IMG/VR virus record: IMGVR_UViG_3300006169_000020 | Coordinates: 1-41,829 of that record | DNA: 41,829 bases | From: a virus | Lineage: Duplodnaviria > Caudoviricetes | Reading direction: 5' to 3' (one strand) | Shown here: in pieces, positions 1-41,829 of the stretch | Position numbering within the stretch: the first letter of the stretch is position 1 | Layout: each line of letters begins with the position of its first letter | Position numbers and translations under genes: made by a program | Notes under the pieces: generated by a model | Databases searched by the model: none | Told to the model about the DNA's origin: nothing | What the model saw: the letters and a program-made list of their open reading frames with translations, nothing else

Positions 1-86
1 AGACGACGGCATTGACCGACCGGGCCGGGCGACGGTTACGGGCAAGGGAGTTGTTCGCGCGGCGCTGGACGACGCCGGCGTTGGCC
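1..86 (+). repeat. Terminal direct repeat, left copy (assembly overlap of a circular contig)
   Basis: Matches 41744-41829 at 82/86 positions (differences at 11 a/c, 38 a/c, 44 a/c, 64 g/c). Confidence 0.95.
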
Positions 87-937
87 GAGTCGTTCGTGGA
101 GACCAGGTCGAGCCGCGGCCACCCGCCAGAGGTCAGGGACGGGTCGGTGGCGGACCGGATGACCTTGGCCTTCTCCTCGTTCGCGCCGACTGCCCACGCG
201 GTGGTGGCCACCTCGCCTGCGGACTCGTCGATCGTCAGCTGACGCAGCACGTTCTGCCCGGGGGTGGTTCCGTTGAGCCGCCACGGGGTGAGGTTCGTCA
301 ACTGAGGCTTCGCCTCGGTGCCGGTCAGGAGGTCCCACACGACGCTCGTGGTCGACCCGGCCGCATACCGGGGGAGGAGCAGGAACTCCGTCCCCTCCTC
401 GGCCTCGGTCAGCTCGGTGACGCGTTGCCCTGCGTAGGCCATCTCGTGGCCGAGGTAGGTGCGGGTTCGGGTTCCCGTCCGCGTGGGCTCGAACGTGATG
501 GGCAGGTCACCGTCGGGGAGGCTGGTGACGTGCGCGACGATTGCGCGGATGATGGACCCGTGGTCGCGGTTGGACCACGTCAGCGCACCCTTCGCGACCT
601 GGTCGGCGGCGACGTTGGGGACCAGGGCGCGCCGGTTGAAGATCGTGAACAGGCCGGCACCGGTGAGGGTCAGGACGTCAGCTCCGACATCGCGGCCCCA
701 GATGGTGCCGGCGTCGACGATGCGGCGCACCGTCCCGTCGTCCCACTCGAGCGCCCACAGGCCCTTCCCGGGCGGCAGGGCACGGTAGAAGTCGGCGGAC
801 CGGTCACCACCGGGGATGGTGGCGTTGAACTCGCCGTCCCCGAGCATCCCCTGCGAGCCGGTTGCGGCCGAGACGGGCATTCGACCGTACAGGCGGCCGT
901 CCCGCACGGACCCGTACCGCAGGATGTAGCCCGGCAT
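1..937 (-). CDS. Minor tail protein, 5' part (continues across the junction to 41565; about 371 aa in total)
   Basis: ATG at 937 overlaps the TGA of the upstream gene (MPGYILRYGSVRDGRLYGRMPVSAATG...). The frame runs off the left end and is in frame with the TGA at 41565-41567 after circularisation. Lies two genes after Dit. Absent from the supplied ORF track because it is split. Confidence 0.75.
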   Translation of the reverse strand, partial: MPGYILRYGSVRDGRLYGRMPVSAATGSQGMLGDGEFNATIPGGDRSADFYRALPPGKGLWALEWDDGTVRRIVDAGTIWGRDVGADVLTLTGAGLFTIFNRRALVPNVAADQVAKGALTWSNRDHGSIIRAIVAHVTSLPDGDLPITFEPTRTGTRTRTYLGHEMAYAGQRVTELTEAEEGTEFLLLPRYAAGSTTSVVWDLLTGTEAKPQLTNLTPWRLNGTTPGQNVLRQLTIDESAGEVATTAWAVGANEEKAKVIRSATDPSLTSGGWPRLDLVSTNDSANAGVVQRRANNSLARNRRPARSVNAVV

Positions 938-1947
938 CAGCTACGCGGGTACGAGCCGCCGATGACGTACCACGCCGCCGATGCGGCCTCCGCGTACAGC
1001 TGCACCGTCCCGTCAGTCTCCACCATCACCGACCGGGACGCGGCCGTGTTCGCGGTCAGGTTCAGCGGCGTCCGAACCGTCGGCGCCGGGATACCGGCGG
1101 GCAGGGTGCAGACGGTGGTGTACCCGCCCGTGAACGTGGCGTTGGCGAGGGTGCCACGGAAGTGGACCACGTCACGCAGCAGGCGCGCCTGCCACCGCAC
1201 CCCGGACGGCTCGGTCCAGCCGCCCGGCACGATCGGCAGGTTCGCCCACGCGTCTGTCGAGTCCCACATGCTGCCGTCGTAGGTGTCGACACGCCCACCG
1301 GCGTCCAGGCGCAGCACCCGCGCCCCGGCGAACACGCCCAGCGCGGCCCGCTCCGTCGCGTTGCGCACCGGCACCGGCGCGCCACGCGAGACGGTCCACT
1401 GTCCTGTCGTGGTCAGGGTGCACTGGGCGGCGTTCGTGGTCGTCGCCACCGTCGCCGTGGAGTCCCACGTGACAGTGCCCACCTCGACCGCACCGGACGG
1501 GGCGCCGGACAGGGCAGGCTTCGACGGGGCCGACCCGGGCGTGCCCGTGATCAACCCGTACTCGGCCGCGGTCACGGCGTCCGGCGATACCAGCGAGTTC
1601 TTGTCCTTCTGCCGCACCCAGATCAGGTCGATGCGCTTGTTCCCCAACGCCGGGGCGGCCGGGACCGCCACCAGTGTGGGGGTGGCGTTCGTCCCGACGT
1701 AGACGCCCTCAGTCAGGACGTCCTTCGCGGCCACGAAGTGGTGCGCAGCCACCTGAACCGTCGGCGGGTCGGTCGTCGCCTGCCCCGTCAGGAGCTGCGC
1801 CGCACCAGCCCACACCAGCCCGGTGCGGACGTTGCGGGAGTCGCTGGTGCTCGTCGCCCAGAACGCGGACTCGGCCAGGCGGGCGTCGATCGGGTCAAGG
1901 ACCAGGTCGTCGTCCGCCCCAACCCAACGCGACTGCGCAAGAACCAT
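937..1947 (-). CDS. Minor tail protein
   Basis: 336 aa after Dit. Segment resembling actinophage minor tails (RIDLIWVRQKD...ITGTPGSAPSKP) plus a short C-terminal beta-rich domain (VVHFRG...VCTLPAGIPAP). Confidence 0.75.
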   Translation of the reverse strand: MVLAQSRWVGADDDLVLDPIDARLAESAFWATSTSDSRNVRTGLVWAGAAQLLTGQATTDPPTVQVAAHHFVAAKDVLTEGVYVGTNATPTLVAVPAAPALGNKRIDLIWVRQKDKNSLVSPDAVTAAEYGLITGTPGSAPSKPALSGAPSGAVEVGTVTWDSTATVATTTNAAQCTLTTTGQWTVSRGAPVPVRNATERAALGVFAGARVLRLDAGGRVDTYDGSMWDSTDAWANLPIVPGGWTEPSGVRWQARLLRDVVHFRGTLANATFTGGYTTVCTLPAGIPAPTVRTPLNLTANTAASRSVMVETDGTVQLYAEAASAAWYVIGGSYPRS

Positions 1948-1959
1948 GAGCCGATCTCC

Positions 1960-2838
1960 TCAGTAGTAGGCCGGCGCCAGCGACGCCGTGCAGGTCGGGG
2001 GGTCGGTGTGCGTCTCGGACCCGAGGGTGGCGAACACGAACGTCGCCGTCTGCCCTGACGGGACGGTGAAGAACTCGTCCACCGTGAGCAGCCCGGTGCG
2101 GTCCTGCCCACCGGAGGACGCCGCGCCCTCCAGGCCGTCGATCAGCACCTCGTCACCGACGGGGGACTCGTACCGCAACCGCCGACCCGTCTCCAGGTGG
2201 GTGAGCTGGAACCCGGTTCCGAGTGGACCGGTCACCGTGAACGTCGGCTCGGACGGTGCTGTGCCGGTGTTCGTCGACGCCAGCCGCCCACCGGTGCGGG
2301 GCTGCCCGAAGTTGAAGAACGACCCGACCGGCCACGACAGCCCGGTGCCGCCACCAGCCAGACGGGTGGTCTGCGACTCGGCTACCCCGAACTTGCGGTA
2401 GTCGGGGGCGGTGAACTGCAGCTGCCACCGGAACGCGACACCCGAGTCCAGCCACTCGCACTCCGGCTGAGCCGACAGGCGCACCCGCACCGACCGCACA
2501 CCCACCACGTCGTTGCTGACGGTGAAAACCCCCATCGACCCGTCCGCCAGCGTCGCAGCCAGGGTGTCCGCGGCCAGCTCGGCCAGGAGCCGGGAGTCAG
2601 CGACGCACACACCCTCCATGGCGATGACCCGCTCACGCCGGTACACAGGCCCGTCATACGAGCCGTGCCGCCCCGGGCGGGGCGAGAACTGGGTCTCCAC
2701 CCCGCCGCCCATGGACCACCCGCTCAGGGACTCACACAGCCACGTGACACCGTCGAGGTCGAGCCCCACCAGCAGCCCGTCGACCGAGTAGACGGTGTCC
2801 GAGTGCAGTCGCAGGTCGGACCCGGGAAGGATGATCAC
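1960..2838 (-). CDS. Distal tail (Dit-like) minor tail protein
   Basis: GTG overlaps the tape measure stop. Motifs FRWQLQFTAPDYRKFG and NTGTAPSEPTFTVTGP are typical of the post-tape-measure Dit gene. Confidence 0.75.
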   Translation of the reverse strand: MIILPGSDLRLHSDTVYSVDGLLVGLDLDGVTWLCESLSGWSMGGGVETQFSPRPGRHGSYDGPVYRRERVIAMEGVCVADSRLLAELAADTLAATLADGSMGVFTVSNDVVGVRSVRVRLSAQPECEWLDSGVAFRWQLQFTAPDYRKFGVAESQTTRLAGGGTGLSWPVGSFFNFGQPRTGGRLASTNTGTAPSEPTFTVTGPLGTGFQLTHLETGRRLRYESPVGDEVLIDGLEGAASSGGQDRTGLLTVDEFFTVPSGQTATFVFATLGSETHTDPPTCTASLAPAYY

Positions 2839-4964
2839 CGCGGGACCCGCATCTTGAACGCGAGCGCGTTCGCTGCGGTGCGGCCGATCTCGTATTCCGA
2901 CTGGCCGGCTGCCGGGTGGACCGCGACCAGGGGGCCGCGGCCGCTGGCCAGCTGTCGCAGCTGGTCGGCGTTGAAGGCGCTGCCGGCCTGGGCTGGGACG
3001 AATAGGCCCTGCCGGGGGGTGGTGGTCGCGGGGGTTCCGGTCGCCACGGAGGAGGCCAGCCCGGCGGATGCTGCTGCGACTGACGGTCGGGAGGCGACCA
3101 GTCCGTCGACGAGCATGTCGGCGAGGCGCTTCCCGGCGCCGCCGTTGTTCCACGACCGCAGCGGCCCAGCCTTGACCGGCGAGCCGGGGAAGAAGTCCCT
3201 GATCGCCTGCGCCGCGGAGGAGGCCGCGTTGATGACGCCTTGGATGCGGGACCGGATCCCGTCGATGAGGCCCTGCACGAGGCGGGCGCCGGCGTTGTAC
3301 AGCAGGCTGCCGAGGTCACCGAGGGCGGACACGAATCGGCCGGGGAGGCCGCTGACGAAGTCGACGGCGCCGGAAATCCCTGAGGAGACAGCGGACTTCA
3401 CACCATTCCACACGCTGGTCATGGCCGACCGCAGGGCGGGGCCAGCACCTGAGACCAGGGAACGGACGACGTTCAGCGCCTGCGACACCAAGCCGCGGAT
3501 CACCTGCCATGCCCCGGAGACGATCTGCTTGATGCCGGCCCACGCCCCGGACCAGTCGCCGCGGATCAGCGAGGTGACGGTTCGGATGACGCCCTGGATG
3601 ATGCGGAGCGCGCCGCCGATGACGGTGAGGATGTTCCGGAAGGTTGCCGCGGCGAAGTTCATGATCTGGTTGCCCCACCGGGACCAGATGCCGCCGATGA
3701 TCGCGGTGACCCGCTGGATCACGGCCTGCACCAGACCCATCACGCCGGTGATGACGGACCCGATCTGGGTGAAGACTGCCCGGATCTGCGGCATCATCGG
3801 CCCAATCCGGGCCATCATGCCGGCGACGAACTGCTGCACGATCGGCAGCGCGACAGCGACGAAGCCACGCACCGCGCCGACGACGCCCATGACGGCCGGG
3901 ATCACGCTGCTGCGGAAGAAGCCGACCAGGCCCTGGAACGCGGTCGCGATCGCGGACGGGCCACCACCGGACTGGAACGAGGCGAAGAATCCGCGGACGG
4001 CCGGGACGAGGGTGCCCATGAGGAACGCACCCACCGGCTGCACCGCCGACCACACGCCCTTGAGGAAGGCGACGAACGCGCCGCCCGCGCCGGAGCCGTC
4101 CTGCATCCCTGCGACGAACGAGGACAGGGCCGGGATGATCCGGGTCGTCATGAAGTTGGCGACCTTGTCGATCACCGGCAGCAGCGCGGTCCCGATCTGC
4201 TCCTTGAAGTTGCCCCACGCGACGGACATCTTCTCCCCGGCCGTGGCCGACGCAGCTGCGGCACCGCCGACCTGGGACTCAACCTCACCGAGGATGATCT
4301 TCTGCGCCTCGAGCGTCTTGCCCGACTCGACGAGCGCCCGGATCTGCTTCTTCTGCTGCTCGGTGAACGTGACACCGGACCGGGACAGGGCGCTGATGCC
4401 CTTGATCGGGTCATTGAGGGCCTTGCCGAGCATCTTCGACTGGCCGGCCATGTCGCCGAACCCGGCGGCGGACAGGTCCGTCGCGGCCTGGGTGGCCCGG
4501 TCGAAGATGTCAGAGCCCTTGCCGACCTCGTTGCGGACGTTCTTGAACGTCAGCAGCATGTTCGCGCCGGACTGGATCGCCTCGTCGTCGATGCCGGTCT
4601 TGTTGCTGATGGCCGTCGCGAGGTTCCCGACCTGGTCGGCGGTGACGTTCGCCACCCCGCCCGTGGACTTGATGATCGACTGGGTCAGGGCCCCGACCTT
4701 CTGCGCCTCCCGGGCCTCACCGACGGCGTCCTTGATGAACCCGACACCGAGCGCGCCCGCGCCGACCAGGGCCAGCGCGCCGACCTTCGCGGCCGTGGCC
4801 ATGCCCGACTTGAAGCGGGACCCGAACGACGCGGCCGCAGTGTCGCCGGCCTTGGTGCCGGCGGCCGCCATGCCACCACCGAGGTCGGCCTGGAGCTTGC
4901 CAGCGAACCCCTTGGCGGAGGGGACGACAGTCAGGTACGCGGTGCCGACGTCGACTCCCATCAT
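2835..4964 (-). CDS. Tape measure protein
   Basis: 709 aa, Ala/Gly-rich helical. N-terminus VGTAYLTVVPSAKGF, LGKALNDP motif, Trp/Phe-spaced repeats (GDWSGAWAGIKQIVSGAW), C-terminal FFPGSPVKAGPLR. Confidence 0.93.
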   Translation of the reverse strand: MMGVDVGTAYLTVVPSAKGFAGKLQADLGGGMAAAGTKAGDTAAASFGSRFKSGMATAAKVGALALVGAGALGVGFIKDAVGEAREAQKVGALTQSIIKSTGGVANVTADQVGNLATAISNKTGIDDEAIQSGANMLLTFKNVRNEVGKGSDIFDRATQAATDLSAAGFGDMAGQSKMLGKALNDPIKGISALSRSGVTFTEQQKKQIRALVESGKTLEAQKIILGEVESQVGGAAAASATAGEKMSVAWGNFKEQIGTALLPVIDKVANFMTTRIIPALSSFVAGMQDGSGAGGAFVAFLKGVWSAVQPVGAFLMGTLVPAVRGFFASFQSGGGPSAIATAFQGLVGFFRSSVIPAVMGVVGAVRGFVAVALPIVQQFVAGMMARIGPMMPQIRAVFTQIGSVITGVMGLVQAVIQRVTAIIGGIWSRWGNQIMNFAAATFRNILTVIGGALRIIQGVIRTVTSLIRGDWSGAWAGIKQIVSGAWQVIRGLVSQALNVVRSLVSGAGPALRSAMTSVWNGVKSAVSSGISGAVDFVSGLPGRFVSALGDLGSLLYNAGARLVQGLIDGIRSRIQGVINAASSAAQAIRDFFPGSPVKAGPLRSWNNGGAGKRLADMLVDGLVASRPSVAAASAGLASSVATGTPATTTPRQGLFVPAQAGSAFNADQLRQLASGRGPLVAVHPAAGQSEYEIGRTAANALAFKMRVPR

Positions 4965-5712
4965 CCCTCCTTGGTGAATCGTCCGCGGGCGTCGCGGCGG
5001 CGGGGCCGACCGGTCGTCTCACGGGACAGGTGGGGGTGGCGGTCGCGGAACACGCGGGCCCGCTGCTCCATCCGCGTGAGCTGGCCCTCGGCCTGGCGCT
5101 GCTCAGTTGGGCGGCGGACCGGTTGGGGCTTCTTCGCGCGGCTGTCGCCGGCGCGTTGCCAGTTCCCGACCTGGACCGCGTCGAACACGGACGCGGTCAG
5201 GTGCTCACCGGCCGTCCAGGCTGAGTCGAACCCGCACGAGATCCACGTCTGCGCCCCGGTCGGCAGCTGCATTGCCAGCACAGCGGCCCTACGCGGGGTC
5301 AGGACGCCCCGCCACAGGTCGGTCAGGTCCAGGCCGTAGAACCGTTGGAAGTCAGCCTCGAGAGGCCCTGCATGCTCGCGGAGGAGGAAGCAGAGCCCTA
5401 GGAGTTTCCCGGGCCGCCGATGGCGTCCATCACGGCCTGCAGGAACGGCTCGAAGTCAGCTGAGCGGACGCGGCCCTTGTCGTCCCGGTTGGCGTCCTTC
5501 CACTTCGCCCACTGGTCCTCACCGAGGTAGCCGCGGATGGCGATGATGTACTTGCCGTCCTCGACGAACTCCATCAGCTCGAGGTTGTCGGCGTTGTCGC
5601 GGTCGATGCGGTAGACCGCGTCGTTGTGGGTGACCTCGAGGAAGTCGGCCTTGGCCTCGGCCTTCGGCTGACGGTCGGTCGGCTTCTTCGCGTCCGCGGG
5701 GATCTTGGGCAT
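4961..5712 (-). CDS. Tail assembly chaperone, long form via programmed -1 frameshift
   Basis: After G GGA AAC the -1 frame reads LLGLCFLLREHAGPLEADFQRFYGLDLTDLWRGVLTPRRAAVLAMQLP... and stays open to the stop at 4961, abutting the tape measure start. Confidence 0.85.
5398..5712 (-). CDS. Tail assembly chaperone, short form
   Basis: 104 aa between major tail and tape measure, ending ...GGPGNS over the slippery site. Confidence 0.88.
   Translation of the reverse strand: MPKIPADAKKPTDRQPKAEAKADFLEVTHNDAVYRIDRDNADNLELMEFVEDGKYIIAIRGYLGEDQWAKWKDANRDDKGRVRSADFEPFLQAVMDAIGGPGNS
5404..5410 (-). promoter_or_regulatory. -1 ribosomal frameshift slippery heptamer GGGAAAC
   Basis: X XXY YYZ pattern in the correct frame, just before the chaperone stop; the -1 frame is open. 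Confidence 0.88.
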
Positions 5713-5747
5713 GGCAGGTGCTCCGTTCTCGGCAGGCGGCAGGCAGG

Positions 5748-5786
5748 CCGAGACCCCCGGACGCCTGCCAGGCCCGGGGGTCTCGG
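5748..5786 (-). terminator. Stem-loop between major tail and chaperone genes (attenuator/processing structure)
   Basis: Perfect 13-bp inverted repeat CCGAGACCCCCGG/CCGGGGGTCTCGG with a 13-nt loop and no U-tract. Confidence 0.5.
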
Positions 5787-5796
5787 TTCAAGGGGG

Positions 5797-6381
5797 TCAG
5801 GCGCTGACGGCCTCGTCGAGCACGCCGGGCGAGTTCGTGAGCAGTTCGACCGGGCCCACCATGTTCACGGTGAACTCGTAGACGGTGAGCTCCTCGAACT
5901 TGTGCGCCACCGTCATCGACGGGTCGACCGTGCCCGTGCCGCACCAGCGCTTCACGATGTCCGTCGCCGCGCCGGATGAGTCGTCGACCTCGTCGATGAC
6001 CCACGCCTCCTCGACCGGGCTGATGCCGGCCGGGATCGTGCCCTTCGCGACCTCGGACGCACCGGTCCCGGTCTTGGTGAACGCGATGCCCGGGTGCACC
6101 AGGCCGAGGACGGTAGCGGTCTCCTCGAGGCACTGGAACTTGAACGACCGCTTCGCCTTCCCGTAGGTGACGCGCATCAGCGCGCCGCCCTGGTGGGCGA
6201 AGTGCTCGGTCTTGTCGACCTCCTGGCCGAACTCGACGCCGTCCTCCGACAGCCATCCCAGCTCGACGTGCGGGGTCGTCGGGGTGGCGAGCGTGGTCGG
6301 GGCGGTCGTGCCCTTCGGGGCCTTCCACACCCCGGAGGCGTCACCACCGTAGATGCGGACGTTGTCGCGGTCCTTGGTCAT
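5797..6381 (-). CDS. Major tail protein
   Basis: 194 aa; VWKAPKGTTAPT...ELGWLSEDGV...FKFQCLEE pattern of actinophage tail tube proteins; located before the chaperones. Confidence 0.9.
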   Translation of the reverse strand: MTKDRDNVRIYGGDASGVWKAPKGTTAPTTLATPTTPHVELGWLSEDGVEFGQEVDKTEHFAHQGGALMRVTYGKAKRSFKFQCLEETATVLGLVHPGIAFTKTGTGASEVAKGTIPAGISPVEEAWVIDEVDDSSGAATDIVKRWCGTGTVDPSMTVAHKFEELTVYEFTVNMVGPVELLTNSPGVLDEAVSA

Positions 6382-6384
6382 GGC

Positions 6385-6582
6385 CTACTGCTCCTTCTTC
6401 GCGGCGGCCTTGGTGGCCTTCTTCTCCGGCTCGCGGGCGCGGCCGTAGTGGAGGAGGGTCTTGCCCTCCTCGAGCGGCAGGGCGGCGGTCGAGTCGACGT
6501 CGTGCTCGACCCCGGCCGCGTCGCGGTACGGGTATGCGAACGTCACCTCGACGGTGCGCTCGTCACTGCGGGACTGGGTCAT
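6385..6582 (-). CDS. Small hypothetical virion-module protein
   Basis: ATG coupled to the upstream stop (ATGA); 65 aa with a Lys/Ala-rich tail. Confidence 0.6.
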   Translation of the reverse strand: MTQSRSDERTVEVTFAYPYRDAAGVEHDVDSTAALPLEEGKTLLHYGRAREPEKKATKAAAKKEQ

Positions 6583-6992
6583 GACAGCTGCTCTCCTCGG
6601 ATGAGCGGTTGGATCGTGAACAGGGTGTGGACCTTCGATGTGTCTGCCGGGTCGGGCAGCGGGACGGGGGCGGCGAAGATCCGGCACGGCAGGCGGCGAC
6701 GCAGGTGCGCCAGCAGCACCCGGGCAGCTCGGGACCGGGTCGCGTCCGTGGCCGCCGTTCCGTCTGCCCAGATCCGCAGGTCGACCAGGGGACGGTCGGC
6801 CACGACCTGCTCAGGGGTGCCGCCGACGACGCGCACCTGGATCGTCCAGGTCGGGGTGACGCCGGAGTCGATGACGGTGCGGCGCGCCCACACCTTCCCC
6901 TCCGGCGGGGCCGGCAGGAGACCGGCGTCGATGATCTCCTTCACCCGGTCGGTGATGACCTTCTCCGCATCCGCGGGAACGACCGCAGGCAT
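6579..6992 (-). CDS. Tail terminator
   Basis: 137 aa; PADAEKVI...IQVRVVGG...PLVDLRIWA...PVPLPDP pattern and gene order. Confidence 0.75.
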   Translation of the reverse strand: MPAVVPADAEKVITDRVKEIIDAGLLPAPPEGKVWARRTVIDSGVTPTWTIQVRVVGGTPEQVVADRPLVDLRIWADGTAATDATRSRAARVLLAHLRRRLPCRIFAAPVPLPDPADTSKVHTLFTIQPLIRGEQLS

Positions 6993-7246
6993 CAGGCCCC
7001 CCTGATCGACCGGCCGAGGACACGGTCACGCGCCTCACCGGCAGCGCCGGACCCGAGCCGGGTGACGTAGGCGCGCGCTCGGGAGCGGCCGCCCTCGGCC
7101 ACCTCGATCTCGTCATCGGTCTGCGACCTGGCGCGCGCTGCGATGCCTTCGGCGACCGACCGGACCGCTGCACGAACCTCTGGGGAGGTGAGAGCCTCAT
7201 CGCGGATCCCGAGACCGCTGAACTCGAACCGCACCGTGCTGGGCAT
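6992..7246 (-). CDS. Neck / tail-completion protein
   Basis: 84 aa from a coupled ATG (MPSTVRFEFSGLGIRDEALTSPEVRAAV...AEGIAARA); gene order. Confidence 0.65.
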   Translation of the reverse strand: MPSTVRFEFSGLGIRDEALTSPEVRAAVRSVAEGIAARARSQTDDEIEVAEGGRSRARAYVTRLGSGAAGEARDRVLGRSIRGA

Positions 7247-7572
7247 CAGCTCACCGCCTTCAGCCGAATAACCTTGTGGTCCAAGCGGGTGCCGCCGGCC
7301 CACTTGGCGACCTGGCCATCGACGGCGTACTCGACACCCTCGAAGAGGATCGTGTCGGTCTCGATGACGTCCGCGGCGACCGGGGCCCAGACCGTGTACA
7401 GCGTGGTGACCGCCTCGCGGCGGTCGACGAACTCGGCGCCGGCGCCGGGCTGCACCGAGCAGCCGCGAATGACCAGCTCGTCCGGGGCGCCCGGGACCGG
7501 GTTGCCGTAGTCGTCCTCACCCGTCGACGAGCCTGCACGTCGGCGGGTGATGGTCTGCCGGCCCAGCCTCAT
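7246..7572 (-). CDS. Head-to-tail stopper
   Basis: DDYGNPV...GCSVQP...YAVDGQVAKW pattern; gene order. Confidence 0.8.
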   Translation of the reverse strand: MRLGRQTITRRRAGSSTGEDDYGNPVPGAPDELVIRGCSVQPGAGAEFVDRREAVTTLYTVWAPVAADVIETDTILFEGVEYAVDGQVAKWAGGTRLDHKVIRLKAVS

Positions 7573-7955
7573 CAGCAGCGCTCGACCGGGTCCGGGTAGG
7601 GGCGTGCGGGCGGGAACGACCCGACAGGAGATGGCACACCCGCACCGGATACGTAGCTGTCGTTACCGGCCCACCGGGCCACGTACCCGAGGATCTCCGC
7701 GCGCCGCGCCCGGTCCCAGGTCGTGTTCTTCGCCCCTGTGGTCTCAGAGGCAAGCCCACCAGGGTTCTCGTGGGCGATGGCGCCGAGCTCGATCGCCCAC
7801 GAGAACAACTGGGGAGGCAGCGGGTCCGGGAACGTCACACTGCCAGCGGCGTCGGACAGCCACCCCGACACCACCTTCTCCGCCATCGCGGCTGGGGCAT
7901 CCTCCACCTGGTACTGCAGGAAGTTGCCCAGCTGCTCAGCCGTGAAGAGTGGCAT
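7572..7955 (-). CDS. Head-to-tail adaptor
   Basis: 127 aa with ENPGGLASET segment; first connector gene after the capsid genes. Confidence 0.72.
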   Translation of the reverse strand: MPLFTAEQLGNFLQYQVEDAPAAMAEKVVSGWLSDAAGSVTFPDPLPPQLFSWAIELGAIAHENPGGLASETTGAKNTTWDRARRAEILGYVARWAGNDSYVSGAGVPSPVGSFPPARPYPDPVERC

Positions 7956-7971
7956 CGAGGTGGCCCTCCCG

Positions 7972-8337
7972 TCAGGACTCGGGCTCGTCGTCCTCGACGT
8001 CGCCGCCGAGGTACTTCAGGACCAGGTCCTTCTTCAGGGCCTTCTCCGCCTCCTCGGCGGGCATGCCGCCGAGGTCGGACGCCGCGAACGCGCGCCAGGT
8101 GGCCAGGTTCGCGGACTTCGCCGGGGGCTCGGTGAACACCGTCGGCACCTGCGCCGCCGGGTCCTCCTCGTCCGCGGAGATCTCCTCGAGGAAGCCGATG
8201 TCCTCGAGCTCCTTGAGCCGCTGCGGGTCGGCGTCGAAGGTGATCTCGCGGCCCCGGTAGGCGTACTGCTGGGCGCCGGAGGCGTCCGGGAGCACGACCA
8301 GGGGCGCGACGACGACGTACCGCTTGCCGCGCGCCAT
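7972..8337 (-). CDS. Hypothetical capsid-adjacent protein
   Basis: 121 aa, coupled to the capsid stop; C-terminal small helical motif (PAKSANLATWRAFA...KKDLV). Confidence 0.65.
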   Translation of the reverse strand: MARGKRYVVVAPLVVLPDASGAQQYAYRGREITFDADPQRLKELEDIGFLEEISADEEDPAAQVPTVFTEPPAKSANLATWRAFAASDLGGMPAEEAEKALKKDLVLKYLGGDVEDDEPES

Positions 8338-9266
8338 CAGCGCGCCCCCGTGATCCGGATGCCGGCCATCGGCTCGAGGACGACCGGGACGGTGACGCGC
8401 CGGGCCCGGGCCCGGTACTCGTCCTCGTCGTCGTCGCGGAGGACCTTGACCTCGACGCCGGGCGTGCCCTGCGCGGTGGCCTTGGCGTACCCGGGCGACT
8501 GCAGGTCCTCGTCGGCCATGCCGCCGAGCTGCTCGGTGTCGGCGACCAGGACCGTGCCGGCCGGCGCCTGCGGCGACGGCAGCCAGGTCATGCCCTCGAC
8601 CTTGGGGAAGTCCCCGGTGGCGATCGCGTTGGCGGCGCCCTCGCGCGGGAGGTACCCCGCGGCGATGAACTTCGCCTTCACCGTCGCGTAGGTCAGCTCG
8701 TCGAGCGCGACCGTGTCCGGGTCGTAGCCCTCACCGAGGCTGGTGACGTCGGCCTTGGCCAGCATCACCGTGGTGAGGATCTGCTCGGCCGTCGAGGCGG
8801 ACCAGAGAGCACCCGCGGCGCGGGTCTGCGTCACGGCCGAGACGGTTGCCGACAGGGCGAGCGCGTCCACGGTCATGACGTTCTGGTTGGCCAGCTTCTG
8901 CATGGCCCGGTTGACCGGCGACATCTTCTGCCGCGCGATCGCCTCGTCGGTGATCTCGGCGTCCTGGCCCCACTTGGTGGTCTTCGCCACCGAGGGGGTG
9001 CCGTAGCCGAGCTGCACGACCGGGTACTCCGACCCGGGGGCGACCGCACGCGGCGCCTCGAGGGCACCGATCGGCTCACCGGACTCCCAGGTGATGGCAC
9101 CGCCGATGACCTGCAGGCGCTGCTTGAGCAGGGCGTCGGCGATGTACTTGCGGTCGAGCAGCGTCCGGAGACGCCGCGCGACGGTGGCCGGGTCCTTCAG
9201 GAGCCGGTGGATGTTGGCGACGTCACCCGTGTACGACGGCGCCGGCGGCGGGTATGTGTAACCCAT
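8337..9266 (-). CDS. Major capsid protein (HK97 fold)
   Basis: 309 aa; VAPGSEYP...KTTKWGQDAEITDEAI...PVVLEPMAGIRITG pattern; follows the protease and cement genes. Confidence 0.88.
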   Translation of the reverse strand: MGYTYPPPAPSYTGDVANIHRLLKDPATVARRLRTLLDRKYIADALLKQRLQVIGGAITWESGEPIGALEAPRAVAPGSEYPVVQLGYGTPSVAKTTKWGQDAEITDEAIARQKMSPVNRAMQKLANQNVMTVDALALSATVSAVTQTRAAGALWSASTAEQILTTVMLAKADVTSLGEGYDPDTVALDELTYATVKAKFIAAGYLPREGAANAIATGDFPKVEGMTWLPSPQAPAGTVLVADTEQLGGMADEDLQSPGYAKATAQGTPGVEVKVLRDDDEDEYRARARRVTVPVVLEPMAGIRITGAR

Positions 9267-9287
9267 GGTGGTGTTCCCTTCTGCCCG

Positions 9288-9653
9288 TCAGCGGAGCATG
9301 TCGATCTCGGCACGCACCCCGTTGGCTGCGGCCGTGAGGGCGACGCCGACCTGCTGGCCGGCACCGGGGGCGGCGTTCGTCGCGACGCCGCCACCGGCGG
9401 CAGCGACGACGATGTCGCCGGCGGCGATGGCCCCGACGGCCACGAGCCGCTGGACACCGCTCTTGCTGATCGTCACGTCCGCACCGGACGCGGCGTCGAA
9501 CGCGGCGACACCGACCCAGGCGGCCGAGGCCGCGCTGCTCGGTGCGACCGTGCCGGAGCCCGACACGACCACGAGCTGGCCGCCCGTGACCGCGGCGGAC
9601 GCCTGCCGGGTGATGTTCTGGCCCGGCTTGTACAGGGGGGAGTAGTCGGCCAT
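9288..9653 (-). CDS. Capsid cement / decoration protein
   Basis: 121 aa, Ala/Gly/Val-rich (ASAAVTGGQLV...VGVAAFDAASG...VGVALTAA), between scaffold and capsid. Confidence 0.75.
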   Translation of the reverse strand: MADYSPLYKPGQNITRQASAAVTGGQLVVVSGSGTVAPSSAASAAWVGVAAFDAASGADVTISKSGVQRLVAVGAIAAGDIVVAAAGGGVATNAAPGAGQQVGVALTAAANGVRAEIDMLR

Positions 9654-9656
9654 GGC

Positions 9657-11045
9657 TCACGCCTCCTTCGTGGTGGGCTCGCCCCAGCCGACGGACGCCA
9701 TCAGGGAGTCCTGCTGGCTGGTGACGGCGTCGGGGTTGTCGCCGTGCCCCAGCTCGTCGAGGGGCACGATGTCCGGCGCGGACGCGAAGTGCGCGCGCGT
9801 CCCGTTGGGGTCGCGGTCGTACTCCTTCTCCCACGCCTTGCGGTTGGACGGCGCGAACTTCGCGCGCACGCTGTCCAGGAACGCGTCGCGGCCCTGCTGC
9901 CGCAGCTGCGTGGCCGCCTGGACGCCCTGCGCGGCCGCGTCCTCGAGGTCGGAGAGGCGAGCCTCGGGGATGACCACGTGGCCGTCCGGGATGGCGTTCT
10001 CCTGGTCGCTGCCGGTGTCGTCGGCGCGCTCGTTGAGCGCCTCCGTGAGCGCCTCGAGGCACGTGGCCACGTCGGCGTCCTCGTCGACACCAACCGCCTG
10101 ACGCAGGGTGGTGAGCTGCTCGTCGGTGATGTCAGCCACGGCAGCGTCTCCTTCCATGGTTGGGTCCCCGGGCGCAGGCGCGGCCGGAGGGGTGGTCCCG
10201 GTCGCGGACGCGGCCGGGGTCTTCGGCGCCGGAGCGTGGGAACGCCCGGCGTAGTTGAAGATCGAGAGGTCGAACCGGTCCTCGACCGGGTCGCCGGCGC
10301 CGGGCTCGTTCGGGTCCCCGGCGGTGCTGGTGTCGCCGGCGTCCGGGACGACCTCGACACGGTCGGCGAGCTTGGCCGCCACGGCCTCCTTGGCCGTGTA
10401 CCAGATCTCGTCGACCATCAGGGCGCGCCACTGCTCGTCGGTCCCGCCGGCAGACTCGGCATACACCGACGCGATCGCGTTCGAGCACGAGTCGAGGAAG
10501 GACGCGGCCTTGCGCATGACCGCGGCCGGCCCCCACGCGAACCCGGACGCGTCGTGGATCATCATCTGGGTGCCGGGAGACATCACCGTCTCGTCGACAC
10601 CCGTCGCGATTACCGACGCGGCAGACGCGGCGACACCGTCGACGACAGCCACCACGCGCGCCCGGTGGGCACGAAGCATGTTGAGGATCGCCATGCCCTC
10701 CCACACCTCACCCCCGGGGGAGTTGATCCGCACCCGGACCTCGTCGACGTCCGCGTCGAGGCCGTCCAGGGCGGCCGAGACGTCCGCGGCGGAGATGCCC
10801 CACCAGCCGCCCCACGAGTCGATCGGGCCGTAGATCCGCAGGGTGGCGACCTTCTCGCCGGTGGAGGAGCCACCAGCGGTCGAGGTCTCACCCTCCGCCG
10901 CGGCCCGGACCGTGCAGGAGAACATGTCGGCACGGTTCTTCGGCGGCTTCCGGTCGCCCCAGAACCGGAGCCGCGGCACGAGCAGCGCGGCCGGCGGCTC
11001 GGGGACCGGCAGCTGGGGCAGGCTCACCTGTGCGGGCATGGTCAC
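9657..11045 (-). CDS. ClpP-type capsid maturation protease fused to a scaffold-like domain
   Basis: ClpP motifs RINSPGG, DGVAASAAS, MMIHDA and EIWYTAKEAVAAKLAD, followed by an acidic helical C-terminal half. Confidence 0.88.
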   Translation of the reverse strand: MTMPAQVSLPQLPVPEPPAALLVPRLRFWGDRKPPKNRADMFSCTVRAAAEGETSTAGGSSTGEKVATLRIYGPIDSWGGWWGISAADVSAALDGLDADVDEVRVRINSPGGEVWEGMAILNMLRAHRARVVAVVDGVAASAASVIATGVDETVMSPGTQMMIHDASGFAWGPAAVMRKAASFLDSCSNAIASVYAESAGGTDEQWRALMVDEIWYTAKEAVAAKLADRVEVVPDAGDTSTAGDPNEPGAGDPVEDRFDLSIFNYAGRSHAPAPKTPAASATGTTPPAAPAPGDPTMEGDAAVADITDEQLTTLRQAVGVDEDADVATCLEALTEALNERADDTGSDQENAIPDGHVVIPEARLSDLEDAAAQGVQAATQLRQQGRDAFLDSVRAKFAPSNRKAWEKEYDRDPNGTRAHFASAPDIVPLDELGHGDNPDAVTSQQDSLMASVGWGEPTTKEA

Positions 11046-12340
11046 TCTCCTGTCTGCGGGCGGTCGCTGCCCTGGTCGTGCGCGGGAAGGCCCAGACCGA
11101 GGCGGATGTGCGCCTCGAGGCCCTCGTCAGGTGTCAGGACGCCGCCGTCGACGAGCAACTTGATCGCGGTCGCAACCGCTGCCGTCTGAGAGCCGATCTC
11201 GTCGAACACCAGCTTCGGAGCCGCCTCGTCGACGCCCCAGTTCAGGTCGACGATGTCCTCGATCACGTGGGCCGTCGTGACGTCCGCGACGTCCTGGGCG
11301 CCCGCCTGCAGCGAGTTGACGAAGATGTCCGCGAACGTCGTGCCGAGAGCCCACGAGCCGGTCTGCTGGCCCAGGTTGAGCACGTGCGCGAGGACTGAGC
11401 GGCCGATCTGCTCGTCGTGGTACTTGACCTTCGGCAGCGCGTCGACCGTCTGGCCCTGGACGCCCTGCAGCGTGAACTGTGCGCCGTGGGGGATGGCGAT
11501 GCCGGAGTTGTCGCCGGCGCGGGCCTCCTCGGCCAGACGCTTTCCCGGCCCCAGGTCGGTCTCGCCCTCGGCTCCCTCGTACACCGGCAGGCCCATGCTG
11601 TTGCGGTCCACTGCCTGGGTGTCCGAGCGGAGCAGGCGGTCCTTCAGCAGCCAGTTCTTGTATGCCGACCGCAACACCGACTGGCCGGCCCAGCTGCCTT
11701 CCTTCTCGTTCACGTGCACGACGAGCCGGGACACCGGGATCGGCTGCGCGTCGAACTGCTTGATGCTGACCAGGCCACCGTCACGGGCCTGCTCGATGCG
11801 CTCGATCGTCCTCGGGTACCGGGGGCCGAGCTTGCGCAGCCGGGCCCGGCCCGTGACGTCGTCGATCCTGTACATCTGCTCGAACGGCATGATCCCGTAC
11901 CGCAGGGACAGCAGCACCAGACGCAGGTGCTCGGACCAGTTGAACCGGTCCCTCGTGCGACCCTTGATCGGGTCGTTGTTCCCGCGGATCGGCAATCCGA
12001 GGTCCTGCGAGATCTCCTCGACCACCTCGTCGCGAGCGCCGTTCGGGTCGATCCGCCAGCCGGTGGAGCGGATCGGGTGCGTCACGGCCAGCATGACCGA
12101 GCGCACCTGGGCGTCCTGGCGGACCATGGCGTCGAAGATCTGCAGGGAGTACGGCCAGCGCAGCTCCGGGGTCTGCTCGTCGTCGCTGACGTCGACGTTC
12201 CACCAGCCGCTGCCGCTGGTAGGTGTTGCGGCGTACCCGACCTCGCGCTGCACCGTCTGAGACCGCACTGGGGGAGAGGTGGTGGCGGCCCGGGGCCGGC
12301 GCTGGCCGGCGACCTGGGTGGCGCGGCGAGAGCGGGCCAT
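11042..12340 (-). CDS. Portal protein (DUF935/Mu gp29-like)
   Basis: 432 aa after TerL; GQSVLRSAYKNWLLK, YHDEQIGRSVLAHVLNLG and GSWALG motifs. Confidence 0.88.
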   Translation of the reverse strand: MARSRRATQVAGQRRPRAATTSPPVRSQTVQREVGYAATPTSGSGWWNVDVSDDEQTPELRWPYSLQIFDAMVRQDAQVRSVMLAVTHPIRSTGWRIDPNGARDEVVEEISQDLGLPIRGNNDPIKGRTRDRFNWSEHLRLVLLSLRYGIMPFEQMYRIDDVTGRARLRKLGPRYPRTIERIEQARDGGLVSIKQFDAQPIPVSRLVVHVNEKEGSWAGQSVLRSAYKNWLLKDRLLRSDTQAVDRNSMGLPVYEGAEGETDLGPGKRLAEEARAGDNSGIAIPHGAQFTLQGVQGQTVDALPKVKYHDEQIGRSVLAHVLNLGQQTGSWALGTTFADIFVNSLQAGAQDVADVTTAHVIEDIVDLNWGVDEAAPKLVFDEIGSQTAAVATAIKLLVDGGVLTPDEGLEAHIRLGLGLPAHDQGSDRPQTGE

Positions 12341-12363
12341 GGAACCTCCTCATCGCGCTGGGG

Positions 12364-13989
12364 CTAGAACGACACCTTCGACACGTCGGTCTCGTGCGAG
12401 GTCCGCCGGCGGCGGCCACGCTCCGGGGGTTGGCGCCTCGGCGCCTTCCCCGGAGGGGGCGGCGGTGCCTTCGCGGTCCGCTCGCTCTTCACGACGGCAT
12501 ACGCCGCCAGGTGCGTGCTGACGATGGGGCCCTGGTTGACCTCGGTGGAGACGGTGCGGCGCAACGCGTACCGGTCCAGCAGCCTGCGCAGCTCCGCTCC
12601 CGCGAGCGCCGCGGTCAGGAGGCGTCCGCCGCGGTGCCGCACCCCGGGCTCCGGGGCGCCCTTCTCCGGGTGCAACGGGTCGGGCTTGGGGTTGAGGTTG
12701 GTGTAGAACCACGTCCAGGCGTTCTTGACGTCCTCCGCGTCGAACAGCTTCACCGCCACACCGGCCTCGGCGAGGTCGCCCTGCATGAACCCGAGCGGGC
12801 CCTTCGGGTCGAGCCACACCTCGGCGTTGTGCGTCTCCTGCAACGCCTTCGCGCGGTCGACCATCCATGCCACACCGGGGTCGTGGTCGACCAGCTCGAT
12901 GTGCACCGCACCGTCCGTGCGGCGACCGGCGACGCTGATCGAGCCGGCTGCGAGCTGGCTGTCGGCCTCGAGGACGAACCGTGGCGTCTCCCCGGGGCGG
13001 ATCTTCGAGGTCGGGTCCACCGCTCGGAGCCAGGCCTGCTCGGGAACGACCCAGTCCGATCCCTCTTCGCGCGGGTAGGTCGCCGCGCCGCACCGTTCGC
13101 GCCCGAACGCCTGGCGCGACATGCGCTTGAACTCCTTCGCGATGAACTCGTAGCTCAGGCCGCGGCCGAGGCGGGGGTTCACGCGGGCGATGAGGTCGAG
13201 GTCGTCGAAGTCGGCCTCCGGGTCGGCGTGCCAGCCCCGGTACGCGAGGCCTCGCTCGTTCGACTGGAAGGACCGCCACAGCTTCGCCTGGATCGTCGCG
13301 CGCAGCCCGCCGGCAGAGCCGGCGTAGTTCAGCTGGGCGTTCTCCGCACCGGTGACGAGCGGCATCAGCGCTGCGAGCTCTTCCTCGTCGAGCTCCTGCG
13401 ACTCGTCGATGATCAGGCGGTTGTACCCCTGCCCGCGTGCGCTGTCCTTGGTGCGGGTGCGGAAGTAGCAGACGGCGCCGTTCTTCAGCTGGATCGCGCG
13501 CTGGCCGTTCGCCCGCCGCGGGCCGGTGTCGACGAGCTCGGCCCACAGCTTCGGTGTCCGCTGGATCGCCGCGACGACGTTGTTGAACACGTCGAGCGCC
13601 GTGTCGTCACGGTGCGCCGTGTACATGATCTTCTTCTCGCCCAGCAGGAACAGCCCGGCCAGGATGAGGATCTCGAGTTCGACGGACTTGCCGTTGCGGC
13701 GGGACAGGATGTCGCACGTCTCGCCGGCCGCCCACCGCTCGACCAGGACACCGTCACGCCGTTCGGTCACGTTGGCGCCGAGCTTGTCGACCAGGCCCTC
13801 ACGCTGGAACTCGTACAGGTCGTACCCGCAGTACTCGGCGAGCACGATCGCGTCCGGGCCGTGCGAGAAGGCGGAATCGGGAACCAGGCGGTGGGTGGGG
13901 GTCTGGATCCCCACGGGCAGATCGCGCTCGTCGTACCTGGCGTCAGGTGCGAGAAGTGCGCTCAGCCGCATCGCGGGCCCTCCGCTCAC
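12364..13989 (-). CDS. terL: Terminase large subunit
   Basis: Walker A-like SRRNGKS, YTAH, Walker B LIIDESQ, coupling motif YAGSAG, NPRLG and FGRER. Alternative start ATG at 13971. Confidence 0.92.
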   Translation of the reverse strand: MSGGPAMRLSALLAPDARYDERDLPVGIQTPTHRLVPDSAFSHGPDAIVLAEYCGYDLYEFQREGLVDKLGANVTERRDGVLVERWAAGETCDILSRRNGKSVELEILILAGLFLLGEKKIMYTAHRDDTALDVFNNVVAAIQRTPKLWAELVDTGPRRANGQRAIQLKNGAVCYFRTRTKDSARGQGYNRLIIDESQELDEEELAALMPLVTGAENAQLNYAGSAGGLRATIQAKLWRSFQSNERGLAYRGWHADPEADFDDLDLIARVNPRLGRGLSYEFIAKEFKRMSRQAFGRERCGAATYPREEGSDWVVPEQAWLRAVDPTSKIRPGETPRFVLEADSQLAAGSISVAGRRTDGAVHIELVDHDPGVAWMVDRAKALQETHNAEVWLDPKGPLGFMQGDLAEAGVAVKLFDAEDVKNAWTWFYTNLNPKPDPLHPEKGAPEPGVRHRGGRLLTAALAGAELRRLLDRYALRRTVSTEVNQGPIVSTHLAAYAVVKSERTAKAPPPPPGKAPRRQPPERGRRRRTSHETDVSKVSF

Positions 13990-14416
13990 GCATGGCGTCG
14001 AGCCGGTCGGAGCCGATCACGACACCCTCGTCGTCGCCGTCGTCCTCGCCCTTGCCGTTCGTGCGGCCCGGGGCGATGGAGAGACCGAGGAGCTTGACGC
14101 GGTCCCTGCTCAGTCGGGCGGCCTCGCGCACGGCGGAGAGGTCGCCACGGGACGCCGCCGGCCAGATCGCCTGGTTGAGCAGCTCGAGGCGGTGCAGCTC
14201 GAGCGTGCGGTGGTGCTCGTCCGTCATCGCGCGGTCCGACGAGGTGAGCGCGCGCTTGTACGCCTTCCACGCCGACGACCGGTTCGCGTAACCACACTTC
14301 GCCGCGATCTCGTCGAAGCCGAGCCCCTTGGCCCGCAACTTCAGCACCCTCATCTCGCGAAGCGCGGTCTTCGACATCGGGCGTGCCTTCGGCTGCTGCG
14401 ACTCGGCCACGGTCAC
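13943..14416 (-). CDS. Terminase small subunit (N-terminal HTH)
   Basis: HTH (LRAKGLGFDEIAAKCGY), then LELHRLELL...GDLSAV...KLLGL; directly upstream of TerL. Confidence 0.72.
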   Translation of the reverse strand: MTVAESQQPKARPMSKTALREMRVLKLRAKGLGFDEIAAKCGYANRSSAWKAYKRALTSSDRAMTDEHHRTLELHRLELLNQAIWPAASRGDLSAVREAARLSRDRVKLLGLSIAPGRTNGKGEDDGDDEGVVIGSDRLDAMRERRARDAAERTSRT

Positions 14417-14438
14417 CTCCCGTACTGCGGCTTCGGAA

Positions 14439-14741
14439 TCAGCCGCGGTGCTGGGAGACGTTCACCTGCACCGCGTCGTTGGCCCACCCGGCCCGGGGCT
14501 GGTTGCCCGGGTTGCAGTGGCCGGCGAGCATGACAGACCAGGGCGCGTCACCCACGGCGCCCGACTCGCACACCGAGCGGGCGGCGCCGGCGGCCGCGCT
14601 GATCTGCGCGTACACGTCCTTGTCGGTCAGCGCGGCGAACACACCAGGGTTCTTCGCGCGCTGCTCCTCGATGAAGGCCTCGACCTGGGCGTCGATCTCG
14701 TCGCTGGACTGGACGACGCGGGCAGGGATGTGCCAACTCAT
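14439..14741 (-). CDS. Hypothetical protein
   Basis: 100 aa, translationally coupled. Confidence 0.65.
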   Translation of the reverse strand: MSWHIPARVVQSSDEIDAQVEAFIEEQRAKNPGVFAALTDKDVYAQISAAAGAARSVCESGAVGDAPWSVMLAGHCNPGNQPRAGWANDAVQVNVSQHRG

Positions 14742-14923
14742 CGGTTTGCCCGTCGCGAGAGCTTGGCCGCCTTGCGCCGGGCCTTGCGTGCGGCCTCTTG
14801 CTGGAGCGACCTCGCCACGCGCTGGATGTCGGCCTCAGCTCCGCTCACGACGATCATGCCGTCCGGGACGACAGCGGGCATGGTGTCGAGCATGGTCACG
14901 GCGCCGGTTCGAGTGTCGATCAT
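14738..14923 (-). CDS. Hypothetical protein
   Basis: 61 aa, AAGGA RBS upstream, basic C-terminus. Confidence 0.6.
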   Translation of the reverse strand: MIDTRTGAVTMLDTMPAVVPDGMIVVSGAEADIQRVARSLQQEAARKARRKAAKLSRRANR

Positions 14924-14966
14924 GTTGGTGCGTCCTTCCGTGGTGGGAAATCCTGGGCTGTGGCTG

Positions 14967-15245
14967 TCACCACTCCTGCGACGGTCTGAAGTCCTGGATG
15001 TCGCGGCCGAGCTGACCGCCGGCGGATCGGTTCCCGCCCTCGGGGCAGTCGCTGTAGTCGGCGTGCTCGACGCGATCCGCCTTCGACCCGGGGTGCAGGG
15101 CCTTGTCCTTCGAGTGGCCGAAGTCCAGCCGCTGCCCCTTCAGCATCAGCTCCCCACAGCGCGGACAGGGCTTGTTGTAGGCCTCCCGGATCGCCAGTTC
15201 GCGTCGACGCTGGTGATCGGGGCCGTACGCCGCGTCACGAGCCAC
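14967..15245 (-). CDS. Packaging-associated HNH-type endonuclease
   Basis: YGPDHQRRR, CPRCG, LDFGH and EH...C...NRSAG pattern; first gene of the late operon. Confidence 0.7.
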   Translation of the reverse strand: MARDAAYGPDHQRRRELAIREAYNKPCPRCGELMLKGQRLDFGHSKDKALHPGSKADRVEHADYSDCPEGGNRSAGGQLGRDIQDFRPSQEW

Positions 15246-15490
15246 CTGGGCACCACCTAACTCGGCGCGGGCCCCCGATGTTTCCCCTAGGGCCTCGTTG
15301 TTTCCCGCTGGGGGGAGAGAGGAACACGCCCGGAGGCGTGCCCTGCAAGGGGGGCCGCGAGATTTTCTGGCGGGCGAGCGAGGGAGCCGGACACGGCGCG
15401 AGCCCGGTCGCAGCGTGCGAACCGGGCTCGGAAGACAGTTGTCCTACTGGCTGACAGAGTACCCGCAGGCCGGGCAGAATCACAAGCATG
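15246..15490 (-). promoter_or_regulatory. Non-coding late-control region: candidate promoter and hairpin, possible packaging site
   Basis: Minus-strand TTGTGA (15485-15480) N18 TACTCT (15461-15456); 10-bp perfect inverted repeat at 15399-15408/15421-15430. Confidence 0.45.
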
Positions 15491-15697
15491 TCACTCGGGT
15501 GTGTCTGTCAGGGCCCAGAGCACGGAGCGCGACGCCGGGGCGCGGAAGCCGACGACCTGGCCTGACCGCTCGAGCTGGCGCAGGGCTGGGTAGACCTCGT
15601 GATGCCATGAGCGCAGCGCCTGGCACACCTCGGCTGTCGTCATCGCTGGGCGCTGACCCAGCACAGCGATCACGCGGTGCTGCTTGTCAGTCGTCAT
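15491..15697 (-). CDS. Small winged-HTH-like protein
   Basis: 68 aa, MTTAEVCQAL...VYPALRQLERSGQV pattern. Confidence 0.55.
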   Translation of the reverse strand: MTTDKQHRVIAVLGQRPAMTTAEVCQALRSWHHEVYPALRQLERSGQVVGFRAPASRSVLWALTDTPE

Positions 15698-15845
15698 CCT
15701 CGTCGCCCTCGTCGTTGAACTCGTACACGCGAGCCTCACGACCAGACAGGATCTCGCCGGCGCAGATCCGGGACAGCCGCTCGAAGGCCTCGACAAACTC
15801 GGCGTCGCTGCTCGTGTCGACCGAGAGGCACACCGTGCGCTTCAC
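15687..15845 (-). CDS. Small acidic hypothetical protein
   Basis: 52 aa (MKRTVCLSVDTSSDAEFVEAFERL...DEDDD); GTGA coupling to the upstream stop; below the ORF-track cutoff. Confidence 0.55.
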   Translation of the reverse strand: MKRTVCLSVDTSSDAEFVEAFERLSRICAGEILSGREARVYEFNDEGDEDDD

Positions 15846-16120
15846 GGTGCGCTCCCACCGAGCGGCCAGGTGACGCCGGCCCGGGTGCGGTGGTCGACCG
15901 TGTGGTGGTACGGCTCGATGCAGAGGTCAGCGTCGTCCGGGTCGCCGCACGCGACGACGTGGCACCAGACACAGCGCAGCGATGTGCGGGCCCGGCCGGC
16001 TCGTCGGTAGGTGTACGGCCGGTAGTCGTGCTCGACACCGCCGATGGTGCAGAGCTCGACGTGCGGGTCGAGGGCGGTGCAGAGCTCGGGCAGCCGGAGG
16101 TCGGCGTGGTCAGTGGCCAT
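15842..16120 (-). CDS. Hypothetical Cys/His-rich protein
   Basis: 92 aa, CVWCH...C...C..PYHH; overlaps both neighbours. Confidence 0.6.
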   Translation of the reverse strand: MATDHADLRLPELCTALDPHVELCTIGGVEHDYRPYTYRRAGRARTSLRCVWCHVVACGDPDDADLCIEPYHHTVDHRTRAGVTWPLGGSAP

Positions 16121-16334
16121 TGCCCTCGGTGTCCTTCCGCGCGACCGGGCCGCGCTGCTCGGCCTCGTACACCTCGTCGAGGTCCCACACGGCGTAGCGG
16201 GTGCGGCCGACGAAGGCGTACCGGTACGGCTTCAGGTCGCGCCGGCGGGCCCACTTGCTGAACTGGGCAGGGTCGACGTCGACCGCGGCGGCCGCGGCCT
16301 CGGTGCCGACGTACTTCTCGATGATCAGGCTCAC
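16110..16334 (-). CDS. HTH DNA-binding protein (MerR/excisionase-like)
   Basis: VGTEAAAAAVDVDPAQFSKWARR...WDLDEV. Confidence 0.6.
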   Translation of the reverse strand: MSLIIEKYVGTEAAAAAVDVDPAQFSKWARRRDLKPYRYAFVGRTRYAVWDLDEVYEAEQRGPVARKDTEGNGH

Positions 16335-16591
16335 GCGCCCTGCTCCCTTCGCCTGGCCTTGGCGGACCGGAGGAAGCGGGTGCGGGTGCGGCGCAGCCGG
16401 TTCACCGTCAGCGGGTCATGGGCGAGGGCGGCCTCGGTGTCGATCAGGGCGTTGAGCAGCTGGTAGTACCTGGTCGCACCGAGGTCGAGACGGGCCCGCA
16501 CCTCGGCCTCCTTCTGGCCGGGTCCCCACGTGGTGCGCTTCTCGATCTCGAGGATCGTCAGGGACCGCTCGTCGAGCTCGGGCACGGTCAC
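16331..16591 (-). CDS. DUF3263-like protein
   Basis: ILEIEKR...GQKEAEVRARLDLGATRYYQLLNALID..AALAHDPLTVNRLRR matches the recalled actinobacterial DUF3263 consensus. Confidence 0.8.
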   Translation of the reverse strand: MTVPELDERSLTILEIEKRTTWGPGQKEAEVRARLDLGATRYYQLLNALIDTEAALAHDPLTVNRLRRTRTRFLRSAKARRREQGA

Positions 16592-17544
16592 GCGCTGTCA
16601 CGCTCCTCGATGGCCAGCCCCAGGGCTCGGAGCTCGTGGATGGTCCACACGTTCGGCCGGCCGCGCTCGTCCTTGCACGAGGGGCGCTGGCACTCGACCG
16701 ACTGCGTGATCGGGTTCTGCCGCAGCGACGCCGAGCCGCAGTAGGGGCAGCGGGCCTGCACCCACCGGTTGCGGCGGTGCTTGCGCATGGCCCGGCACGA
16801 CGGGTGGGCGCAGCCGCTGTGGATCGGGCCGACGAAGTACTCGCCGCGGCGCAGGTGGTCCGGGTGGTCCGGGTTCGGCACCTGCGTGACGCGCGGCCAC
16901 GGCTGCTCGTGCCCGGTGATCAGCAGCGCCTGCTGGTGCCAGGACCGGACCGCCGGCTCCGGTGGCTGCTCCCACGACTGGACGTGCTCGCCCGGGTACG
17001 GGGCGTACATGGCCAGGTCGTGGTCCGGGTGCCGATCGCGCAGCAGGGGCAGGATCCGGACGATGTCGCGAAGCGCCTCGCGGCCTGCGTCCTCGACCGG
17101 GGCCCTCGTCGCCAGGGCCGACGCGCGCCGCAGCACTGGCAGCGGTTCGGCCAAGGGCGGCTGCCACGTCGGCACGGTCACCACGTACCGGACCCGCAGC
17201 GGCGTGAAGCCGAGGAGCCGGCGCATGCGGGCGTTGAGGTCGATCGAGCCGCGGAGGATCTCGTCGACGAGCTCACCGGCCTTCCTGTCCCACGGTGCCG
17301 GCGAGTGACGCTGCCCCCGAGGCCGCTTCCCCGGGTCCTCCTTCGCCGGCGCCGTGCCCGGCACCACCATCGACTGCAACCGCACCAGCAGCGGCGTCGC
17401 CGCGAACGCGGCGTGCGTGCACGGGTTCGGGCCGGTCTTGGTGCACCGGTGCTCGGCCGGCCAGTCACCCTGGGCGCTGAACACGTCCAGCAGCTCCTTC
17501 ACGACCTCGTCGAGGGTCAGCAGGTCCGTCATCGACTCACGCAC
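16588..17544 (-). CDS. Hypothetical protein with C-terminal zinc ribbon (possible late regulator)
   Basis: 318 aa; CPYCG...ECQRPSC...W at the C-terminus; near the end of the early operon. Confidence 0.6.
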   Translation of the reverse strand: MRESMTDLLTLDEVVKELLDVFSAQGDWPAEHRCTKTGPNPCTHAAFAATPLLVRLQSMVVPGTAPAKEDPGKRPRGQRHSPAPWDRKAGELVDEILRGSIDLNARMRRLLGFTPLRVRYVVTVPTWQPPLAEPLPVLRRASALATRAPVEDAGREALRDIVRILPLLRDRHPDHDLAMYAPYPGEHVQSWEQPPEPAVRSWHQQALLITGHEQPWPRVTQVPNPDHPDHLRRGEYFVGPIHSGCAHPSCRAMRKHRRNRWVQARCPYCGSASLRQNPITQSVECQRPSCKDERGRPNVWTIHELRALGLAIEERDSA

Positions 17545-18160
17545 CGAACACCACCTCGCACGGGTGGAGCTCGTACAGGTCGCCGACGTCGAGGACGGTC
17601 GCCCGCTCGACCCGGCGGGCCACGATCTGGTTGTGCTGGGCCGAGCGGACCAGGATCCGGTCGCCGGCTTCCGACGGTTCCGGCTCGAGCATCACGATCC
17701 GCATGTCCTCCTCGGCCCGGATCCACGTCACCGGCAGGTCGCACGACCGGCACCGATCGTGGTGCCGCTCCTGGTAGTGCTCCCGCCACAACCGGTCCGC
17801 CTCAGCCCTCACCGACTTCGACACCACCCACGGGCACAGCTGGCACGAGTGCTGCGTGCGGCGCCGGCGCGCAGGCCGCCCAGCCCGGCACGTCACGAAG
17901 TGCGACAGGTACGCCGGCCCGTCGCCCGGATCGACCGGCAGAGCCGTCGCCTGCAGGACCCTGGCCACCGCGTGCCGCGACTGGGGCACCGGGACCAGCA
18001 CCACGTTCCCGTCCGGGTGCGGCTCAGGGTCCAGCGGGATCGACTTTCCCCGGGCCTCGGTCTTGGCCCACACCACCAACGCCTGGCACCTCTGACACTT
18101 CGCCCTCTCACCGACCAAGGCAACGAACGTCCGAGCAGGCGGCACAACAGCAGCAGTCAC
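17537..18160 (-). CDS. Hypothetical Zn-binding protein with two similar CxxC modules
   Basis: CQRCQALVVW...IPLDPEP...HFVTC and CRSCDLPVTW...LEPEP...HPC. Confidence 0.65.
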   Translation of the reverse strand: MTAAVVPPARTFVALVGERAKCQRCQALVVWAKTEARGKSIPLDPEPHPDGNVVLVPVPQSRHAVARVLQATALPVDPGDGPAYLSHFVTCRAGRPARRRRTQHSCQLCPWVVSKSVRAEADRLWREHYQERHHDRCRSCDLPVTWIRAEEDMRIVMLEPEPSEAGDRILVRSAQHNQIVARRVERATVLDVGDLYELHPCEVVFGA

Positions 18161-19029
18161 GACCCACCACCCCCACGTGACCCCCGAGACCCACGCCTGC
18201 GAGGTGGTCGCTCACCCCGTACAGACCCGCTCCTGCCAGTCCCGTCCCGACCCTGCCCGGCCCGATCCCGTCCCGACCCGTCCCGGCTTCCGGATGGGCG
18301 ATCGCCGATCGATCGCCGATCCGGTCCCGATACGGGGTCCTCCGGAACCGGCCCGGACACGAACGGGCGCCCGAAGTGGGCCTCGAGCCGTTCCGCGGTC
18401 TTCGGGTGGAAGTACGGCCGCTCAGGAGGCGCCAGGAGCGGCATCACAGCGTCGATCTCGGCCTCGGACATGCCCTCGACCCGCAGGGCGTCCCGACGCC
18501 GGTTACAGCCCTTGCACGCCACCACGTACGTGTCGACCGTGGTCGCCCGGTGGCGGTCCCTGGAGTCGAACTGGCGCGACCGGTTCGACTTCTGGTCGTG
18601 AGGGCTGTTGCAGCTGACCCCGCAGTACCGGCACTGGTCGCCATCACGCGCCAGCACCGGCATCGTCAGGTCCGGGTTCTTCCGGTCCCGGTCGCGGGCA
18701 CGGTCCCTCAGGACGGCCTCACGCAACCGGATGTGGATGAACTCCGGGTCCTCGAGCAGCTTGAACCCCTGGCGCCCCGGGAGCCGCGTCAGCAAACCAG
18801 TGCGGATGCACTGGGCGACAAGCGTCTTCCACCGGGTCGGCCCACCCATCATCATGACGGTGCCCAGGTCGAGGTGGTAGTCCGTCATGTGCCCCGCGGA
18901 CTGTCCGGCGCAGCGCCAGAGGAACCCGGCAACCTCGTTGACGGTGCGCTCGTCAGCATCGCTGAGAGCTGCGACCTGCATGAGGTGCGGGTAGGTGGCT
19001 GCGTTGTCGCCGAAGCGGCCCCAGGGCAT
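18157..19029 (-). CDS. Putative replication initiator with degenerate HNH domain
   Basis: MPWGRFGD N-terminus, RDGDQCRYCG...VVACKGCN, and a C-terminal GRDG low-complexity tail encoded by CCCGT/CCCGA repeats; GGAGG RBS. Confidence 0.55.
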   Translation of the reverse strand: MPWGRFGDNAATYPHLMQVAALSDADERTVNEVAGFLWRCAGQSAGHMTDYHLDLGTVMMMGGPTRWKTLVAQCIRTGLLTRLPGRQGFKLLEDPEFIHIRLREAVLRDRARDRDRKNPDLTMPVLARDGDQCRYCGVSCNSPHDQKSNRSRQFDSRDRHRATTVDTYVVACKGCNRRRDALRVEGMSEAEIDAVMPLLAPPERPYFHPKTAERLEAHFGRPFVSGPVPEDPVSGPDRRSIGDRPSGSRDGSGRDRAGQGRDGTGRSGSVRGERPPRRRGSRGSRGGGGS

Positions 19030-19090
19030 GTGTGACGGGCCTCCATCGAGGTCGGGAAGGGGAAGGGCTGGACAGGTGCCACGGCCGGTC

Positions 19091-19546
19091 TCAGCCCGTG
19101 TCTGGTGGACCCGCCGGCCCACTGCTGTCGAGGACCCCCGCAGCAACCACGAGCAGCAGGGCCGTGAGCAGCCACTGCCACCACGAGCCCGGGGCCCAGA
19201 TCGCCGCGAGAGCCGCCGCCGCGGCCGCGGTCCCCGTGAGGAAGGTGCGCGCGATGCGCAGGCGAGCCTCGTCCTGGCCGTCTCCGGCGGTGCCGATGAT
19301 CCGCGGGATGTAGTCCTTGAGCTGCTGCCGCTTCTCGTCGTCCCACCGGTCGTTGAGACGGATCAGGTAGGAGGTGAGGACGGGGGAGACGCACTTCGGG
19401 TGGTCGGTGTGAGGCTCGCCGGCCACGTAGGCGGCGGCCTCCATGACGCACATGTCCTTGCCGGCCTGCTCGGCGTCGTGACCGCCGGACAGGAGGTCGA
19501 GGCTGTCGAGGGCGGCGAGCCGCTCGGGGATGATCAGGTTGCTCAT
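19091..19546 (-). CDS. Hypothetical protein with C-terminal hydrophobic segment
   Basis: 151 aa; CVMEAAAYVAGEPHTDHPKCVSPVL domain followed by two hydrophobic stretches. Confidence 0.65.
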   Translation of the reverse strand: MSNLIIPERLAALDSLDLLSGGHDAEQAGKDMCVMEAAAYVAGEPHTDHPKCVSPVLTSYLIRLNDRWDDEKRQQLKDYIPRIIGTAGDGQDEARLRIARTFLTGTAAAAAALAAIWAPGSWWQWLLTALLLVVAAGVLDSSGPAGPPDTG

Positions 19547-19719
19547 CGGAGGTTCCTTCCGTTGGGGTGGTTGAGGGCGATGCACTTCAGGCACTGGTTG
19601 GCGATCTGGTTGGACCGGTGGTCGTCGAGCCGCTTCGTGCTCGCGCGGTGATCGACGCAGAGCAGCAGCGGCTTCTCGGGCTCGGCGTGGGACCAGCCGT
19701 GGGAGTCGAGGTCGGTCAC
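19543..19719 (-). CDS. Hypothetical protein
   Basis: 58 aa, 4-bp overlaps on both sides. Confidence 0.55.
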   Translation of the reverse strand: MTDLDSHGWSHAEPEKPLLLCVDHRASTKRLDDHRSNQIANQCLKCIALNHPNGRNLR

Positions 19720-20081
19720 CGGTCGTTGCCTTCGCACTCACGGCGGAAGGTCTTGAGCTCGGGGTCCCACTGGTAGCGGCAGAGCGCGAACATGACGGCG
19801 CCGTCGGGGAGGGCCTCGTGAGTCGGCAGGAACGCCGTCGTGCGAAGGCAGTGCGTGCACCGGCCGCCGTCGACGGCCTTCTCGCAGAGATCGAGCGTGG
19901 CGGCCACGTGGTTCGGCCCGCAGCCGACCTTGAAGTGGCGCCCGCCCCAGTGGGCGATCGCCACGACGACCACGGGGAACTCTTCGTGCGCATCGGTGAT
20001 GCGGAACTCGATGCCCTTCACGCCGGAGCGACGCAGCAGCTCGATGCCAGCCGATCCGCGTGGGTCCTGCTCCGCCGTCAT
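19716..20081 (-). CDS. Hypothetical protein
   Basis: 121 aa, coupled; DGGRCTHC...CRYQWDPELKTF. Confidence 0.65.
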   Translation of the reverse strand: MTAEQDPRGSAGIELLRRSGVKGIEFRITDAHEEFPVVVVAIAHWGGRHFKVGCGPNHVAATLDLCEKAVDGGRCTHCLRTTAFLPTHEALPDGAVMFALCRYQWDPELKTFRRECEGNDR

Positions 20082-20344
20082 ACCGGATCACCACCGAACA
20101 GGGCGGGTGCCGGCTCGGGCGGCGCCAGGTAGGTCTCGACCTCGTCGGCGAGCCTCTGCCACAGCGACCTCGTGGGCGGGTCGGACTCGATCTGCGCCAT
20201 GCGCTTGAAGTGCTTCAGCTCGTTTGCGAGCGCGCGGGAGGTGGTGGGTGTGGTCGGGGTGGCCGGTGTGGTGGGGTAGCGATCGGAGTCGTCCTCGTCG
20301 GCTTCGGTTGCGGTGCAGGGGCCGTCGGTGAAGCGGTCAGTCAT
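20078..20344 (-). CDS. Hypothetical protein
   Basis: 88 aa, overlapping neighbours. Confidence 0.55.
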   Translation of the reverse strand: MTDRFTDGPCTATEADEDDSDRYPTTPATPTTPTTSRALANELKHFKRMAQIESDPPTRSLWQRLADEVETYLAPPEPAPALFGGDPV

Positions 20345-21095
20345 CGTCCTCGTCCGCTTCGTCGGCTCTCGCGACGATCGCCTCCCAGGCGGAGTCGTCG
20401 ACCTGGTCGGGGATGCGGCGGTTCCACGCCTTGCGGTGCTCGGCGAGGCGGGCCTTCTCGTCGTCGTCGATCCAGCGGGGCGAGACGATGCCGAGGAAGC
20501 TCTCGCCGCAGCGGATGATGACGGTGTGCCGATCCTCGCGGGTGGGGTGGAACTCGAGGACGAGGTCGACGCCGTAGACCTTGCAGGCGCCGACCATGCG
20601 GGCGAGGTTGGGGCCGAAGAGGAGTGACTCGCCGCCGGGTGGGCCGGACGGGGGCTGGTGCACGAAGTGGCCGAGGGAGCGGGTCACGTTGGGGCGGTGC
20701 TCCCGGTCGGGCTGGCGGGGGAGGACGAGCTGCGGGCCCTCGAAGAACCCGGACGCGTCGGTGAGGGTGACGTGGTCGGGGTCGACGTCGAGACGGAGCT
20801 CGGCGCCGGGCTCACCGTCCTTGCCGGGCTTGCCCTGGAAGACCTGCAGGATCTTCTTGACGTCCGGGACGGACAGGTCGAACGGGGCGACCTCACCATC
20901 GTCGGCGTCGAGCGTCAGCGTGGACACGATCGCGAGCGCGGCCGCGGACCCGTTGGACGCGGTGACTTCGGTGACGTGCGGGCCCGGGGTGATCGTGACG
21001 CAGGAGAATGACGGGAGGTCCTTCTCCGTGAACGGGTGGGTCGCGGTGAGCGCGGATCGCAGGTCCGCGGTCTCGACGAGGAGGTGGAGGTTCAT
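20337..21095 (-). CDS. Beta sliding-clamp-like protein
   Basis: 252 aa; VETADLRSAL...VTASNG...IRCGESFLGIVSP resembles DnaN-fold phage proteins (weak, by eye). Confidence 0.45.
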   Translation of the reverse strand: MNLHLLVETADLRSALTATHPFTEKDLPSFSCVTITPGPHVTEVTASNGSAAALAIVSTLTLDADDGEVAPFDLSVPDVKKILQVFQGKPGKDGEPGAELRLDVDPDHVTLTDASGFFEGPQLVLPRQPDREHRPNVTRSLGHFVHQPPSGPPGGESLLFGPNLARMVGACKVYGVDLVLEFHPTREDRHTVIIRCGESFLGIVSPRWIDDDEKARLAEHRKAWNRRIPDQVDDSAWEAIVARADEADEDDD

Positions 21096-21418
21096 GCCTG
21101 CACCGCCGTGTCGGTGCGGCGGCGGGTGGGCTTCGCGGGCTGTGAGGTGAGGTGCCACCCCTTGCACATGGGGCACGCGTACCAGCGGCACTCGTGGCGG
21201 TGGCCGCGGCCGGCGTTCTTCGCGACGACGGTGCCGACGAGCTCGGTGCGGGCCTCCTGCTCGGTGAGGTACTTCACCTTCCCGGTGGGGCACTTCCGGC
21301 GGGCGGCGCGGCGTCGCTGCGGTGGGGTGGCGGCGTTGCGTTGCTCCGCTGCCAGGCGCTTCGCCTTGCGTCGCTGGGTGGCTGCGCCGCGGCCCTGACG
21401 GCCCGTGTACGCGCTCAT
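21092..21418 (-). CDS. Basic Zn-finger-like hypothetical protein
   Basis: CPTGKVKY...YACPMCKGWHLTS. Confidence 0.65.
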   Translation of the reverse strand: MSAYTGRQGRGAATQRRKAKRLAAEQRNAATPPQRRRAARRKCPTGKVKYLTEQEARTELVGTVVAKNAGRGHRHECRWYACPMCKGWHLTSQPAKPTRRRTDTAVQA

Positions 21419-21630
21419 GGGCGTGGTTCCCGGGTCGCGCGGAGCGCGGCGCCTAGGGCGGCCATCGCGGCCCCGAGACGGGCCATGGGGCGGGACACCT
21501 CGACCCACGCGGCCGCGAGGGCCTCACCGGTCTCGAGGGCGGCCTCGCCGGCTTCCTTGGCTGCGGTGGCGACGGCGCGGCGGGAGTCGATGCGGGTGTT
21601 GCGGTGGAGTCTCAGCTGTGGCTCCGACAT
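21415..21630 (-). CDS. Hypothetical protein
   Basis: 71 aa, Ala-rich, coupled on both sides. Confidence 0.55.
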   Translation of the reverse strand: MSEPQLRLHRNTRIDSRRAVATAAKEAGEAALETGEALAAAWVEVSRPMARLGAAMAALGAALRATREPRP

Positions 21631-23192
21631 CAGGCGGCACCGTCCTCGGTCTCGTCGTGGTCCTGGGAGGGGAGGTGACCTTTGTTGTCGAGGCCGAACT
21701 GGTGCCGCTCGAAGTCGGACCACTCGTAGGCGAGGTCGTCGGTCAGGGTGTGGATCCACTCAACGGCGGGGTCGAGGGCGTCCGGGTCGAACTGCACGTA
21801 CAGCTGGGTGAGCTCGTGGTCGGTCATGTGGATGTGCGGCAGTGCGGCGAGGATCGCGACGGCTGGGAGGCTGAGCTTGGTGAGGGCCCGCTCGAGCAGG
21901 TCGCGTCGCTTCTCCGGCTCCTCGACCTCCGGGGCGAGGCGCAACACCTTCGCGATCACGGCCCAGCCGGCGGTGTAGAACCTGCCGGTGGGGAGCGGGT
22001 ACTCGTTGTAGCCGCTGCCCTGCTCAGCGGGGAGCAGGTGCCGGATCAGGAGCCGCTTGGCGAGGTCCTCGTTGCCGCCGGCGTGGAGGATTTGGCCGAC
22101 GTGCTCACGCCGGACCTCAGCGGCCGCGTCGAGCTGCCGGCGCAGGGCCTCACGCTCACGCTGTTCCTTCGCGCGGCGCTCGTCCTCAGCGTCGCGGGCC
22201 GCCTTCTCCTCCGGGGTGGTGGGCAGCGGGGTGTCGTTGACGGGTCGGGGGCTGCCCGTCGACCGGTGCACGTTCGGCTGGGTGCAGCCGAACTCGACCT
22301 CACGGGTGGAGGCCTTCGGGTTGACCCACACCACGTGGCCAGGGCAGTCCTGGTGCCCCTTCTTCACGAACTCCCACTTGGCCTGGGCAGATGCGTAGCT
22401 GGGGTAGTGCCCGACGCCCGCCACGTAGCCGACGCAGTAGTCCAGCCGGGAGGAGCCCTCGTCGGCGGCGAGGGTGCTGCTCGGTGTCGGCTTCTGGTCG
22501 ACCTCGACCATGCCCGCGTCACGGATCTGCTTCAGCGTCGACCGGTAGTCCTGGTCCGCCTTCCGCTCGGCCTTGGCCCGCTGCAGCGCGAGGGCGAAGT
22601 TCGGGGTGCCCGCGGCCTTGTCGAGGTCGGCCATGACCTCCGGGTCAGAGACGAACGCGGCCGCCTCGAGCGCCTCGGTGACGTGGATCTGGCCCTCGTG
22701 CACGCGGGTCTGGATGCCGTCGGGCAGCTTCACCAGCTTGAGCCGGTCGCGGACGCGGCGGGCCGGCATCGCGACCCGCTCGGCCACCTTCGCCTGCGTC
22801 AACCCGGTCAGGTCGAGGAGCAGCTGGTAGCCCTCGGCCTCCTCGATCGGGGTCAGGTCCTCACGGTGGCCGTTCTCGATCATCATGACCTCGACCTGGT
22901 CCGCCAGAGCGGTCAGGTCATGGCGGACCAGGGAGGGGATCGTGGCCGCCTTCGCGACCTTCGCCGCGGCGTGCCGGCGGTGCCCGGCGAGGAGGATGTG
23001 CGTGACAGCCTTCGGTGCCCTCGGCCACGCGTCACGGTCGATCGGGGCGACCAGGACCGGCTCGAGGAGACCGTGCTCCTTCACCGACGCCGCCATGTCC
23101 GTGACGTCGCCGACGTCACGGCGGCGGTTCTTCGGGTGCGGCCAGATCTGCGACGGCTTCAACTGCTCAAGGGTGGTGCTGTCAGTGCTCAC
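21630..23192 (-). CDS. ParB/RepB/Spo0J-family protein
   Basis: HPKNRR, GLLEPVLV, LAGHRRHAA, IENGHREDLTPIEEA and HTH LTQAKVAERV; AGGAGG RBS before GTG at 23192. Confidence 0.85.
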   Translation of the reverse strand: MSTDSTTLEQLKPSQIWPHPKNRRRDVGDVTDMAASVKEHGLLEPVLVAPIDRDAWPRAPKAVTHILLAGHRRHAAAKVAKAATIPSLVRHDLTALADQVEVMMIENGHREDLTPIEEAEGYQLLLDLTGLTQAKVAERVAMPARRVRDRLKLVKLPDGIQTRVHEGQIHVTEALEAAAFVSDPEVMADLDKAAGTPNFALALQRAKAERKADQDYRSTLKQIRDAGMVEVDQKPTPSSTLAADEGSSRLDYCVGYVAGVGHYPSYASAQAKWEFVKKGHQDCPGHVVWVNPKASTREVEFGCTQPNVHRSTGSPRPVNDTPLPTTPEEKAARDAEDERRAKEQREREALRRQLDAAAEVRREHVGQILHAGGNEDLAKRLLIRHLLPAEQGSGYNEYPLPTGRFYTAGWAVIAKVLRLAPEVEEPEKRRDLLERALTKLSLPAVAILAALPHIHMTDHELTQLYVQFDPDALDPAVEWIHTLTDDLAYEWSDFERHQFGLDNKGHLPSQDHDETEDGAA

Positions 23193-23235
23193 AACGTCCT
23201 CCTGGACGGGTCTCGGCGCGGGTGAGGTTGGAAGG

Positions 23236-23550
23236 TCAGGCGGCGACGTGCAGGTGCCGCCGCGGACGGAGCGCGGCCGTGAGGACGGCGCGGTGGGCGG
23301 CGGCGTCCGGGTCCGCACCCAGTCGGGCGAGGAGCGCGCGGGCGTCGCGGGTGGCCGGGTCGATCAGGTCGAGCTGGTCGCGGGCGTCGACGTGGACGGC
23401 ACAGCACTCGGCCGCCTCCGCGGCCGCGCGTGCGGCTGCACGGTGGCCGCCGGCGAGGTGAACCACCGCGGCGCGGGCGGTCGCATACGCCGCCGACCGC
23501 TCCCGGTACGTCAGCTGGCCGAACTCGGCCACCGAGGGCAGGGAGGTCAC
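23236..23550 (-). CDS. Hypothetical protein
   Basis: 104 aa, coupled to the upstream stop. Confidence 0.55.
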   Translation of the reverse strand: MTSLPSVAEFGQLTYRERSAAYATARAAVVHLAGGHRAAARAAAEAAECCAVHVDARDQLDLIDPATRDARALLARLGADPDAAAHRAVLTAALRPRRHLHVAA

Positions 23551-24563
23551 TGGGGGGCGCCCGGGGTGGGGTGGGCCGCCTCGTACGCCTCACGGGTGGC
23601 CTTGAGGATGCGGTGCTCGTTCTCCGCCATGAGGCCCTCACGGCGCGCCCAAGTGCGGATCGCGTCGTCGCGGCGGGCCTTGGCGTCGCGCTTGACGTTG
23701 GTCTTCGCGACGGCGGGCAGGCGGACAAGGAACTCCTCGACACGGCGGCCCGGCTGGGCGTTGTACCGGTCAACAAGCACGGCCGCGACGAGGCGGGCCA
23801 TGACACCCTTGTGGGCCTCACGCAGCTGCGCGGCGCGGGCCTTGACCTGGCGGGGGGCGATGTCCTGCATCGCCGCGACGAGCCGGTCCGGGGAGATCTC
23901 GGTCTCGAGGTCGTAGTGGTGCAGCACCAGGGCGAGACCGTGGAGGAGTGCCCCGTCGAGGGCGTCAGCGGCGCGGCCCCACGCGGCAACCAGCAGCCCG
24001 AACGTGGAGTCGAGCAGGTCGAGGCCTCCGAGGACGACGACGTCCTCCGCCGCCCTCGTCGCGCGGAACACACCGTCACGGGTCGCGGCCGACACCTGCA
24101 GGTTGTGCCGGTTCACGACCTCCTCGATGTCGAGGACGACCTGCTCACCGGAGCCGCGGCGGGCCCACCACCGGTCCCACCCGGTCAGGTTCCGGCGGGA
24201 CCGGTCGATCCCGTAGAACAGGGCCGCCTCCTGCGCCACCGTCAGGCCGCGGTGCACGTTGCACACCAGCGTTCCGGAGGCGCCGTGGAGTTCCCGGACG
24301 ACAGCCCACCGGTGCTGCCCGTCGATCACGGCATACCGGCCGTCGTCGCGCTGGGAGACGTCGATGATGCCGAGGAGGGAAAGGTCGAACGCGTCAACCA
24401 TCCGCTGCACCCGGGAGTCGTCCAAGGGCCGCTGGTACGCGGAGTCGGGGAACACCTCACCCACGCGCAGGGACGCGATGAACGGTGGAGGCAGCTGGGG
24501 TGCGTCAGGTGCGGTGAGGTCGATCTGGTCGAGGACGTCGTCGACAGCAGTGGTCAAGGTCAC
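23547..24563 (-). CDS. ParB/Srx-fold protein (DUF6551-like) with C-terminal Lsr2-like DNA-binding domain
   Basis: YQRPL...VIDGQHR...EAALF ParB-like core; C-terminus AIRTWARREGL...RI...REAYEAAH resembles the Lsr2 C-domain. Confidence 0.7.
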   Translation of the reverse strand: MTLTTAVDDVLDQIDLTAPDAPQLPPPFIASLRVGEVFPDSAYQRPLDDSRVQRMVDAFDLSLLGIIDVSQRDDGRYAVIDGQHRWAVVRELHGASGTLVCNVHRGLTVAQEAALFYGIDRSRRNLTGWDRWWARRGSGEQVVLDIEEVVNRHNLQVSAATRDGVFRATRAAEDVVVLGGLDLLDSTFGLLVAAWGRAADALDGALLHGLALVLHHYDLETEISPDRLVAAMQDIAPRQVKARAAQLREAHKGVMARLVAAVLVDRYNAQPGRRVEEFLVRLPAVAKTNVKRDAKARRDDAIRTWARREGLMAENEHRILKATREAYEAAHPTPGAPQ

Positions 24564-24976
24564 TTCCGTGTCCTGTCTGTGAGGAGGTTGCTACGGAGGT
24601 AGTGCTGGGTGATGTCGAGCTCGGCCGCGATCTCGGCGTCGGAGAGGCCAGCAGCGAGGAGGCGGCCGGCGCGCTGAGCGAGGGACGGGCCGGCGGTGAA
24701 CGTCATGGCCACCGGGCGGATCCCGTGCCGGGCACGGAGCTCGTCACGCTCCTTGTCGGTCGTGCCGCCCCACACGCCCTCGACCAGGTGCGTCAACGCG
24801 AACCCCAGACACGGGCGCATGAACGGGCACGCCGCGCACGCTGCCCTCGCCGCCGGCGGGGCCGGCTTCAAGTAGCCGCGGGGAAAGAACAGCTCCGGCT
24901 CGATGCGAGTGCACGGCTGCGAACCGTCGAAGTCTGGGTACGGGACGACGACCTGCTCAACAGCCGCAGCGCTCAT
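24560..24976 (-). CDS. whiB: WhiB-family transcription factor with C-terminal HTH
   Basis: C...PELFFP...CAACP....C...GVWGGTT..ER; extra GLSDAEIAAELDIT HTH. Confidence 0.88.
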   Translation of the reverse strand: MSAAAVEQVVVPYPDFDGSQPCTRIEPELFFPRGYLKPAPPAARAACAACPFMRPCLGFALTHLVEGVWGGTTDKERDELRARHGIRPVAMTFTAGPSLAQRAGRLLAAGLSDAEIAAELDITQHYLRSNLLTDRTRK

Positions 24977-25425
24977 GGCCGGTCCGTCTCACCGGTCTCG
25001 TCGAACTCGCCGCCCCGGGAGCCCTCCCGGTACAGCGACAACGGGCCCCGCTCAGCCCGCAGGTCCTCGTTCGTCAACAGGTTCGGCACGACCCGCTCGT
25101 CGTAGGTGATCCACCGGTACGGGTCCGTCTCGTCGAGCGGGGCCGCGCCCGCCTTCACCCAGGCGATGCCGTCCCCGTCGAACACCACCTCACCCGGCTC
25201 GAGGACCGACAGCGACAGCATCGACAACGGCCCGGTCGGGTCAGCCCGGAGCAGGTCCGCCAGCTGCAGCTGGAACGCCTGGTGCACCGCGATCGCCACG
25301 ACCGACGTCGCCGGCAACCGCTCACCACACGTGCACACCAACGACTTCGTCGTCGAACGCACGTCGTCAGGCTGGTGCGCGTGGAGCAGCTCCACCGCCC
25401 GGCCCCGGTTCTGGGTGACCGTCAC
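24973..25425 (-). CDS. Hypothetical protein
   Basis: 150 aa, 4-bp overlaps. Confidence 0.6.
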   Translation of the reverse strand: MTVTQNRGRAVELLHAHQPDDVRSTTKSLVCTCGERLPATSVVAIAVHQAFQLQLADLLRADPTGPLSMLSLSVLEPGEVVFDGDGIAWVKAGAAPLDETDPYRWITYDERVVPNLLTNEDLRAERGPLSLYREGSRGGEFDETGETDRP

Positions 25426-25811
25426 GACGACCCCCTGAGGACTCGCCTCGCGGCCGGGACACCCATGGCGGCCTCAAGCCCCGTGGAGAGGTCGTCCGAT
25501 GAGGCGCCGACACTGAGGCCGGAGTCGAGGAGGACACCCATCCGGCGGATCGCCCGGACCAGGTCACGGTCGGACAGGTGACTGTTCGCGACCCTCACCC
25601 GGCCGCCGTTCATCGTCGTGCGGATCGCGATCACCGCCGTTGCGACACAGCGTGTGGGGTGGCCGGGGCAGCGCCGGGCCGGTGCGAGCTGCGGCCCGGG
25701 CGGGAGACACCCGCAGTCCGGGTGGACGGCGTCCAGCGCCGCGTTCCACTCGGCCACCAGCGCCTTGAGCGGCTGGAGGGCCTCGACCTGCTCAGCCGTC
25801 AGGGTGCTCAT
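25422..25811 (-). CDS. Hypothetical protein
   Basis: 129 aa from a coupled ATG (MSTLTAEQVEAL...). Confidence 0.6.
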   Translation of the reverse strand: MSTLTAEQVEALQPLKALVAEWNAALDAVHPDCGCLPPGPQLAPARRCPGHPTRCVATAVIAIRTTMNGGRVRVANSHLSDRDLVRAIRRMGVLLDSGLSVGASSDDLSTGLEAAMGVPAARRVLRGSS

Positions 25812-26176
25812 GCCGCACGCTCCGCCGGCGGGGCCACAGGTGCGGTGCGGATCCGCTCCGCGATCGAGGCGAGCGTCTCGGGGGTGGTGTCGAGCAGTTG
25901 GGTGACGTCGTCGACCGCGTCGGCGACGAGGCGGCGCAGGACGGTCCGGTTCGTCGGGGCCGCCGGGACACCTGCCGCGGCCAGCACCAGGCGGGCAGCG
26001 GCCAGCGTGCCGGTGAGGCACCCGTCGGCGGTCCGGTGCAGGCCCGGGCAGTCGGGGTCGACGTCGAGCGCGGACACCTGGCGGCGGGTGCAGCGGCACA
26101 GCGTGCACGGCTGCGTCAGGAACTCGTGCGCGATGGTGAGGGCGTCGACGAGCACCCGGGCGGCCGGGCGGGTCAT
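25808..26176 (-). CDS. Hypothetical protein
   Basis: 122 aa with a Cys cluster; ATGA coupling. Confidence 0.6.
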   Translation of the reverse strand: MTRPAARVLVDALTIAHEFLTQPCTLCRCTRRQVSALDVDPDCPGLHRTADGCLTGTLAAARLVLAAAGVPAAPTNRTVLRRLVADAVDDVTQLLDTTPETLASIAERIRTAPVAPPAERAA

Positions 26177-26781
26177 GACGCGCTCCGGCGGCGCAGGTAG
26201 TCCGAGACGCCGGCGACGAGGTCAGCCGCGTCCTGGTCGAACGGGTCGTGGTTGATATAGGGCGGCCACCAGCCCAGGGCGACACCCTGCTGGTACGTCG
26301 ACTCGCACACGAACGTGAGCTGCAGCCGGCGGCCGACCGGGGTGTCGACCTCCTCGAGGACCGGGACCGTGCCGCGGCCGGGGCAGGGAGGGCGGCCGCA
26401 CCTGCGGCTGATCGGCGCCGGTGCCGGTGGCAGCTGTGGTGGTGACTCCGCGGCGCGGGCCCGGTGGCCGCGACGCCAGAGCGAGTGGACCAGGAGGAAG
26501 AACAGACCGGCCGCGACAAGGGCCGCCCACAGCGGCCACGAGATCGAGGAGTACTCCACCTCCGCCGGGACGACCGCGGCCGCCACGGCGACCGCCAGAG
26601 TGGTGCGGCCCTTGCTGCCGAACAGCATCCCGGCCGGGACCGGGCGGTGCCGGCCCTCATGCGTGATGCCGATCGACATCGCCTGCGCGTCACGCATCAG
26701 GCCGACGAACCAGCCCAACAGGCCCGGGCGGCGGTGCCGCCCCTGGTACTCCACCTCGACGGGGAAGTCGACGGTGACCAT
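26173..26781 (-). CDS. Putative membrane protein
   Basis: 202 aa; hydrophobic WPLWAALVAAGLFFLLVHSLW segment and a Cys-containing C-terminus. Confidence 0.55.
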   Translation of the reverse strand: MVTVDFPVEVEYQGRHRRPGLLGWFVGLMRDAQAMSIGITHEGRHRPVPAGMLFGSKGRTTLAVAVAAAVVPAEVEYSSISWPLWAALVAAGLFFLLVHSLWRRGHRARAAESPPQLPPAPAPISRRCGRPPCPGRGTVPVLEEVDTPVGRRLQLTFVCESTYQQGVALGWWPPYINHDPFDQDAADLVAGVSDYLRRRSAS

Positions 26782-27281
26782 CACGACACCGCCGACGAGG
26801 ACTGCGCGGACTCGACCGTCGTGGTGTCGTAGCCGCGGCGGACCAGGTAGGCGACCGCGGCGTCCCACGAACGGAACAGGGAGACGTCGGGCCCGTAGAA
26901 CGACCCGGTGTCGCGGCCTTCGGTGACGTGCCAGGCCTTGCCGCGGCGGACGAGTCGGAACGGGCGCGGCTGCGGGCCGCGGACGATCAAGTCGCCATGG
27001 CCCGGGAGCCGGGTGTCGAACGAGTCGAGAAGTGTGCCGTCGGCGCTGGTGAAGGTGAAGCGGACGCTGGCCGGGATCATGCCGAAGAGTCGCCGGCACG
27101 CGTTCATGTCCTGTTGGGTGCTGACGGCCAGCTGCAGGAGCAGAGGTGCGCTGCCCTGGTGGGCGAAGACCGTGATCGACATCGGCGTGATCTCGGCGCG
27201 AACCAGCTCGGTGGTCAACGCCGAGACCGCGTCTCGGATGCGCGTCGCCGTGGCGACCGCTGCGGATGTGGTGGTGCTCAT
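26781..27281 (-). CDS. Hypothetical protein
   Basis: 166 aa; first gene after the structured leader. Confidence 0.6.
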   Translation of the reverse strand: MSTTTSAAVATATRIRDAVSALTTELVRAEITPMSITVFAHQGSAPLLLQLAVSTQQDMNACRRLFGMIPASVRFTFTSADGTLLDSFDTRLPGHGDLIVRGPQPRPFRLVRRGKAWHVTEGRDTGSFYGPDVSLFRSWDAAVAYLVRRGYDTTTVESAQSSSAVS

Positions 27282-27325
27282 CGTGTTCCCGTTCTTGCTC
27301 GGCGTGAAGGTTGGGAAGGAGTGGT

Positions 27326-27468
27326 GCTCCCCGACCCGTGCCGCTCGGCGGGGGAACCTCGGCGCCGGGGGAAGCGCCTGCAGGCACGGGTCGGGAAGCG
27401 AGCCGGTGAGACCTCTGCGCTGCCCATACACGCCCCGGGGGAAGGGCGGAGGGCGAGGCCTCACCGGC
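27326..27468 (-). ncRNA. Candidate structured RNA: two adjacent long stems with three UUCCCCCG loops
   Basis: Stem 27455-27468/27402-27415 (14 bp) and stem 27383-27399/27326-27342 (17 bp). Each has one imperfection that is a G-U pair on the minus (sense) strand. TTCCCCCG at 27436-27443, 27366-27373 and 27349-27356. Confidence 0.55.
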
Positions 27469-27471
27469 CGT

Positions 27472-27657
27472 CTAGGCGCTGCTCCTGTCCGGCACCGCGG
27501 AGGCGGTCGCGAACAGGCCGCGGAGGCGGCGCAGCTGGTCGGGTGTCAGAGGTGGTGCGGTCGAGGCGACCTGGACGGCCGCGTCGACGAAGGCCTGGCC
27601 GTGCTTCTCGGCCATCCGCGAGCGCCAGCCGGGCCGGGTGGGCTGGACGGCGCTCAT
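27472..27657 (-). CDS. Small hypothetical protein (possible excision/directionality factor)
   Basis: 61 aa with APPLTPDQLRRLRGLF, coupled to cro; function is a positional guess. Confidence 0.55.
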   Translation of the reverse strand: MSAVQPTRPGWRSRMAEKHGQAFVDAAVQVASTAPPLTPDQLRRLRGLFATASAVPDRSSA

Positions 27658-27881
27658 GCGGCGGCCTCGGCTGCCTGGAGCAGGGAGACCACGGTGGTAC
27701 CGAGGAGGCCGGCGATCAGTTCCAGCTCGAGGACGGTGTAGTCGCCGAGACGCTGGCGCCGGGTGAGGGTGGTGCGGGCAATGCCGGTCCGCTCGGCTGC
27801 CTCCCGTAGGCTCAGCCCCGCAGCGTTGATCTCTGCTGCCACGACTTCAGCGAGTCGGGTGGAGGTTGTCATGTGGACCAT
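27654..27881 (-). CDS. Cro-like HTH protein
   Basis: GLSLREAAERTGIARTTLTRR HTH, divergent from the repressor. ATG at 27881 sits 7 nt after the -10 TAATGT (leaderless). Confidence 0.8.
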   Translation of the reverse strand: MVHMTTSTRLAEVVAAEINAAGLSLREAAERTGIARTTLTRRQRLGDYTVLELELIAGLLGTTVVSLLQAAEAAA

Positions 27882-27985
27882 GTGGGCCACATTAGGTCCA
27901 TACGGGCCACTCGTCAACAGCCCTGACCGAAATGAGTAGGACTACCGATGCGGGGATGGTCCGGTTCGGTCCTAAAGTGGACCGC
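27874..27985. promoter_or_regulatory. Divergent cro/repressor promoters with candidate operators
   Basis: Leftward TTGACG (27917-27912) N17 TAATGT (27894-27889); rightward -10 TAAAGT (27973-27978). Repeated GG(T/A/G)CC half-sites flank both -10 boxes. Confidence 0.7.
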
Positions 27986-28369
27986 GTGAACACCACCGGC
28001 ACATCAACTCTTGAGCGCGCTCTCGGCCTCGTGATCCAGAACGAGGCGCGTCGGCAAGGCCTGACCCACAAGGAGATTCAGCGTCGGTCGGGCATCACCG
28101 ATAGGACGTTCCGACGCTACTTCGTAGCCGCCGAGCGCAGCATTCCCGTCGACGAGGTCGTGAAGGTGGCTGCTGTCCTGCAAATGCCGGCCTCGGCTCT
28201 GTTCGCACTGGCTGAGGAGGAAGCCCAGCACTTGGCGGCCAGGGAGTTGCGCGGCACGCTGAAGCCTTCCGAGGTCGCTGAGCTCGATGCGGCCATCGAG
28301 CGAACCCGACGCGGTGAGGCCGGTGCTGTGACGGACGCCGACGCGGCCCAGGAGTCCCGGACGGGCTAG
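27986..28369 (+). CDS. Immunity repressor (XRE HTH)
   Basis: GLTHKEIQRRSGITDRTFRRY...IPVDEVVKVAAVL. GTG start 7 nt after TAAAGT is preferred over ATG 27932. Confidence 0.8.
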   Translation: MNTTGTSTLERALGLVIQNEARRQGLTHKEIQRRSGITDRTFRRYFVAAERSIPVDEVVKVAAVLQMPASALFALAEEEAQHLAARELRGTLKPSEVAELDAAIERTRRGEAGAVTDADAAQESRTG

Positions 28370-28478
28370 TCATTTCGGGCCATTACCGTCCAGTAAGGTC
28401 CTAGTTCTTCTGGTACGCGCGGATTGCCGGGTTATCTTTCGCCTGCGATATCCAGGACGGGGCAGGGGAAGGTCAGGG

Positions 28479-28835
28479 GTGGCTTCAGTGTGGAAGCGTC
28501 GAGTTGTTGAGGGGCTCGCAAGCGTGGGGTGGTTGACCGCGGGCAGCGACATCCTAGGGTGCATCCCCGAGGGGTACGACGACGGGCTGAGCCGGTTCGC
28601 CGCCGCCGTCGCGATTTGCTGCACTGCGTGGCTGATGATGCAAGGGCACCAACGGCCGATCGGCAAGGCCTACGAGCTCGGCTACCAGGCCGGCCGGCGA
28701 GACCAGATGGTCGAGGCCAACTCGCGACCGGTCTCGCAGCTGCGGCCCGCCGGCGGCCGCACCGAGCTGGCCCGGCGGGTGGGGCCGGCCAAGCTGGTGG
28801 AGACGAAACGGATCCGCACCACGGCGGATGCCTGA
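28479..28835 (+). CDS. Putative small membrane protein in the immunity cassette
   Basis: About 118 aa; hydrophobic FAAAVAICCTAWLMM, then AYELGYQAGR; start uncertain. Confidence 0.55.
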   Translation: MASVWKRRVVEGLASVGWLTAGSDILGCIPEGYDDGLSRFAAAVAICCTAWLMMQGHQRPIGKAYELGYQAGRRDQMVEANSRPVSQLRPAGGRTELARRVGPAKLVETKRIRTTADA

Positions 28836-28926
28836 CGATGCGCTCAGACGCGCCACGAGAGCGCAACGGAGCGCAACGCGCGGTGTTCTCCACCCGGGCC
28901 GAGGATGGCCCGCCACCATCACGGAC

Positions 28927-29265
28927 GTGGACGTCGACGGCTGGGAGCGCCTCGGCCGACTCATCCTCCACGACCGCGCCCGGCACTGGCGCAACCGGGA
29001 GGAGTTCGCGCAGGCGTCCGGCGTCAGCGCCCGCGTGCTCGACGACCTCGAGGCCGGGCGACGGGACAACTACCTCGAGGCCACCCTCGCCGGGGTGGAG
29101 ATCACCCTCGGGTGGCGCGCAGGCACCTGCCGGCGCGTCGTCGCCGGCGGCCGGGTCGAGCGCGACCTCGACGAGGACATGGCACGCATCTGGCGGGTGT
29201 GGCGGCGCCTGCCCCGCGAGGCCCGGAGCATGCTCGCCGACCTCGCGGAACGCTCAGCCCGCTGA
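28927..29265 (+). CDS. Second XRE-family HTH regulator
   Basis: WERLGRLI..DR...NREEFAQASGVSARVLDDLEAGRRDNY...LAGVEITLGW; start uncertain (GTG 28927 or ATG 28828). Confidence 0.75.
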   Translation: MDVDGWERLGRLILHDRARHWRNREEFAQASGVSARVLDDLEAGRRDNYLEATLAGVEITLGWRAGTCRRVVAGGRVERDLDEDMARIWRVWRRLPREARSMLADLAERSAR

Positions 29266-30645
29266 CCCGGCCCGCCACCCGATCCGCACCGTCTCCGGGC
29301 GGAACACGCGAGCGCCGCGGCCGGGGGACAGCAGGCTGACCGTCATCACGTCCTGGAGTGCTGCGCGGCGCGCGTCGAGGGACATGTGCTCCCACTCGTC
29401 GGCGACGTTGTCGGCGGCGAGGAGGCGGTCCAGGGCGGGGCGGCGGCGGGCGGCGGCGAGCTCGGTGATGACCTGTTCGAGCTCGGCCCGGGCCCTCTTG
29501 GATCCGGCACGCAGTTGCAGCTCGTCGACGTCGCCGGCGGCGAAGGCCTCCGCGAGGCCGTCGAGGCGGGCCCGGAGCTGCTTCTCCGTGGCGCGGAGGG
29601 TGCGGACACGGTCCCGGTTCGGTCCGGGGGTGGTGAGCTCGTCGGCGTGCTCCTCGAGGCGGGCCCAGAGGACACTGGTGACGTAGTCGTCCAGCTGGTC
29701 CGCGCCGCGGGAGATGTGCGCTCGGCTCTTGCAGTAGTACATGCGGGGGCGGTCGCCGGACCTGGTGGCGTAGACGGGCCCGCCGCAGACGCCGCAGGTG
29801 GCGATGCTGGTCAGGAGGGATGATTGGGGGCGGCCGGGGGCGCGGCGGTCCGGGTCGTCGAGGAGGGCGCAGATCGCGCGGTGGGTGTCGACGTCGAGGA
29901 TGGCCGGCCACGTGCCAGGGCCGATCTGGGCGCCGCGGTGGACCCGGATCGCGGCATACCGGGGGTTGTGGAGCATGCGCCGCACCTCGGTGCTGGCCCA
30001 CAGGTTCCCGGCGGTCGTGCGGGCCCCGGCCTTGTTGAGGTGGGCGCGGATCGCGTGGATCGACTCGCCGGCGAGGAGTCGGGCTGCGGCCTCCTGGACG
30101 TGCGCGGCCTCAGCCGGGACGGTGGCGGTGCCGTCGGCGGTGTACCCGAACGCGCGCCGGCCGACGTGGGGGCGCCCCTGTTCGGCGCGCTGGTCGCTGG
30201 CCTCCTTCTGCCGGGCCGACTTCCGCTCGATCTCCGAGCGGGCGACCGCGCCCTTGATGCGGGCGAACAGGCGGCCGTTGTCCGTGGCCAGGTCGACGTC
30301 GCCACCGATCGACGCGAGCGCGATGCCGCGCCGGTCGGCGAGGTCGATGAAGTGCTCGATCTCGATGGGGCGACGGGTCAGCCGGTCGAGGTCCCACACG
30401 ATCACGGCGTCGATGACGCCGGTCTCGAGGTCGTCCAGCATCTCCTGGTAGCTGGGGCGTGGCTTCCCGGTTGAGGCGGAGGTGTCGTTGTCCTCGTAGA
30501 CCTTGTGCACGGTCCAGCCGAGGTCGGCGGCGCGGGTCTTGCAGGCCTTCGTCTGGCGGGTCACGCCGAGGCGCTTACCGGAGGGGTCCAGGCTGATCCG
30601 GACGTAGATGCCGGCCCGACGGCGAGTGCGGGAGGGGTTCACCAC
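29254..30645 (-). CDS. int: Large serine integrase
   Basis: Catalytic YVRIS, DLDRLTR, recombinase domain (FGY...LHNPRYA), zinc ribbon CGVCG...YYC and coiled coil; 463 aa. Confidence 0.93.
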   Translation of the reverse strand: MVNPSRTRRRAGIYVRISLDPSGKRLGVTRQTKACKTRAADLGWTVHKVYEDNDTSASTGKPRPSYQEMLDDLETGVIDAVIVWDLDRLTRRPIEIEHFIDLADRRGIALASIGGDVDLATDNGRLFARIKGAVARSEIERKSARQKEASDQRAEQGRPHVGRRAFGYTADGTATVPAEAAHVQEAAARLLAGESIHAIRAHLNKAGARTTAGNLWASTEVRRMLHNPRYAAIRVHRGAQIGPGTWPAILDVDTHRAICALLDDPDRRAPGRPQSSLLTSIATCGVCGGPVYATRSGDRPRMYYCKSRAHISRGADQLDDYVTSVLWARLEEHADELTTPGPNRDRVRTLRATEKQLRARLDGLAEAFAAGDVDELQLRAGSKRARAELEQVITELAAARRRPALDRLLAADNVADEWEHMSLDARRAALQDVMTVSLLSPGRGARVFRPETVRIGWRAGSAG

Positions 30646-30658
30646 CCCAGACTACTAG

Positions 30659-30712
30659 ACGTGCGAGGTTTTCCGGCATACGCTCTGACGTATGTCGAAA
30701 ACGTCCGCACGT
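30659..30712. other. Candidate attP site of the serine integrase
   Basis: 54-bp imperfect dyad just upstream of int, centred on CT (30685-30686), with 18 of 26 flanking positions paired, including outer ACGTGCG/CGCACGT and inner CATACG/CGTATG. Confidence 0.7.
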
Positions 30713-31474
30713 TGGCCAAGGGTGGCCGCCTGGGGGCTGCAGCTGATGCTCCTCGCCGGTCTGATCGCAGGCTACGCGCAGCCTGCTGAGGCGCGCGAGG
30801 TCCCGGTCGACCTCCCCGCCGTCTCCGCACCCATGGTGCAGACCGAGCGCTGCAGCAAGCCCGCCCCCGACACGGCGAAGGGGTACCAGCGCGCGTTCGC
30901 CAACCTCGACGACCGCGAGTGGGGTGCTGCCGACGTGGGCATCAGCGTCCCCCTCAACGACGGCCGGACCGTGTGGCTGTGGGGTGACACCTTCTCGACA
31001 GGGCGGTTCGTGCACTCGACCGCGGTGGTGCAGGACGGAGGATGCCTGCACGTCAGCAACGGCGGCGCCCAGTTGCTCCCCAACGACGGCGCGAAGTACT
31101 ACTGGATCGAGGCGGCGTTCCGGCACGGTGAAGAGAATCTGATCTGGATTGCCGCCGAGGAGACCGCGAAGGACCCGAAGGCCGAGTGGGGTTTCCGCTA
31201 CACCGGCTACAACCGCCTCGCCGTCGTGTGGATCGACCCGACCGGGGACGCCGTGTTCCAGGGCTGGCAGGGTCGGATCAAGGCGCCGCAGGCCGCGAAG
31301 CTGAGTGACCTCGTCGAGCTGAGGAACGGGCAGATCCAGTACAGCCACCGGCTGCACTCGCACGTCGAGCTGGCGAGCGGCAAGACGCTGATGAGCGCGG
31401 CGCGGAACTGGACCGACGGCAAGATGCACCCGTTGCGCTCCTACCTCCCGGTCTTCACCGAGATGTCGGGGTGA
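30692..31474 (+). CDS. Secreted protein, DUF4185/DUF5005-like (moron)
   Basis: Signal-peptide-like LQLMLLAGLIAGYAQPAEA; WGAADVGISVPLNDGRTVWLWGDTF motif. The true start may be GTG 30722. Confidence 0.6.
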   Translation: MSKTSARWPRVAAWGLQLMLLAGLIAGYAQPAEAREVPVDLPAVSAPMVQTERCSKPAPDTAKGYQRAFANLDDREWGAADVGISVPLNDGRTVWLWGDTFSTGRFVHSTAVVQDGGCLHVSNGGAQLLPNDGAKYYWIEAAFRHGEENLIWIAAEETAKDPKAEWGFRYTGYNRLAVVWIDPTGDAVFQGWQGRIKAPQAAKLSDLVELRNGQIQYSHRLHSHVELASGKTLMSAARNWTDGKMHPLRSYLPVFTEMSG

Positions 31475-31599
31475 GCGCGCTGCTCCGCCTCCGGGACTGG
31501 CTGGTGATCCGCTCCGTCCGCCTCCAGCGCCGCCTCACCGGCTGCGCACCCGAGCAGATCCGCCAACGGCGGGACCGAACCGACAACTGGACCCGCTGA
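31471..31599 (+). CDS. Small basic peptide
   Basis: 42 aa (MSALLRLRDWLVIRSVRLQRRL...), GTGA-coupled, ending just before the terminator. Confidence 0.45.
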   Translation: MSALLRLRDWLVIRSVRLQRRLTGCAPEQIRQRRDRTDNWTR

Positions 31600-31606
31600 G
31601 AGCATG

Positions 31607-31653
31607 ACGAAGCGGTCCCCGTCACCCGGGATGGGTGACGGGGACCGCTTCGT
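31607..31653. terminator. Bidirectional terminator hairpin
   Basis: Perfect 21-bp stem with a 5-nt loop between convergent genes. Confidence 0.8.
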
Positions 31654-31660
31654 GGCGGGG

Positions 31661-32071
31661 CTACCTGCCGGTCCGGCGGTACGCCCGACGACAGGGGCGA
31701 CACCGCCGCTTCCCGCTGGGCTCGACGAGGATGTTGCCCTCAGTCCAGTCGTGAAGGCCGGCACGGCACCGGTTGCCGTTGGCGTTGCGCCGGCTGTTGG
31801 TCGCCGACACCAGGCCACGCTCGGTGTTCTTCTGGTTGGTCACCGGCTCCATGTGCCACGGGTTCACGCACGCGCGGGTGCGGCACAGGTGGTCGATCAC
31901 CAGCCCGACAGGGATCTCGCCGCGGAGCTCCTCGAACGTGAGCCGGTGGACGGTGCTGTTGGTCTTCCCGTTGAGTAGGAAGATCCCGTACCCGTCGCGG
32001 GTCTTCGCGGCCGTCCACAGCCAGCAGTCACCGTCCTGGCGGACCTTCGCCCAGAACCGGGCAGGCAGCAT
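31661..32071 (-). CDS. Free-standing HNH endonuclease
   Basis: RFWAKV...CWLWT...GYG...HRL...IDHLCRTRACVNPWHMEPVT..N. Confidence 0.88.
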   Translation of the reverse strand: MLPARFWAKVRQDGDCWLWTAAKTRDGYGIFLLNGKTNSTVHRLTFEELRGEIPVGLVIDHLCRTRACVNPWHMEPVTNQKNTERGLVSATNSRRNANGNRCRAGLHDWTEGNILVEPSGKRRCRPCRRAYRRTGR

Positions 32072-32120
32072 CGGGGTCACGCGACCCCTCCCCAACCCCA
32101 TATCGCGCTGGTCATGGTCA

Positions 32121-32261
32121 TCACCTCCTGGTCCCTTGTCCACGTTGGTGGGTGGTCTCGCAGTCGCGTGCCAGCACGGGCACGACGAACCAGGCCCGAC
32201 ACACCTGGCAGCGCCAGGCCTCGTCTCCGGTGGGTGGGGTGTCGACGTCGCTGTCGCTCAC
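32121..32261 (-). CDS. Small zinc-finger-like protein
   Basis: 46 aa, CQVC...VVPVLARDCE..H; GTGA-coupled. Confidence 0.5.
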   Translation of the reverse strand: MSDSDVDTPPTGDEAWRCQVCRAWFVVPVLARDCETTHQRGQGTRR

Positions 32262-32581
32262 GCGTACTGCCGGCGCACCTTGAACTGCACCGAGTGGCCC
32301 TCGGCGTCGCGGGCGAACGTCTGCCGGCGGCCGCCGGCCCAGAGCGCCTCGAGCTCTACGGACCACAGCCCGTCGACGTCGAGGTCGCCAGCGGACCACG
32401 TGTACGCCCAGGCACCCGTTGCCGCGGCGGTCACCGCGAGGCCGTTGCCGGTGTCGCGGGTCAGGGCGGTGGTGCCGTCAGGCTTGAGGAGGTGCAGCTC
32501 GACGGTCGCGCCGGTCAGGTTCGCGTTGACCGTGCCGGTCAGGGCGGGCTCGGTGTCACCGACGGTGAACTCCTGCATCAC
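32258..32581 (-). CDS. BppU-N-like / Ig-like virion protein
   Basis: GDTEPAL...NLTGATV...G...YTWSAGDLDVDG...W..G..QTF pattern. Confidence 0.55.
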   Translation of the reverse strand: MMQEFTVGDTEPALTGTVNANLTGATVELHLLKPDGTTALTRDTGNGLAVTAAATGAWAYTWSAGDLDVDGLWSVELEALWAGGRRQTFARDAEGHSVQFKVRRQYA

Positions 32582-34263
32582 GTGAGCTCCAATCGGCTCG
32601 AGGGGATCGTGAGGGTCAGCCGCGGCGGAACCGCCTCGGCCAGGTCGAGGACCGGTGCAGGCTGCTCGAGCAGGGTCAGACGGGACGTCGCCTCGACGAG
32701 GACGAGCTGCGGGTCGTCGACCGGGTCGCCGACGTCGCCACCCACGAGGCCCGCACCCGCACCCAGCAGCGGTGCCAGGACCCCGGCGCCAGACCCGTCG
32801 GTTCTGGTCTCGCCGGCACCGGCGCCGCTCAAGGCCGTCAGGAGTCCCGCGCCCGACCCGGGCGCCCGGAGAGTCGCCGCGCCGGCACCAGCGAGCGGGG
32901 GGAGGTTCGCGACGGACGCCCCTGCGGTCCGGGCCTGCCCGGTACCAGCGCCGACCAGCTGCGGCAGGGTGTGGGTGCCGCTGCCGGCGTTGCCGGCGGA
33001 CCCCACGAGGCCGCCGCCGGACCCCGTCAGGTTCGGCAGGATGCCCGCACCTGCGCCACCGGTCCGGACCTGGCCCGTGCCGGCGCCGCCGAGGGAGAGC
33101 AGGGTGCCGGAGCCTGTCCCGGCGGTGGCGACGGCGGCCGCGCCGGACCCGGTCAGCCCAGGCAGCTCACCGCTGCCAGTCCCGGTGAGACGGACCTGGC
33201 CGGCGCCGGCACCCGCCAGGGGCTGCAGGGAGCCCGTCGACGAGCCGGAGGCGGCCAACTGCCCAGCCCCGAACCCCGTGAGTCCAGGGAGGCTGCCGGA
33301 GCCCGTAGCGGTCGTCTTGACAGCGGCCACGCCAGCCCCAACGAGGCCGGGCAGGGTCGCCGCGGCCGTCCCGGTCGTGCGGACTTGGGCCGCACCCGCA
33401 CCGGTGAGGCCGGGCAGGGTCGCCACGGCCGTCCCGGTCGTCGTGGCCGTCCCCGCACCGGCGCCAGTCAGCGCGGGTAGGACAGTTGCGCCGGCGCCGG
33501 TGACGGAGGATCCACCGTCTGGGGTGTCGAACACCGTGGAGTCGAACACGGTCTCGTCGAAGACATCGCCCGTGGTCGGGGCCGCGGCCGGGTTGTCCTT
33601 GATCTCGACCGCGACCATGTTGAAGTTCTGACCGGACGGGCCGGTCATGTTCATGGTGACCGAGCCGGGCTCGGCGGTGAGCGCGTCCTGCTTCCACACG
33701 CGGCCCGTGTAGAGGCCGGTGGCGTCGTGGAGGTCGGTTCGGGTCTGCCCGGCGCCCATGGTGCCCGCGCCCTGGGCGGACCAGTCCGAGGCGCACGCCC
33801 ACACCCACGAGTTGCGGGCGTTCGTCGTCAGGGTCGCCGACGGGATGCCGGACGCGGAGAACGCGACCTTGTACCCGCCGACGCTGGGAGCTCCACCGTC
33901 TGCGGTGAAGACCTTCACTGCGATCGACTTGGCCTTGGACCCCGACTGGGTCAGGGTGACCGTGCGCGCGGCCGCGGTGCTGGTGACGGCCCACCACACC
34001 TCGACGAGGCTGTTCGTGCCGGCACCCTCGTCGGAGGTGGAGACCAGGCCCTTGCGTGCCCGGCGGGTCCAGGTGAGGCCACCGGAGTCGGTGACGGTGC
34101 CGACCTCGGTGGTCACACCGCTGCTGGTGTCCATCATGCAGAACGCCACCAGGAGGGCGTTCGCTGGCGCGGTGAACGAGCTCGTGCTCAGCGCGGTGGA
34201 GACGCCCTGGAGGTGGCTGGCCAGCGCCGGGGTGGAGGCATCGAGCTGTGGTCCGACCGGCAC
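32578..34263 (-). CDS. Gly/Ala/Thr-rich repeat fibre-like protein
   Basis: 561 aa: N-terminal beta-rich domain, VFDETVFDSTVFD motif, then about 12 repeats of about 21 aa. Confidence 0.7.
   Translation of the reverse strand: MPVGPQLDASTPALASHLQGVSTALSTSSFTAPANALLVAFCMMDTSSGVTTEVGTVTDSGGLTWTRRARKGLVSTSDEGAGTNSLVEVWWAVTSTAAARTVTLTQSGSKAKSIAVKVFTADGGAPSVGGYKVAFSASGIPSATLTTNARNSWVWACASDWSAQGAGTMGAGQTRTDLHDATGLYTGRVWKQDALTAEPGSVTMNMTGPSGQNFNMVAVEIKDNPAAAPTTGDVFDETVFDSTVFDTPDGGSSVTGAGATVLPALTGAGAGTATTTGTAVATLPGLTGAGAAQVRTTGTAAATLPGLVGAGVAAVKTTATGSGSLPGLTGFGAGQLAASGSSTGSLQPLAGAGAGQVRLTGTGSGELPGLTGSGAAAVATAGTGSGTLLSLGGAGTGQVRTGGAGAGILPNLTGSGGGLVGSAGNAGSGTHTLPQLVGAGTGQARTAGASVANLPPLAGAGAATLRAPGSGAGLLTALSGAGAGETRTDGSGAGVLAPLLGAGAGLVGGDVGDPVDDPQLVLVEATSRLTLLEQPAPVLDLAEAVPPRLTLTIPSSRLELT
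32741..33480 (-). repeat. Degenerate coding tandem repeat with about 63-bp period
   Basis: Units such as LPALTGAGAGTATTTGTAVAT, LPGLTGAGAAQVRTTGTAAAT and LPGLVGAGVAAVKTTATGSGS. Confidence 0.85.
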
Positions 34264-34276
34264 AGCGGTTCACCCC

Positions 34277-34810
34277 CTACCGGAAGTAGAGCGTGGCGAA
34301 GCCAACCGTGGGCGGGGTGGTTCCGAGGGCGACCCCGACGACCAGGGCGATGTAGCAGTCGTTGATCTTCGCCCCGGCCGCGATGTTCTGCCAGCCGCTG
34401 TCGTGGATCACACCCGCACCGCCACCCGTGGCTCCGACAACGCAGGAGACACCCATGTCGGCCACCCCGGTGCTCGAGGCCCAGGTGGCGTTCTCCGCGG
34501 TCGCGTACTGTACCTTGTACGCCGCACCGGTCGCGTTGCCGGTCGCGATCACCCCGACCACCAGTCGGGCCTGCGTCGCCTGCGACAGGTCGAGCTTGTT
34601 CCGCGTCGACTTCGCGGTGGCGTGCAGCTCGGTGCCCACCGCGGCGGATGCGGCCGCGGGCGTGAGCGCCGCGTTCTGGCCCAGGATCATCTCGATGGAG
34701 AACGGGACGTGGTCGTGGTCGGCCCGCCACCCGTCCGTGACGTCCCCGCCGACCTTCCCCGACCCGGCGGTGGTGGGGACGCCGGCGCCGACCTTGTGCT
34801 TGATCCCCAC
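34277..34810 (-). CDS. Hypothetical beta-rich virion-type protein
   Basis: 177 aa from GTG 34810 (MGIKHKVGAG...W.ADHDH...). Confidence 0.6.
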   Translation of the reverse strand: MGIKHKVGAGVPTTAGSGKVGGDVTDGWRADHDHVPFSIEMILGQNAALTPAAASAAVGTELHATAKSTRNKLDLSQATQARLVVGVIATGNATGAAYKVQYATAENATWASSTGVADMGVSCVVGATGGGAGVIHDSGWQNIAAGAKINDCYIALVVGVALGTTPPTVGFATLYFR

Positions 34811-34814
34811 GAGG

Positions 34815-35222
34815 TCAGGCGGGCGCGGACAGGGACAGCGCGGTAATGTCGACCTGGACACCAACGCTGATCGTGGTCGTGGCCAGCTGCAGGTCACCAC
34901 CACCACCGGTCGCGGTCACGGACCCGTCGTAGACGTTGTCGCCCGAGGCGTCCTCGATGCGGAACCAGCCGGCAGTGCCGGCGGCGACACCCGTCACAGC
35001 GGGCGGGTCACCGGCGTTTGCGGTCCCGGACGACGCAGCACCGAACGAGGGATCCGTCAGGTTCACGGTCGCCAGCAGCGTCCCGGTCTCGGCGGCATCA
35101 CCGTTGGCCGGCTGCGAGCCGGTGAAGATCTTCAGGGTGCCGGCGCCAGCATCGGCGTCGATCAACGCCGTGACGGCGTTGACCATCGCGTTACGGGCAG
35201 CGGTAGACGGACGGATCGCCAT
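34815..35222 (-). CDS. Putative virion structural protein (fibre base/decoration type)
   Basis: ARNAM...GAGTLKIFTGSQPA...GTLLA...GTAGWFRI...DGSV...GGGGDL pattern recalled from phage structural modules; AGGAG RBS. Confidence 0.65.
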   Translation of the reverse strand: MAIRPSTAARNAMVNAVTALIDADAGAGTLKIFTGSQPANGDAAETGTLLATVNLTDPSFGAASSGTANAGDPPAVTGVAAGTAGWFRIEDASGDNVYDGSVTATGGGGDLQLATTTISVGVQVDITALSLSAPA

Positions 35223-35225
35223 GGT

Positions 35226-35333
35226 TCAGGTCTCCTTGCGGAATCGGTTGCCGAGGTGGATGAGGCGCAGCCCGACGTCGAGCAGCGCGAGGAAGAAGGC
35301 GAGCAGCAGCCGGTCCGTCGCCGTCGACGGCAT
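35226..35333 (-). CDS. Small hydrophobic peptide (lysis cassette)
   Basis: 35 aa MPSTATDRLLLAFFLALLDVGLRLIHLGNRFRKET; ATG overlaps the holin stop. Confidence 0.45.
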   Translation of the reverse strand: MPSTATDRLLLAFFLALLDVGLRLIHLGNRFRKET

Positions 35334-35659
35334 CAGTGCGAGTCGGGGTCCCAGATCTGCACCGGAGGCGGCGGCTCGGCAGCGACGCTCGGGGCTCGCC
35401 GGCGCAGGAACTCCTCGACCTGACGGATGGCCATCACCCGCGTCACGATCGCCGCGAGCGCGACGACGGCTGCGGAGGCGGCGAGGAGGATGACGCGGAT
35501 CCGTTCGGGCATGGCCTGGCCGGTCTCCTCGAGGACGATCTTCACGACCTCGGGGACGACGACACCCAGGACGATGACGGCGGCGACGGCCGTTTGCAGG
35601 GTGGTGCGGAGGGTGGTGCGCCATGGGCGCTTGACCTGGGTGGGTTCGGTGGTGGGCAC
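35333..35659 (-). CDS. Holin
   Basis: Two TM helices, TQVKRPWRTTLRT N-terminus and TRVMAI..VEEFL motif; follows the endolysin. Confidence 0.75.
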   Translation of the reverse strand: MPTTEPTQVKRPWRTTLRTTLQTAVAAVIVLGVVVPEVVKIVLEETGQAMPERIRVILLAASAAVVALAAIVTRVMAIRQVEEFLRRRAPSVAAEPPPPVQIWDPDSH

Positions 35660-35701
35660 GGGTGTGCTCCTTCCGGTGGAAGTGGACGGGAGGGGGAGGG
35701 G

Positions 35702-36763
35702 TCAGGAGTCGACGGAGCCGATGACCTTGCGGAGGACGCGCTCGAGCTGCTCGTCGGTGACGACGGTTGGCTGGGCGGGTGCGATCTTGGCGACCTGTGC
35801 CTTGACCTCGGCGACGGCCTTCGCGACCGCGACGATGTCGCGGCTGGCGACGATGGCCTGGGCGGCTGCGGCCGCGGCCTTGGCGGCGGTCTGCTCGAGC
35901 ACGTAGGACGCGGCGACCCGGGGGGCGGTGTCCGGGTTGGTGGCGAATGGGTTCTTCATGACCGCCGCGCCTGTCAGGATCAGCTTGGCGTCGTCGTCGG
36001 TGAGGGGCATGTCGTCCTCCTTGGAGTTCGGGCCGGCCTTGAGGAGTGCGGCCACGTCGTTGCGGATGGTGGTGAGGGAGTAGGGCACGCCGGACTTGCC
36101 GTTGCCGGCGCCGAGGTCCCACTTGCCCTCGTAGCTGGTGGTGGCGTGCAGGCCGAGCTCGGCCACGGTCGCGCCGCCCATCTCGGGGGCGTCGAGGATG
36201 GCCGCGGTGGAACGGATCACGGCGTCGTACTGGGCCTTGGGCATCTGTTGGGTGCCGCTGGTCTGGACCTCGTTGCCGATCAGCTGGGTGTTGCCGTCGC
36301 CGGCGGGGATCTTGCCCAAGGCCTTCATGCGGCCGGCGTGGTTGGCGCGACCGGCAGCGACGATCGTGGTGACGCCGTCATAGCCGGTGCTGACCTGGCA
36401 CAGCGGGCCGGGCAGGTCCGACCGGCCGTCGGTGACGGTGCGCAGTGCACCGTTCGGGTTCGTCGCCGAGCTCGTCGACCCGGTGTGGTGGATCAGGACG
36501 CCCTTGGGGTTGAACCCGCCCGAGGACGGTGGGCGGCCGCGGGTCTGCCACCCGGCGACGACCCGGTACTTCACGCCCCACTCCTTGAACTGCCGCTCGA
36601 TCCACGTGGCCGGGTGCTGACCGGGGCCGACGAGCCCGAACGCGGTCACGGCGTCCGGGTCGACGTCCTCGCACGGGTCGAAGTCGTCGACGTCGTCCGG
36701 CAGGTCGGCCGGGTCGAGGACCTCCGGCTCGTCGACGTCGGGGAAGGGCTGCTCGGTGCTCAC
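35702..36763 (-). CDS. Endolysin, N-acetylmuramoyl-L-alanine amidase
   Basis: GWQTRGR, LIHHT, GRSDLPGPLC, AAGRANHAG, IGNE, LH and KWD Amidase_2 motifs. Confidence 0.9.
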   Translation of the reverse strand: MSTEQPFPDVDEPEVLDPADLPDDVDDFDPCEDVDPDAVTAFGLVGPGQHPATWIERQFKEWGVKYRVVAGWQTRGRPPSSGGFNPKGVLIHHTGSTSSATNPNGALRTVTDGRSDLPGPLCQVSTGYDGVTTIVAAGRANHAGRMKALGKIPAGDGNTQLIGNEVQTSGTQQMPKAQYDAVIRSTAAILDAPEMGGATVAELGLHATTSYEGKWDLGAGNGKSGVPYSLTTIRNDVAALLKAGPNSKEDDMPLTDDDAKLILTGAAVMKNPFATNPDTAPRVAASYVLEQTAAKAAAAAAQAIVASRDIVAVAKAVAEVKAQVAKIAPAQPTVVTDEQLERVLRKVIGSVDS

Positions 36764-36924
36764 TGGCGCCTCCGCTTCTCCAGCTGGGTGATGAGGGCTG
36801 TCACGTCCGAGTGGACGGACCAGAACGCTTGGGCTGCCTCGCTGCGGCCGATGGCCTGCGCAGCCATGGCACGGGCTGCGAGCGCGCCGCGGAGCAGCCG
36901 CAGGGCGGCGATGCTGCGGTTCAC
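36760..36924 (-). CDS. Small hypothetical protein
   Basis: 54 aa filling the gap; stop coupled to the endolysin GTG. Confidence 0.45.
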   Translation of the reverse strand: MNRSIAALRLLRGALAARAMAAQAIGRSEAAQAFWSVHSDVTALITQLEKRRRQ

Positions 36925-36928
36925 GCGG

Positions 36929-37378
36929 TCAGTCGAGGTCGGCGGGGTCGTAGCTGGGCAGTGGTGGTGGGGCGGACTCGCGGCGGATCGTCTCCCACTG
37001 GTCGTGCAGGTTCCGGCCCCACTCCGACCAGGCGTGGACGACGCTGCGGAGGGCGTTCAGGCGGCGGTCCTGCTCCCGGGAGTGGCGGTAGAGCTCGGTG
37101 ACCTTCCCGGTGGCCCGGGCGGCCTCGTGGTGCGCTTCCTCGGCTCGCCGGTCAGCCGCGGCCGCGTCCTCCTGCGCCTGCCGTGCCGCGGCTCGGGCGT
37201 CGGCTGTGAGCTCTTTCCACTCGGCGACAGCGGCGATCAGCTGCTGCGCCCCGTTGGTGACACCGGCGCTCTCCGCGGCGCCGCGGCGCTCGAGCCGCTT
37301 CGTGAGGTACAGGCCGGCGGCGGTCACCGCTGAGACGACGACGGCCCCTGCAGCCGTGATCAGCTCAGCTGAGGCCAT
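36929..37378 (-). CDS. Membrane-anchored coiled-coil protein (lysis cassette)
   Basis: N-terminal TM helix, long coiled coil, Pro-rich end. Confidence 0.7.
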   Translation of the reverse strand: MASAELITAAGAVVVSAVTAAGLYLTKRLERRGAAESAGVTNGAQQLIAAVAEWKELTADARAAARQAQEDAAAADRRAEEAHHEAARATGKVTELYRHSREQDRRLNALRSVVHAWSEWGRNLHDQWETIRRESAPPPLPSYDPADLD

Positions 37379-37817
37379 CTGGCTTGCCTCCCGTGTCCCG
37401 GAGCAGGTCGTGGAGGTCCTGCACCGTGGTGTCCTGCCGTTCGGACGCGACGTACAGCACGACCCCGATCAGGGCGATGTGGAAGGCGGCGCTGTACCAG
37501 CCCTCGGCATACCCCGGCGGTGGGCCCGGGACGACCGCCATCAGCCACGCCCACAGGTACGAGAAGACCTGCACCAGCGGCATCGCGTTCAACGACACGA
37601 ACGCCCAGCTGCGCAGCCCGGGTACGAACGCGGCCGCGAGCGCGAGGAGGGCTGGGGCGAGCCACATCCACCCCCGGATCTCGGTCGGGATGAGGAGGTG
37701 GATGGCCGAGTTCGGTCGGTTGCTGACGCCTTGGAACACGCCGCGGCCGATGAGGCCCCACACGATCGCGCACAGAAGGAGGCCGTAGCCCTTGTGGTCC
37801 AACCTGCTCCGGGACAT
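37365..37817 (-). CDS. Four-TM membrane protein (lysis cassette)
   Basis: Four hydrophobic segments; AAGGAG RBS. Confidence 0.72.
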   Translation of the reverse strand: MSRSRLDHKGYGLLLCAIVWGLIGRGVFQGVSNRPNSAIHLLIPTEIRGWMWLAPALLALAAAFVPGLRSWAFVSLNAMPLVQVFSYLWAWLMAVVPGPPPGYAEGWYSAAFHIALIGVVLYVASERQDTTVQDLHDLLRDTGGKPDGLS

Positions 37818-37851
37818 GGGGCTCCTTCGGTGGGGTGCGCTGCGGCCGCCG

Positions 37852-38763
37852 TCAGGCGGCTCCGGCGATGTAGGCGGCGAGGATGTAGTTGCCGTGCCGG
37901 TCGAGGTTTCCTCGGGCTCGGTCGTACCTGGCGGTCATCCGCGGGTCGGAGTGGCGGGCGGCGATCTGCACGTCTCGCAGCGGCACACCGGCGTCGAGAC
38001 AGTTGGTGACGAACGCGTGCCGCAGCGAGTGTGGGCTGATCGGCTTGTCGATGCCGGCGGCCTTGGCCATGCGCTTGACGACCCGGTCGGCTGCGCGCCG
38101 GTCCATCCGGTGCCCGTCGGGACGGAGGAGCAGCGGTCCGGTCGTGCGGTCGCCGGCGGCGACGTCGAGGGTCCGCGCCACGGGGATCGGCAGGGGGATA
38201 GTGGCCGGCTTGCCACCCTTCCCGGTCACGGTGAGGGTGCGGTGGCCGCGGACCTCACCATGGGTGTGCTCGATGTCGACTGCGCATGCCTCTGACACGC
38301 GCAGTCCGAGGAGGCCGAGGAGGGTGACCAGTGCCGCGTCGCGGGGAGACGACGCGCGCGCGGCCTGGACGATCGCGCCGAGCTCCATCCGGTCCAGGCC
38401 GAGGGTCTTCGTCTCGTCCTTGAACAGGCGGGGCAGGCGCAGGTGCTCGGCCGGGTTGATGTCGACGTAGCGGTCGATCGCGGCCAGCCGGAAGAACCCG
38501 CGGAGAACGGTCAGCCGACGGTGCACGGTGGCTGGGCAGTTGCCGCGGTCGGTCTCGAGGTGGCGGCCATACAGCTCGAGGTGTGGGCGCCCCACCGTCA
38601 GCGGGTCCAGCTGATGCTCTGCACACCAGGCGAAGAACAGCCGAAGGTCGAGGGCGTATGCCGTGAAGGTGGCGCCGGAGTAGCGGGCAAGGTACCCGGC
38701 GGCGGCCATCTCCGCCCGAGTCATCGTCGGGCTGGCGGACAGGGTCAGGGTAGCGTTGTGCAC
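37852..38763 (-). CDS. Tyrosine recombinase, Xer/Cre-type (no arm-binding domain)
   Basis: 303 aa; core-binding domain (AYALDL...PATVHRRL) and full catalytic set: R (GLRVSE), K (GKGGK), HxxR (HSLRH), H (ARHSD), Y (TARYD). Confidence 0.93.
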   Translation of the reverse strand: MHNATLTLSASPTMTRAEMAAAGYLARYSGATFTAYALDLRLFFAWCAEHQLDPLTVGRPHLELYGRHLETDRGNCPATVHRRLTVLRGFFRLAAIDRYVDINPAEHLRLPRLFKDETKTLGLDRMELGAIVQAARASSPRDAALVTLLGLLGLRVSEACAVDIEHTHGEVRGHRTLTVTGKGGKPATIPLPIPVARTLDVAAGDRTTGPLLLRPDGHRMDRRAADRVVKRMAKAAGIDKPISPHSLRHAFVTNCLDAGVPLRDVQIAARHSDPRMTARYDRARGNLDRHGNYILAAYIAGAA

Positions 38764-38787
38764 GGTCGTCTCCCAGATAGCAGCTGG

Positions 38788-38838
38788 TGAGGCGGCAAGG
38801 TCCCCGTCAGCGTTGCAGCGCTGGTGGGGACCGCCTCA
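38788..38838. promoter_or_regulatory. Stem-loop in the recombinase leader; candidate -10 TAGCGT at 38859-38854
   Basis: TGAGGC..GGTCCCCGTCAGCG / CGCTGGTGGGGACCGCCTCA inverted repeat. Confidence 0.5.
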
Positions 38839-38882
38839 TTTCTGACCCGGGTGACGCTACGCGCGGGCTCTGACAGGTGGGT

Positions 38883-38903
38883 GATAACCGGCAGTTACGG
38901 GCT
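38883..38903. other. Candidate tyrosine-recombinase (dif-like) site overlapping the tailspike stop codon
   Basis: GATAA-CCGGCAG-TTACGGGCT: inverted TAA/TTA inner arms around a 7-bp spacer, directly upstream of the recombinase promoter. Confidence 0.55.
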
Positions 38904-40740
38904 ACGTGGTGAAGACGGCGGGGTTCTCGAAGGTGACCAGGTCGACGCCGAGGAGGGTCGCAGAACCCGCCGTATCGGACCCACCACCTGTGCGCAGCAC
39001 CTCGACGTAGGCGATGTCCTCACCCCACGTCCCAGGGTCGGACTCCAGTACGAGCCGGTTGTAGCCGACGGTCGCAGCCAACGTCAGGTTCTTCTGCGTG
39101 CCGACCGTGGTGCCGGCCGCGCTGCGGCCTCGGACGGAGAGCACCATGTTGCCGGCGGTCGCGGGCAACTGGACGTGCAGCACGACCCGGGTGCGGCTGG
39201 AGACGTAGACCTTCTCGTCGGTGGCCTTCCCCCACGGGACGGCGAGCGTGGTGGTGACACCAGCAGGCAGCGCGGCGTTGAGGTACATGGCCCGGGTGGA
39301 CTTGCGGCCGAAGTAGTAGCACCCGTTGGAGAGCACCTGCGCCACCGGGGCGTCCGTGCGGATGAGGCCGACGTACCCGCGTGCCCGGACGGAGTCGCCG
39401 ACGTCGGCGACCGTGATCAGTGGGGTGGTGTTGCCGGAGTAGCCGCGGAACGAGACGCCGTCCTCGACGTTGAACCAGCGGACACGGCCGAGGTTGATCG
39501 CACCGTCCGGGCCGCCGGTGCCCTTGAGGAAGTACGAGCCAGCCTGCACGGTGATGGCTTGCGCGTTGCCGGCGGTGGACGCACCTGCCACACCCACGAT
39601 GTGGCCGCCGGTGTTGCCCTCGAAGTAGCCCTGGATGTTGAGCGCCTCGACTGAGGCGCCGATCCCGAGGCCGACGGCGTTGCCCTCGATGGCTGTGCCG
39701 AGGATGTTGACCTGCTTGGCGGTGTCCACCATGAGGCCGACGCTGCTGTTGTTCTGGATCTCCCCGCCGACGAGCGTGATGGAGTTCATGCCGGTGGAGA
39801 AGAGTGGCCCGGCCACGATCTCGATGCCCTTGACGCACCCCTGCACGATGGGGTTGACCATCGTCCCGACCCAGCAGTCCTCGATGCGGATGCCGGTACC
39901 GGTCGATCCGGTGACGTGGACATTGTCCATGTACCAGCGGGGTGCCCCGTTGGTCGCGCCGGCCTTGATGGTGATGGCCGGACCGGCGGTGCCGGTGCGG
40001 GAGACGGACAGGTCGCGCAGGGTCCACTTCGTCACCTGCTGGACCAGCATGGTGCACCCGGCGAAGGTGATCTTCGTGGACTGCGGTCCGGCGCCTTGTA
40101 TCACGACGTTGTCGGGGACGGTGAGGTCGCTGGTGACGGCGTGGGTGCCCACGGCGAGGCGGACTGTTCCGCCGCCGGAGCCGATGTCTGCGAGGGCTGC
40201 GGCGATGGTGGCCTTCGCGGTGCTGGCGGTCAGGCCCGGGCGGGAGTCGTTGCCGCCCGAGGCGACGTGCACGACCTTGGCCGTGCCCGTCTCATAGGTG
40301 GAATTAAGGGCTGTCCGGGTCTGGCTGCCCGAGGCGTTCACCGCGGTCGCGATCGCCGTGTCAGCGGGGGCGCCGACGAGGGCGGCGGAGTCTGCGGCTG
40401 CCTCAGCTGACGCGGCCGCCGAATCCGCGGCAGCAGCTGCGTCCCGGAGGAACTGCACCGGCAGCGCCTCGTAGCGGCGCCCGTTCGCGCCGACCGAGAA
40501 CGACGCCACCTTGACCGCGACCGGGACGCCGATGCCGTCGACCCAGCCGTCCTCGACCACAGCCGTGGTGACCGGGTTGCCGTCACGGTCGAGCAGGTCC
40601 GTGACCACGGTGTCGGTGTCCTCGTCCCACACCCACACCTCGGTGCGGTCGGCCTCGAACATGGCCACCCGGACGGCACGCGCCAGCATCGGGCCACCGC
40701 GCACCCACGTGTGGGTGGGAGGCATCACAGGCAGCGACAA
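38902..40740 (-). CDS. Tailspike / receptor-binding protein with right-handed beta-helix (putative depolymerase)
   Basis: TTG start with AGGAGG RBS. About 145-aa anchor plus Ala-rich linker, then GNDSRPG...AKATIAAAL...GGGTVRL...VVIQGAG (pectate-lyase-like start) and Gly/Asn/Ile beta-helix coils. Confidence 0.78.
   Translation of the reverse strand: MSLPVMPPTHTWVRGGPMLARAVRVAMFEADRTEVWVWDEDTDTVVTDLLDRDGNPVTTAVVEDGWVDGIGVPVAVKVASFSVGANGRRYEALPVQFLRDAAAAADSAAASAEAAADSAALVGAPADTAIATAVNASGSQTRTALNSTYETGTAKVVHVASGGNDSRPGLTASTAKATIAAALADIGSGGGTVRLAVGTHAVTSDLTVPDNVVIQGAGPQSTKITFAGCTMLVQQVTKWTLRDLSVSRTGTAGPAITIKAGATNGAPRWYMDNVHVTGSTGTGIRIEDCWVGTMVNPIVQGCVKGIEIVAGPLFSTGMNSITLVGGEIQNNSSVGLMVDTAKQVNILGTAIEGNAVGLGIGASVEALNIQGYFEGNTGGHIVGVAGASTAGNAQAITVQAGSYFLKGTGGPDGAINLGRVRWFNVEDGVSFRGYSGNTTPLITVADVGDSVRARGYVGLIRTDAPVAQVLSNGCYYFGRKSTRAMYLNAALPAGVTTTLAVPWGKATDEKVYVSSRTRVVLHVQLPATAGNMVLSVRGRSAAGTTVGTQKNLTLAATVGYNRLVLESDPGTWGEDIAYVEVLRTGGGSDTAGSATLLGVDLVTFENPAVFTT
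40293..40312. other. Candidate recombination site embedded in the tailspike coding sequence at the domain boundary
   Basis: Minus strand AGCCCTTAATTCCACCTATG (codons GCC CTT AAT TCC ACC TAT, ALNSTY). Shares AGCCC(T/G)TAA with the downstream site and uses T-ending codons that are rare in this genome. Confidence 0.45.
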
Positions 40741-40749
40741 GGGGTCCTC

Positions 40750-41565
40750 CTAGAAGCCGGTGGCGATCGTGCGGACGGGCGCGACGGTCACCGTCCCGGT
40801 GCCGGCGGTGACGCGGGCGTGGATCTGCAGGTGCATGTCGTTCGACATCGACCCGGGCAACGCCATCACCTCACCCACGGGCAGGGACACTTCCGTCCAC
40901 GTGGTCGTCCCGGCCGGGACGGCGATGGTGTGCACCAGGGGGAGGGACAGGAACCCGCCCAGGTAGGCGCCGCCGATCACGTCCCACACCTGGATCTCGG
41001 CCGCGGTGGTGGCGTCGGAGCACTGGACCATGAACAGGGGTCGCAGGGCGGGGTTCTGCCGGAACCCGCGGTGCTCATGCGTGGGGGCGAACGTCGCACT
41101 GGCGGTGGTCTGGGCGTTGTCGCTGTTGGCGTAGTCGACCGGGATGAACCGCAGCTCGAGGTGCGGGGCGTCGAACCCGGTCGGGGAGAGCAGCGCATCC
41201 CCACCGATCAGGGCGCCGGTGCGGTCCCGGATGAAGAAGACCTGCTGTTCGTCCGACGGGCCGAAGGGCTTGCGCATCTCCAGCGCAATGGTGCCGTCGG
41301 CGCGTCGAAGAACGAGGCCGCGGTCGCCGTGCTCCATGACGCCGAAGCGGAGTACCTCGACCAGGTCCTCGTTCAGCAGGACCACGTCACCGCCATCGAC
41401 GAGGAGGAGCCCGTTGTCCGGGATCGTGATCGACCCGGACTGCATGATCTGCTCGAGGTCGATCAGGGCGAGCCCGGTACCAGCCAGGGACGCCTTCTGC
41501 TCGAGCAACGCCACACGCCGGATGAGCTCGGTGATGATCTGCGCGAAGTCGCGGGGTGCCGGCAT
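40750..41565 (-). CDS. Minor tail protein
   Basis: 271 aa from a coupled ATG (MPAPRDFAQIITELIRRVALLEQK..., short coiled coil then beta-rich). Confidence 0.72.
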   Translation of the reverse strand: MPAPRDFAQIITELIRRVALLEQKASLAGTGLALIDLEQIMQSGSITIPDNGLLLVDGGDVVLLNEDLVEVLRFGVMEHGDRGLVLRRADGTIALEMRKPFGPSDEQQVFFIRDRTGALIGGDALLSPTGFDAPHLELRFIPVDYANSDNAQTTASATFAPTHEHRGFRQNPALRPLFMVQCSDATTAAEIQVWDVIGGAYLGGFLSLPLVHTIAVPAGTTTWTEVSLPVGEVMALPGSMSNDMHLQIHARVTAGTGTVTVAPVRTIATGF

Positions 41566-41829
41566 CAGAGCCCTTCCTCGGCGAGCGTGTTTGCGAGCTC
41601 GAGCTCGACGGTCGAGGTGGCGAGGTTCCAGGAGACCTTCAGGACGCGGCTGGTGAAGTCGAGCCGGCCGATCACGTTGTGGTCGGTGGTGACGTGCACC
41701 TGGTCCCCGACGCGACGCTGCTGCCCCCACCACCAGTCGGCGGAGACGACGGCCTTGACCGACCGGGCCGGGCGACGGTTCCGGGCCAGGGAGTTGTTCG
41801 CGCGGCCCTGGACGACGCCGGCGTTGGCC
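41565..41829 (-). CDS. Minor tail protein, 3' part of the junction-spanning gene starting at 937
   Basis: Open frame to TGA 41565-41567 (...VGDQVHVTTDHNVIGRLDFTSRVL...), in frame with the ATG at 937. Confidence 0.75.
   Translation of the reverse strand, partial: ANAGVVQGRANNSLARNRRPARSVKAVVSADWWWGQQRRVGDQVHVTTDHNVIGRLDFTSRVLKVSWNLATSTVELELANTLAEEGL
41744..41829 (+). repeat. Terminal direct repeat, right copy
   Basis: 82/86 identity to 1-86. Confidence 0.95.

What the first reader, a model, noticed from the sequence alone, without database searches (positions are those of the whole stretch)
37852..40312. Tailspike receptor-binding domain bracketed by two dif-like sites next to a dedicated tyrosine recombinase: candidate host-range cassette-exchange system
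Seen: an intact 303-aa Xer/Cre-type recombinase sits inside the late arm directly behind the tailspike gene, although integration is already served by a serine integrase with its own attP. Two related sequences in direct orientation flank exactly the C-terminal beta-helix part of the spike. On the minus strand, AGCCCTTAA-TTCCAC-CTATG (40312-40293) lies at about residues 143-149, where the Ala-rich anchor/linker ends. AGCCCGTAA-CTGCCGG-TTATC (38903-38883) overlaps the stop codon. The left arms match at 8/9 positions. Established: Xer-family sites have TAA-spacer-TTAT inner arms, recombination needs matching spacers, and tailspikes are modular (conserved anchor plus variable enzymatic domain). 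Inference: because the spacers differ, the two sites would not delete the domain. Each could instead recombine with the equivalent site on another phage or prophage, swapping receptor-binding domains in frame, like natural recombinase-mediated cassette exchange and unlike invertase shufflons. Caveats: the sites are short, spacer lengths differ (6 vs 7 bp), and I cannot confirm novelty without searches.
Basis: partly seen in the sequence, partly recalled or inferred. Interest (0 to 1): 0.9.

Follow-up and report, generated by a model that had tools for sequence, protein, structure and literature searches.

The report
Site-specific swap cassette for phage tailspikes
In many soil-actinobacterial phages the host-facing end of a tail protein is swapped at two short conserved DNA sites, one hidden inside the gene, and the neighbouring recombinase gene, long mislabelled a second integrase, likely performs the swap, which would give these phages a dedicated way to change hosts.

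Summary
Both sites and an intact tyrosine recombinase are present, and the cassette domain folds like tailspike depolymerases. The layout recurs in Arthrobacter, Gordonia and Rhodococcus phages. Site A is conserved at silent codon positions (TAT in 30 of 34 motif hits against 16% background). Alignments break at it (92 of 741 ends). An identical 2,883-nt A-to-B cassette sits in otherwise divergent phages. Relatives of the recombinase lie among arrays of the same sites on bacterial chromosomes, and the arms do not match host XerD arms. Against: most site-bearing phages lack the recombinase, so it must act in trans or host XerCD does the work; no swap of this window's own cassette was seen as DNA; nothing is shown biochemically. 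Best reading: like-with-like double crossover between two phage genomes, i.e. natural cassette exchange (0.55). It works like Acinetobacter dif modules but fails their membership test. Not found in ten literature searches. The scan noted similar layouts in other phage groups, none matching this family by sequence.

The parts
38902..40740 (-). Tail-associated spike gene, 612 aa: constant N-terminal anchor (about 1-147) fused in frame to the cassette-borne domain
   Evidence: virion location inferred from gene order and fold
40304..40740 (-). Anchor-coding part (backbone side of site A); homologues carry unrelated C-terminal domains
   Evidence: similarity to P0003 and P0009 ends at residue 149
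40287..40314 (-). Site A, 11-6-11, spacer TTCCAC at 40303-40298, written into codons of the spike
38895..40297 (-). Cassette between the two spacers (about 1.4 kb): beta-helix and C-terminal beta-rich domain, tailspike-depolymerase-like
   Evidence: pLDDT 92; best matches are tailspikes, E 5e-9, TM only 0.3-0.47
38877..38905 (-). Site B, 11-7-11, spacer CTGCCGG at 38894-38888, about 130 nt before the recombinase start
   Evidence: same CTGCCGG-TTATC beside a family recombinase in L410
38854..38875 (-). Promoter-like motif resembling the DNA-damage RecA-NDp/PafBC element (consensus recalled), abutting site B
   Evidence: only hit in the window on either strand; 10 of 62 phage loci against 0.5% of control segments
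38789..38837 (-). Conserved hairpin leader of the recombinase gene
   Evidence: z -2.9; only 4 consensus pairs, each with compensatory changes; no Rfam family at gathering score
37852..38763 (-). Arm-less, XerC-like tyrosine recombinase, 303 aa, catalytic residues intact
29254..30712 (-). Context: large serine integrase and attP-like inverted repeat, so integration is likely served elsewhere

Best explanation
Sites A and B bound an exchangeable tail-protein cassette, and the adjacent tyrosine recombinase likely swaps it between two phage genomes by recombining A with A and B with B. Shown by comparison: related phages change cassette exactly at these two sites, always in the same reading frame, so a new C-terminal domain is fused to the resident anchor. 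Inferred: one enzyme binds both arms as a homotetramer; the two different spacers keep A and B from recombining with each other; a crossover at one site joins an incoming or induced phage to a resident prophage, and a crossover at the other separates them with cassettes swapped. Inferred: one partner's enzyme suffices, which would explain why most site-bearing phages lack the gene; expression may rise on DNA damage, when prophages induce. Inferred: the cassette sets host range, and its reverse-strand cargo masks the receptor in the lysogen.
For: Silent-site conservation: TAT in 30 of 34 protein-defined motif hits upstream of the recombinase, background 168 of 1043, 0 of 6 elsewhere. Breakpoints: 92 of 741 alignment ends within 25 nt of A in both partners (76 loci, about 1% expected); 37 of 417 at B (59 loci). 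A 2,883-nt cassette with 0 differences among Isolde, Bridgette, Ryan and QuinnAvery; the left flanks align at only 55-63%, except 88% for Ryan-QuinnAvery. Mutzi/Utz, Confidence/Pytheas, Samba/Utz and TripleJ/EvePickles break at A. Of 30 site-B hits, 28 have an A-type match 1.4-4.4 kb upstream, 2 of them doubtful. Spacer A is TGCCAC in 56 of 76 loci. Enzyme link: in an Acidimicrobiia chromosome 6 of the 7 perfect CATAA-N6-TTATG sites lie within 6.6 kb around a 53%-identical recombinase, with two spacer classes, one of them TGCCGG as in this window; 8 of 13 further loci from that order carry such sites. Phage arms lack the A-rich outer half of host XerD arms. No A-left/B-right hybrid was found in IMG/VR (2 hits, both low-GC and off-context). 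Cargo.
Against: The recombinase is beside only 6 of 39 genuine site-A hits and 5 of 30 site-B hits (6 of the 30 have under 1.2 kb held downstream); 12 of 12 near-complete site-bearing records chosen for lacking it nearby have no close copy anywhere. In 151 Arthrobacter-genus genomes, 11 carry the exact site B and 4 a close recombinase, with no overlap. No site A was assigned in 26 of 62 recombinase loci; in several Gordonia and Rhodococcus loci only one arm of B is recognisable. Gordonia A spacers vary, which fits a strict matching rule poorly. Of 68 chromosomal family members, 66 lack a high-scoring upstream site. The window's B has 7 nt between arms. No DNA-level relative of this window's cassette or anchor was found. 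Auxilium lacks the cassette yet was isolated on the same host species. Pope et al. tie an attP to the Howe homologue. Loci are related, so counts are not independent events.
Confidence: 0.55

Rival explanations
1. The cassette is real but host XerC/XerD exchange it, as with Acinetobacter dif modules; the phage recombinase is a passenger or backup that settled next to site B.
For: Most site-bearing phages lack the enzyme yet keep near-perfect sites and show the same breakpoints. Sites are 11-6-11; the inner arms resemble the host XerC arm; the arm order is inverted as in dif modules.
Against: Host XerD arms have A at arm position 8 in 5 of 5 stored dif sites and 32 of 32 published-genome matches (the pattern fixed positions 1-6 only). 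Phage B outer arms have it in 2 of 21, and none of 54 A inner or 54 A outer arms has the AA at positions 8-9. The same symmetric sites and spacer classes cluster around family recombinases in a distant host class.
Confidence: 0.2
2. The cassette moves like Tn916: A x B recombination despite mismatched spacers excises a circle, which inserts into an empty site on another phage.
For: Inner arms form terminal inverted repeats and are better conserved than A's outer arm; Gordonia spacers vary; tandem B-B and A-A cassettes exist.
Against: Spacers are near-invariant and position-specific in Arthrobacter phages, unlike Tn916 coupling sequences (recalled). No empty hybrid site was found. Tandem cassettes are flanked by identical spacers, which like-with-like recombination explains.
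Confidence: 0.1
3. The enzyme is a second integrase or a Cre-like multimer resolvase acting at site B; cassette swaps are a by-product.
For: It is annotated as an integrase; a predicted attP lies by the Howe homologue; a single site just upstream of a recombinase is the Cre/lox layout (recalled).
Against: Every annotated phage locus examined that has it also has another integrase, as does the chromosomal island. That attP is absent from Utz and Bowser. It does not explain site A inside a gene.
Confidence: 0.08
4. Swaps arise by ordinary short-homology recombination at a domain boundary, and the DNA motif is kept for another reason, such as a regulator's binding site.
For: Domain boundaries are natural breakpoints; Pas et al. 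describe conserved motifs flanking receptor-binding domains and propose homologous recombination. Some anchor homologues of the window's spike break earlier than the site (P0004, P0005, P0007, P0008).
Against: Shared identity can shrink to the 6-nt spacer plus one arm. The 11-6-11 form, two spacer classes and co-location with one recombinase family are unexplained.
Confidence: 0.07

Closest known systems
dif modules bounded by pdif sites on Acinetobacter plasmids (PMC9455709, passages read)
   Same: 11-6-11 sites in inverted arm order bounding exchangeable modules; cointegrate formation and resolution can yield hybrids.
   Different: No XerD-type arm; a phage-encoded single recombinase lies beside the site; one site is inside a gene and makes an in-frame fusion; hosts are temperate actinobacterial phages.
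Tail-fibre invertase systems (Mu Gin, P1 Cin) and the R64 Rci shufflon (recalled)
   Same: A recombination site inside a receptor-binding gene joins a constant N-terminus to a variable C-terminus.
   Different: No second silent C-terminus and no inverted pair of matching sites in the window; variety is drawn from other genomes, not flipped in place.
Integrons (IntI, attI, attC)
   Same: Gene cassettes beside a tyrosine recombinase; tandem cassettes; possible DNA-damage control.
   Different: No IntI profile match beyond the C-terminal 65 positions; sites are symmetric double-stranded cores rather than attC hairpins.
Conserved motifs flanking receptor-binding domains in E. coli phage tailspikes (Pas et al. 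2023, PMC10408124, passages read)
   Same: [quoted passage not shown]
   Different: Those are 20-95 nt homologies in lytic phages, proposed to aid homologous recombination; the word recombinase does not occur in that paper's main text.
The unexplained 'second Int-Y' of Gordonia and Arthrobacter phages (Pope et al. 2017, PMC5559632 section 8 read; PMC13097055 passages)
   Same: Same protein family: Utz gp31, Howe gp36, Bowser gp37, QuinnAvery gp38.
   Different: Those papers leave the role open; the passages read describe no sites or cassette.
Engineered recombinase-mediated cassette exchange with heterospecific lox/FRT sites (recalled)
   Same: Two mutually incompatible spacers flank a cassette; double crossover.
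   Different: Natural, and unproven here.

Membership tests
pdif/dif modules (XerCD) | 28-bp sites of two 11-bp arms and a 6-bp spacer | tested here: met
   Family-wide 11-6-11; the window's B is 11-7-11
pdif/dif modules (XerCD) | One arm matches the host XerD arm | tested here: not met
   Outer half is C-rich, not A-rich
pdif/dif modules (XerCD) | Module flanked by inversely oriented sites | tested here: met
   Inner arms mirror each other, as do outer arms
pdif/dif modules (XerCD) | Recombination needs host XerC and XerD | not testable with these tools
   Needs mutants or purified proteins
XerC/XerD orthologue | Reaches the curated XerC, XerD, XerA or XerS cut-off | tested here: not met
   114 vs 335, 119 vs 330, 108 vs 220, 41 vs 267 bits
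Integron | IntI-type integrase | tested here: not met
   TIGR02249 60.6 vs 265 bits, profile positions 235-299 only
Integron | attC hairpin sites after each cassette | tested here: not met
   No Rfam family at gathering score in 38600-39100; sites are short symmetric cores
Invertase shufflon (Gin/Cin/Rci) | Inverted sites with matching cores and alternative C-termini in the invertible segment | tested here: not met
   One C-terminal domain and non-matching spacers in either orientation
Tyrosine recombinase superfamily | R-K-H-R-H/W-Y catalytic set and SAM-like core-binding domain | tested here: met
Tn916/CTnDOT-type element | Arm-binding integrase, variable coupling sequences, empty target | tested here: not met
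   303 aa with no arm-binding domain hit; spacers near-invariant; no empty hybrid found
Beta-helix tailspike depolymerase | Right-handed beta-helix after an anchor | tested here: met
   pLDDT 92 model; best structural matches are tailspikes; Pfam Beta_helix below cut-off
Beta-helix tailspike depolymerase | Trimeric, virion-bound, binds or cuts a surface glycan | not tested
   Inferred from fold and gene position only

The most novel reading that the evidence does not exclude
An undescribed family of tyrosine recombinases runs natural cassette exchange with two orthogonal spacers. On chromosomal islands it serves integron-like arrays without attC. In temperate actinobacterial phages it swaps paired 'receptor-binding tip plus receptor-masking gene' cassettes in frame across phage genera, is switched on by DNA damage, and is shared in trans as a public good.
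Probability: 0.4. Interest if true: 0.93.

Novelty: new variant of a known kind. Interest (0 to 1): 0.82.

Why it matters
Tail-tip swapping is usually put down to homologous or illegitimate recombination, and the known site-specific systems invert DNA within one genome. A recombinase that exchanges tips between genomes would be a new route of host-range evolution. It also gives a testable answer to an open question in print: what the second Int-Y of Gordonia and Arthrobacter phages does (Pope et al. 2017). The test can be run with isolated phages and laboratory hosts (Isolde, Seahorse, Ryan, Elesar, Utz, Samba, Mutzi). If right, the enzyme and its two spacers are a ready-made cassette-exchange tool for actinobacteria, and the chromosomal arrays are a cassette platform that attC-based integron finders would miss.

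Tried and rejected
No DNA-level relative of the window's anchor in IMG/VR and no match of the whole spike in the phage collection. No sequencing run was listed, so joints and soft-clipping could not be examined (no evidence either way). Single-sequence fold failed (pLDDT 42); no PDB sequence match. No close recombinase (E<=1e-105) in 301 genomes of the family of a Nocardioides genome, so the host is unknown. An early idea that both sites have 7-nt spacers was dropped. Inversion in the Arthrobacter loci was rejected: the reverse-strand esterase is a separate gene and there are no matching inverted sites. A third site after the recombinase was looked for by eye and not found in phages. The site-B sets used a faulty pattern that missed TTAAG arms; one search replaces them. 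The recombinase tree (FastTree) places the window with six other rows but does not make the phage loci one clade; no co-evolution claim is made. Rows dropped before counts: duplicate loci, 10 low-GC chance hits of 49, 13 low-GC hits of 19 (4 kept as new loci, 2 duplicated loci already held), and two genomes flagged unpublished. Literature searches with no description of this system; the library lacks most subscription papers. Pope's figshare Table S1, which gives the Howe attP position, was not seen and bears on the integrase rival.
Full report
Setting. The window is a near-complete viral record (92%) of a GC-rich temperate tailed phage with portal, capsid, amidase lysin and a large serine integrase. 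Its proteins point to an actinobacterial host, which I could not name. On the minus strand the late arm runs minor tail gene, 612-aa spike, 303-aa tyrosine recombinase, membrane proteins, lysin. The recombinase has an intact catalytic set and falls far below the XerC, XerD and IntI cut-offs.

The observation. As a bare repeat the pair is unremarkable. With outside data it is not: models trained on other genomes rank these two places first in 41.8 kb. The spike is modular. Residues 1-149 match proteins with unrelated C-termini, two of them breaking at residue 149; four others break earlier. The cassette part folds with pLDDT 92 and its best structural matches are tailspike depolymerases, at low TM-scores.

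The family. The recombinase matches 107 phage records at E<=1e-40, 59 Gordonia and 47 Arthrobacter, where it is annotated as an integrase. In all 16 annotated loci fetched that contain it, a second integrase lies nearby (two views of some phages not counted twice would leave 15 phages). Pope et al. wrote that it is unclear which of these enzymes integrate and which do something else (section read); the QuinnAvery report repeats the question (passages). Upstream of the gene, 1-6 kb away, a tail-region ORF carries the motif L-[D/N/S]-[A/G/S/T]-[T/A]-Y. Defined by protein alone, 30 of 34 non-redundant hits use the rare codon TAT, against 168 of 1043 in the background and 0 of 6 hits elsewhere. 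The pattern was written after seeing the proteins and the loci are related, so this is a strong trend, not a clean probability. Site A was assigned in 36 of 62 phage-type recombinase loci.

Swaps fall on the sites. Among 76 loci, 92 of 741 alignment ends lie within 25 nt of site A in both partners, where about 1% is expected; for site B the figure is 37 of 417 among 59 loci. Isolde, Bridgette, Ryan and QuinnAvery share 2,883 nt from spacer A to spacer B without a difference, with divergent flanks. Isolde and Seahorse share the anchor and the recombinase side but not the cassette. In Gordonia, Mutzi and Utz share the cassette from A onward with unrelated anchors; Confidence and Pytheas, and Samba and Utz, share the backbone up to A. 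A search for site B alone found 30 loci, 28 with an A-type match upstream (2 doubtful). QuinnAvery, Seahorse and L285 carry a second cassette between two B sites. Cargo is coherent. Of the 39 phage proteins I picked, the forward ones include GDSL/SGNH esterases, a polysaccharide deacetylase, a sialic-acid esterase and beta-helices; the reverse-strand ones include five O-antigen-ligase-like proteins, three acyltransferases and three GDSL esterases; 11 had no Pfam hit. The window's cassette has the spike domain only.

Which enzyme. This is the weak link. Searching by site rather than by enzyme, the recombinase is adjacent in 6 of 39 genuine A hits and 5 of 30 B hits; 33 records without it nearby have no close copy at all, 12 of them near-complete. 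Elesar, EvePickles, Faja, Persistence, TripleJ and Samba lack it in the stretches fetched, and such phages show the same breakpoints. Host XerCD is therefore a serious rival. Two results favour the family enzyme. First, host dif sites have an A-rich outer XerD arm (Frankia seed sequence in PMC3025954, passage), which phage arms lack. Second, in an Acidimicrobiia chromosome a 53%-identical recombinase sits in an island bounded by two tRNA-Sec copies, with its own integrase, amid nine symmetric sites that delimit single genes; 6 of the genome's 7 perfect sites are there. The spacers fall in two classes, CGGCAC and TGCCGG, close to phage A and B. Eight of 13 further loci from that order show the same, one with the window's exact CTGCCGG-TTATC. 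Against this, 66 of 68 other chromosomal family members lack a high-scoring upstream site, so the link holds for part of the family only.

Mechanism. Shown: site form, fixed reading frame, breakpoints, two spacer classes. Inferred from established tyrosine-recombinase chemistry, which needs matching spacers: A x A and B x B are allowed and A x B is blocked, so the cassette cannot be deleted or inverted but can be exchanged through a cointegrate, as described for pdif sites (PMC9455709, passages). No empty hybrid site turned up, though one pattern in one collection is a narrow test. One partner's enzyme would serve both, which fits the patchy gene. A motif like the DNA-damage RecA-NDp promoter precedes the gene in the window and in 10 of 62 loci against 0.5% of control segments; the papers read name the motif and its regulator PafBC but do not print its letters, so the consensus is recalled and this step is tentative. 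Variable Gordonia spacers and the 7-nt B spacer of this window are unexplained; the window's own B may be a variant or inactive.

Novelty. It works like dif modules and, in its in-frame fusion, like tail-fibre invertases, but fails defining tests of both and of integrons. Ten searches found no description; the nearest is Pas et al., who report longer homologies and homologous recombination. Earlier scan notes describe similar layouts in Clostridium, gut and soil phages; none matched by sequence and I did not test them. Verdict: a real, widespread site-bounded tail cassette (about 0.9), most likely moved by this recombinase family through double crossover (0.55); new variant of a known kind; interest 0.82.

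Noticed in passing
L122:5122-11772 (OZ244166.1): Bidirectional array of single-gene cassettes between nine symmetric sites around a family recombinase, on an island bounded by two tRNA-Sec copies; the recombinase gene itself is flanked by inverted matching spacers and could be invertible. Similar sites in L403, L408-L411, L414.
   Followed up: partly
window 38789-38837 (-): Hairpin leader conserved upstream of the recombinase across Arthrobacter, Gordonia and Rhodococcus phages; compensatory changes in the inner stem; no Rfam family.
   Followed up: partly
L342:1637-2833, L343:1766-2893: In two Arthrobacter-type genomes an integrase-like ORF starts within 270 nt of the chromosomal dif site, suggesting elements inserted at dif.
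   Followed up: no
L346:1490-1520, L347:1490-1520: Second dif-like sites with different spacers in the same two genomes, one beside polysaccharide genes; possible pdif-like sites in actinobacteria.
   Followed up: no
L018:5698-6807, L024:6026-7468, L133:5954-7468, L134:4043-5406, L143:1903-4492: Reverse-strand acyltransferase, O-antigen-ligase-like and glycosyltransferase genes paired with the forward tail enzyme; candidate receptor-masking genes.
   Followed up: partly
L281, L309 (records G011, G027): Two 16.6-kb viral records rated complete carry site A; very small phages or satellites may use the same cassette pool.
   Followed up: no
L023:5210 and 6065; L371; L143:461 and 761; L147:4305 and 4580: Two A-type motifs in consecutive tail-region genes; in the Gordonia pairs the second uses ordinary codons, so the protein motif can persist without the DNA site.
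   Followed up: partly
L377 and L385 (one contig): One 58-kb viral contig holds two separate A-B cassettes about 12 kb apart.
   Followed up: no
L139:4746-5947 (Auxilium): Has the recombinase and site B but lacks the anchor gene and tail cassette; the deletion is not at site A.
   Followed up: partly
window 32578-35222 (-): A second block of structural genes (135-aa virion protein, phrog_3758, and a 561-aa Gly/Ala/Thr-rich protein) lies after the lysin, apart from the main tail genes.
   Followed up: no
window 30692-31474 (+), 31661-32143 (-): A secreted-looking protein and an HNH-like ORF between the late arm and the serine integrase.
   Followed up: no
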